Origin: Octopus vulgaris
Taxonomy: Eukaryota
DNA: 64,000 bases
Assembly: GCA_951406725.2 (NCBI GenBank)
Contig: OX597822.1
Coordinates: 105,772,001 to 105,836,000 of the forward strand
Direction of reading: 5' to 3'
Shown here piece after piece: positions 1-64,000 of this stretch. Both the position numbers and the translations under genes were made by a program. The notes beneath the pieces are model-generated. The model did not search any database. It was not told where the DNA came from and saw nothing but the letters and a program-made list of their open reading frames with translations. Position 1 is the first letter of the stretch, and each line of letters opens with the position of its first letter.

Positions 1-189
1 ATATATATATATATGTATACATATATATATATATATCAGCAAAATTTAGATTCAGATGAATATGCTACTTAAGTTAAAGGCACCAGAATTTGGTATGGTA
101 TTCTCCATATAAATAAAATGGGGTGATTATAATCAAAATAAGCAGCAAGGATATCCATACCTTGGATATCGATCTTGCTTATTTTGAGT

Positions 190-245
190 GCATATATATA
201 TATGTGTGTGTGTGTGTGTGTCTCTGTGTGTATGTATATATATAC

Positions 246-288
<43 letters not shown>

Positions 289-293
289 TATAC

Positions 294-362
<69 letters not shown>

Positions 363-400
363 TATATGTATGTATGTATGAAAATATGTATATATGTACG
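190..400. repeat. (TA)n/(TG)n/(TATG)n compound microsatellite, representative of dozens in the window
   Basis: Direct reading. Similar tracts at 7610-8020, 8955-9150, 10655-10860, 27930-28175 and 31310-31410. Confidence 0.95.
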
Positions 401-719
401 TAAGGTTTGTATGTATGAAAAATATATTATTCTACACGGGTAGAAATATACAAAAATGAAGATGAAAATGCATTGCCAGGCTTTTAATTCTAAAGGCTTT
501 ATATGCATGTTTCAAGAGTTATTGCTCTTTCATTAACACCGGATCCACACGGGGGCGTTGCTGATGGAAGAGTATGAAAAGCCTTTTAAATATATACCAT
601 CAGTGCATTTTCAACTTGTATGCATGTATATCTACACATAAATATATATGTTTATATATATGCATGCACGTGTGTATGTGTGGGCTATTATTTATTCATT
701 TTCTGTTGTGTTAAAACAA

Positions 720-1085
720 ATGTTTGTCGGAGCACTGGGATAGATTGTGCCAAGGACTCCAAATTTGCCATCAAGATGTAGGACAAGATACTGTGATAGC
801 TTGGGCTTCCGAGGCCCACATCTCTTCGATATCCTCCCAAAGAACCTAAGAGACCTGCATGGGGTGGATGCAGATGCCTTTAAAATGAAACTGGATCTCT
901 TCTTGTCAGGTATCCCAGATGAACCAACTTCACGGCAGGAGGTGCAGATGAGGGCAGCTGCATCGAACTCTCTCATGCACCAAATGGCAATTGCTAAAAA
1001 ACATTCGTGAAGTAAAATCATGTAGCAACACCAAATGGCGGTGCCCCAGCATGGCCACAGCTTGTGAGCTGAAACTAGATAACTA
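720..1085 (+). mobile_element. CR1-like LINE, 5'-truncated 3' end (ORF2 C-terminus plus 3' UTR)
   Basis: ORF 747-1010 (SLGFRGPHLFDILPKNLR...FKMKLDLFLSGIPDEP...AASNSL) resembles the CR1-group ORF2 C-terminus and is homologous to ORF 29617-30042. A short 3' UTR follows. Confidence 0.75.
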
Positions 1086-1177
1086 AGATTTAAAAAATAG
1101 TCGTTGCTTCTCCACTCATGAGGAATTCTTTCAAATCATTTCTGAATATAATTTTCCTATTATATCACAACTTTATT

Positions 1178-1408
1178 TAACTGACAGAATCGTTAGCATG
1201 CCTGACAAACTAATTAGCGGCATTTCGTCCGTCTCTCGACGATCTGGGTTCAGATTCCAGCGTTGTCGTATTGGCCTTTCGTGGTAGAAAAAATAAGTTC
1301 CAGCTGAATACTAGAATCGATGTAATCGACTCCCCATTCTGCAACTCCTAATGATCATGGCTAGTGCCTATAATAGAAAAACCAATTATTATTATTATTA
1401 TTATTATT
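1178..1408 (+). mobile_element. tRNA-derived SINE family B, degenerate, with (ATT)n tail
   Basis: Aligns to the intact B copies at 19410-19637 and 61969-62200 (cagaatcgttagca...gttc...cgatgtaatcgact). Confidence 0.75.
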
Positions 1409-1409
1409 A

Positions 1410-2260
1410 ACTCACGGCTTATTTTGCTGGGTATGATGGAAAGTGTTAGCTGTCCACAACCAGCAGACTAAGGTGACACTTGTTTACTGGTCATGCTTCA
1501 AGAACTCTGCGAAGAATTCTTGCACCAATAATTTTTAGGCATGTTGGTAGTTGAGTGTTGATACTTCCAAGTGCACCAGTTACTATTGGTATCACGTCTA
1601 CTCTCTTCATTGACAACAACCTTCGTATTTCATTCTTCAAATCGGCATAGTTGTTTATTTTTTCTTCTTTGACATTGATCTTGTTGTCACATAGGCATGC
1701 TATATCGATTATCATACATGTTCTTTCTTTTTATTCACCACAACAATGTCCGGTTTCCGATGGACATTGGTCGGGTGATCGCACTGGATCATTGCATCCT
1801 ACAGGATTTTGTAATTTTCATGTTCAGTGACTCCTTCAGAGGTTCTTTCATACCACGTATTTGCGCTCTGTAGGCCTTGATTTCCACAAAGTACCCAATG
1901 GATCATCCTTGCCACATTCTCATGACGTCTTTCGCGTATTAGCGTTGTGCCAATTTCGGGCATTCGCTAACGATGTGCCATACCTTTTCACCCCTCTTAC
2001 CACACATTCTGCATTTGTCGCTATCGGTATAGTGTCATCTTTTTTACACTTCACATAGTTGGTCCTTAACGCTTGAACCTGATCTGTGCATATGAGTGCT
2101 TGTGTCTCTATCTTCAGGTTACTCTTCCTCGTCCATAGTCACCGGTCCTCTGTGTCTGTCTTGGCATCCACATCTCTTGCAAACTGACTTTATATTTTGT
2201 TTTCTTTCCATTTTTTCTTTTGGTTTATTTCTTATTTATATTTTTCTTTCGTTACACAAT
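1410..2260 (-). mobile_element. R4/Dong-type (RLE) non-LTR retrotransposon, 3' fragment
   Basis: Minus strand encodes a CCHC knuckle region (CRMCGKRG..WHIVSECPKLAQ..RRHENVA) and the RLE motif IIDIAC..D...EEKINNYADLK..IPIVTGALG (ORF 1491-1715). It ends at (TAA)n. Confidence 0.85.
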
Positions 2261-2351
2261 TTTCAGTGCTAATTGACTGGCCCCCTCCCCCCAAATTTTA
2301 GGCCTCGTGCCTATAGTAGAAATGATTATTATCATTACTACAACTACAACA

Positions 2352-2394
<43 letters not shown>

Positions 2395-2436
2395 GCATCA
2401 ACATTAGAATCATTTGTAAGTACAATAATTATTTCA

Positions 2437-2860
2437 TTCTTTTACTTGTTTCAGTCATTTAACTGCGGCCATGCTGGAGCACCGCCTTTAGTCGAGCAAA
2501 TCGACCCCAGGACTTATTCTTTGTAAGCTTAGTACTTATTCTATCGCTCTCTTTTGCCGAACCGCTATGTTACGAGGGACGTAAACACACCAGCATCGGT
2601 TGTCAAGCGATGTTGGGGGAGGGACAAACAGACACACAAACATATATACATACACATATAGATATATACATACACATATAGATATATACATATATACGAC
2701 GGGTTTCTTTTAGTTTCCATCTACCAAATCCACTCACAAGTCTTTGGTCGGCCTGAGGCTATAGTAGAAGACACTCACCCAAGGTGCCACGCAGTGGGAC
2801 TGAACCATGAATCATGTAGTTGTTAAGAAAGCTACTTACCACACAGCCACTCCTGCGCCT
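2437..2860 (-). mobile_element. tRNA-derived SINE family A, full length
   Basis: Minus strand has A-box tggctgtgtgg, B-box ggttcagtccc, a CORE-like gtggcaccttggg segment, an internal (TA/CA) tract and tail ggcggtgctccagcatggccgcag. Several copies in the window. Confidence 0.9.
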
Positions 2861-3616
2861 ATTAAGATACATAAGATACATTAAGATACAATAAAGATAC
2901 ATATTCTCTTATTTTTCCATTTCTTCAACCTGAATTTCACGTCACTTCATCATAGTACAACCATTAATATCGTTCATGAACCTATCAAATAACAGTAAAT
3001 CTGCTTTTCCTTTTTACTGTTATAAATTGTGTTTCGTGTCAATTCAAGACATTTATGTCTAATGGAATTGGAGTATAAGTCTAAACATAACATATTACCT
3101 ACTTCAGGCAAGTTTTCCTGTTCATTCGCGTTAAGATGTTTTATAGGAATATTAAATCGGCTCTAATACACAACTCCAAACCCTATTTTTCGAAATATGA
3201 AGAATAAAAAAACAAAACTGACCTAAAAGTGATTTGAAGCTATAAACAGTACATGCTTAACTCGATGTTCTTCTGTTCATATAATTATAATTAATTATAG
3301 TATTCTGGCTACAGCAGAAGCAGATTTAATTAAATAGTTGTGAGCAGCTGTTTAAAATTTCCTGAAGTTTGATGTAGTGAACTTTGGTGAAAGTTGTGTG
3401 TAAAATGGATAATGGTCACATAAATGAGAAACGGCAATGAGAAACGGGGAACAGAGACCATGAATGTTCAAATTCAATAGATGAATGCTTATGTCTTTGC
3501 GTACGTATGTATGTGTATATGTCCTTAAATATCTATCTCTCTATATGTATGTAAATGTATACAGATTGAATGATACACACACATACACACATATTACAGA
3601 CATCTCTAACTCGGTA

Positions 3617-4003
3617 TCTCTCTATATATAAACGGCAGTTTGTCTGTGCGTGTTTCTGTGTGTCTGTTAGGTTGTACCCTCACCCTGACCACGGCTTTCA
3701 ACCGATTCTGATGAAACTTGATACATACATAGCCCAATGTCATAATTCAAAACTAACGCAGCGAAAATTTTGAAAAGTTCCCCCAGTTCTGAAAAAAATC
3801 GATAAATTCGACATGGGGTCGAGAATCAGAAACACAAACCACAGACTGTCTAGGGTACGCAACTCGACCTTTTTTAACTCTCAAAAAAAAAATTTACCAT
3901 CATTTTTTTTCCATTTTTTTGCTATTTTTTGGCTATAACTCTCTAAAAATGCTTTATAGTTATTTCCCTTACAAACCTGAGCAACGCCGGGCGATACTGC
4001 TAG
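3617..4003 (+). mobile_element. Non-autonomous Helitron-like element
   Basis: 5' TC(tctctatatataa), 3' CTAG preceded by GC-rich hairpin cctgagcaacgccggg, inserted between A and T with no TSD. Near-identical copy at 61108-61493. Confidence 0.85.
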
Positions 4004-4529
4004 TAGTCATATAAAACAGCAGAACGATCGGGTATTTTACACTTATATGTTAATTTACAACATTTTGCTGCATTCCAAAAGCTATCATAATGTAGCATTA
4101 CTATTGAGATACCCCTCAGACACCAACTGAGTAGAGTATTCAGCCGGTATCTGAGGGGTGTGAGGTCGATTCCAGTCGCGGTCTGCTGACAAATGTTTCT
4201 GTCTTATAAGGGTAAAATAGTCAAATCTTCTGTTGTTTTCATGGCTATACTACGTTTGAAATTTAATTTCTTATCTGTAAAATACGAAGCACGTTCGACG
4301 CTTCCAAAGTTTGTTTACAGATTATATATATATATATATTTGTATGTATATATATATATTTGTATGCTTGTACGTATGCCTGTGTGTATAAATGTGAACA
4401 GAGAGAGAAGAAAAGTAGGAGATGGAGAGGAAGTGATGCTGTAATAATCAAGATAGATAAAGATATTGATAAAATCTCAAAGCTTATTCCTGATAATCAT
4501 ATCTATTTATCTATCTAGCTATATATATG

Positions 4530-4564
<35 letters not shown>

Positions 4565-4732
4565 ATATATATACGGAGAGAGACACAGAGCGTGTGCATA
4601 TATATGTTTCTCTACCTATCTATCAATATGCGTGTATGTGTGAGTGAGTGTATGTGTATATATATATGCGTGTGTGTATATATATGGAAAGAGAGAGGGT
4701 GAGGAAGGGGAGAGAAAGATGCAATACATATA

Positions 4733-5015
4733 TGTGAAGGCACATGGATTAGTGGTTAGGCCGTTGCACTCACGATTGGGTTTGATTCCCAGGCCGGGCG
4801 TTGAGTTGTGTGCTTGAGCAAAGCGCTTCATTTCACGTTGCTCTATGAGAACTTCGTCATTTGACGTGTGGCACCCGTTGCACCCGTACTGGTTATGTCG
4901 ATCTGATAGTGGCAGTGAGCTTATGTCTACACAAAAATTTGATCACTATAACCAAATCATCAGTGTCATTGTTCGGTAAGAAATTCTCCAGCCCTAACGA
5001 CATAAGAGTCCATCC
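4733..5015 (+). mobile_element. tRNA-derived SINE, C-type head, degenerate
   Basis: A-box tggattagtgg, B-box ggtttgattccc and the shared segment ttgagcaaagc..catttcacgttgctc. Confidence 0.75.
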
Positions 5016-5016
5016 T

Positions 5017-5103
<87 letters not shown>

Positions 5104-5670
5104 AGTTGAATGAATTATCTTAGTATGGATAATTCGGTTAACCGATACCTGGGTAGCAAATTCACGTCAGAAAAACACGGTTGAAACTACATGCCAAGGG
5201 CAGAGATCACGTGCTTTCGTGTGGAAATTTGTGTGTGTTTTTTTAATACAAATAAATGAAAGAATGGAGTTGAACGACGATTTAACAAAACATATGTCGA
5301 GAATAAAGGAATTTTGTTAAATCGTCGTTCAACTCCATTCTTTCATTTATTTGTATATATATATATACACACACGCATATATATATATATATATATGCGT
5401 GTGTGTATGTGTATTTGTAACGGTTATTAGTAATGGTCTTTTCTTACTTAGGCATCACATTAGTTTTTGTAAAGCAATGGCGCAACCACCTGGTTTCATA
5501 TCTAGCGTGAACAAGACAAATCTTCAGTTTCTCTAAACTGAATGTTTACCTTAAATATGAAGCCAATGGTGGGGGTTTTTTTCTAAAATTGTTACCTTAC
5601 ACATACAGAAATAAACAACTTCTCTATATTTTATAGGGCATGCTGTTTTTTCTGATTAATGATCTTATAA

Positions 5671-5736
<66 letters not shown>

Positions 5737-6029
5737 AGGTATATATATCTATATCTATATATATGTATGGTATAAGATGCATATAAACAGAGAGTTCATA
5801 TATTGTTCATAATTTGTACTCTCCTCTTGTTTAAATAACATAAATTATCATGTTTTATGCAATTCTGCAAAATAATAATAAGATATATGTATTTAATTAC
5901 TTTAGAAGTGATGTGATACAAATATCCTCGAGAGAATATCTACGGTAGTCAGGAAACTGTAAATGATTTAAATACAGAGAGAGAGAAAATTTTTGGTGCT
6001 GCCAATGATGGTTGTAGCCAAGTGAATAC

Positions 6030-6096
<67 letters not shown>

Positions 6097-6110
6097 CCTA
6101 TCTATCTATC

Positions 6111-6144
<34 letters not shown>

Positions 6145-6291
6145 AATAATTATATATGTGTGTGTGTAAATATATATATATATATATATATGTGTGTGTA
6201 TGTGTGTATGTGTGTATGTATGAATTATGCATCATTTATGTATCTCTGTGTTTGTATATATTTATATATATATACATATATTTGTATAATC

Positions 6292-6581
6292 GTATTTTTA
6301 TATAGGCTTAAAGCTTCTGTCGATCACCGTGCAATGACAAAGTAAAATCGTCTAATAAAGAGGTATATAAGCCCTCGGCAGAAAAAGAAGGCTTTCGCAT
6401 CCGCGAGGGAAACAAACCCACATCCCTTTGTTAACGCGACTAAGTGTGTTACCTTTACACGCGGATAGGAATAAGAAAGCCTCGTTTTTTCCTGTCCTGG
6501 GCTTAAAAGCCCCTTTATTAGACCATTTTCCATAGTCATTACACGGTGATCGCCTTAAGCTCTAAACTTACATAAAAATAC
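6292..6581. repeat. Imperfect fold-back element with ~105-bp inverted arms
   Basis: 6292-6395 is the diverged reverse complement of 6476-6581 (for example cgatcaccgtgcaatgac / gtcattacacggtgatcg). Confidence 0.85.
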
Positions 6582-7616
6582 CATTACTTTTATTTAAGAT
6601 AGCGCTGTATAAAAAAGTGTATTCACACTGAAAGCATATATGTGTATGATAATATACATATATTTGTATGTATATATATATGTTTGTACGTGTGTCTGTA
6701 TGCATAAATGTGAACAGAGAGAGAGAGTGAGAAGGAGTGAAAGGGAATGAGGAAGGTGGAGATTGAGTGATGATGCGATAATTAAAGATGTGTGGTAATC
6801 ATATCTTGCCAATAATCATATCTTGCCATTTGCAGGTGTAATAATCCTATGGCAAAAAGTATTACAAATATTAGGAGAGAACAATTAAATGATAAAAAAA
6901 TCTCACTTAATTTAAAAGAAATATTTCGTTATAAACATACATCTTATCTTGTTGCAGCTTTGTTAAATCTACCAAGGGTCAGGAAAACATCCCCTCCCCC
7001 CCCCCCAGCCTTTCAACAAAAGTCAGTACTATTGACGACAAATTTAAGCGTCTTCTCTTACCAAGGAAGAGATACAATGAAATGAAAATTTCCTGGAGAC
7101 AGACGGCGGAAGAATTCTAAGATATCGGAATATTAATGAAACCAATTTTAATAAATATAAAAGCTCATTGATGTGTACGTATAATTATTAGATTAATATA
7201 TACTGGGGAATGTTATTCTTATAAAAGTAAATGGAATATAATTACATATTCCAAAGTAGAATAAACTGACTGTCCAGTTGCTTAAGCATCGAACAAATTA
7301 CTCGACTTAATCGCTTTGTTCTATATAGAAGCAAGAAGATACAATAAGGGTTATTACTGAAACGAACGAGAAAACTGTATTCAAACTAAGTATTAAACCG
7401 CATCTAAATACTATTTAGATGCAAGACCGCATTTATCCATAAAAGGAATGACTCCATTAACGCGTCCGATGTCGTCTTATTTCGAATGGCTGCAACAACG
7501 ATGGAAAGTTCAAATGACATATCAATTACGCAAAAGAATTCCAATTTGATAACATCTAAACGTTTTTTACATTTTAGTTCTTGCCTTTGTCAGGTTTACA
7601 GTTGGCATATTATATA

Positions 7617-7684
<68 letters not shown>

Positions 7685-7748
7685 TGTATGTATGTATGTA
7701 TGTATGTATGTATGTATATATGTATATGTATATGTATATATATATATG

Positions 7749-7860
<112 letters not shown>

Positions 7861-7948
7861 TCTACATAGATATATACATAGATATATACACCATACACAA
7901 ACACACACATATATATATAAATATATATATACACATATATCTACATAG

Positions 7949-8018
<70 letters not shown>

Positions 8019-8257
8019 GCACAGACATATACGCTTCATTTTATGTACGTTTATTTCAAGTTTCTAATATGAAGTCCTAATGACATGTCATTCCTGTTTT
8101 TTTTATTCTTTCCATATTGATGTCTCTCTCTCCCTTGTTCCCTTTTGACGCTCCTTCACACTGGCTTTTATTCTCCCCTTTTGCCATACCCTCTTCTAAT
8201 ATTTTTTCGATTTAACTTAAAACATTCCTTTTTATATATACTTACCTGTATTATCTT

Positions 8258-8300
<43 letters not shown>

Positions 8301-8502
8301 GTACATACATACATATAAATAAATATATATGCATATATATATATATGTCTATATATACATACCTATATTATATACCGATATATATATATATATATGTGTG
8401 TGTCTGAGTGTGTATGTGTGTCTATATTTACAGATATGCATACATGTATCTATATACATAGGCATATATGTAATGCACGGTTAGAATTGGCTATGCATAT
8501 AC

Positions 8503-8552
<50 letters not shown>

Positions 8553-8952
8553 GTTGGCATATTGCATATTTATGTATAGGTGCATATTTTTGATAAGTAC
8601 TATGAGAGAGAATACACACGCGCACACATACACGCAGGCATACACACAAACACATACATACGCAAACAAAGAACAAGGGGGTTGAACGAGAAAAAAAATA
8701 GTCTTAGACAAAAGTTGTGAAGAGATATATATATGCATAGACAATGGAAAACTAAGAAGAGAAAGCATGAACAGGAGAAATAAAGTAACAGTAAATGAAA
8801 GGAATGTAAGAAAATATAGAAAGCAAATCTTAATAACGTGTCGTGGTATCTACTTCACAGACTAAACTTTCACACTTCCACTGTCCTTATTTATCCCAAA
8901 CGCCAACCTTGCCACTCGCTCAGTTTATCTTCGCCATTTTCTTACGCCATTT

Positions 8953-8996
<44 letters not shown>

Positions 8997-8999
8997 TAT

Positions 9000-9069
<70 letters not shown>

Positions 9070-9249
9070 TCATATGTATATATGTATATATATACATATA
9101 TATAAGTATATATGTATATGTATACATACGTACATATATACTTATATATATAGGCTTGCTTTTTCTCAGTATCTACATGCACATACGTTTTTACAGACAG
9201 GAACATATGAGCACAGAAGTGTATACGTGTATATTCACAAGAAATAAGG

Positions 9250-9335
9250 ATGAGGATGACGACTATGATGATGGTGATGATAATGATGATAATGATAACA
9301 ACAACAACAACAACAACAGCAATAATAATAATAAC

Positions 9336-9400
<65 letters not shown>

Positions 9401-9480
9401 TGATGATGATAATAATAAGAGTAAGAAGAAGAAAAAGAAGAAGATGATGATGAAGAAGGAAAATAATGATGATGATGGTG
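9250..9480. repeat. Trinucleotide microsatellite cluster (GAT/CAA/AAT/AAG)n
   Basis: Direct reading. Similar tracts at 16990-17110, 22310-22530, 23730-23985, 24730-24840, 25028-25265 and 37940-38172. Confidence 0.95.
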
Positions 9481-10651
9481 ATGTAGAAGGAGGGAAAAAT
9501 GAAAGGAAAGAGAAAAACAAGAACAAGTAATTCTGGTTTTTATTATTATTATTATGAGGAGGAGGAGGTGGAGGATGATGAGGGAAAGGAGCAGCAGGAG
9601 CTAGGAGGAGAATAAGGAGATGGGAAGCGAAGAATAAAGGAGAGAGAAAGGGAGAATAAGGAGAAGGGAGGGGAAGATGAGGAGTAGATGATGATGAGGA
9701 GGGTATGGTGTGGTGGGGTGGGGTTGGACGTCATCGTGGTGATGTGTAGAAACGAAAGAAGAAGAAATAGAAGAAATTTGAATACATATAAGAACGACAA
9801 CAACAGTAGCAGGAGCAACATATAGAGAGAGAAGAAGAGAGAGAAAGAGAGAAAGAGAGAAAGAGAGAGAGAGAGGTTGATAGAGGGAAACGCAACGCAA
9901 ACAAAAGTGGAGCTTGTGAAGGTTTCACAATCTCAAACTTTTTCAAAGTAATTTTCTAGTCAAATATTTTCATGTTGATAGTTCGATAGGTTTTTGGAAT
10001 TAGAAACTGAATGTGAGGCAAAGAAGTAGTTGTGTTTAAGATAAGCATAGGTTTTTGGATGAATAGCAAAGCAATTTCTGTGAAAATGTCTCTGAGGTAT
10101 ATATCTCAGGAAGACGTGAACTTGTAACAATAATAACATGTTATATAGACAGGAAAAAAAAACCCATTCAGAATCGCAGAGCAAAAGAGAAAAAAAAAAT
10201 CGATAAATCTCAGTTTAAACAACAGCTAAAGGCTGATGGATTTTAAGATTATATCACTTTAAATGTACAAGGTAGATATTTTCATATATGCATATATATA
10301 TATATATTCATACACCGAATGTGTATTCTGTTCTAGAATTAATTTAGTAAGATCGTAAAGAAACTGTTTGTTTCAACAAATTTTGATTTATTAAATGATA
10401 ACGCATTTAAATGTACTTGGGAGTGTTTATTGAGGTCACATAGTTAACTTTAATATCATCTACTAGTAGAGGTTTTATGATACTTTAATTCTATATCATA
10501 CTCCAGACAAATGGTTTATTAGTTTATGTTTTGATGTAAGTTTATGTTGCTGAGACTAAATTCTATAATATATCCAATAGAGTTGTAATATAGTCTCTGA
10601 TACAGAGCACGTTTGTAACCCTAGTAATATGTTAATGTAGGTCTCGTAATA

Positions 10652-10705
<54 letters not shown>

Positions 10706-10716
10706 GTGTCTATATC

Positions 10717-10754
<38 letters not shown>

Positions 10755-10796
10755 CATACATACATACATACATACATACATACATGCATACATACA

Positions 10797-10832
<36 letters not shown>

Positions 10833-10861
10833 TATATGTGTGTGTATGTATGTATGTATGC

Positions 10862-11033
10862 ATGCTGTGTGCTGAAAAGTTCTTAACTTCGTGTAAAAAA
10901 TACATGATGGTCAGTTAATTAATGATTTTATTCAACATATTCCCCACTTAGTTTCACACACTTACTGTTGGAAAGTTGGGCCTGTAACCAGGTTTTATAC
11001 GACCCTTAAATCCAAGAAGTTTTCAGCACACCT

Positions 11034-11037
<4 letters not shown>
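10862..11037. mobile_element. Mariner-type MITE, degenerate
   Basis: Terminal inverted repeats gtgtgctgaaaagttct / agaagttttcagcacac. The internal sequence resembles 47127-47339. Confidence 0.7.
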
Positions 11038-11069
<32 letters not shown>

Positions 11070-11074
11070 AATAT

Positions 11075-11497
11075 ATAAGGTAGAAAGTATGGTGGGTGAT
11101 AACAAATTGTTGAATATTTACGGAAAAAATATTTGGACCTCGACACAAGTACGAATAAATAAAGAGGCTGCATTGGTCGAAAAATATAAGCCCCAATTAA
11201 ATATAAAACCCATATTGAAAATTAAAGATTTAAACCAAGTATAGACCAATTTTACCTCCCCTCTACTGAGAAATACCTTGGTTACTAATTATCCCCACCT
11301 AGCAAAAAAGAAAATTGCTAATTAAAAAATTCATCCCAAACTCATGATTTCAAAAGCGATAGTGACACCGGTTATTATGTTGGAAGAAAAAACTTACTTT
11401 GTAAAATACTGTATAATATTTTTGCTATTATGAATGGAATATATTTTTTAGTCCAGTAAATCAAATCTTCTGTGTTTTATCATCTTATCTGCTTCCA
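11075..11497 (+). mobile_element. Penelope-like element 3' fragment (GIY-YIG C-terminus plus UTR)
   Basis: ORF 11038-11244 contains RINKEAALVEKYKPQLN, resembling the R..KE...I....P.LN end of the Penelope GIY-YIG endonuclease. Flanked by TA runs. Confidence 0.6.
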
Positions 11498-11677
11498 TAT
11501 ATATACACACACACAAAACATGGGGGTTTAGTTCACAAGGAAGCTTAACGGCTTGCCAGGCCTCCTAGGTTATAGCAAAGACAGGAATTATGGAACCCTT
11601 TTAGATTTCCGATATAGCGTATATATAATTGCTAAAAAGGACAACAAACGTTAAGCCATGACAAACATTTCATAGTC

Positions 11678-11729
<52 letters not shown>

Positions 11730-11733
<4 letters not shown>

Positions 11734-12060
11734 TCAGTGGTTAGAGCGTCGAGCTCACGATCGTGAGGTTGTGAGCTCGAATCCCGGACCGGGCTGCGTG
11801 TTGTGTTTTTGAGCAAGGCACTTTATTTCACGTTGCTCCAGTTCACTCAGCTGTAGAAATGAGTTGCGACGTCACTGGTGCCAAGCTGTATCGACCTTTG
11901 TCTTTCCCTTGGATAACACTGGTGGCGTGGAGAGGGGAGGCCGGTATGCATGGGCGACTGCTGGTCTTCCATAAACAACCTTGCCCGGACTTGTGTCTAG
12001 GAGGGTAACTTTCTAGGTGCAATCCCATGGTCATTCATGACCGAAGGGGGTCTTTACCCT
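11730..12060 (+). mobile_element. tRNA-derived SINE family C
   Basis: A-box tggctcagtgg, B-box-like gagctcgaatccc, and a tail ending catgaccgaagggggtc. Copies at 30971-31310 and 41811-42752. Confidence 0.9.
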
Positions 12061-12142
12061 TTATATATATATACCAATCTGTGTGTATGTTCAATTGTGA
12101 ATGTTCACATACTTATCTACATACACACGCACACGTATATAT

Positions 12143-12260
12143 GTGACCACCATGACCGACCAGGCTATCAGATGCTGCTTCACATCGCTGGTCACAATGC
12201 ACGTTGCACTGTTTTAGCCTTCAAATGACGCCACCCCGCTGGCTAAGCAAGCAGGCCAAA
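12143..12260 (-). mobile_element. SINE tail module T2 (5'-truncated copy)
   Basis: Reverse complement of the tail at 48605-48720. Confidence 0.8.
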
Positions 12261-12317
<57 letters not shown>

Positions 12318-12926
12318 AATATTTATAACGGCTCCCACTTTTATTGACCGTATTTGAACTGATAATTAGAAACGTAATGCGTAGGAAAAGGACCTTTAGA
12401 ACTTCCATCTAAAGAAATATACTTTATTATAACTCTAGTGTAGAATGTGTTCGTTATCGTATCTTCCTAGTTTACACTTTGTGTTTGTGAGTCTACTGAC
12501 AGCTACACATTGCAACATACACACGGACACGCGCTGGCCCGCATGCAAAGAGGGAGAGAGAGAGAGAGAGAGGAAGGGAGAGATATTTGTTTTGCAAGAT
12601 TCTTGATTTGAAAACGTGTGGTGAAACATATTGTTATCCTTAGAGATGGTCACATTTTGGCATTTATTTGATCTTTAGTATAGTTTTCAGGAATTAGAAT
12701 GTGTGCAGAAAGATCTTTGAGAGACAAATAAATTTAAAATAATACGAAAATATACTAAATAGTGCGTGTATTTAATTAGCAAATGATTCCCATCCTCATA
12801 TATAGCAATATGTTATACATATAAATATGTTTAATGTTTAATGTGTGTGCTGCTTGTTTGAGATAGTGTTGTCAAAAACGTACTCAATTTAGCGAGGCAT
12901 AACAGTTACTCAATACAGGAACATAC

Positions 12927-13038
12927 GCGAACTACATGAAGTTCCATGGTCGTATTGAGCCGTACTCGGACGGGAGTGTACAACGAACCGTTTCTGCTCG
13001 GTCCAGCAATCGTTCACGCTCATGTTATAAACACACTC
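12927..13038 (-). CDS. Candidate exon of an unidentified host gene
   Basis: Non-repetitive, GC-richer segment bounded on the minus strand by ttttctcgtattttttcAG and GTatgt. Only one frame is open: ECVYNMSVNDCWTEQKRFVVHSRPSTAQYDHGTSCSS. No homology recognised. Confidence 0.35.
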
Positions 13039-13800
13039 CTGAAAAAATACGAGAAAAGAATACTGAGGTGTTCGAGCATGAAACTTGAAGTAGCTCATGT
13101 ATAATTCTTGTATTTATTAAATTATATATATGTTTGTACATACATGTAGGTACACGTAAGTGTGTATATATATTTATGCGCACACACATACCCACACACC
13201 CACACATGTATATCAAAGATGAAAATGCACTGGGATTTGTTTTTAAATTATTTAAGATTTCACTGGTTTCACAGATTTCTATGATTTTCAAAAGTTGAGA
13301 GAGAAAGACGTGGGGGTATGCTGCAACTTCCTTGCTTCTAACTGGAATTCAAAAATTCTCTTGTTCTATAGAATGAACATGTCTCAAGTTAGTATCTGGT
13401 TTGGATACGTTTTGATTGATCGAGGATGATCACGTGATCAGGTTTTAGAAATGTTTGTAAATTCGCCGCTACTTCCGTTCTTTAACGTCATGCGACAATC
13501 TGTTTGGTGTCATTATTTAAAGTTGTCACGGTTGGCTGAGCACAACCATACACGTATTGTAGATACTTACCTAGTCAAATGACAAATATTTATATTAGAA
13601 TAATTTTGAATTGTTTTCTGCAGTTATACTCTTATATAACTGAGCACAGAGCAACGAATCAAAATACGCACACCTACGTATTCATATGCAAATTATATCT
13701 ACTACCACATACACTTTCACTATAGAAACATGCCTGGATTAAATCTTCTTCTAGAATGACGGGATAGTACTGGCAAGTAGACGGTTTCTTCCAAGCAGTG

Positions 13801-13831
<31 letters not shown>

Positions 13832-14142
13832 TTCACAAACACACACAAATACAGACACACATACACACACACACATTCTCACACCCACAGATATAACTTG
13901 AATATTTCAAATGGATTTCACAATGGTCGCTAACGTTATGCAGACGGATAAGAAGGCTGGAGATTATTTCTTGAAAGCTCTTCATCTTTAGTGAAAATGA
14001 ACCTCAAGGTCGTTCATCTCTGCTACGATAACAAATGTTTAAGATAATCGTTACAAATTCTGACCAATGAATCTCAAAGTTTATTTACAACACGTAGCAT
14101 ATACATATACGTACATGCACACACGGAGACAAACAGACAGAT

Positions 14143-14748
14143 AACTTTCTTTATTGGCAACACAGGGCTGAACACACAGGGGACAAATACAAATGTAGGG
14201 ATTTTCAGTTCGAAGATGGAAAAGGAAAAAGAAAAAAGGTAATAAATGTAAAATTTCGATCAAAAGGGATCGGAATAAAAAAGGGATCGCGTATCACAGA
14301 AAGAATTTTATTTTTCAAAGTGACAAACAAGATTAGGTTCATCCATGGAAAGAAAAGCCTACAGAAAAGACCACGGTAACCGCAGGCAGGGAAGAAATAA
14401 ACACATGCGAGCAAAGTGCTCTCTCTCTCTCTCTTTTACGATTTACAGGATCATGCTCAAAGTGGTTTCGTCACTCGCACGCACCATCTTTGCTACATTC
14501 ACCCACCTTCTGTTGAAATTTTCACGAGACAAAACCTGCCTCTCCATTCTCACCTTCCTTTTCAAGTAGTACTTGAAAAAGTTGATGAGCGATTGGCCAG
14601 AGAGGTAAGTGTGTGTCTCTAATCCTTTCGCTCGAGTTCACCACACACATTCTTTCACCATAGCCACGAGTACGATGAAAACTGCCTTGCCTTCCCGGTT
14701 GAGGGAAGGGGGCGGTGCAATTTTTACGATAGACTCGTCCGACAGGCG
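14143..14748 (-). mobile_element. L1/Tx1-type LINE, 5'-truncated 3' end, next to a (GATA)n tract
   Basis: Minus frame reads LSDESIVKIAPPP...AMVKECVW*TRAKG...LINFFKYYLKRKVRMERQVLSRENFNRRW...SMIL*, typical of a Tx1/L1 ORF2 C-terminus. The T-rich 3' UTR carries aataaa. Confidence 0.7.
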
Positions 14749-14774
14749 ATTGATTGATTGGTTGATTGGTTGAC

Positions 14775-14832
<58 letters not shown>

Positions 14833-15250
14833 GTAGGTAGGTAGGTAGGTAGGTAGGTAGGTAGGTAGGTAAATATATTGACATACAGAATAACAAGCAG
14901 GCAGACAGATGGATGGATGAATAGATAGACAGAAAGTAAGATATCCTTCTCTGTTTGTGTGTATGTGTGTGCGTGCGCAGATGTGCGGGTGCGTTCGAGT
15001 GTGTGAACATACCCGTAAGTACGCTGACAGCCTGACAGCCCAAATGGACACACTCCTGGGCGTCTGTTTACTATCGTTGATGTGTCTTGAGAGGAAATAT
15101 GCTGCCTTATTATTCATCTCTATTACACAAGCGACTATCATCTACTTCATTCAGGCTAAATCATGTAAAAGATACGTTGAGGCAGCTCATCTCGGTCTCA
15201 CACGTCTTTGTGTTATATGTATGTGTCTATGTGTGTGTGTGTGTGTGCGT

Positions 15251-15637
15251 GTGGAGGCGCAACGGCCCAGTGGTTAGGGCAGCGGACTCGTGGTCGTAGG
15301 ATCGCGGTTTCGATTCCCAGACCGGGCGTTGTGAGTGTTTATTGAGCGAAAACACCTAAACCTCCACGAGGCTTCGGCAGGGGATGGTGGTGATCCCTGC
15401 TGTACTCTTTCGCCACAACTTTCTCTCACTCTTACTTCCTGTTTCTGTTGTACCTGTATTTCAAAGGGTCGGCCTTTTCACTCTCTGTGTCACGCTGAAT
15501 ATCCCCCGAGAACTACGTTAAGGGTACACGTGTCTGTGGAGTGCTCAGCCACTTACACGTTAATTTCACGAGCAGGCTGTTCCGTTGATCGGATCAACCG
15601 GAATACTCGTCGTCGTAACCGACGGAGTGCTTCCATC
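15251..15637 (+). mobile_element. tRNA-derived SINE: head E + tail T1
   Basis: A-box ggcccagtgg, B-box ggtttcgattccc. Near-identical to 17850-18238. Confidence 0.9.
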
Positions 15638-16309
15638 CATGTGTGTGTGTGTGCATGTGCTTGTGTGTTTTATTATTTTTACTTATAGAATTGAACCTGA
15701 AGACGTGAAAATCTTCCGCAAATAACATTCATAAGAAGATAAGGCGATATATAAAACATATTTGTATACAAAACAGCTTATATATTAGTTGGATTACGTT
15801 CGTATTAATACGAGAGGAGTAGAATTAATGTTGCAGATTTTTTTCTTATTGACTCATATTATTACAATGTTATCCAAGTTCTAAATCACTTGTTTTGGAA
15901 TCACTTTCCTTTTCTATTGTGCTGTAAAAAAGGGCCTTCTGTCTTTCCTTTAAATGTCATTTAATAAACACAACCCATTTCATAAGCCACGCGCGTAAGG
16001 TTACGTTGAAATAACGGAATACGATATGGTAAATGTGAACTATTTTGGCTCATAAACTTATTGAGTTAATGGCGAACGTGACTAGATGCTGAGCGGATGA
16101 ACAGACAAAAGGCTGTCACCAGCTACGATGAACCAGTTCAGATGGCTAAATACTGCGTTCTTTTATAGTCGTGGAGTGCATAGATGAGATATTTCACCTA
16201 ACGAAAGGCCGATGTGACTCAAAGCCTGGCCTGATATTCATGCCTCGTCGGCGTCAAGCGCGGATGGCTTACATTATTCCGCGCAAATCGACAAGGATAA
16301 ATAATTCGA

Positions 16310-16367
<58 letters not shown>

Positions 16368-16556
16368 CATGTTTAGACATTACAAATATATTTAATAACA
16401 GAGCTGACTCAGGTGGTTGCAGCATTGCTTTACAAAACCTAATGTGATGCCTAAGTAAGAATCGAACGTTGCTAATAACCGTTACAAATACACATACACA
16501 CATGCATATATATATACACACACATTCATACATACATACATATATATATACATATG

Positions 16557-16626
<70 letters not shown>

Positions 16627-16990
16627 TGTATGTATGTATGTATGTATGTATATGAGTGCGTGAGGATGTGTGCACGTTTAAGTGTTTATATATGTTCATG
16701 AGTGCGTGGATGTGTGTGCGTGCACTTGCTTGCCTTTTTGTTTTTCTGTTGCACGGGTAAATTTCTATATACATCACCGAACAGAGTGTATTTGCGGCCT
16801 CACAGTATCAATTTACAGATCAATGACTCCTCGGGGCTCAATAATATACTGAAACGTACTGAAATCTCTCTGTTTGGCTCTAAAACTAGTGGCGCCTATA
16901 TGGACGGCATTTAAAGCGGAAGAGTGAACATCGAGAAACTATAAATTTCTACATGGAAAACGAAACGAATTAAAAATAAACAACAATTCA

Positions 16991-17090
<100 letters not shown>

Positions 17091-17849
17091 TTTATAATAA
17101 TAATAATACAAATAACACGAAACGAAATATTAATTTCTTTTAGACATGGATCTATTAATGTTGAACAAAGATGAATATAAAAAAAAAATTCTGTGTATTG
17201 AAAATATTCGAATGTCTAATAGTCTGATCGTAAACTTCACGCTACTTTAAACTTTAATGGATGGTGGTTTTTGTTTGTGGTACTTTCATATCTCTCTGTT
17301 AATTCATTCAGGACATTGAAACATTGAACAATTTAAAGTTTTCTGCTGATATAATTATTTCATTGATATTTTGTTATGTTTAATGAGAACAAACTACCAG
17401 ATACTAAAACGCACGCAATTAATGAGAAATAGAAGATTTTTTTATATTGCACGTATGAGAATATATTTACAAAGTGTACGGGTCTTAAAGAAATAAATAC
17501 TATTTCTTTAGTAAAACAATAATATTCGTTGCTGTTGTTTTAGCTGTTGTGATTCCTCTCTTTATTATATTTTTTATGAAGAACTTTTTTTGTAATTTCC
17601 CAACGCTGCCTTCAATTAATTTATCTCTGTTGAAATAATGCCAGATACGAGGGTTTAGATTTAGTAATTCTTCAGAAAAGAACATGTCAATCAATATCTA
17701 CTAATTAAATGCAAACATTCTCTGTGGTACGTTTCTGTCAAAATTCCCGGTAAACTTTCTCCTTCATTCAGAAACGTAACAGAGTTCGAAACCAAGCGTC
17801 TGCATTGTTTGCTTGTCATCTCGTAATCAGCGGTATACTTCAATAATTG

Positions 17850-18238
17850 TGTGGAGGCGCAATGGCCCAGTGGTTAGGGCAGCAGACTCGCGGTCATAGG
17901 ATCGCGGTTTCGATTCCCAGACCGGGCGTTGTGAGTGTTTATTGAGCGAAAACACCTAAAAGCTCCACGACGCTCCGACAGGGGATAGTGGTGATCCCTG
18001 CTGTACTCTTTCACCACAACTTTCTCTCACTCTTACTTCCTGTTTTTGTTGTACCTGTATTTCAAGGGGCCGACCTTGTCACTCTCTGTGTCACGCTGAA
18101 TATCCCCGAGAACTACGTTAAGGGTGCACGTGTCTGTGGAGTGCTCAGCCACTTACACGTTAATTTCACGAGCAGGCTGTTCCGTTGATTCGGATCAACC
18201 GGAACCCTCATCGTCGTAACCGACGGAGTGCTTCCATC
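17850..18238 (+). mobile_element. tRNA-derived SINE: head E + tail T1, with 14-bp TSD
   Basis: TSD tacttcaataattg at 17836-17849 and 18239-18252. A and B boxes present. Confidence 0.92.
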
Positions 18239-18589
18239 TACTTCAATAATTGATCAGCATTATTGAATTTAAAAGGGGAAGGAATCAGTATGAACATCCT
18301 TGTATTTTCCAAGGGTAAAAGTGACTTATATGAATCGAACATATACATAGATGTGATTGTGAACGGCAACAGCGAATTCGTGCGCCGGGGAACGCTTTCA
18401 CTGTTGCTAAATTTAAATATTCTAATGCAAATTTTGAAAGTCAATGTTGTATATGGGTTCATTTTGAGTTCTGAATTTGTCAGTTAAAAATTGTCTCTTG
18501 TTATCTTATAACGACACCAAATAAGTTATACGTTTTTTTCTGTGTCCATCGGGCCTTACGTCTAGCAAGATACGAAACAATAAAATATA

Positions 18590-18790
18590 GTGAGAGTTTA
18601 CGAAAAAAACAAAAGACGAAGACAGGTGGTGTACAAAACAGAAGGACGTATTAGTATAACGCTCAGGGATAGAAAAATTCTTTTATGTTTCGAGCCTACG
18701 CTCTTCTACAGAAAGGGACACAGAAAAAATAAGGAGAGAAACAAGGGGAGAAAAAATGTGTGTAGTGACTAACGATCTATCATGGCGACC
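18590..18790 (-). mobile_element. Probable Penelope-like terminal-repeat fragment with hammerhead-like motif
   Basis: Minus 18680-18715 reads cttt-CTGTAGA-A-gag-cgtagg-ctc-GAAA-ca-TA-aaag. Confidence 0.5.
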
Positions 18791-19269
18791 AACAATAAAA
18801 TATAGTTGGCTATTAGACGACCTATCAATATAATTAACTCTGGCTCTAGCAGTGTGCGTTTTAATACTAAAATGGATGACCAATGTAACACACAAGTCTC
18901 TTAAGAATTTTCTGAGACAAAATAATACATCTAGTGCCATTCCACGTATGTATATACATTAAATATTATACACACATGTATTATAATCTAGTGCTGTTTC
19001 AAATATGTATATTCATTTTGAGTCTTCTGTCTCTTTATTTTTTTCCCTTCCATCAGTTTGAATATAAATACGTTTCAATATTTTAAATGAGTCCAAAATG
19101 GCCATAATCGGAAGTTTCAGCTTGCTGCTCCTACTATTGAAATATTCGTATAACACAAGCTAGTAGTGTTTAGCATTCGTGATTTCTACTCAGCTATAAG
19201 ATAATTTTGTTTCTCTCTATTTTTTCCTTTTTTTTTTTTTTTGCTTATGCATTAATCGTTGATAGTTCA

Positions 19270-19750
19270 TTATTTACATTATTTACATTTGACGGATACT
19301 TGTCCTCATTTTGTTTGCTGTTAACAGAACGTTTCGGCTGATATACCCTCCAGCCTTCATCAGGAGTCTTGGGGAAATTTCGAACCTGATGAAAGCTGGA
19401 GGGTATACCAGGCGAGCTGGCAGAATCGCTAGCACGCCGGGCGAAATGCGTAGCCGTATTTCGTCTGCCGTTACGTTCTGAGTTCAAATTCTGCCGAGGT
19501 CGACTTTGCCTTTCATCCTTTCGGGGTCGATTAAATAAGTACCAGTTACGCACTGGGGTCGATGTAATCGACTTAATCCGTTTGCCTGTCCTTGTTTGTC
19601 TTCTCTGTGTTAGCCCCTTGTGGGTAGTAAAGAAACAGATATACCAGCCGAAACGTTGTGTTCACAAAAAACAAGATGAGAACAAATATCCGTCAAATGT
19701 AAATAATGTAAATAATGTGCATAATTCCTCATCTCTTACATATAGAACTG
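19270..19750. mobile_element. Inverted pair of hammerhead-bearing tails, the + copy interrupted by SINE B
   Basis: 19270-19385 (minus) and 19385-19409 plus 19638-19750 (plus) both match the tail at 22760-22900. Confidence 0.85.
19410..19637 (+). mobile_element. tRNA-derived SINE family B, full length
   Basis: Head ggcgagctggcagaatcg, B-box gagttcaaattc, central gcctttcatcctttcggggtcga, tail ccccttgtgggtagtaaagaaa. Flanked by a tataccag duplication. Confidence 0.9.
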
Positions 19751-20253
19751 TCTCGTTGACAGTTCTGTAGTTGTTGGGGTTTTTTTCACTAACACAGCCA
19801 GCTGTAAACTACACGAGTGATTTGAACAGGTTTACGTTGGAGTTTAAATTATGCAAGTCGTCTCTACTTTGAATGATCTATACGGCTATAGTACATGATA
19901 AAATATGAAAATAGTATAATTTATTACGATTGCGCTGTCTTATCAACACTGGAGCATATAATAGGTTCTATAAGCGAAAGTAGATAATAGATATCTTCGG
20001 TACTGAAGTTCACACATTACACTTTTTAACCTTAAAAGAGATGTCAATGGAGGATAGGTGAAATATGAAGTCTTCGATATAAAACGTTAAGAACTAGCTA
20101 AGTTTAAAATATATTGAATATTGGTCTGTTTTCTGTTAGGTATATCACCAGAGATTTCTGTGAGAGTATATATGGTATTGAATGATTATTCCTTATTGAC
20201 AAACTTGATTTGCAATGGAAACTATGTTGTCTGCTGTATTTCCTATTAGTAAC

Positions 20254-20584
20254 AAAAAAGGAGCACTCCGTCGGTTACGACGACGAGGGTCCCAGCTGAT
20301 ACGATCAACAGAACAGCCTGCTCGTGAAATTAACGTGCAAGTGGCTGAGCACTCCACAGACACGTGTACCCTTAACGTAGTTCTCAGGGAGATTCAGCGT
20401 GACACAGAGAGTGACAAGGCTGACCCTTTGAAATACAAGTACAACACATTTTTGCCAGCTGAGTGGACTGGAGCAACGTGAAATAAAGTGTCTTGCTCAA
20501 GGACACAACGCGTCGCTTGGAATTGAACTCATGACCTTACAATCGTGAGCCGAATGCCCTAACCACTAAGCCACGCGCCCTCAC
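20254..20584 (-). mobile_element. SINE: head C + tail T1, flanked by ~185-bp direct repeats
   Basis: Head matches 51533 and 63142, tail matches 15251 and 17850. Flanks 20069-20253 and 20585-20770 are near-identical. Confidence 0.9.
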
Positions 20585-20984
20585 AGTCTTCGATATAAAA
20601 TGTTAAGAACTAGCTAAGTTAAAAAATATATTGAATATTAGTCTGTTTTCTGTTAGGTATATCACCAGAGATTTCTGTGAGAGTATATATGGTATTGAAG
20701 GATTATTCCTTATTGACAAACTTGATTTGCAATGGAAACTATGTTGTCGGCTGTACTTCCTATTGGTAACGTTCTTAGCAACAACAGAAACTGGCGAACT
20801 GAATTGCTTCCATTCTTAAATTTCATTCCTCAATGTTTTAATTTGAAAAGAGAGTGACGTTGATGTTTCCTGTTAATTTTTCTCGAGGCTCTTAAAATAA
20901 AAACAATTAATAACAGACCTTATTAATTGCGCCAAGACTTTACAAAAATTAATGTGATGACTAAGGGAAAAACGAACATGACTA

Positions 20985-21235
20985 ATAGGTGCAGGTGTGG
21001 CCGTGTGGTAAGAAGCTTGCTTCCCAGCCACGTGGTTCTGGGTTCAGTCCGACTACGTGGCATTTTAGGTAAGTAGTTTTCTACTATAGCCTGTGACAGA
21101 CTAATGCCTTGTGAGTAGATCTGGCAGGCAGAACCTGAAAGAAACCCGTGGTATATATATTATATATCCATTTTTGTGTGTTTGTAACCCACCAGTGTTG
21201 GTGTGTTTACGTCCCCGTATTTTATCAGTTCGGCA
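20985..21235 (+). mobile_element. SINE family A, degenerate and 3'-truncated
   Basis: ggtgcaggtgtggccgtgtggtaagaagc...gggttcagtcc matches the family A head. Confidence 0.8.
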
Positions 21236-22308
21236 TAATAACATCATTAGCCTTCCAGTAATGACCACCCCATCTTTTGATTCAGTAAATTTCATACATC
21301 TGACGTTATATTACTCACCTGAAGCTGAGACGTCAGTATTTTTTAAACGAGTAGATTGTGTTCTAAGGAAAAGCTGAGTGCGTCTTCTAGCAGATTACAA
21401 AGTCACAACGTGACTCTCTTCTCGGCTGCAATCGTTGGTATGCGGCTTTAGGGATTCCAGCCTTGGCCACCGTATTTTCTGTAGTTTGTTGTAGTTTGTT
21501 GACTGCATTATCTAATATCTTTTTTCCTGATTTATGAGGCTATGCAATATTCAATGACAATTTAACTGCTATTTCTAATGCTCCAAACCACTGCAAATCT
21601 TATCCTTAACGGGCCTTTTTCTCTTTATCATAATAATTAGGCATATATTTTCCAATTCAAGACGTGCCTCTGTAAGGGCTTGAATCGTTGATTTTTCTTT
21701 TGTCTACTTCTCACGCACTCTTCAAACCATTAATGGCCATGTTTTATGACGTTTAAACTGCTAGATTTAAAATGCTGTGACCATAAAAGTTAAATTTTTA
21801 TTTGCAATTTCCTTTCTTTAGTCATTATTCTGTCAGTAGAATCAGGTGAAGACTATCAGGTTCTATTATGTTTGAGTTCAGTTCAAGCAATCATTTCTTT
21901 TCGTTTTGCTTTGCTTCGGAGGTCATGCACTGGTCACTTATAGAATGGATCTATTATAGTTTACTTTTACTTCTTTCTTCTAAGAAGAGGTGTTTATAAA
22001 ACCTTTTCACATGTTCAGTTGCCAGGAGAAGTGATGTGATGTTCATCAAATTCCACTCTTTCTCTCACCTTCACTCTGTCTTTCTCTCTCACTCTCCCTC
22101 ATCCTCCTTCTCCGACTCTCACTTTCTATCTCTCCCTCACTCCCAAATGAAGTAAAATCCCTAAGCGTCAGATTTTCTAATCTTCCTAGCAACCGAATCC
22201 AACTTAACAGTCTTCTATGAATTCTTCCATTGACTAATTCTTGCCGAGAAAAACATCCATTACAGATCCTTTGGCTGACGCATTTGAACCTATGGTGTTA
22301 TCGAGGAT

Positions 22309-22379
<71 letters not shown>

Positions 22380-22440
22380 TGTAGTAGTAGTAGTAGTAGT
22401 AGTGGTTGTTGTTCTTCTAATTCTTGTTCTACTTCTTGTT

Positions 22441-22529
<89 letters not shown>

Positions 22530-22591
22530 TCTTCTTCTTCAGCTGCTTATTCCTTTTCTTATTATTATCATTACCATTAATCTTCTTTCAC

Positions 22592-22900
22592 GGGCATATA
22601 GCGTAATGGTTAAGAACGTAGGCTACTAACCTCAAGACTACGAGTTCAATTCCAGGCAGTGCCTTGAATAAATTATAATAATAATAATAATAATGATGAT
22701 GATGATAATAACTTCAGAAATACCTTAGAAATGAGAACACAGGGTTGGGGTCAAAATTCTACCAGGACAGCTGATGAAGGCTGGAGAGTAAATCAGCCGA
22801 AAAGTTGTGTTAACAACAAACAAGATGAGGATACATATCCTTCCAATGTAAATAATGTAAATAATGTACAGAATTCTTTATCTCTAAAATATAGAACAGT
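22592..22900 (+). mobile_element. tRNA-headed SINE-like element with hammerhead-motif tail
   Basis: A-box tagcgtaatgg (22599-22609), B-box gagttcaattcc (22642-22653), (TAA/GAT)n spacer, then CTGATGA-A-ggctg..cagcc-GAAA (22771-22802) and a (tgtaaataa)n end. Confidence 0.7.
22766..22811 (+). ncRNA. Predicted minimal type I hammerhead ribozyme (degenerate copy)
   Basis: Core CUGAUGA, an extra A, stem II GGCUG/CAGCC, then GAAA. Sister copies have the AACGUU stem III. Confidence 0.55.
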
Positions 22901-23129
22901 ATTCTTTCCATTTTGTTTCCATTTCTTTGCTGAGTGTCTTCATAACACATTGGGCAAAGAAACTCACTGTACATACTGGTATGTCATTAAAATAAACATA
23001 ACAGATTGTTCATTTACAAAGTCATGTGATAGGAAGAAGTAGGAGGAAAGACGCAGGAAAGACGGGAAAATGGAGAAATGAAAAAAAAAATGATATCAAA
23101 GAAAATAAAAGTGGCAAAAGGAAATAAAT

Positions 23130-23730
23130 TTCACAGCGACAATGCTCTTCTCAATTCGTGTGACGTTCTAGTTAAGACAATCTTTTGCCCATCCAGCATT
23201 GATGGTAAACCAGGGATCATCCCGAAGTAATTTTCAATTCCCATTTTGGTCATTCCAACAATCACTGATACATTAACCATTTTGAGATATCACGGTTTTT
23301 CGATTTCAATCAGGAAAGCTTTATATTTTCTGAGCTTATCAAATTCTTTTGTCGAGATATGATCACATGATATGTTCATGTCAATCAATAAACAGATTTT
23401 ATTATTTTGGTCGTTCACAATAATATCTGATTTATTAGGTTTGATGGTCCACTCTCTATATACTGGAAAGTCCCAAAGAATCGTTACATTTTCTCCCTCA
23501 GTTACAGATTCGGGGAGGTGCTTGTACCATTTGTCAGCAGTTTTGATTTTATAATGCCGACATATTATCTAGTGGAGATATTGGCCGACTCTGTCATGTC
23601 TTGGGTTATACTCCACTGGTGATAAAACATTACCCAAAGATTAAGTGGATCAATGTTTCAATGTCATCGTTGCAGTATCGGCACTTTGGGGTTACTCCAC
23701 TTTTCATCACATTAGCTTCGTAGTTCCATA
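23130..23730 (-). mobile_element. R4/Dong-type (RLE) LINE 3' fragment
   Basis: Minus translation includes KCRYCNDDIETLIHL, RHDRVGQYLH, ILWDFPV, KSDIIV, LLIDMNISCD and KLRKYK (CCHC plus RLE), with stops. Confidence 0.85.
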
Positions 23731-23837
23731 TTCTTCTTCTTCTTCTTCTTCTTCTTCTTCTTCTTCTTCTTCTTCTTCTTCTTCTTCTTCTTCTTCTTCT
23801 TCTTCTAATTATTATTATTATTATTATTACTATTATT

Positions 23838-23869
<32 letters not shown>

Positions 23870-23986
23870 AGTTGTTGTTGTTGTCGTCATCATCATCACC
23901 ATCATCATCGCCATCATCATCATCATCATCCTCCACATCATCATCATCATCATCACCATCATCATCACATCATCATCATCATTATT

Positions 23987-24522
23987 ACTGAGTGAGAGAG
24001 CAGTGCCTGCCATCCAAGTGGCACTGGGGTAAAATATACGAAGCCCAACATACCCATCATGACTACCCGTCTGATAAGGGTACACCAGGCACATGCATCA
24101 CAACCATATGTGCGCAAAAAGGTCATCTCATATCAAGATAAACAGCACATGACCTTGCAGGTGGGGCCCGGTTAGAATTTTCTTCTGGTCGAGTAACCCA
24201 TCTCGACCAAAAGGTCCCTGAATAAGGGTTGTTTAAGGATGTTGAACGAAACACCCATATTTTCAGAGGTGAATCATTCAAACCCCAAAGAATCCCTCTC
24301 AACACATAGTTATGACGCTCCCCCACTACTTCTGCTCGTGATCAGAGATGCACATATCGTCAGCTACTAAGAGACATGCTCAACTGGTTAAGGTCAAGCA
24401 AACCTTTGGTATTGAGCAGAATATTTGCTGTAGCCCATCTTTTATACCAAGACAAAACAATGTACATGATAACACTTCCAATCAGTTTAGATCAGAAGCC
24501 ACGAGATCTACTGCCTGATAAC
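23987..24522 (-). mobile_element. Unclassified ~530-bp GC-richer interspersed repeat within trinucleotide tracts
   Basis: Sharp compositional island between (CAT/ATT)n and (ATT)n, with no recognisable ORF. Element status is inferred. Confidence 0.5.
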
Positions 24523-24732
24523 ATTATTATAATATTATTATTATAATATTATTATTATAATATTATTATCATTATTATTATTATTATTATTATTACTATT
24601 ATTCAGTAGTTTTATTTTTATAGAGTGCTTTCACTTCACTACCGAGCTCTGTGTGCCTTGGCTATGTGCTGTGATTTGTTGTGATGCTCTGATGGTTATT
24701 GTGTGGAAAGTGTTCTGCGTAGGATGTGTGCA

Positions 24733-24840
<108 letters not shown>

Positions 24841-25086
24841 AGCAAGCTAGAAGAATCGTTAGCTCCCTGAGCAAAACGTGTAGCGATGTTTCATCCGACT
24901 CTACGTTCTGAGTTCAAATTTTTGTCCTTTCAGAGTCGAGAAAGTAAAGCCCCAGTCAAATATTATATCGATAGCTTCGATAGGGTCCCTCTTTTCGAAT
25001 CTGCTAGTCTCGTGCCTAAATTATAAACCACCACCACCACCACCACCATGACCACAGCTACTACATTAACAACAACAACAACAACA

Positions 25087-25133
<47 letters not shown>

Positions 25134-25146
25134 CACCACCACCACC

Positions 25147-25193
<47 letters not shown>

Positions 25194-25206
25194 CACCACC
25201 ACCACC

Positions 25207-25250
<44 letters not shown>

Positions 25251-25537
25251 AACCACTACTACTATTCTATTTACTTTGTAAGAATTATAATTAAATTATT
25301 GTTTCGGAATCTGTTACAGCAATCTAAGCTTTATAAATAAATTATAAAAATAAAAAAAATACGAAAGACGTTAAAAACGACATACAGACAGACACCTGTT
25401 GCATGAGTTTCTGGCTGATTTCTTATCTAAACATTATTAATATTAATTAGTGATTAGGATTAAGAAAAATTAGATATTTGGCAGTGTGTTTTTACTATAC
25501 TTAAATATTCATACATATAATACGATGTACGTTTTAA

Positions 25538-25661
<124 letters not shown>

Positions 25662-26599
25662 TTTTAAGCGATTATCTCCCCTACACCGGAAAAAATCACT
25701 CACTACCTCCCCTTATTTAGAAATCTCCTGGAAATAAAAACAACGATAATTCCATGCAATATAAACATAACGTCACAAGAAATTTGAAAAGCTACACGCG
25801 AAACCGGTAATTTCTTTAAAAATTTTTTAAATTATGTCATTTTAAGGAAAGGGAAAAAATTTTTCCAATATTCTCCAGACATTTTGACACAAATATATAT
25901 ATTTTTTAACATTTAAGGCTTCTGTCGTTTTTTCACACTTTACTATTTTCTTATATATTCACCCACGTGCTTTACCAAACAAACTTTCTTATATATATTT
26001 ATAGACATTATATAGACATTATATAGACATACGCATTTAGACATTGAAGTGTGAGATGCACCCCGAATAATTAAGATAAATTTTATGACTACACTTTTTA
26101 TAAAGAGGAAATCACTCAGCGAGACAGACAGCTAGATAGATATATACACAATTGGATAAATAGACGGACAGATAGATAGCCTAATCAACTGATTGGTAGG
26201 CAGAAAGCAAGGTGGAAGACAGATATATATATATATATATATATATCCAATTGTGTATATATCTATCTAGCTGTCTGTCTCGCTGAGCGATTTCCTCTAT
26301 ATTAAAAGTGTAGTCATAAAAATTGAGTTAATAATTCGGGGTGTAGCACACACTTCAATGTCTAAATGCCTATGTCTATATAATGTCTATATATATATTT
26401 GACTAAACTCTTCAAAGTGGTGCCCCAGCATGGGCTGCAGTTCTATGCCTGAGGCACTCAAGCAAAATATGACCATAGCCACATGACTGAAACAAATAAA
26501 AGAATAAATGAATCTATGTTGAGGCCCACACATTCTCTTATAGATAGGTGTCTAGAAAAAGCAGTGTATTATATCTATATGAGCTTATAGCAATACCGA

Positions 26600-27390
26600 A
26601 AGATTATTCTTTTCAACTCTAGGAACAAGGCCCGAAATTTTGGAGGAAGAGCCCAGTCAATTATATTGACACCAGTACGGAAATGGTACTTAATTTATTG
26701 ACCCCGAAAAGATGAAAGGTAAATTCGACCTAGGCGGAATTTGAACTCAGAACGTAGCAGCAGAAGAAATACATATTTCTTTACTACCCACAAGGGGCTA
26801 AACACAGAGAGGACAAACAAGGACAGGCAGACGGATCAAGTCGATTATATCGACCCCACTGCGTAACTGTTACTTAATTTATCGACCCCGAAAGGATGAA
26901 AGGCAAAGTCGACCTCGGTGGAATTTGAACTCAGAACGTAACGGCGGACGAAATACGGCTACGCATTTCGCCCGGCTCTCTAACGTTTCTTCCAGCTTGC
27001 CGCTTATCATGGATAAATATTCTTTTCTACTCTAGGCACAAGGCCCAAAATTTTAGGGGCAGGAGACAGTCCATTAAATCGACCCCAGTACGCAACTGGT
27101 ACTTAACTTATCGACCCCGAAATGATGAAAGGTAAAATTGACCTCGGCGGAATTTGAACTCAAAAGATACAGGAAAAAATCTATTAGTTTAAGGCAGTGA
27201 GCTGGCAGAATCGTCAACACGCCGAGTAATTCTATCGTCTTTAGGGTCTAAGTTCAAATCCCGCCGAAGTCAACATACCTTTCATCCTCTCGGGATGGAT
27301 AAAACAAACAGCACTGGCTGCGATCTAAGTGACATACTCCTCTCATAAAACTGCTGGTCTTGTGCCAAAATTCGAAATTAATATTATATT
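26600..27390. mobile_element. Cluster of four SINE B copies (three minus, one plus)
   Basis: Repeated tcgaccccgaaaggatgaaaggcaaagtcgacctcgg..atttgaactcag blocks at about 26700, 26885 and 27115, and a plus-strand head at 27191. Confidence 0.85.
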
Positions 27391-27709
27391 CGTTTAATTT
27401 TGTTTCCAAAGATGATGAGCATGGACAGTTCGACTCTTAAAGTGTCCGTCTTAAAGATACTATAAAAGAACAACTTTTTACATGTGCTATCTGCCTAACC
27501 TGTATTATAGTCTTCTATAATACAATATTATTATACATATGCACTCTCAATACATCTCTATAAAACAATTTCAGAAAACATAAGTGATGATGATGATGAC
27601 GATGATGATGATGATGATGATGATGATTATGATGATGGTGATGGCGCTCGTGGTAGTGGTGATGATTGCAATGGTGGGGAGTTTAGTGTAAATGATTTAT
27701 GATATTATT

Positions 27710-28275
<566 letters not shown>

Positions 28276-28353
28276 GATATGTGTGTGGGGGTTGTGTGCG
28301 TGTGCGTGCGTGTGCGTGCGTGCGTGTGCGTGCGTGCGTGTGCGTGCGTGCGT

Positions 28354-28400
<47 letters not shown>

Positions 28401-28803
28401 TTTTACTTGTTTCAGTTATGCTGTGGCACCGATTTGAAGTGTTTAGTTAAACAAATAGATCCTAGCAATTATTTCTTTTTATAAAACTGGTATTTTTATT
28501 ACCACTTCCCTTTCGCCGAACTATAAGATAAAGGGACAAAATATTTAGCGGTATGTTGTCCGTCTTCACATTCTGATTTCACATTTTATCACATCTTACC
28601 CCTTTCGGAGTCGATGAAGTAAAGCGTCAGTCAAGTATTATATCGATAGCTTCGATTAGGTTCCCCAATTCAAAATTGGTAGTCTTGATATATATATATA
28701 TATATAATTTCAATAACTGAGGGTAAAATTAATTAATTATTAATCAATTTCACCAAGTATTCAGTATGTAAAGGGACCATTTAAGGCGAATTCAAAATAT
28801 TAC

Positions 28804-29177
28804 ATTATATAAAAAGGGCTTAGTAAAATAAATTACTTTGCCACATACTGAACTCATTAGAAATAGCAGCTAAAAATTTTTTTTAAACTGTTTCTAATAC
28901 TTAAAGAAAATCTCTCTCATATAGTGTTTGCTCAAACTAACTCACGAAGGTATGGAGGTAAAGACATTAAAAAATCACATTAAAAAATCACAAATGCAAA
29001 GGTTTGCATTTGTGATTTTTTAATGTCTTTACCCCCATACCTTCGTGAGTTAGTTTGAGCAAACACTATATGAGAGAGATTTTCTTTAAGTATTAGAAAT
29101 AGTTTAAAAAAATTTTTTAGCTGCTATTTCTAATGAGTTCAGTATGTGGCAAAGTAATTTATTTTACTAAGCCCTTT

Positions 29178-29185
<8 letters not shown>
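28804..29185. repeat. Near-perfect ~380-bp palindrome between (TA)n tracts
   Basis: Arms of about 190 bp centred on aaatgcaaa-gg-tttgcattt (29001-29002). Confidence 0.92.
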
Positions 29186-29262
<77 letters not shown>

Positions 29263-29569
29263 CAAGAGGTAATGGTGTCATTGAGAACCAAAGGTGTCAG
29301 TCAATGCTGAATAAATGCTATAGACAAACCATAGTTAAGTTCCAGATTCGGTGATTTTGCGAATAAGGGTTTCAACGTTGGTCATATGTCAGCGTGTGTA
29401 TATAAGAATTGTTTGCGTAATGAGATAAAAAAAAAACAAGGTTGTGTAAAACTTAGATAACTTAGATATGTTTCGACCAAAGATTGGTCCAGGCCATGTC
29501 TAACTTAATAGCACCACCTGATAGGATTATTCGAATCCTGTTTAAGTCAAGTTTTGTTTAAGTCAAGTT

Positions 29570-30042
29570 TTCTTCAAGTAGTGAGTTCTTGTTGGCTGAG
29601 TTGTATCAAGTTTTGTTCAAGTAGTGAGTTCTTGTTGGCTGAGTTGTATCAAGTTTTCTTCAAGTAGTGAGTTCTTGTTGGGTGAGTTGTATCCAATTAT
29701 GGGTGGCTTATCTGGTATTCTTTGAAGGAATCTATCCAGACTCCGTTTAAAGTTGATGGGATCCTTTTCCTCTTTGATCTCCCTCGGGACAATGTTAAAT
29801 AGGGCAGGGCCTGTTGAGGAAAAGAAATTATGTTGCAGTGTACATGTATGTTGTGATCTTGAATTGGGCAGGGGACGTATGGCCCGTGGTCTTGGATGAA
29901 CCTTGAAGCTAATGTTAAGGTCGTTTGGGCAAAGTTGGCGGTATATTCTCCACATCGTACAAATGATGTACCGCTCACGGCGACGCTGGAGGGAGTAAAG
30001 TTTCAAGGCTTTAAGGCGATCCCAATAATCGAGAGCAGCCAT
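29570..30042 (-). mobile_element. CR1-like LINE 3' fragment with tandemly repeated 3' end
   Basis: ORF 29617-30042 reads LDYWDRLKALKLYSLQRRRERY...GPALFNIVP...FKRSLDRFLQRIPDKP...NSLL. Confidence 0.85.
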
Positions 30043-30295
30043 TAGAAAATTTATTGATAAAAGGTCTTACAGCTGTTTCCAAGATATTTATTAATTATAT
30101 CCCTTCATCGAAGACGGTGTGAGAGGATGGTTAAGTAATAATTAATTAAGATAGAATACAAAATATAGAGTGAGGTGGAGGAAAGAAAATAGATGTGAGA
30201 TATGCAAGGATATTAAATTTGTAGATCCATTTTTAAGGCAGAATGGTATATATGTAAGATTCCAATACCTTATGAGTAAAATGCAACAGTATTTA
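30043..30295 (-). mobile_element. Probable Penelope-like terminal fragment with hammerhead-like motif
   Basis: Minus 30064-30115 reads gtct-TCGATGA-A-gggatat..atatcttg-GAAA-cagctg-TA-agac. Confidence 0.5.
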
Positions 30296-30299
30296 ACAG

Positions 30300-30540
30300 A
30301 TTCAGTCTCTCCCTGTAGCTGAGCTGTTTCATCGATGCAGTCTTCCGGGTGCAATAGCCCGCTATTAATCTGATATTGTACGATGACCACAGTTGAGAGC
30401 AGTAGTTCAGACAGCCATAGAGCCAGCTTAGCTTCCTCAACACTTCTTCTGAAGGTTCTCAGAATCCGTCCGGCCATTCGCCTGCAGACTGCCACTATCT
30501 TGGCGATATACATGCGAAAGAAGGCATCGTTGCTCATATA
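30300..30540 (-). mobile_element. CR1-like LINE RT-thumb fragment (second copy)
   Basis: MSNDAFFRMYIAKIVAVCRRMAGRILRTF, and after frameshifts MKQLSYRERL. Confidence 0.7.
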
Positions 30541-30550
30541 TCTTTTTTTT

Positions 30551-30935
30551 TACTCTTTTTTACTTGTTTCAGTCATTTGACTGCGGCCATGCTGGAACAC
30601 CGCCTTTAGTCGAGCAAATCGAACCCGGAACTTATTCTTTATAAGCCCAGTACTTATTTTATCGGTGTCTTTTGCCGAACCGCTAAGTGACGGGGACGTA
30701 AACACACCAGCATCGGTTGTCAAGCAATGCTAGGGGAACACAGACACACAAAAACACACACACAAACACTTATATATATATATACATATATACGACAGGC
30801 TTCTTTCAGTTTCCGTCTACCAACTCCACTCACAAGGCATTGGTCGGCCCGGGGCTATAGCAGAAGACACTTGCCCAAGATGCCACACAGTGGGACTGAA
30901 CCCGGAACCATGTGGTTGATTAGCAAGCTACTTAC

Positions 30936-30942
<7 letters not shown>
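30551..30942 (-). mobile_element. SINE family A
   Basis: High identity to 50503-50915. Confidence 0.9.
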
Positions 30943-30970
<28 letters not shown>

Positions 30971-31307
30971 GTAAAGACCCCCTTCGGTCATGAGTGACCA
31001 TGGGTTTGCACCTAGAAAGTTACCCTCTGAGGCACAAGTCTGGGCAAGGTTGTTTTATGGAAGACCAGCAGTCGCCCATGCATACCGGCCTCCCCTCTCC
31101 ACGCCACCAGTGTTATCCAAGGGAAAGACAAAGGTCGATACAGCTTGGCACCTGTGACTTCGCAACTAATTTCTACAGCTGAGTGAACTGGAGCAACGTG
31201 AAATAAAGTGTCTTGCTCAAGAACACAACACGCAGCCCGGTCCGGGATTCGAGCTCACAACCTCACGATCGTAAGCTCGACGCTCTAACCACTGAGCCAT
31301 GCGCCTT

Positions 31308-31310
<3 letters not shown>
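30971..31310 (-). mobile_element. SINE family C
   Basis: Reverse complement of 11730-12060. Confidence 0.9.
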
Positions 31311-31404
<94 letters not shown>

Positions 31405-31505
31405 ATATATATATATATATATACAGTAATTGTTATGACACATCTAGCATCCTCACAACCTCACGATCGTAAGCTCGACGCTCTAACCACTGAGCCATGC
31501 GCCTT

Positions 31506-31552
<47 letters not shown>

Positions 31553-31599
31553 TAATTGTTATGACACATCTAGCATCGATTCGTACGTATATATATATG

Positions 31600-31872
31600 T
31601 ATGATTGCATCACGTAATTACGTGATCGACCAGACACTAGTTACAGACCACTTTTCATCATCAACTTTGAAACGACATCACACCGCTGGTCAGGCAAGCA
31701 AGCTTCAGTTCTCCTGACCGGAAAGTCTGTACGTCGCAGACGGCCGAGTCGGCTGGAGCAAGTCGAAGTGAAATGCTCTGCTCAGGAACAACACGCGAGT
31801 TCGTTACGGGATCGAATCTACGGTTTAGCGATCTTGAGTGCAGCACCTGAACCACTAGGCCACACGCCTTCA
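31600..31872 (-). mobile_element. SINE: head C + tail T2, degenerate
   Basis: Head ggcgtgtggcctagtggttcagg and a tail similar to 48605-48720. Confidence 0.65.
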
Positions 31873-32097
31873 AGCACACATGCAGACATACACACACACA
31901 CGCACACACCCATACGCACGCACGCACACACATACAGACATAAACACATACACGAACATGCATTTGCGCGCATAGATACAGGGAGAGAGAGAGAGGAGAG
32001 AATTGCTGAAAAGCTAACTCTCAGACAGGCAGACAATAAGACAGATCGACAGTCAAACTGACAAACAGGCCGACAAGGAACCAGACAGACTGACATA

Positions 32098-32249
<152 letters not shown>

Positions 32250-35200
32250 AAAGCAAGCTAGCATAACTGCATCAATATGCAATCATACATTAGAAAAATA
32301 TTTGCAATTATACGACTAAATACAATAACAGACCAGAGAGCAATTTTTAGTTTCACATAAGGTCTAATTATTAATTTCTAAATAAGCATAAAATGTTACC
32401 AGAACATAAAATCTGCTAGACAATGGCTTGATAAGATGCCATTGTTTCAGCTCTGTAGCTGCTGGCAGTCACTCTTCAGTCTCACGTTTCCTTTCCTCCT
32501 CTTCCTTCCTTCTACCCTCTTGAGAACACTATGTTAACCTTGATGGATCAATCAATATGACATTTTGTCATATTTATGGCTTTATGTAAACGGAGACGAG
32601 TTTGCTATTTCAACTCCCAAAACTAGCGTTTCTTGCTTTTGGGACGATTCAAAGCGACAGGTAACGAAAATAACAACGGGAAACTGAGGAATTTTTAAAG
32701 AGAAAAGAAAACAATACTGTGACAATGAGTCATATGACTTGTTAAAAATAAAATGTCATAAGAGAAAGATGGAAAATTCAAAAATAAATAGAGAGAAAAA
32801 AAATAAGAAAAGTTATTTTAAAACATATCTCCTGTTTCTGCACCAGACTGTGACGTCAACTGCATGTCCCACATATAATAAATATAATAAAACAGCATGA
32901 TTAGCAAGATTCAGTTAGTGTAAGAGATGTGAAGCAAGTCAAGTCAACCTGAAAGTCAAGCCTGAGAGAAGAAATTTCGACATACATTGAATATCAACAT
33001 AGAAAAATAGAATAGAAGAAAGCATAGAAAAAGTGAATAGAAGAAAAGTTAGAATAATTCTTTACCAAATAATTCTTTAATTTGAATATGTGTTAAATCT
33101 TTTAAACAAGAAAAGTTAAAGATACTGTGTGCAAAAAAGAGAATATTCAGATGAGAGAATTTTTTAAAGCCCTTTCAGATTTTACGATCATATATATCGG
33201 AAGTAACTGTGAAAACTGACCATTCAGTTCACGTGCTCTTCTTCTCAAACAGGCTCCTCAGTCTACTGGACTTGTTGGACTGACGTAATTTCGAATTTGG
33301 AAGAATATATATAAATATTATTTCGGTGATATTCTTCTTGGAAATGATTGCTAAGTTCTGACAAGTTTTTTTTTTTTCCTCAATAATCAGACATAAACAG
33401 AAGAAGGAAAAAAAAGATTAAAAGACACTTTTCGTTACAAGGACACGGTACCTTTCCTTACTCAGTCCAGCAACAGTAGAGGCTTGACTTGCTTCATTGT
33501 TTTTCTAATTTTATTCTCAATGAAAGAATGAAATTGGAAAAACAAACCTTTTCGTAAACATCTAAGTAATGGATTAAGGATGTTTGGAAATGCTTTACCC
33601 AATTCTTTCTTTCGATAACGGATATAGGCTTGTTTATACATGAGTGTGAATGTATGTATACATATATATGTATACATATGCAACTTTCTAACATGTAAGT
33701 ACATTTTCGTTTTCTTTTCATCAAATCTAACCATCGTTTATTCGAAATTATTGTAGCCGGAATTTTGTAAGATTTCGATTATAAGAGTGTGGTAACTTGT
33801 AAAATGACAGCCTGCCCGGCATATATACCATTTTCCCCGAGTTGACAATTAATTATTGATATAAATTTTGTTAGAAGACTGAAGCACGCGTATGACAGGA
33901 CGATGCGAAAGCCTTTCAACCTCACCTTTTCACAAATATAATAACTACTAAACTTTACCAAAACATACATCGTAACATTAATAACAAATTGAAGTGAATT
34001 TATACGCTCGTCTTTCTGAGATCTTATCTCATACTCAACAAGGGCTACTAAAATATACACATTACTTATTCAATATCCTCATAGAACTGAACAATAATTA
34101 TTAATATCATTATTTATTTTTTTTCCGTTTGCTTTTTTTTTTTTCTGCCCAAGGCATGTTTGGAACTCGAAGTTTATAATCAACTTAATAGACCAGCTTC
34201 AGTTATTGCTACTTCTTTGACTGATTCTATTAACACACAAACGATTTGATGTGTTACTGTTTCATTCATGCTATATACAGAGAAGTAAGAACGTATATTT
34301 AGTTGGTTAGGGAAAAGAAAATATATAAATGTCTTGTTTTTAAGATAATATTTTTAGCAGCATTTCACATTTTTTCCCTCAGCTTACTCAACATATGCCT
34401 CTTCTATTTAATATTAGTTTTAGTAGCGTTATTGAAACTTCAATTAGTCATCTGCGTAGAATAAATATCACAGTACTTCATTCCGCTACGATTAACCAAA
34501 AATCGATTACTGCTTACTAATTTCAGTGTATCGGAATTAACATTCAGATTTATAAAGTAACATTTTAATTAAAAGTTACATACAAATATACATACATATG
34601 TGTTTGTGTGTGACAGTATATGTATGCATGCACATTATAGATTTTTTTCTATCAAATTTCATGAATACATTTATAAATATTTTCTTCAGGTTAACGGTAA
34701 CATCCATAATTGTTTTAAATTTGAGATTCACTGAATAAATTGAAAATCTATTTTTACGAAGAATAAATAAAATCATTGTTAAGTCCCTGCTAAAAATAAC
34801 TGTTAAATTCTCTGCTAAATTAATTATTTTTAGATTAAGCATTTAACTACATATGTGTAGGTAAATAATGGTCACGTCAGTAATGCGAAAACGATGAAAT
34901 TAACCTGATTACGATATCAATCTGTGTATAATGGTTTCATATTTAGAAAATAATTAAGTGACGAATCGCGCTTTCAAAACTTGATTTAGGTTATTAGAAA
35001 ACTGTTAATTGTACACTACTTAATTTCTGCTGTATTAATATTGTGATTAATAGATTTATTGTGACTAAGATTAATTCGTTATTGAATTATAGGTACATTT
35101 ATTATCACTTTTAGAACATAACCAATGTAATATATTTCTTTTAGAAGCCTATCATAGGCATCACGTCCGTGAAATACGATAAAGATAAAAGCCCAGAAAA

Positions 35201-35300
35201 ATATTGATTTTTACATCAGCACATTTACTACAATTTTGTCGATTGAAACTATCCAGTATTCATGTTATGCATATTTAATCGACTTCCAGAAGGATCAAAG

Positions 35301-35509
35301 CAGCGGTCCCCAAACTTTTTTTGCAACATGGACTGATTTCAGACAGGGAAACTTGCCCTCTGACCGGGGCATCACGCTCATAACAGAACACAATAAAGTG
35401 AATAATATGTAATTTAATAATTACATATATAATTGATATATATATTAGGTATCTAAAACGCATATGATTTATATATGTATATATATGTATATATGTGTGT
35501 GTATGAGTG

Positions 35510-35540
<31 letters not shown>

Positions 35541-36135
35541 TCTCTCTTCGTCTGCCGAAAAGGCAATTATTTCAAAATACGCCCGCTAGGATAAGTTCAA
35601 TTGTCTAAAGTCGTAAGACACACGCTGTTTTTGTCCCGTTATTACCATTCTTGTTTTTAATTTTATTTTTGTTTTTTGTATTTATATTCGTGTGGCATCG
35701 TCCGTTTTCTGTCCTTCTTTCGTATACATTCGATCCTCTTTCCAAGAAATCTAATGCTCGCAGCTTAGTTTTTCCTTGGGGCTAGCCGGATCTGATCGAT
35801 ATCAGGATTAATCAACCGAAATTTGCTAGGACGATCCGGTTCCTGACTGAAGATTAGAGGCTTCGAATGACCCGTCCGTTCTTTGTGTCGTCTCTTTGTG
35901 TTTTTTGTGTCCTTGTCCTATTTTGTATATTTTATATATAATTTTTATACATATATGTATATATATATATACATATATGCATACGTATATGAGATGCATA
36001 CTGAAAAAACATCCTACAGATAGCGTGAGTACAATGAGATAGAGATAAAATTTTTAAAATCATTTTTCTCTGCGGCCCTGTATAAATGTTACACGAAACG
36101 GAAAAGGTCTGCGGCCCGGTGGATAGGGACCCATG
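35301..36135. mobile_element. hAT (Charlie-like) non-autonomous element with nested insertion at about 35540-35940
   Basis: TIRs cagcggtccc / gggacccatg and an imperfect 8-bp TSD gatcaaag / gattaaaa. Confidence 0.7.
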
Positions 36136-36416
36136 GATTAAAAGATGTCAACCTCAGCGGGTATAAATTTGCCGTTCTGTTGATGTATTAATCTTTCAAC
36201 GACATATGATCACTGTTTATATACTTATATATACATGATATAAACATTACTTAGTATTTGCAGAATATTTGGTTGAAATACATAGAAATAATTCGGTTTT
36301 TGTAAGTCCCAGGTCAAATTTACATATAAATTACAAAATATACCAAATACACATATACGTGTATGTAGGTATGCTTACTACCCATATCTATACACACACA
36401 TACACACACCGATAGT

Positions 36417-36472
<56 letters not shown>

Positions 36473-36531
36473 GGGGTAAATAGATAGATAGATAGATAGA
36501 TAGATAAACAGATAGATAGATAGAGGGGTAA

Positions 36532-36662
<131 letters not shown>

Positions 36663-37086
36663 TAACAGAAAGCTATATTAGAAGATTTTTTAGATAGCTT
36701 GTTCGTTTATTCGTTATTATGAATCCAAAACGACATCATAACTAATATATATTCCTCTCTTTTTGACAGGTCCAAAATAACTTTCCATGATAATATAATC
36801 ACGGCTTCTCAGTCTAATATAACGGACGTTAGACTATACCCTAAACAAATCGAATAACTTTTCTCACTATATCGATTTTCCTTTAAAGTTTTTATGGTAC
36901 TGGGGTATATGAATTAGCTTTCTGATATATCCAAAAGAATAATAAAAATCCTTAAGTGACGTAGTTTTGTAACTTTAAGCGTTTGACAATAATCTCTCGC
37001 TTGTTCTAAGCAAGTGAGCGCTACCCGTATTATGACACCGCTGTTATATTAGTTTCAGGTATATAATATAACCGATAAATTTATGT

Positions 37087-37119
<33 letters not shown>

Positions 37120-37488
37120 AAATACCTTTGTAATATCTGTATATTGCAACGTTTTTACGACCTCAAGAATATCGTGACTATTTCCTTCATCATCCATCCC
37201 TATGACTTCTTTTTAATATATTTTCGTTCATAAAATCAATTTCTTACACGCTTCATTTAGCGTTATATTCATTTAACGTTACATATGCATGTTTCCTTTT
37301 AGGAGTTTCCGCTAATATTATTTCCGTGCATTGCTTTTATATAATGTTTGTTGTTTGCATGAAAGAAATACCGATATCTGTTATCAGTAATTCGTTCTAA
37401 ACACATACATAGTGAAGATTAGAATTGATAATGGATTTCATTCAAACGGTGAATCATCATCATCATCATCATCAACAATATTATTATT

Positions 37489-37557
<69 letters not shown>

Positions 37558-37579
37558 TTATTATTATTATTATTATCGT

Positions 37580-37937
37580 AATCAAGATTCCGCCGTCGTC
37601 AATTTAGCTTAGCATTTCATCCTTTCGGGGTCGATAAATTAAGTACTTGTGAAACAATGGGATCGATGTAATCGACTAGCCCCGTCTTCCACAATTTCAG
37701 GACTTGTGCCTGTAGTATACAGAATTATTATTATTATTAAGGCAGCGAGCTTGCAGAATCGTTATCATGCTGGGCAAAATGCTTCGCAACGTTTCTTCCG
37801 TCCTTACGATCTGATTTCAAATTCCGCGGAAATCGACTTTGCCTTTCAGGTCGATAAAATAAGTACCAGTGAAACACCGGGGTCAATGTAATAGACTCCC
37901 CCACCAAATTTCAAGTTTTTTGCCTATGTTAGAAAAG

Positions 37938-37945
<8 letters not shown>
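37580..37945 (+). mobile_element. Two tandem SINE B copies with (ATT)n-type tail
   Basis: tttcatcctttcggggtcgataaattaagtac and ggcagcgagcttgcagaatcgtt, with tails cttgtgcctgtagtatacagaattatt. Confidence 0.8.
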
Positions 37946-37984
<39 letters not shown>

Positions 37985-38037
37985 TATCATTATTATTATT
38001 ATTATCATTATCATTATTATCATCATTATTATTATTA

Positions 38038-38070
<33 letters not shown>

Positions 38071-38078
38071 TAATATTA

Positions 38079-38173
<95 letters not shown>

Positions 38174-38174
38174 A

Positions 38175-38789
38175 AGTTTACTATATCCGACCTTCGGTGC
38201 TCTAACACCTTGTCTGTCTGGAAATCAAAGGCCAAGAGGATTTTTCCCTTCCCCTTTTCGCTCATTACCTTTTCCGATATGTGTTGGTATCAAGCAGCCT
38301 GAACTTCATATTCGTACTTCCGGCATAGTAGCCAGTGGAAGTTTTGGGCTACTTTGTCGTGTCTATGCTTGTACTCTTTCTGCGTAAAAGTACTAACAAT
38401 GTAAGTCACACTTTCGACCCTCTTCCCACACAATCTGCAGAGGTCTGATGCACTTATGTAGTATATATTTTGTGGTATATATTTTTTTCCCTGAGTTAGT
38501 ATTCAATGCCTGGTCCTGGCCCGCGATGATTAGGCTTTCAGTATTCTTTTTTAGGTTACCCTTGTTGAGCCACCTCCAGGGTGCTTACTGGTCTTTTAAA
38601 TAGTTAGTTTCTCGGTGGAACTGACCGTGTAATTCCATACGGAGAAGGGTTTCTTCTCTCTCGTTGGCTGTTCTTGTTCGGAATTCATGAGTACTCACAA
38701 ATTCATTTTTCTTAACTCTTTCTGTGCTAGCAGCATATTGTAGACGTTTGCTGTTTACCAAATATTCTGCCATTTTTCTTCTTTCATTG

Positions 38790-38790
<1 letters not shown>
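38175..38790 (-). mobile_element. R4/Dong-type LINE fragment (linker, CCHC, start of RLE)
   Basis: ELHGQF, WLNKGNLKKNTESLIIAGQDQALNT, CRLCGKRVESVTYIV, YKHRHDKVA and DFQTDKVLEHRRSDIV. Flanked by (TAA)n. Confidence 0.88.
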
Positions 38791-38832
<42 letters not shown>

Positions 38833-38850
38833 ATTATTATTATCATCATT

Positions 38851-38900
<50 letters not shown>

Positions 38901-38929
38901 CATCGTCATTACTATCAAACCTATTACAT

Positions 38930-41710
38930 GTTGCTTTAGTTGGTTGGGATGTTGTCTTGAAGTTTGATACCGACAATTCTTCTCAGATCTTAAAGTATCT
39001 TAGCATTTTTGCACAATACAGGATGGTAGTAGGTTATATTATTCAATTCTAATATCCTTCAGTTTCATAAGTAGTAGTTTGCATGTTGTACCAACTGCAA
39101 TAATTACCACTCGGACAACTGTCACCCTTGTCTTCAATAATCTTTTCATCTCAATTTTCTCAATTTCTTTGATATTCACTGTACTATCATACGGAATTGC
39201 AAAATTGATGAACTTACAATTTTTTTTCTTTGGTTCCACGATCATATCTTGTTTTGTTGCTTCAGTTTGTGGTCAGTCTTTAAGAGGAATTCATAAGATC
39301 CTGTAAGTTTCATTCTCTAACAGATTCAGGTTTGAGTTCATATCACTTTCTTTTAATTCTCAAACCACAGAATCGGCTAACATCGCAATGCACTCTTTTA
39401 CTGTACAGTCATGCCTGCACTTATACTCTTTTTGTGCTACCTTACTGTATTCAGTTAAGAAATTATTGCTACTTTCGTCTCCTTACCTGCAGTTTCTACA
39501 TTTTCTCTTTTACTGAGTTTTGTCGGTCCTCGCCTTTATCAGATTCACCCTAATTGCTTGTTCCTAAACAGATATACGTAGCGCGTTGGCCTGTCTGTTA
39601 GCCAGGATTTTGTCTGTTAGCCAACATTTTGTCTGCTAGCCAAGTTTATTTACTTCGAACATCCATAGTTAGTTGCATAAATTGGCTGTGTATTCCATTT
39701 CTTTTTATCTACTTACTCTGTGGTTCTTCCTTCTCCTCTACAATTCTCCTACTGTTTCAGTAACATTTGGGCGCCTATAGTTACCGATATTATTCTTTCT
39801 TCACTCCGTTCAACATAATGTTTCCAACATCGCAGTATTACTGGTGTCTTCCATATTCTGTATTTCGCTACTTCCTTCCTTTATTGATAGGAAAAGTCAG
39901 TCGTTATTACTTTTAGGGTGGTATACGTTGTGCATTGTAAGCAGCTTTCTAATTCTATCCAACTTCTGTAGCTCAGCCTCTGTCCATTTAAATACGTGAG
40001 CAGAAAATCTTAATACTGGCATAACCTATATATATTTATTGTTTTAATGATATTGTCCCCATTGATTTTGTTTCGAACACCTTTCTATTTTTGCTTCCAT
40101 TATCCTATCTTCTTGCAGAATCCCTAAGTATTTGTATCACTCATTATTCCACAGCAATCTGATGATGATGATGATGTCTTATAGTAATTTTCTGTCATCA
40201 GTGTTTATCTTCCTTCTTCTCTTTAATGTTAGCACCGTGCATTTACATACCCCAAACTGCATTCCAATATCCTAGCTGATGGTTTTTTAATGTTCGGATA
40301 AATCAATTCATGCGTTTCTCATTTTTTGTACATAGATGGAGGTTATCCATATAATGCAGGTGATTAATTTTCACCTTGGTTTTGGTAAACTCATATGTAG
40401 ACTTGGGTTTTATCAGTAAACTTGTCAGAGAGGGTAATGCAATGAGGAAGAGTAGTGAAAAGAGCAAGTTACGTTGGAGAATGCCTCTATGTATGTTGGT
40501 GTTACGTTGCGATTCGTTTGAACACGTCAGCTCTATTTGCCGCACTCTCGATTCTTTTTCCCCAAAAACTATTTATCTTTTCATTGACTACCAGATCCCT
40601 GAAACATTCCAAGCTAGCCAGCCAGCAGCAGCTAAATTCATCTTTCTTAATCGTACTTCATTTAAAATCCTACTACCTATATACACGAGCAGTCCCAATT
40701 GCCTTCTTTCTACATCCTTTTTTTCTTATTTTGCTTCCTGGGCAACAAATATTCCTTTTCTGAAAAATTATATTTCACCTGCTATGAGGCCAGCCAAAAA
40801 CTTCCAGAGTAATGGCAAACATCTAATAGATGTTACTGGCTTTCCTTCTCTTTTATTTATCCTACTGTATCATCACTGCCCTTTCTTTGTCATCCATGTT
40901 GCAGTCACTAAAAGCTTGTTGTATACTAAGGAGATTTTTGAGCCAGAATCCCTTAACACCACCTGGTACAGTGGCTTTCCACCTTGGTATTTTCTTGATC
41001 ATCTCTCACTCTTTTTCTTATACGTAATTGTTATATTTTCTTTGCCGGTCCATATTTTATTTCCCATTTAGATTCCTGTAACCATTCAGATTTTATATAA
41101 CGTTGAACTTCTTTGCTCTAGATTTCTGCCCAGAATTTCCTTGATGCTTCTGCATATGGCATATCATTCCTTTGATATTCCGCTTCATTGTGAATGTTTT
41201 TTATAGAATTTTCTCTCGTCGTTCTCATAGAGTCTATTCCGTTGCTACAAATTTGTTCCTTGTTGGTGTTTGTTTTCTTTTTATCTGATAGTTTTTCTTT
41301 TGCCTCAACTTCTCTTTAATTACCTGCAGTCCTTTGTGTTGAATGTATTTTCTTTGCAGCTCTCCCCTTTACTGTCTTCTTGTCTGTGACTGCATTTAAC
41401 CATGAGGTGTACAATTCGGTGTTCAGTTCCTCGTAACCCATATGGGAAGCTGTATTTTGTTTACCTTTACTTTTAATCCTTAGAGTCTACACAGTGACAG
41501 AAATCTTGGCGTATATAAGGTCGTTTTGATCTGTTATGTTTTCACTACAGATTTTCGTTAATGGCTCGTCCTTCATTTTCGTTACTTTACTTAGTTTTCC
41601 TCCTTTGATTCCTATCAGGGTCCGTAGCCTCTTTCTTTCAATATTCCGTGCCTCATTCAGGCGTTTTAATAATTCCCATTCTTCCTCTGTTACAATTTGT
41701 CCGTCCACGA
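38930..41710 (-). mobile_element. R4/Dong-type LINE, ~2.8-kb degenerate copy (RT plus RLE)
   Basis: RT motifs RGILQRNLLFSLLF and INHLHYMDNLHL (ORF 40303-40545), RLE-like FINFAIPYDSTVNIKEIEKIE (39039-39245) and N-terminal region 41487-41710. Confidence 0.85.
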
Positions 41711-41727
41711 AGTAAAAGTTGCCTTCG

Positions 41728-41786
<59 letters not shown>

Positions 41787-41810
41787 GTTGTTGTTGTTAT
41801 TATTATCGTG

Positions 41811-42752
41811 AAGATGCATGGCTCAGTGGTTAGAGCGTCGAGCTTACGATCGTGAGGTTGTGAGATCGAATCCCGGACCGGGGTGCGTGTTGTGTTCTTG
41901 AGCAAGGCACTTTATTTCACGTTGCTCCAGTTAACTCAGCTGTAGAAATAAGTTGCGACGTCACAGGTGCCAAGCTGTATCGACCCCTTTGTCTTTCCCT
42001 TGGATAACACTGGTGGTGTGGAGAGGGGAGGCCGGTATACATGGGCGGCGAGCTGGCAGAGACGTTAGCACCTCGGGCGAAAGGCTTAGCGGTATTTCGC
42101 CTGTCGTTACGTTCTGAGTTCAAATTCCGCCGAGGTCGACTTTGCCTTTCATCCTTTCAAAGGCGGCGAGCTGGCAGAGACGTTAGCACCTCGGGCGAAA
42201 AGCTTAGCGGTATTTCGCCCTGAAAAGGTGGTGAGCTGGCAGAATCGTTAGCACGCTGGACGAAATGCACAGCCATATTTTGTCTGCCGCTACGTTCTGG
42301 GTTCAAATTCCGCCGAGGTCGACTTTGCCTTTCATCCTTTCGGGGTCGATTAAATAAGTACCATTTACGCACTGGGGTCGATATAATCGACTTAATCCGT
42401 TTGTCTATCCTTGTTTGTCCTCTCTGTGTTTAGCCCCTTGTGGGTAGTAAAGAAATAGGTATTTCGCCTGTCGTTACGTTCTGAGTTCAAATCCGCCGAG
42501 GTCGACTTTGCCTTTCATCCTTTCGGGGTAGATAAATTAAGTACCAGTTACGCACTGGGGTCGACGTAATCGACTTAATACCTATGTCTGTCTTTGTTTG
42601 TCCCCTCTGTGTTTGGCTCCTTGTGGGTAATAAAGAAATAGGTATACATGGGCGACTGCTGGTCTTCCATAAACAACCTTGCCCGGACTTGTGCTTGGGA
42701 GGATAACTTTCTAGGTGCAATCCCACGGTCTGTGTCATGACCGAAGGGGCTC
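41811..42752 (+). mobile_element. SINE C interrupted by nested SINE B copies (42045-42640)
   Basis: C halves at 41811-42044 and 42640-42752, with ggtatacatgggcg duplicated on both sides of the B block. Confidence 0.88.
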
Positions 42753-42768
42753 TTAGAACTATTATTGC

Positions 42769-42805
<37 letters not shown>

Positions 42806-44212
42806 GTTGTTGTTGTTGTTGTTGTTGTCGTTATTATTATTATTATTATTATTATTCACTGCATTATTCGTAGCTCAATTGCTCTTGTAGTTTGAGAATA
42901 CTACGAATTCTAAACTCGAATGCTAATATAATCACGTTATTTCGAGGAGATGCAACACAATATTTCAGTATTTATGAAATGTCAGAGCGATTCTTACCTG
43001 ATGTATTTGTTGACAGCGGGATATTATTCATACATAGATCAGAGTTAGTTTCCATTATTATACAGATATCCTTTATTTATAAAATTTGTATCAAAATATT
43101 CAAATTCATAATTTTTTTTTTTGTGTGTAAGGTGTTGATAACTATTGTGTGATTACGTGTCTGTTGTCACCGCAAGGAAAGACAGAGACAGACAGACAGA
43201 CAAACGTCAGGTATTGTCATCTATGCTGATTGTTTGTGGTTCAGATGTGGTGAGAAAGTAGTAGCGTATTTGGCAGACAGACGCACAGCTGAATGTCTCT
43301 TATTTGCTTCATGGTGTTCCATTATTTATGTGTAAACGTTAAAGAGTAAACCAAAAGCAATGCCGGTGGTATGAAACCTGCAGAGAAAAATACATAAATG
43401 AATGCCAGTGATTACTGTTTCAATTGCAGAATTCTGTGTTGTCGGGGAAGCAAACATTAGAAATAAATGAGATGTAGATACAGGATTCTTTTGCATTTAT
43501 CAACCTATATCTCAAAGATTATCCTTGAGTTGAAAGCCTTACAGTCTCAGATGAACTTTTACTATGAAAGCTTTCAACTAATGGTTTCTTATATACAGGA
43601 TATTTGATCCAAGTTGCAATAGATTAGGTTCAACTGTTCTACTGGAAATCGATATATTAGACAGATTAGGCTTATTCACAGGATATTGTTTCAGATGTCC
43701 AAAAATAACAACAACAAAAAAATAATAATAAATAAAATAAACAAAATAAATAAAAATAGAAAATGGACGTGTCGTGGTATCTTATTGCGTTATTGGACTA
43801 TTACAGTTTCTGATCTCACATTTAACTCCCTTAGATTTTCTTGATTAGTTCTGCTTCGGAAAATCGTTCATCTACACATGTTGCGTAAAGACACCAGCCA
43901 TTCAGACAGATTGCTTTTGTTACATTGTGAAAGAAAGGGAAGAGAATGATTGCTATTTTAAAATTAAATACACACTTAGGACAGGCTATATATATACAGA
44001 CAGCAAGTAAATCGCCAGGAGTACTGCGAAATGATGTTAAATGAAAATAAAATATTCTTATAGTTAAAGAAATGTAGAGAATTACATAGTGAGTAATAAA
44101 GATTGATCATTCCATCCCTCTGTCGCTTTGTCTCTCCTTTCTCTCCTTCTTCTCTCTCCCTCTCTCATCCTACATATGTGTGTGTGTGTGCGTGTGTGTA
44201 TATAACATTTCG

Positions 44213-44253
<41 letters not shown>

Positions 44254-44497
44254 TAATAACGGTAAGATAACAAAAGAAAGAAAGAGACCTCAATATTATG
44301 TAAATAGAGGAATTCATCTGTAAAAATAATATGTGGCAATTACTCGGTAGCCAAGATAAAACTCACACCAAGAAATCCACACCACCATCTCTTCAGTTAT
44401 CTGTTGAGATGGTGGTGTAGATTTCCACCTCGGCATCCGAAACTCAGAGTTCTATCTTTGCTACCGAGTAATTGTCACATATTATTTTTACAGATAT

Positions 44498-44597
44498 NNN
44501 NNNNNNNNNNNNNNNNNNNNNNNNNNNNNNNNNNNNNNNNNNNNNNNNNNNNNNNNNNNNNNNNNNNNNNNNNNNNNNNNNNNNNNNNNNNNNNNNN
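44498..44597. other. Assembly gap (100 N)
   Basis: Run of N. Confidence 1.
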
Positions 44598-44640
44598 TGT
44601 ATATACAGAGAGATAAAGAGAGAGAGAGAGATCCACAGAC

Positions 44641-44687
<47 letters not shown>

Positions 44688-45049
44688 GTGCGAGAGAGAG
44701 AGAGAGACACACACGCACACGCACAATGCTTAGATATTTCAAATCGTATAGATTCCTCTCACGTGAAAATATTCTTGCCATTTTACGACTCTTCCCAGTT
44801 TTTACTGTTGTGCAGCGGTGGAATCAACCATTAAATGCCTGTTTCTCTAAGTGGTCCATTTCCACAACACGAGACAATGCTTATATTACCTAAAACATTG
44901 AAGATTTTGCATCCGAAAACCTAATTTTCTTCGAGATTGCATATAAGCTTTAGTTAATATGATTACGTATGTACGGTAAAATTCATTGGAATTTTTCTTC
45001 TCTAAAATTTTAATTGTGTAAATTGCAGAATAAAAACATGCATAATCTA

Positions 45050-45272
45050 TACTCTTTACTCTTTTAATTTTTCAGTCATTTGACTGCGGCCATGCTGAAA
45101 CACCGCCTTTAGTCGAGCAAATCGACCCCAGAACTTATTTTTTGTAAGCCTACTACGTATTCTATCGGTCTCTTTTGCCGAACTGCTAGTTACGTGAACG
45201 TAAACACACCAGCATCGTTTGTCAAGCGATGTTGGGGAGATAAACACAGACACACAAACATATACACACACA

Positions 45273-45312
<40 letters not shown>

Positions 45313-45480
45313 TAAAACGAGCTTCTTTCAGTTTCCGTCTACCAAATCTACTCGCAAGGCTTTGGTCGGCCCCAGGCTATAGTAGAAGACACTTGTCCAA
45401 TGTGTCACACAGTGGGACTGAATCCGAGACCATGTGGTTGGTAAGCAAGCTACTTACCACACAGCCACTCCTACGCCTAT
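45050..45480 (-). mobile_element. SINE family A, full length
   Basis: Aligns end to end with 2437-2860. Confidence 0.9.
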
Positions 45481-46159
45481 AGTATATTTCTATAAAAGAT
45501 TCCTTGTATATTCTCTATAGCTCTTTCGAATTCACCATATTCTTCGGGATACCAATAAAACCCTTCTTTTAGAAAGTTTTCACACCTTCTATTTGAAATC
45601 CCTCCGGTTTATAACCATTTTACTTATTCTGCGCGTATCTATAAAACGGTGGATTAAATACATTCACACAGATTGTTGTCTCAACGTTCTTAAAGCTATT
45701 CCTAATATTGCTATGAAATCTGTAGTTCTTGGCAATAGGTGTGTGTACTGTAATAGTAGTTCTAACAGTGAATTTCAATACGCATGTATCTTGTGAGTAT
45801 CGATGAAACTGTTCTCTTGTCTACAGCTTATCTCTTTCATGTCGAACCAAAGAACTCCGACCCTAATTGTGAGTGAACATTAAAGACTGATCGTACAACA
45901 TGAAAACAAAACTCTATATGATTTTTCAGACGCCACTGTATACTTGTTCTTACACTTACGACCTGTAACACTCTGCCATAACTATTAAAAGCTTGGCTGA
46001 CGTAATCGTTATCTATTAAATGAATTAGCTACGCCAACAATAATACAGCGGATAATAGGATGCGAAACGCTAACCCTTTGCGTGGGAGTTCAGTATCTTA
46101 TAACATGTCCAAATGTTCCAAATGATTTATAAATCAATCCGTTTGAGAAACATATATTC

Positions 46160-46276
<117 letters not shown>

Positions 46277-46312
46277 ACAATAATAATTATTATTATCACG
46301 AAGTTGTATAGG

Positions 46313-46702
46313 TAAGCACAGAAGTGGCTGTATGGTAATTATCTTGCTTACCAACAACATGGTTCCGGGTTCAGTCCTTGTGCATCGTAACTAGGGCAAG
46401 AGTCCTCTATTTTAGCCTCAGGTCGACCAAAATCTTGAGTGAATTTGGTAGATGGAAACTCAAAGAAGCCCGTCGTATGTATATGTATGTATGATTGCTT
46501 GTGTTTTTGTGTCTGTTCCTCCCCCACCATCGCTTGACAACCGATGTTGCTGCGGTTACATCCCCGTCACTTAGCAGTTCGCCAAAATGAACCCAATAGA
46601 ATAAGTACTAGGCTTACAAAGAATAAGTTCTGGGGTCGATTTGTTCAACTAAAGGCGGTGCTCCAGCATGGCCGCAATCAAATGACTGAAACGAGTAAAA
46701 GA
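46313..46702 (+). mobile_element. SINE family A
   Basis: Head gtggctgtatggta..gggttcagtcc and tail ggcggtgctccagcatggccgcaatcaaatgactgaaac. Confidence 0.88.
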
Positions 46703-46761
46703 ATAGATAGATAGATAGATAGACAGATAGACAGATAGACAGATATATAGATAGATAGATC

Positions 46762-46805
<44 letters not shown>

Positions 46806-46806
<1 letters not shown>

Positions 46807-47080
46807 GTTTCTTTATTGGCCACGCAGGGCTGCACACAGATGGGACAAGTTACAAGGTAGAGCTTTTCTTTTGGGGGATGAAGAGAACAAAAAACAAAAG
46901 AAAAAAAAGGGGGGTGGCGTAGGTTTCCGATCAAGAGGAATCGTAAAAGGGAAGAAAAGAACAAAACAAAAAAAAATTGAATAAAATAAAAAGAATAAAA
47001 AGAAAAAAAAAGAAAAGGAAAAGGAACAAAAGGAAAGAGAAATGAAAAAAGAAGAAAAAAGGGAGAAAAAAAGAAAGAAA
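46806..47080 (-). mobile_element. Tx1-type LINE 3' UTR fragment abutting (GATA)n
   Basis: ttctttattggccacgcagggctgcacacagatgggacaa matches 14147-14187. Confidence 0.7.
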
Positions 47081-47126
47081 TATATACACTTATACGTATA
47101 GCCAGATATATGTTTGTATGTATATA

Positions 47127-47339
47127 CGAGGGGTTACTGAAAAGCTCCCGGCTTTGGGTAAAAGAGATCACAGGAGGATCAGTTATGATTTTATTTAACA
47201 TGTTCCCCTCCCAGATTCACACACCTATGGCAGCAGCCCTTCAGTTTTTCAAAACCTTGTAAAAGAACTCGGAATTTTGGGTCACCAGCCAGGCCTTTTG
47301 TGACATCCATAACGCCAAGAACTTGTCAACGCCCCATCG
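47127..47339. mobile_element. Mariner-type MITE
   Basis: TA-flanked, with imperfect TIRs cgaggggttactgaaaagctcccggc / gccaagaacttgtcaacgccccatcg. Confidence 0.75.
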
Positions 47340-48067
47340 TATGTATGCCGTTCAGCATATATGTCTTGTCTTTATTTCAGTTGCATCTGAAACCGATGTG
47401 GCTGAAAATTATTTAAATTCCGAAAAAAATATCTGTTTTGACAACGGTTAATGATTGTATTTAATTATATAAATATGAATATGTGATGAGATTACTTAAA
47501 ATAATTCATCTTCAAATTTTAATGAGATAGCTCTCGTTTTAAATCCTCTACTCGGCTATACTTTCAACAACATTATTAAGAAACCCACTTAAATAATCTA
47601 ATATTTAACGTTCATAACTAAATAAATTAATTGAGTTTTATGTTAACGATGGATTTATCGGTAACCTAAAAGCTATAAATGATGTCTTACTGGATTGAAA
47701 ACATGCATCAAATCTCATACACCCATTAAGAATCGCAGGAACAACCTACGTCACACTTAACGATAGCAAACATATATACGATGGAGATTTATTATTCATG
47801 AGACGTAGGAGGCGAATATATATATTTTATAATTAATGCATTAAATCTGTTTTAACTTTTAGAACTTCAAATATTATACAATGGATAACCCACTATACTT
47901 CGCTTAATTATTTATATAAAACTGTATAATATTAAGTCGTAATTGCGCTGACATTAATCAAGCGCTACTCATCTATATCTCTAAATATTGCGTATATATT
48001 TATGTTTGTACAAATTTTCTCTTACCTCTCTCTTTCTTTTCCACACCTTCACACACACAAACAAATA

Positions 48068-48107
<40 letters not shown>

Positions 48108-48301
48108 TATATATAAAGTTGTGGCGAAAGAGTAGAGCAGGGTTCGCCGCCACCCCCTGCCGGAAACTCATGAAGCTTTAGGTGTTTTTTTCGCTCAATA
48201 AACACTCACAACGCCCGGTCTGGGATGGAAAGCGCGATCCTACGACCACGAGTCCGCTGCCCTAACTACTGGGCCATTGCACCTCCACATATATGTTTAT
48301 A

Positions 48302-48367
<66 letters not shown>

Positions 48368-48413
48368 CATACATACATATATATACATACATACATATAT
48401 ATAAACATATATG

Positions 48414-48720
48414 TGGAGGTGCAATGGCCCAGTGGTTAGGGCAGCGGACTCGTGGTCGTAGGATCGCGCTTTCCATCCCAGACCGGGCGTTGTGAGTGTT
48501 TATTGAGCGAAAAAAACACCTAAAGCTTCATGAGTTTCCGGCAGGGGGTGGCGGCGAACCCTGCTCTACTCTTTCGCCACAACTTTCTCTCATTCTGTCT
48601 TCTGTTGGCCTGCTCGCTTAGCCAGCGGGGTGGCGTCATTTGAGGGCTAAAAACAATGCGAAGCGCATTGTGACCAGCGATGTGCAGCAGCATCTGATGG
48701 CCTGGTCGGCCACGGTGATA
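48414..48720 (+). mobile_element. SINE: head E + tail T2, with inverted partial duplicate at 48115-48290
   Basis: Head matches 17850 and tail matches 12143-12260. Confidence 0.9.
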
Positions 48721-49832
48721 TATATAAACATACATAAACATATATATGTATAGAGTATTTGATATTGTAATGTAAAGGTAATAGCACCAACACAAACCCC
48801 AACCTCAGTCTGACCTATGCCGTGTGATCAGATGTATGATATATAAATATTATTTCATAAAATATCACATACACCAGATTCATACAAAAACAATATGGCG
48901 ATACGAAACGTGGTCAACCCTGATACACAAAAACTATAAACAGCTGCCATTTTAACTGCTACTGTGTATATATGTATATGTGTGTGTCTGTGTGTGTGCA
49001 TATTTATATTCAATAAATATATATATACATACATATATATATATATATATGTATATATATGTATGTTTTGATAGATAGATACATACATACATACATGCAT
49101 ACATACATAGAAATATAGATGTATATATGTATGGATTTGATGGATCTATGTGCATTTATATTTAGTAAAATACATACACACCCACATATATGTATATATG
49201 CACACATGTATGTACACACATTTCTTTAATCAGAGTGTATGTGCTTAGAATGTTTATACACATAGATATGCACACACATACATACACACACACGCGCATA
49301 CATATACACACCTGAATGAGGCACGTGATCATATGTAGAAACGTAGGTGTGAAGACTTAGGTAAAATTCATAGTTGTTTGATCGAGCGAAACACTACTCA
49401 CTGTATTCTACAGATTCGTATACCTTTAAAGTAATTCTCACGCTTGAAATCTCTGTAACACAATCCGATATGGGTGGACATTTGAATAACACGTATAGTA
49501 TAGTCCACCCGTTTCCACCTACCATATTTCACTCACACTTCATCTGATTTTAATCCTCCTCAGCTTACGTTGCACAGTTGCCCTAACCGGTTTAAATCTC
49601 TTTTCAGCAGTCGATCGATTTTGCAAGTTCCGGTCTAACAGATATTGCAAAAGGGAGTGCTTTATTCCCAGTAGCTGGTTGATATTGGCATCATTATCAT
49701 CAAACCAATCTCTATTATTAATTTTCTTGATTCAGCTCTCAAACACTACACCTGGTCCCTAAAAGTTTCTTAGCAACTAGCAATATTCATATCGTTCCAA
49801 TATTCATATGCACAAGGCCTGAAATTTCAGGG

Positions 49833-50405
49833 AAGGATATCAGTCGATTATATCGACCCACGTACGCAACTGGTACTTACTTTCTCTTCTTTCTCTCTTT
49901 CTCACTCTTTTACATGTATACATAAATCCATCCATACATACATACAATGCATATATCTATCAGGTCATCCCACAAGGATATCAGACGATTATATCGACCC
50001 ACGTGCGCGACTGGTATTTATTTTCTTTCTTTCTCTCTTTCTCACTCTTTTACATGTATACATAAATCCCTCCATACATACATACAATGCATAAATCTAT
50101 CAGGTCATCCCACAAGGATATCAGACGATTATATCGACCCACGTGCGCGACTGGTACTTACTTTCTCTTCTTTCTCTCTTTCTCACTCTTTTACATGTAT
50201 ACATAAATCCATCCATACATACATACAATGCATATATCTATCAGGTCATCCCACAAGGATATCAGACGATTATATCGACCCACGTACGCAACTGGTACTT
50301 ATTTTCTCTTCTTTCTTTCTCTCTTTCTCACTCTTTTACATGTATACATAAATCCATCCATCCATCCATACATACAATGCATATATCTATCAGGTCATCC
50401 CACAA
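49833..50405. repeat. Tandem repeat, ~140-141-bp unit, about 4 copies
   Basis: ggatatcagacgattatatcgacccacgt recurs at about 49835, 49976, 50116 and 50257. Confidence 0.92.
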
Positions 50406-50502
50406 ATTCTGTCCGAATTTTGAATAAAGAAAACAAGTGATCAAATGTTATATTTAATTGAAATTTAATCATCAATCTACATTTCCTGATTACCTATGAA
50501 TA

Positions 50503-50915
50503 CCTTTACTCTTTACTCTTTACTTGTTTCAGTCATTTGACTGCGGCCATGCTGGAGCACCGCCTTTTAGTCGAGCAAATCGACCCCGGGACTTATTTTT
50601 TTGTAAGCCCAGTACTTATTCTATCGGTCTCTTTGACGAACCGCTAAGTGACGGGGACGTAAACACACCAGCATCGGTTGTCAAGCAATGCTAGAGGGAC
50701 AAACACAGACACACAAACATATACACACACACTTATATATATATATACATATATACGACAGGCTTCTTTCAGTTTCCGTCTACCAAATCCACTCACAAGG
50801 CATTGGTCGGCCCGGGGCTATAGCAGAAGACACTTGCCCAAGATGCCACGCAGTGGGACTGAACCCGGAACCATGTGGTTGGTTAGCAAGCTACTTACCA
50901 CACAGCCACTCCTGT
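50503..50915 (-). mobile_element. SINE family A, young full-length copy
   Basis: Intact A and B boxes, with a (ttttactc)n tail on the plus strand. Confidence 0.92.
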
Positions 50916-51532
50916 GAATTCCTTCCACCTATTTACAAACTTTTTAATCCCATCAATGTAAAACTCTTTTGGTTTCAAAGCGAAGAACTCTGAAATATAT
51001 ATGTCTGTATGTATATACAAAACTACTACTATATGACCAGCACTATCGGTATTACGTCTGCTACTATGAAATCTAGAAAATGAAACCTAGAAAACTACAA
51101 TAACACCTACGGCCGTTACTGTGCCTCGAGTATTATTGGACGGCAAATATTATGCTTTGCTAATTGTTTTGGTGCCTCTGTAGTCGCCAACAGACTTACA
51201 CAAACACGCGTAAATACACATTCACTTCCATTCACATGCTTTCTCTATTTCACTCCTCCTTTCTTACTCTCTTTCTCGCTATTTCTCTCTCCCTATCTTA
51301 CTCTCTTTCTCTCTATTTCTCTCAACCTTTCTTTCTCTCTCTGTCTCTTTGTTTGTGACCCACCACCCCACTTATTTCAGCATATAACATATGGAGAAAG
51401 GACAAATAAAAGGCAAAATTGAATGTGGTGAGATTTGATCTTTGAGTGCTAAGTGCCTGAGTAAATATTGCAATGCATTTTATCCAACGCTCTAACGAGC
51501 CAACCATTTAATATCAATAAATATATACACAT

Positions 51533-51782
51533 GTGGAAGCACGTGGCGTAGTGGTTAGGGTGTCAGCATCATGATCGTAAGATTGTGGTTTCGATTCCTG
51601 GACCGGGCGACGCGTTGTGTTCTTGAGCAAAATACTTCATTTCACGTTGCTCGAGTCCACTCAGCTGGTAAAAATGAGTAATACTACGATAGACTGGCAT
51701 TCCATCCAGCTAGGGAACACATACGCCATTGAAACCAGGAAACTAGGTCCATGAGCCTGGCTAGGCTTTAAAAGGGTGCATT
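51533..51782 (+). mobile_element. SINE: head C + tail T3
   Basis: Head gtggcgtagtggttaggg..ggtttcgattcc and tail gactggcattccatccagc..gcctggctaggctttaaaaggg. Confidence 0.88.
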
Positions 51783-52525
51783 TATTTATTTTTTTAAATA
51801 TATACACATACACAATCAGTGATACAAACAGACAGAATACAAACAAAACACTGAACCAATCAGGAAACCGCTTCATGATCGTTCTTCTTTACAATCTTAT
51901 CCCTTTAAAAAGGACACTTTGATTTTGTATTTCTAAAGTAGGATACGATTATTAGTGAAACTCTCTGGCTGATAGATTTCGCATTCCCATAACTGACCAG
52001 GGGCTAAACAGGTCGTTACCTTCCCTCAATCTGGTCGCTACTTTCTCGCAACGATGCGTACGAAAAAGGGTTTCACTATCAAATCCTCCAACGATTTGTC
52101 AACTCCAATAACTACTATAGTGACATCATCACTAACCATAATAAACCTGGCTCTGAATAAATACATTGACTGCTACCCTCTCACACCACCTCTTCTGCAA
52201 GAGATATCACTATCACATCCTCAAATATTGAATTCTCCTGACCCAAATACATTACAACATGACATCAGTTTCAATAGACGTCGCTCTAGACAAAGCAATT
52301 AGTCATACCAACTACTAAATGTACTACCTACGTTCCTCTGAGCAATATCAAAGAATATCAAATTCAGTAACGCAGACACACAATGTAGACTTAGTTATTA
52401 TAAGTACATGTCTATGTTTGTGAATAAATTAGATTATTGAAAACAGAATATTTACTAGAACTTTATTTATTTTTAACGCATCTCTTGAGCAAATTTTGAG
52501 TAAAACTTAGTAACATATACCTATA

Positions 52526-52588
<63 letters not shown>

Positions 52589-52613
52589 CGACGTTTATCG
52601 TTTACATATATAT

Positions 52614-52654
<41 letters not shown>

Positions 52655-52661
<7 letters not shown>

Positions 52662-52980
52662 GATAAACGTCGCCCTTTTCAAGCCTAGCCAGGATCATGG
52701 GCCCGGTTTCCCGGTTTCTGTGGTGTATGTGTCCCCCCCCCCCAGCTGGACGGGACGCCAGTCCATCGCAGCGTTACTCAAGAAAGAGGAAGTGAGAGTG
52801 AGAGAAAGTTGTGGCGAAAGAGTACAACAGGGGTTGCCATCCCACCCTCACCCCCAGAGCCTCGTGGAGCGTTTAGGTGTTTTCGCTTAATAAACACACA
52901 CAACGCCCGGTCTGGTAATCGAAACCGCGATCCTCCGAACGCGAGTCCGCAGCCCTAACCACTGGGCCATTGCGACTCCA
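52655..52980 (-). mobile_element. SINE: head E + tail T3
   Basis: Head matches 17850 and tail matches 51680-51780. Confidence 0.88.
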
Positions 52981-52982
52981 AA

Positions 52983-53087
<105 letters not shown>

Positions 53088-53439
53088 CAGTTGAGTGTCT
53101 TGATGGGCTGTAATTACAGTATTTATGTTGTATGTTCAAAGACATTTCTTAAATTCCTTGCGTTTCTTTTACTTATAAGTGTAACGTTTCCACACATCAG
53201 TTTGTTGAAAGGTTTTACGCGTTACTCTGGCAATGTCTTCATACTTTCCTTCAGTGAGAACGGAAGGAGGTGATAAAAATAGTCGCAGCAAAGGAAGACA
53301 TACAACGGCTTGACTGACAGCATTGACAGCAATACGAGTGATGTGACAAAGAAGACGATAACTGCAACATCGCAAATAACAATAATATTCTTTTTTCGTT
53401 TTGATTTTGACACAAGAGCAGCACATTTTATGAAAGAGT

Positions 53440-53705
53440 TATTGGATTACATCCGATCCCAGAACTTGACTGGTACTTTATTGATCCCGAAAGAGTGAAA
53501 AAGGCAAAGGCAAAATCGACTAGGAATGACGATGGCAAATTTTACGTTGTGGATGGACAAACTGTTACAGAGGAAGAAGGAGGTTATCAAAATGCCTGAA
53601 TGAGACACGAAATTGACGACGGAGGGATTTGAACTCAGAACACAGAGATACGGAAGACATTTCGTTAAGAATTTTATCCTACGCGGTAACAGTTTTGCCA
53701 AGCTC
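53440..53705 (-). mobile_element. Degenerate SINE B containing a ~85-bp piece of R4-type LINE (plus strand, 53527-53615)
   Basis: The insert atgacgatggcaaattttacgttgtggatggacaaactgttacagaggaagaa is the reverse complement of about 41650-41711. Confidence 0.7.
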
Positions 53706-54319
53706 CCAGCTTTGATAATATCATTGTGTCAAATTTTAGTACATGAGCAACAATTTTAGTAATAATAATAATAATAAGAAGAAGAAGAAGAAGAAGAAGA
53801 GCAACAATAGTAACGCTGAACCTGAACCATCTCTGTCAAAAAGGAAAGCCACAATATGATTAAGTCAAAGAAATGTCCATAAAACTGGTTACTTCCCACC
53901 CCACAGCTTTTTAAGCAGAATCGATTATGAGAAACTGAAGGCATACATGAAAGAAAAACAAAGTGTGAGTAAACTATATATAGAAAGAGCGATCTAGAGG
54001 AACAAAATCAACCCAACACATCAAGAATTTCCAAGACTACCAAAAGCAAGTAGCCACTCTTAGTTGTAAAACCCGGCTTACAAGCACACGCCGAGAGAAG
54101 GCCCGTCAATGAGATTTATTGTAGTTCCTCTAGTTCATATTTCACAAGGTTCACTGGAAGAGCAGAACATCCTCTATGCAACTGCATCGCTCTCCGAGTG
54201 GAACTCGATTAATTTTATGACTGACTGAGCGGCGAGGAAACATGTCCTTTCCACTTGTTTTAGTTGTGTTGACCTGCTTTTTGAGAAGGGTTTTTCCTTC
54301 TCTTGTTCTTTTGTATTCC

Positions 54320-55108
54320 GCACACAAACACACAGACACACAGAAACTCAAATACACAAACACACAGACACACAGACACACAGACACACAGACACTCAAA
54401 TACACAAACACACAGACACACAGACACTCAAATACACAGACACACAGACACTCAAATACACAAACACACAGACACACAGACACTCAAATACACAGACACA
54501 CAGACACTCAAATACACAAACACACAGACACACAGACACTCAAATACACAGACACACAGACACTCAAATACACAGACACACAGACACTCAAATACACAGA
54601 CAAACAGACACTCAAATACACAAACACACAGACACACAGACACTCAAATACACAGACACACAGACACACAGACACTCAAATACACAGACACACAGACACT
54701 CAAATACACAAACACACAGACACACAGACACTCAAATACACAAACACACAGACACTCAAATACACAAACACACTGACACACAGACACTCAAATACACAGA
54801 CACACACACTCAAATACACAAACACACAGACACACATACACTCAAATACACAGACACACAGACACTCAAATCCACAGACACACAGACACTCAAATACACA
54901 GACACACAGACACTCAAATGCACAAACACACAGACACACAGACACTCAAATACACAAACACACAGACACTCAAATACACAAACACACAGACACACAGACA
55001 CTCAAATACACAGACACACAGGCACTCAAATACACAAACACACAGACACTCAAATACACAAACACACAGACACACAGACACTCAAATGCACAAACACACA
55101 GACACACA
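54320..55108. repeat. Compound minisatellite of CACAGACA / CACTCAAATA modules
   Basis: Direct reading. It generates the spurious 330-aa [17 protein letters not shown]. Confidence 0.95.
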
Positions 55109-55931
55109 GTTTTGTCACTTTCCTCTGCAACCCCTCCCCCGTTTCCCGGTCGCACGACGAAAGAGAACTGCATCAGGCTCTTACTATTAGTGGCCGAGAT
55201 TTCTGCTGGTTTATCAACCGTGTCTTATTCCTGAATATAGATAAATACTGCAATGTATTTGAACTTGAAACCTACATTTGAAAACTAAGAGATTTACCCC
55301 TAATGCCAGTACACTTATCGATTATTTAAATGCTTTTTTCAACGAAAATAATAAGTGAGCTAAAGTCAGGGTTGACACTTTTGATTAGAAATTCATCAAG
55401 CACCGTATTAACAACTTTCATTTCGCATTTTCCTCTGTGTGATTCTTAATCTATCATAAAAATTTTATTCCATATTATTCTTAATTATTCACCTCACATA
55501 TGTTCAACCTTTCTTGGCATAGATGTTTTTACTTTCATTAAGGACACTTTATATCCCCCGACTCTCTCGCTTCGAGACCTCTCGTTTTGTCCTTTGTATA
55601 ATCTTCTGCAAAAGCGTGGTTTATTATAGATGCAGTTCCGATGTTCTTTATTATTTCTGGATTGATGTAACTCTAATGAAGAACCGGCAAAGTGTGGTGT
55701 TAATATTTAATGCCATCTGATGCAATATCTACTGCGGGTTCTCTAAATGTATTCACCCAATCTCTTAGAGAAACCCAATGGAATTTAGCTTGACATCTAC
55801 TTTCTATTTTGTAATAATCATGAGTTAAGCATTTGTCACACAAGAACGTATTTTCTGAAACTCCTTTTATCAGAATACGTGACTTATGACCCACACACTA
55901 CCACAGTTTGCTTTTGTCTGATGTTGTACAT

Positions 55932-56288
55932 AGAGACATGGTGGGGACGCTGGCAACGGGTAGTGTCAGAGCTATGCCGTCGGGAACTTCGGTTCCTGGT
56001 AGGGCCACCAAAGGTAGATTGGTCTGACACCGAGTGATATTAGGGCCACAACCCGGCAGACGGGGCTCTGGTGAAAATCCTCGGAGTGTCTGCTTCGGCA
56101 ACCTGCGGCTCCTCGGTCATTATGTCCCGGCGTCTGCGGACAATCTTCGGCAAACAGGATGTCTCCAAATGCGGGATTGTTGGGCACCGCTTCTGAAATC
56201 CACATATTCCCACGAAACTTCTTCCATGAGTAGAAGAAGCCGACTCAACCCTCCCAGGGTGAATGTCGTCACAAGTACAAGTAAGTAA
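55932..56288 (+). mobile_element. Short non-autonomous RTE-like retroelement with (AAGT)n tail
   Basis: The 5' part agagctatgccgtcggg..cctggtagggccacc resembles RTE-clade 5' UTRs (from memory). The 3' end is caagtaagtaa, and gtacat is duplicated at 55926-55931 and 56289-56294. Confidence 0.65.
56043..56160 (+). ncRNA. Predicted HDV-like self-cleaving ribozyme (slightly degenerate)
   Basis: P1 gggccac/atgtccc, P2 cctg/cagg, P3 ggc/gtc, L3 tcctcg, P1.1 cc/gg, P4 gtc..gac and J4/2 ggCaaa occur in the correct nested order. Confidence 0.6.
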
Positions 56289-58659
56289 GTACATTTTAGC
56301 ACTTGAGGGATCTATATGCTACGTATACACCTGTGGCAAACAGTTTTCGATCTGTACACGTCGTGACTCATTCTTCTTTCATTTTCGACGTTTCAGCAAC
56401 TTGCACATGGCCCTAGTGTTATAAGAATAAGATGTGACGTCTAAGTATTTTACCCAAGTTGTGGGTTTCAAGGAATTTTTTGCAGATAAGATTTAGAAAT
56501 ATTCCTTGAAGACATTTTCCATAATTTGTGACAAATGTGAACCCAGCGCCATATGTTCAATATATTGGCAAATATCATTATCAATTTGGAAATTAATTTT
56601 CATACGTAGAATTTTAACATCTCCATGACATTAACATTTGGTAATTTCATGAAGACTTTAGTAATTTTCTAGTCTGGCTTTGACAACCGATATTACATCG
56701 CCTGCTAGAACCATTGTAAATATGGACACAGTATCAATATGTATTGTAGATAGAAATATTAAGAACATTTTATTATAAGAAAATATAAGCTTCACAACCT
56801 ACAGTGTAGAGGTCTGCGCTCGATTGAGCAGTGAAACACAATCGCAATATGGCTATTGAAATATTAATATTGATATTTTGCATCGTATGCTACGCAGAAG
56901 ACTTTTCATTGTCTCCAAGACACAATAGTATCAGTTGTTAAAGAGCCTAAGTATTAATTAACAGATTTACTTCATTTATTCGAAGAAGAAAGGCGGTCAA
57001 AAACAATTACTCTCTGGCAAAGGGTCACTTTCGAATTAATAGCAATATCCCTGAGGTCTTTTTCACGAAACACCACAAAATAAATACTCAAATCTATAAT
57101 TATTTTGGAACGATACAGCTTGTTTGTATCGCATTTGATTTTTAACTTTTAAATATTCTCTTCTTTAGAAGCTATCATGTGTACGAGAATCATAAATAGC
57201 ATTTCAATTGCCCAAAGTAATTTTCTATATTTACAAAGAATTCCCAAACGATTCTTTCATTCCATCATTGTACTGGAGCAGTATTGCTTTGAAGGATTTT
57301 CACCAGGTGTATCGAACCCAGTAATTACCCTACGGAACTCATCGAAATTCCACTTACAAGGCATTAGACAATGCAATACATGCTATATCCATTCAAGCCG
57401 CCTCGTAGAAAGATCGAATACCGAACTACCTTTCAGTGTAGTGAACTTCTTAACTTGGCCACTATATCTGCGCTTATAAATGATTTTTCTTTTTCGTTGC
57501 TTGCTGTAATTTGAACTTGGCTCTCATTGAAACATTCATCTGGTCTTAATATCAGTATAGTGGTATAAACTATTCATAGACCAAGTTACTGTAAATTAAT
57601 TATGTAATAGGTTTTCACGTTAGAAATGAAAGTAAGTGAACTGTGGTTTCAGTGTAAAACGTAAGATATGTCAGAGGCAATACTGGAAAATATTTAGATA
57701 TTAGATAGAAAAATAATTCGATAAGCTATTTACTCAAATGTAAATTGTGTTTAAAATGCGAGACAATCTATGAAAACCCGTTGGATGCAACAAACGTCCG
57801 AATTGCCCTAACTGTACTGTTTCAATGAATTAGTAACATTTAGAACTATATAGAATAAATGAGAAATTCCATCAACTACTCTCATGTTATGAAATAGATC
57901 ATCTTAAAGCTAATATGAGCTGTATGTATTTTACTTGAAAATAAGGAAACAATTGTTTAAGGCTGCTAGTCATTGCATGATTATGAATCTATGGATATGG
58001 CAAATGATCGTTAATTTTTTCACGAATGATAAGACAAAAAATAGCTGTAGATTATAAGAAAGATTGCAAAATGCAAACTTAGGATGCTCTTGGTCATAAC
58101 GTTTATACCCTACACACTAACCTAACTGATATTAAACTTTCCAAAATAATTCCTGAGATATGACGGAGCAACAATACTGTGATTGCACTGTAAGACAAAT
58201 TCCACATGACAAACACACATTGGACGCTAATAAATTTAACGTAGATAACATGAAATCATATTAGAACTCGAAGTAGAAACGTGTGAGATATCAAACAAAA
58301 TATAAGTTGTGGTCGCTGCTAAACTCTCGGCAAACCCTCACCTAGCGGATATGTGATGAAAGATATTTCAGCCGTGACAAACGTGATTATTACGCACAAA
58401 ATATATTGTTTAAATAACATACAAGTAGCGTGGAAATAGCGAACAAGTAAGCAGCGGAACGGGGACAAAACAAACGAACCAACTTAAAATAAAGCCAACA
58501 CTATTAAAAAATAGATAATCTGTATCCATCATTAAATAGACAGCAATACAACCAATATCCGTCGAGTCGGAATATTTAATGAATATCTCTGCATTGAATG
58601 CGAGATCGATATGAAATGGAAGTTTTGAATACGTTAGAAACAGTGACTTCTCAAAGGTT

Positions 58660-59082
58660 GGATCTTTTCGGTGTGAACGGCAGTTTTTAACATAATTTCT
58701 AGGTAACTAACAAATTTTAAACTTCGTATACTGATAGAATGTGTTTATAAAACATCTTTTTCTCTTGGATTTATTGAGAAAATTCTATAGTTTGTAAGAT
58801 ATTTGTTGTTCTTTTTCTGCAATTTCTGCAATTTCAACCAATCAATGGCGTCTATTGAGGTAAAAAACATTCTGTGCCGTATGAATGTCCCTCGTTTAAG
58901 AAACAGATTGGGTTTATTTACATTTGCAAAAAAAAGATACCCTTCCCCCACCCCTAACTCTAACTTAACCCTAAACCCAAAATAGATTGAAATGCAATAG
59001 ATCGATACTAGGGTCATAATTATGGGTGACAATTTCATATGACACCGCTAGAAAAAAACTGCCGTTCAAACCGAAAAGATCC
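58660..59082. mobile_element. MITE with ~28-bp TIRs and 8-bp TSD (Merlin- or hAT-like)
   Basis: TIRs ggatcttttcggtgtgaacggcagttttt / aaaaactgccgttcaaaccgaaaagatcc. TSD caaaggtt at 58652-58659 and 59083-59090. Confidence 0.92.
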
Positions 59083-59383
59083 CAAAGGTTTTATTTTCGC
59101 GCAAAGATTCTTCACATCGTATTGCTAAAAGTTACCAATATAAAAATAAAAGAATATGTTGGCCAAATGAACATGCGTTCAATTGATACAAGTATATTTA
59201 CAAAGGTACTATATCCAGCACGATTATGCTTTATGAAGAACAAAATATGTAAGGAAATACAATACGAGAACATCTGCGAACGAACGGAGATACATGACAA
59301 ATAATAAATAGATACTAAATAGAGAACGAGGAAGAAAAACTCGCAGAAGAAATTCACTAGAAATAAAAATAAAATTAAAACAT

Positions 59384-59744
59384 GGATGGGATGGAAGCAC
59401 TCCGTCGGTTCCGACGACGAGTGTTCCGATCAACGGAACAGCCTGCTCGTGAAATTAACAGACACGTGGTACCCTTAACGTAGTTCTCGGGGATATTCAG
59501 CGTGACACAGAGAGTGACAAGGCCGGCCCTTTGAAATACAGGTACAACAGAAACAGGAAGTAAGAGTGAGAGAAAGTTGTGGTGAAAGAGTACAGCAGGG
59601 ATCACCACCATCCCTGCCGGAGCCTCGTGGAGCTTTTAGGTGTTTTCGCTCAATAAACACTCACAACGCCCGGTCTGGGAATCGAAACCGCGATCCTACG
59701 ACCGCGAGTCTGCTACCCTAACCACTGGGCCATTGCGCCTCTAC
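59384..59744 (-). mobile_element. SINE: head E + tail T1, with 14-bp TSD
   Basis: TSD taaaattaaaacat on both sides. Reverse complement of 17850-18238. Confidence 0.92.
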
Positions 59745-59759
59745 TAAAATTAAAACATA

Positions 59760-61900
59760 CAGCTATATACAAACAGTAAAGCCTCATAAATCAATGTAAG
59801 GTTTGCAAGAAATTTCACTAAACCACTTGAAAGGAGATTAAAACCAACAAAAACATCATCATACTGTATGTACAACCCCTCAAAGTAAAATAAAAATAGC
59901 AAGAATTTTTTGCAAGGAGCGAAAATCAAACTATTACAGCAAAATGAAATAAGTTCAGAGAAAATAGAAGCAAGCACCAAATTATTGAGGAAGATCATGC
60001 AAATCTCCTCGGAAATATCCAACCAAATATCCAGTCGCAACAGGCATGCGTTCTCGACAACAAAGTTAATAATTAACAGAATAACAACATATCAGAACAT
60101 ATCAACTAGAGTTAATACTGAAGGCAATTCAACCGAAACACCAAGGAAAGCAGAAAATAACAAAATTGATCAGCGTGGATCAAGGAAAACCCCAGGAGCA
60201 ATAGATATGTATTGTGGGATTCACAAACTACCAGAATATCGACAGCTTCAGTGATCTATTCGATCAAGTAGTTGCCGTAGTAATGGAAGAAGCAGGGTTT
60301 CATCCTATCTCATTCATACCCTGCTCAGCCGGATCTTAGTACAAACGCATGCACAAAATATATTATATAAAATTAAAACCCAAACCGGTAAGATCTCTCA
60401 GCGAAGCAAAAAGAAAGAGTCCAATAGGATTAATGTAACAGAAATAAAAGCAAGAAACTCTACAAGTAAAAGAAAGGCTTAAGGAAATCTTATCAGCAAA
60501 GGAGCTTGCAGGACAAGGCACTTTGATAAATACGAGTTCTTACAGGAGAACAAGGTACTTGATGTAGTAGCGAAACATCATGCAATGCTATTAACAAGAA
60601 AGAGACGTAACAGTGGACGTCATACCAACATCAATGGAACGTTAAGCGTTCATGTGTTGATGTGGGTTTGGTGAATAAGAAAGGAAAAAGCTAACAAAGA
60701 AATTGGAATAACACGTACAAGGCCCCACCGTATATAGGAAGTTAGCAACACGGTGAAAGATGCAAGGGATTGGAAATCCTCAAGACAGAGAAATTCTTCT
60801 TTTTTTCTGGTCGAAGAATCAAACCAGTATTCATGAATCTGTATCAGCAGCATTCTGTGAAGTGGTAGGATGAAGAGGAAAACAATAATGATTACAAAGA
60901 GAAATGAAAGTAAGAGGTAAGAGAGACTCTACTAAACGAAACTGTAACTTGTGTGACTATAAGCAGCAAAACTCTTACATATTTAAAATACTTATGCTGT
61001 TCACCTGGAAACCAATATCATCGAACCATAGAAAAATAAATGATGCCAAGAAATGCGGTATGTTTATAAAGGGGGGACTACCTGTGAATAGGAGAGTAAA
61101 AACAGAATCTCTCTCTATATATAAACGGCAGTTTGTCTGTGCGTGTGTCTGTGTGACTGTTTGCTTGTACCGTCACCCTGACCACGGCTTTCAACCGATT
61201 CTGATGAAACTTGACACACACATAGCCCAATGTCATAATTCAAAACTAACGCAGCGAAAATTTTGAAAAGTTCCCCCAGTTCTGAAAAAATCGATAAATT
61301 CGACATGGGGTCGACAATGAGAAACACAAACCACAAACTATCTAGGGGACGCAACTCCACCTTTTTTAAATCTCAAAAAAAAAATTACCATCATTTTTTT
61401 CCATTTTTTTGCTATTTTTTAGCTATAACTCTCTAAAAATGCTTTATAGTTATTTCCCTTACAAACCTGAGCAACGCCGGGCAATACTGCTAGTATAAAA
61501 TAAAAACAGAGCATGGCGTAGATTGAAATACATTTCACATCATTCTCAAAGAACTATATTCTCACCATGCAATGTCAAAATACAAAACAACTACGTTGCA
61601 ACAAGGCAAAGAGAAGATTAATGAACCCCAGCTCTGTGTCCGTGAGAACAACGTTTCAAGGAGACGCTTTAGGCTCCGCTACTTTTCTGTCTTGATCACA
61701 TTCTGATTACAGATATCCTGAATAAAACCATCAATAGTTTAAAATGTTAAGTAGAAAGTATAACCATTTAATCTTTGTCGATTAGGTGAAACGATTTACA
61801 AAGGATTCTACCCAGCGGGTCAAACGAAGAAAGGCTGCTTATGAAGTTAGCTAGCTTCCAAATATATGCTATGATTAAACAAATCTGACAAATCTATTAT
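59760..61900 (+). mobile_element. Highly degenerate R4-type LINE interrupted by a Helitron
   Basis: A-rich strand bias and an RT motif remnant FQGDAL..PLLFCL at about 61652-61695. Boundaries uncertain. Confidence 0.45.
61108..61493 (+). mobile_element. Non-autonomous Helitron-like element (copy 2)
   Basis: A|TC...CTAG|T ends, near-identical to 3617-4003. Confidence 0.85.
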
Positions 61901-61968
61901 ACGAATTGCCAAATTAACTAAACTTGAGAATCTCTATAAAATTTTAGCATATAGAAATATATAGAAAA

Positions 61969-62200
61969 GGCGGCGAGCTGGCAGAGTGGTTAGCACGCCG
62001 GGCGAAATGCTTAGCATTATTTCGTCTGCCGTTACGTTCTGAATTCAAATTCCGCCGAGGTCGACTTTGCCTTTCATCCTTTCGGGGTCGATAAATTAAG
62101 TACCAGTTATGCACTGGGGTCGATGTAATCTACTTAATCCGTTTGTCTGACCTTGTTTGTCCCCTCTGTGTTTAGCCCCTTGTGGGCAATAAAGAAATAA
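61969..62200 (+). mobile_element. SINE family B, full length
   Basis: Matches 19410-19637. Confidence 0.92.
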
Positions 62201-62448
62201 GAAATATTAGCTGGTTGCTTGGTTGCTTGGTTGCCTGGTGGCTTGGTAGCTTGTTTGGTTGCTCGGTTGCTTAGTGGTTTAGTAGATTGATTGATTGATT
62301 CTCTAGTCATGCTATACAGGGTAAAGAGAAAGGAGTAAAAAAAAGAAGATGCAGTGAGTGGAGGTGAAGGAGGGAAGTAAATGACAAAGCAGTAAGATTT
62401 ACACAGATGAGAAATTTGTTATACTTTAAGATAATAAATAATTTTAAA

Positions 62449-62710
62449 AGGCGGCAAGCTGGCAGAACCGTTAGCACGCCGGATGAAATGCGTAGCCGAG
62501 GTCGACTTTGCCTTTCATCTTTTGGGGTCGATATATTAAGTACCAGTTGCGAACTGGGATCGATGTAATCGACTTAATCCGTTTGTCCCCCTCTGTGTTT
62601 AGTCCCTTGTGGGTAGTAAAGAAATAGGTATTTCTTCTGCCGTTACCTTCTCTAGTTAATCCGTTTGTCTGTCCCCTCTATGTTTAGCCCCTTATGGGTA
62701 ATAAAGAAAC
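62449..62710 (+). mobile_element. SINE family B with internal deletion and duplicated tail
   Basis: Head ggcggcaagctggcagaaccgttagc and two tails ending aaagaaa. Confidence 0.85.
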
Positions 62711-63141
62711 AGATAATAAATAATTTTTCTTTTTGGATTTATTTATTTCAAGATATTGTACAAGCTTCGAGAAATTTAATAAAAGTTTCTTCATAATTAC
62801 TGTATGTACGCCATAGTTCCTGATAAAACCCATGGCATCAAAAGTATACTTCCAAAGTTACCAACATGTGAAGGGTAACATGTGTAATGAATACTGCCCA
62901 GATTCTGAAATACAAAAGTGAAAACAGAATTATTAATGCACATACTTAGTGGTTAGGGTTAGGATATTATGAGAAGTGAGGAGCTGGAGATTTTCAGAAA
63001 ATACTTCGATAGAAATTTGACGTATTTTGCGTGAAATATTTTCTATAAACAAAATTTGAAAAAAAACTTTTAATCAAATCTACTTTGCTTTAAAGTCATA
63101 GACTGGTTCCAGTAATTAGATTTCGTTTACATTTAATTGGT

Positions 63142-63420
63142 GGAGGCGCGTGGCTTAGTGGTTAGGGTGTCAGCATCATGATCGTAAGATTGTGGTTTCG
63201 ATTCCTGAACACACCAAGCTTTTATTATGATGTATAATTTTCATATCTTATCAAATTTGTGTTCTTGAGCAAAACACTTCATTTCACGTTGCTCCAGTCC
63301 ACTCCGCTGGCAAAAATGAGTAACGCTGCGATAGACTGGCGTCCCGTCCAGCTGGGGAACCCATACATTGAAACCGCGAAACCGGGCCCATGAGCCTGGC
63401 TAGGCATTAAAAGGGCGCGT
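63142..63420 (+). mobile_element. SINE: head C + tail T3, with a 52-bp foreign insert
   Basis: Matches 51533-51782 except at 63207-63258. Confidence 0.88.
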
Positions 63421-63464
63421 TTTTGAATTAATTTTTGTTGTAACCTTTCTTCTTTGGTAAATAA

Positions 63465-63910
63465 GAATTATCTTGTAGGGGTGGGTCCTGGCATCCTCGT
63501 TTAGCAGTCGATACAACGATATTCGGCTTATTTTTGCTGCGACAACCAGTTTCCTGACGGAACGACGTGGATTTCGCTGTAACTGATCTCTGGCACGTTT
63601 TCGGCCACGTCTCGGTCGATCAGCGCTGGAACCAGTCACCTGCAAATTCTTGACAATTTTCCAGACTGTTGTTCGGTTAATTTTATGCTTTTTTGCTATA
63701 GCCATATTACCTTCACCTCCTTTGAGGAGGGTTATCAGTGTATTTCGGTCTATAGCCATTGGCTAATTTTTAAATCTGAATTCATTTAGTCTGAAACAAT
63801 AAGAGAACACACCAAGCTTTTATTATGATGTATAATTTTCATATCTTATCAAATTTATTGAAATTTATTAAAACCCGAAACATTGGTTGCCTTAATTTCG
63901 AGACACCCTG
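63465..63910 (-). mobile_element. Tc1/mariner transposon 5' end with truncated transposase (HTH domain)
   Basis: TIR cagggtgtctcgaaatta at 63910. ORF 63400-63759 reads IAKKHKINRTTVWKIVK...DRPRRGRKR...RNPRRSVRKL, the paired-like HTH with GRPR-type linker. No DDD/E domain. Confidence 0.85.
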
Positions 63911-63947
63911 TGTATATATGTGTGTGTATGTATGTATATTACATATA

Positions 63948-64000
63948 TCTATATATATAAAACTCAACTTGTGTGTCTGTGTGTGTATCTGTGTGTGTGT
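63948..64000 (+). mobile_element. Possible 5' end of another Helitron-like element
   Basis: A|TCtatatatataaaa followed by (tgtc/tgtg)n, the same architecture as 3617. Cut by the window edge. Confidence 0.4.

Follow-up and report, generated by a model that had tools for sequence, protein, structure and literature searches.

The GC-rich island at positions 55932-56288 of the window (the whole 64-kb stretch of DNA analysed, 64,000 nucleotides) is probably one truncated copy, lacking its 5' end and likely dead, of a non-autonomous element that is present at high copy number and likely arose by internal deletion of an RTE-clade retrotransposon. The family would carry a predicted HDV-like ribozyme at its 5' end, the first strands of which are missing from this copy. 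A first-pass annotation had called the island a short non-autonomous RTE-like element, and this class call is supported by RTE-type 5' homology, by the target-site duplication and by the tail. The HDV-like ribozyme that the same annotation placed in the element survives in part: the family likely carries one, but not as the internal fold then proposed.

Results

Boundaries of the element and a 7-base filler at its 5' junction

The features to which the text refers are as follows (all + strand).

55926-55931 (+): left target-site duplication GTACAT, from the sequence
55932-55938 (+): 7-base 5'-junction filler, not family sequence; other copies differ before 55939
55939-55952 (+): downstream half of the core predicted for the family ribozyme, from loose ends, pairing by eye and RTE-type 5' homology: last L3 base 55939, P3' 55940-55942, P1' 55943-55950, P1.1' 55951-55952, with partners in the ~30 missing bases
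55953-56055 (+): branched P4 domain with an extra hairpin at 56034-56049, homologous to the RTE-type 5' UTR core
56043-56160 (+): first-proposed internal HDV-like fold, in this copy only and not in the family majority
56056-56071 (+): register A J4/2 and P2': G56056, candidate catalytic C56057, A-G-A, GGGG 56062-56065, TGG 56069-56071
56146-56161 (+): register B J4/2 and P2': candidate catalytic C56151, A-A-A, GGATG 56157-56161
56226-56233 (+): probable internal-deletion junction, from longer forms in contigs and reading frames by eye
56234-56278 (+): short 3' UTR with a predicted stem-loop at 56241-56268, which is weak (z -1.38; 19 of 200 shuffles as good)
56279-56290 (+): (AAGT)3 tail; the 3' ends of copies fall within 56283-56291 and have differing flanks
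56289-56294 (+): right target-site duplication GTACAT

The island is 357 bases long and 54% GC, within a surrounding window of 29-42% GC, and its earlier description as a GC-rich 357-bp island with a 6-bp GTACAT duplication and an (AAGT)n tail is confirmed in the sequence; the final GT of the tail is common to the (AAGT)3 array and the right GTACAT repeat. The element's 5' end does not lie at 55932, where it had been placed: the copy begins at ~55939 and is preceded by the 7-base filler. Together with the flanking T on each side (55931-55939), the filler is the reverse complement of family-majority positions 56159-56167, a match with a probability by chance, calculated by hand, of 0.3% for nine letters and 4% for seven. 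Because of this complementarity, the filler likely arose at insertion when the end of the cDNA folded back on itself and was extended by copying, with joining through one-base microhomologies. The left junction of the insertion (55850-55968) is identical in contigs from three sequencing runs (X2, X3 and X4), and the insertion is therefore common to three organisms. No empty-site joint is listed among the contigs of the four runs studied; contigs reveal presence only, and the missing empty site therefore says nothing firm about fixation.

Searches within the window gave no second copy and no coding capacity. With blastn, the element matches only itself; no ORF of at least 120 aa overlaps it; and RTE-type ORFs have no match in the window by tblastn. 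An Rfam search over 55000-57500 returned nothing better than E 4, and a small-RNA head (tRNA, 5S or 7SL) gave no tRNA or Rfam match, with 30 letters of the missing 5' part visible. Folding of the whole element, as present in the window, is no better than that of shuffles (z -0.07 and 0.03).

A high-copy family with a consistent majority sequence

The family was characterised with contigs of four public sequencing runs (X2, X3, X4 and X9), one per organism; part of the stretch is present in 20 of 24 listed public runs, and RNA-labelled runs contain 0.06-0.25 of its words. Matching contigs number 2977 (X2), 130 (X3), 1488 (X4) and 1424 (X9), and summed depth, which is not a copy number, reaches ~50,000-885,000 at its highest in the three large runs, the flanks having 5-62. 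This depth points to thousands of genomic copies. A single-copy sequence would have counted against the first-pass reading; the element is high-copy in the genome, as judged from the contigs of the four runs, and single in the window.

The window copy differs from the family majority at 14 of 345 bases, with the same majority letter in all four runs at each; at a fifteenth position, 56093, it differs from the majority in three runs. Nine of the 14 differences (55939-56283) are transversions, six of them C>A or G>T, and other copies vary in a CpG-type manner.

The family is likely unannotated. Literature searches listed no description of this family or of an octopus retrotransposon ribozyme; a consensus may stand in repeat libraries or in further supplementary files of PMC9115989. 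Motifs of the element have no match in eight supplementary files of PMC9115989 or in the single supplementary file of PMC13282606.

A predicted HDV-like ribozyme at the 5' end of the family

The best-supported 5' loose end listed (the point at which contigs depart from the window copy) lies before 55939 in all four runs, in 44, 6, 32 and 34 contigs, and the 30 letters visible beyond it are nearly the same across runs (agreement 0.76-0.92). This copy is therefore 5'-truncated by ~30 bases. Because no contig among the four runs spans the whole element, and the exact 5' end is not visible, the 5' strands of the family were read from the 30-letter loose-end consensuses.

Inspection by eye indicates that the ~30 absent bases hold an 8-base strand able to pair with 55943-55950, a C-rich P2 strand, and a P3 strand that makes two pairs and a U-U mismatch. 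The predicted family P1 has eight of eight pairs and opens with G in three of four runs, in agreement with the G-Y criterion; the predicted 7-base L3 carries U20, C21, A22, C24 and G25; and the predicted P1.1 has two of two pairs, L3 C21-A22 with TG 55951-55952. P1, P1.1 and L3 bases U20, C24 and G25 are intact, again by eye, in the loose ends of three of four runs. The P1 G-Y, P1.1 and L3 criteria and the CRRA descriptor used below were taken from PMC6326823. Downstream of this core, all four majority changes in 55957-56055 restore or improve a pair, and the folding z of the P4 domain is -2.92 for the majority versus -1.81 for the window copy. The results point to a likely HDV-like double pseudoknot at the 5' end of the family, formed by the missing ~30 bases and 55939-56071. 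This copy cannot form the family ribozyme.

Two further loose ends, before 55962 in X9 and before 55955 in X2 (agreement 0.6 and 0.73), keep L3 T-C-A, GGT, a 7-base P1', TG and CGGG, with the letters between TG and CGGG changed. They look like sister families that would share the P4 core and differ in P1', L3 and J1.1/4.

Homologous folds head endonuclease/reverse-transcriptase elements

A motif from 55969-56011, scanned through 6 of 64 parts of a metagenome collection, gave 99 loci (L001-L099), from which we estimate a total of ~1,400 motif loci in the whole collection. Alignment of the 99 loci to the element with blastn gave 61 pieces, none extending beyond 56070, and 55939-56029 is homologous to the 5' ends of endonuclease/RT elements. 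Seven ORFs from six loci were scanned: RVT_1 is above cut-off in four loci, below it in one and absent from one, and an AP endonuclease domain is present in two of the six. In one locus (L068) a single 1005-aa EN-RT frame lies ~150 bases downstream of the fold; among the 120 matches listed for it, 19 are named craniofacial development protein 2, a name that we take to mark RTE/BovB relatives. The ESM Atlas added only EN-RT clusters.

The fold itself is found under our own descriptor in 49 of the 84 loci with full context, 21 of them with at most one mismatch in P1-P3. In an alignment of 30 loci, chosen by the author from the 99 (22 that passed the fold descriptor and 8 for diversity), 89.4% of the cells of the double pseudoknot are paired and 28 of 46 pairs show changes on both sides, a covariation inflated by kinship and row choice, with the search-motif columns invariant by construction. 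These two-sided changes include five of the seven P1 pairs, all eight of P2 and the lone P1.1 pair (G-C in 26 loci, A-U in 2). None of 500 shuffles reached pairing as high, and slid controls gave 30-50%. A model built from the 30 loci, with this element excluded (R1), has one match in the 64-kb window, at 55905-56061 (44.5 bits, E 2.7e-9; the next is at 12 bits), and none at the first-proposed internal fold; it recovers three of three held-out homologues at >100 bits. No Rfam ribozyme family was found in the eight homologous loci tested. As far as sequence comparison goes, many EN-RT elements appear to begin with an HDV-like fold that covaries and has a conserved, branched P4.

The homologues have a P1' of seven bases in 49 loci and eight in 7 (60 parsed, of 84), a P1 whose first pair is C-G or U-G in 18 of the 21 best folds, a P1.1 of one pair, and a J4/2 that reads C-N-A-A-R in 71 of the 80 parsed (of 84). 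One locus, L024:175-602, has the 5' fold and ~190 bases of 5' sequence, followed by what resembles the end of an ORF and by a short tail of AGT type, and looks like another internally deleted RTE-type element.

Two candidate catalytic strands

Two strands could supply the catalytic C, and both fit the CRRA descriptor. In register A, P4 is closed by CGGG/CCCG (55957-55960 with 56052-56055), and GGGG pairs with the missing CCCC to give a P2 duplex of -10.3 kcal/mol, versus -6.8 kcal/mol in register B; we take register A to resemble the HDV genomic GCAA/G-C motif. By calculation, register A can fold ahead of the hairpin 56056-56093, with a cost of 3.3 versus a gain of 10.3 kcal/mol at 56075. Register A also has a G where all 30 aligned homologues have A, only four contiguous P2 pairs, and a candidate C56057 that the hairpin 56056-56093 sequesters once the RNA extends past 56095 (unpaired 0.00-0.04 in a calculation that omits the missing 5' strands). 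Total energies are -88.3 kcal/mol for register B and -85.9 for register A up to 56170, and -121.0 and -122.9, respectively, up to 56283; as values of a two-strand approximation without the pseudoknot, the A and B totals lie within 2.5 kcal/mol and are inseparable. On balance we lean modestly towards C56057, register A, as the predicted catalytic C.

A less likely arrangement keeps the same element and 5' cut and places the catalytic strand downstream, with C56151 and P2' at 56157-56161, such that 55953-56148 would form one ~195-base P4 with five or six arms, the first-proposed hairpins among them. Its C-A-A-A-C fits the C-N-A-A-R of the homologues better than the C-A-G-A-C of register A; the base of its P4 needs G56147, which is the majority letter in four of four runs; C56151 is unpaired at 0.57-0.83; and most of the free minimum-energy structure is kept, with totals near those of register A. 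Against it stand the weaker P2 noted above, a 2x2 loop of unpaired bases that separates P2 from P3, and the sister loose ends, which alter the bases opening this P4 but keep CGGG, one of them also keeping the register A CCCC; and such a P4 is present in none of the 30 homologues. The first-pass designation of C56151 as the catalytic equivalent thus persists as a second candidate base, with partners that differ from those proposed.

It is likewise unlikely, though a reading to be weighed, that the family ribozyme is a relic that spread without self-cleavage, its strict-position C being 56061 and the A's of J4/2 having been lost. This reading arises because C56061 has no A after it: the homologues read CAGA-C-N-A-A, and here GGGG follows CAGA-C. 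A short P2, and a strong hairpin at 56056-56093 that buries both Cs, point the same way. Yet the predicted P1, P1.1 and L3 bases U20, C24 and G25 are intact by eye in three of four runs (eight of eight and two of two pairs), a 5' end common to many copies fits processing, and R2 ribozymes, in the excerpted text of PMC3774820, tolerate P2 and P3 mismatches.

A bolder reading, to which we give rather little credence, is that the active site has moved out of the RTE register and closer to that of genomic HDV (G1, a two-pair P1.1 and GCAA/G-C at the base of P4). A single P1/P3 core would then serve either of two catalytic strands, C56057 during transcription and C56151 later, behind the ~195-base multi-armed P4, which would make this a naturally occurring HDV-like ribozyme of two registers in thousands of copies.

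The first-proposed internal fold is a property of this copy

The internal fold proposed at 56043-56160 consists of strands that are mostly where they had been placed: P2 CCTG/CAGG, P3, GG 56129-56130, C56151 and the hairpin 56056-56093 stand at their positions. Its P1 does not hold. As a 7-bp helix it leaves three unpaired bases between P3' and P1', and if drawn as one unbroken 10-bp helix, it is mismatched at three of ten positions in the window and at two of ten in the majority. Under a strict HDV descriptor the window copy yields a single fold, which uses the proposed P2, P3, P1.1 and C56151 with a P1 that starts at 55933 rather than at 56043, and which is matched by 19 of 1000 dinucleotide shuffles; a looser descriptor that admits the first-proposed P1 is matched by 36 of 1000. 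The family majority fails both; it passes a relaxed descriptor, but so do 224 of 1000 shuffles. Folding of 56043-56160 has z +0.77, with 161 of 200 shuffles as good, and that of the majority, z -0.54, is still at chance.

The first-pass annotation had proposed to check whether a consensus restores P1 and whether 5' ends pile up at 56043. Majority 56119, G, restores the terminal, tenth P1 pair, but majority 56122, C, is still unpaired and two P1 mismatches remain, and no pile-up at 56043 is present among the loose ends listed. In all four runs, majority 56104, G, breaks the P2 of the internal fold (G-A), and majority 56129, T, breaks one of its P1.1 pairs (C-U). T56104 accounts for 0.8%, 0, 0.1% and 0 of summed depth in X2, X3, X4 and X9, and G56129 for 0.2%, one contig, 0.1% and 0. 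The fold-making letters T56104 and G56129 are at single-locus depth. At 56112, within the L3 of the internal fold, T makes up 35% of depth in X3. Because the majority breaks these pairs and fails the strict and looser descriptors, the internal ribozyme is a property of this copy and not a family feature.

An internal family ribozyme with its cut before 56043, whether the sole ribozyme or a degenerate second one, is accordingly given very little weight: the L3 TCCTCG and C-A-A-A look canonical, and the majority's tenth pair and its passing of the relaxed descriptor speak for it, but the broken P2 and P1.1 pairs, the two retained P1 mismatches, the rate of shuffles passing that descriptor, the lack of listed ends at 56043, the variable 56112, and the membership of 56043-56052 in the conserved P4 domain all speak against it. 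Least credible of all is the chance re-creation of an active ribozyme in this single copy, with a cut before 55933, the filler pairing with 56119-56128 (9 of 10) and two private letters completing P2 and P1.1: this is the sole strict-descriptor match in the window copy, equalled by the 19 of 1000 shuffles, but it has an A-C mismatch at P1 position 2, a 10-bp P1, a 6-base L3 and competing hairpins, and an X3 contig with other private letters of this copy lacks T56104, and X9 lacks both T56104 and G56129, such that there is no sign of conservation.

Two ideas of our own were also dropped: a family P1 from 55933, since the filler (55932-55938) is not in the family, its reverse complementarity to 56159-56167 explaining the misleading P1 start; and a pistol or twister interpretation of the repeated AGGGCCAC motif, for which, in a comparison by eye with consensus motifs, partner strands are missing.

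A probable internal deletion between a putative start codon and a stop codon

At the probable deletion junction, which loose ends place at 56228-56230, ATG 56226-56228 is joined over a shared GA to GAG TAG 56228-56233. Longer forms continue behind 56229 in six contigs of X4 and stand in front of 56230-56232 in 20 and 16 contigs of X9 and two of X3; two contigs carry 36 and 39 extra bases at the 56228-56232 junction. By eye, ATG 56226 continues in frame in the first longer form, and the second ends in GAG TAG. ATG 56226-56228 is thus likely the start of the parent ORF, and GAG TAG 56228-56233 likely its last codon and stop. From these frames it follows that the common form would comprise the 5' UTR and start, then the stop, 3' UTR and tail; it would be a bipartite non-autonomous RTE-type element.

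The 3' part has no blastn match in the 99 homologous loci, and the autonomous parent was not retrieved from the homologous loci or from the genome-contig or viral-contig collections. Family contigs number 0 in the genome-contig collection; the viral-contig collection gave 0 for the degenerate motif and 1 for a 17-mer (L100), unmatched by R1. The likely membership in the RTE clade rests on 5' homology, architecture, the EN-RT frame and protein names.

Other features of the window

The window is AT-rich, animal-type DNA with many microsatellites and short repeats, and its SINE-like repeats resemble, we presume, those of octopus. At 48115-48586 two parts of a tRNA-like repeat stand head to head and form a near-perfect inverted repeat of 470 bases (97%); the tRNA-like repeat is also present at 15249-15637, 17844-18238 and 59389-59752; other palindromes lie at 28797-29193 and 26009-26393. 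Tandem arrays at 49833-50405 (141-base unit, four copies) and 42276-42645 (183-base unit, two copies) overlap dispersed short repeats. ORF remnants on the minus strand comprise one at 29617-30066 that we assume to resemble a CR1/L2-type LINE end, with no Pfam match, and one at 63400-63762 that presumably resembles the start of a Tc1/mariner transposase.

Discussion

According to the scheme that we propose, full-length copies would be read through from host transcripts; the ribozyme, with an 8-bp P1 starting from G, a 2-bp P3 with a pyrimidine mismatch, a 7-nt L3, a 2-bp P1.1 and a branched P4, would cut the RNA free at the start of the element; the 3' stem-loop and tail of this RNA would be bound by the protein of the parent element; and target-primed reverse transcription would insert it, leaving the duplication and (AAGT)n. 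In the insertion in the window, the cDNA would have stopped ~30 bases short, folded back, added the 7-base filler and joined the target, and the copy would since have diverged at 14 of its 345 bases, with two of these changes creating the first-proposed internal fold by chance.

Bipartite non-autonomous RTE elements are known, among them RTESINE1/2, WALLSI3, MAR4_MD, RTE-N2_Lch and Bov-A (Kojima 2018; excerpts of PMC5786205). Compared with those named in the excerpts, the octopus family is separate, and the copy in the window is 5'-truncated. HDV-like ribozymes at RTE 5' ends were described by Ruminski et al. 2011, as cited in portions of PMC5786205, PMC6765202 and PMC3774820. Like these and L001-L099, the predicted octopus fold stands at the start of the element, has a homologous branched P4 core, and follows the order P1-P2-P3-L3-P3'-P1'-P1.1'-P4-J4/2-P2'. 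Unlike L001-L099, whose P1 is mostly 7 bp and opens with C-G or U-G, the octopus family has a predicted 8-bp P1 opening with G-C; it has two P1.1 pairs to the homologues' one, a mismatch in P3, a further hairpin in P4, and a J4/2 reading C-A-G-A where the homologues read C-N-A-A. For comparison, R2 ribozymes have a P1 of 6-7 bp, and an active one with a P3 mismatch is described (part of PMC3774820).

Ribozymes of Drosophila R2 SIDEs have been shown to cleave (Eickbush and Eickbush 2012; in part, PMC3414825). As far as these partial sources go, the octopus family would resemble R2 SIDEs and trypanosome NARTc/RIME as a probable internally deleted non-LTR element that keeps a predicted 5' HDV-like ribozyme and the 3' end. 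It differs from R2 SIDEs in that it is dispersed, of very high copy and not confined to rDNA, would have an AP-endonuclease-type parent, and has a ribozyme that is predicted. RTE 5' ends are used in gene-writing systems (PMC13708176, in excerpt).

The first-pass annotation was puzzled by a cut ~110 nt inside the 5' end. That oddity disappears, since the family bears its conserved ribozyme-like fold at a 5' end which is absent here; a ribozyme 110 nt inside the element is the effect of reading one mutated, truncated copy. A likely unannotated high-copy RTE-derived family with a predicted active site unlike that of its homologues would be an easy test case for register shifts in retrotransposon ribozymes, and the covarying RTE-type fold, in an estimated ~1,400 metagenome stretches, could improve the annotation of RTE 5' ends.
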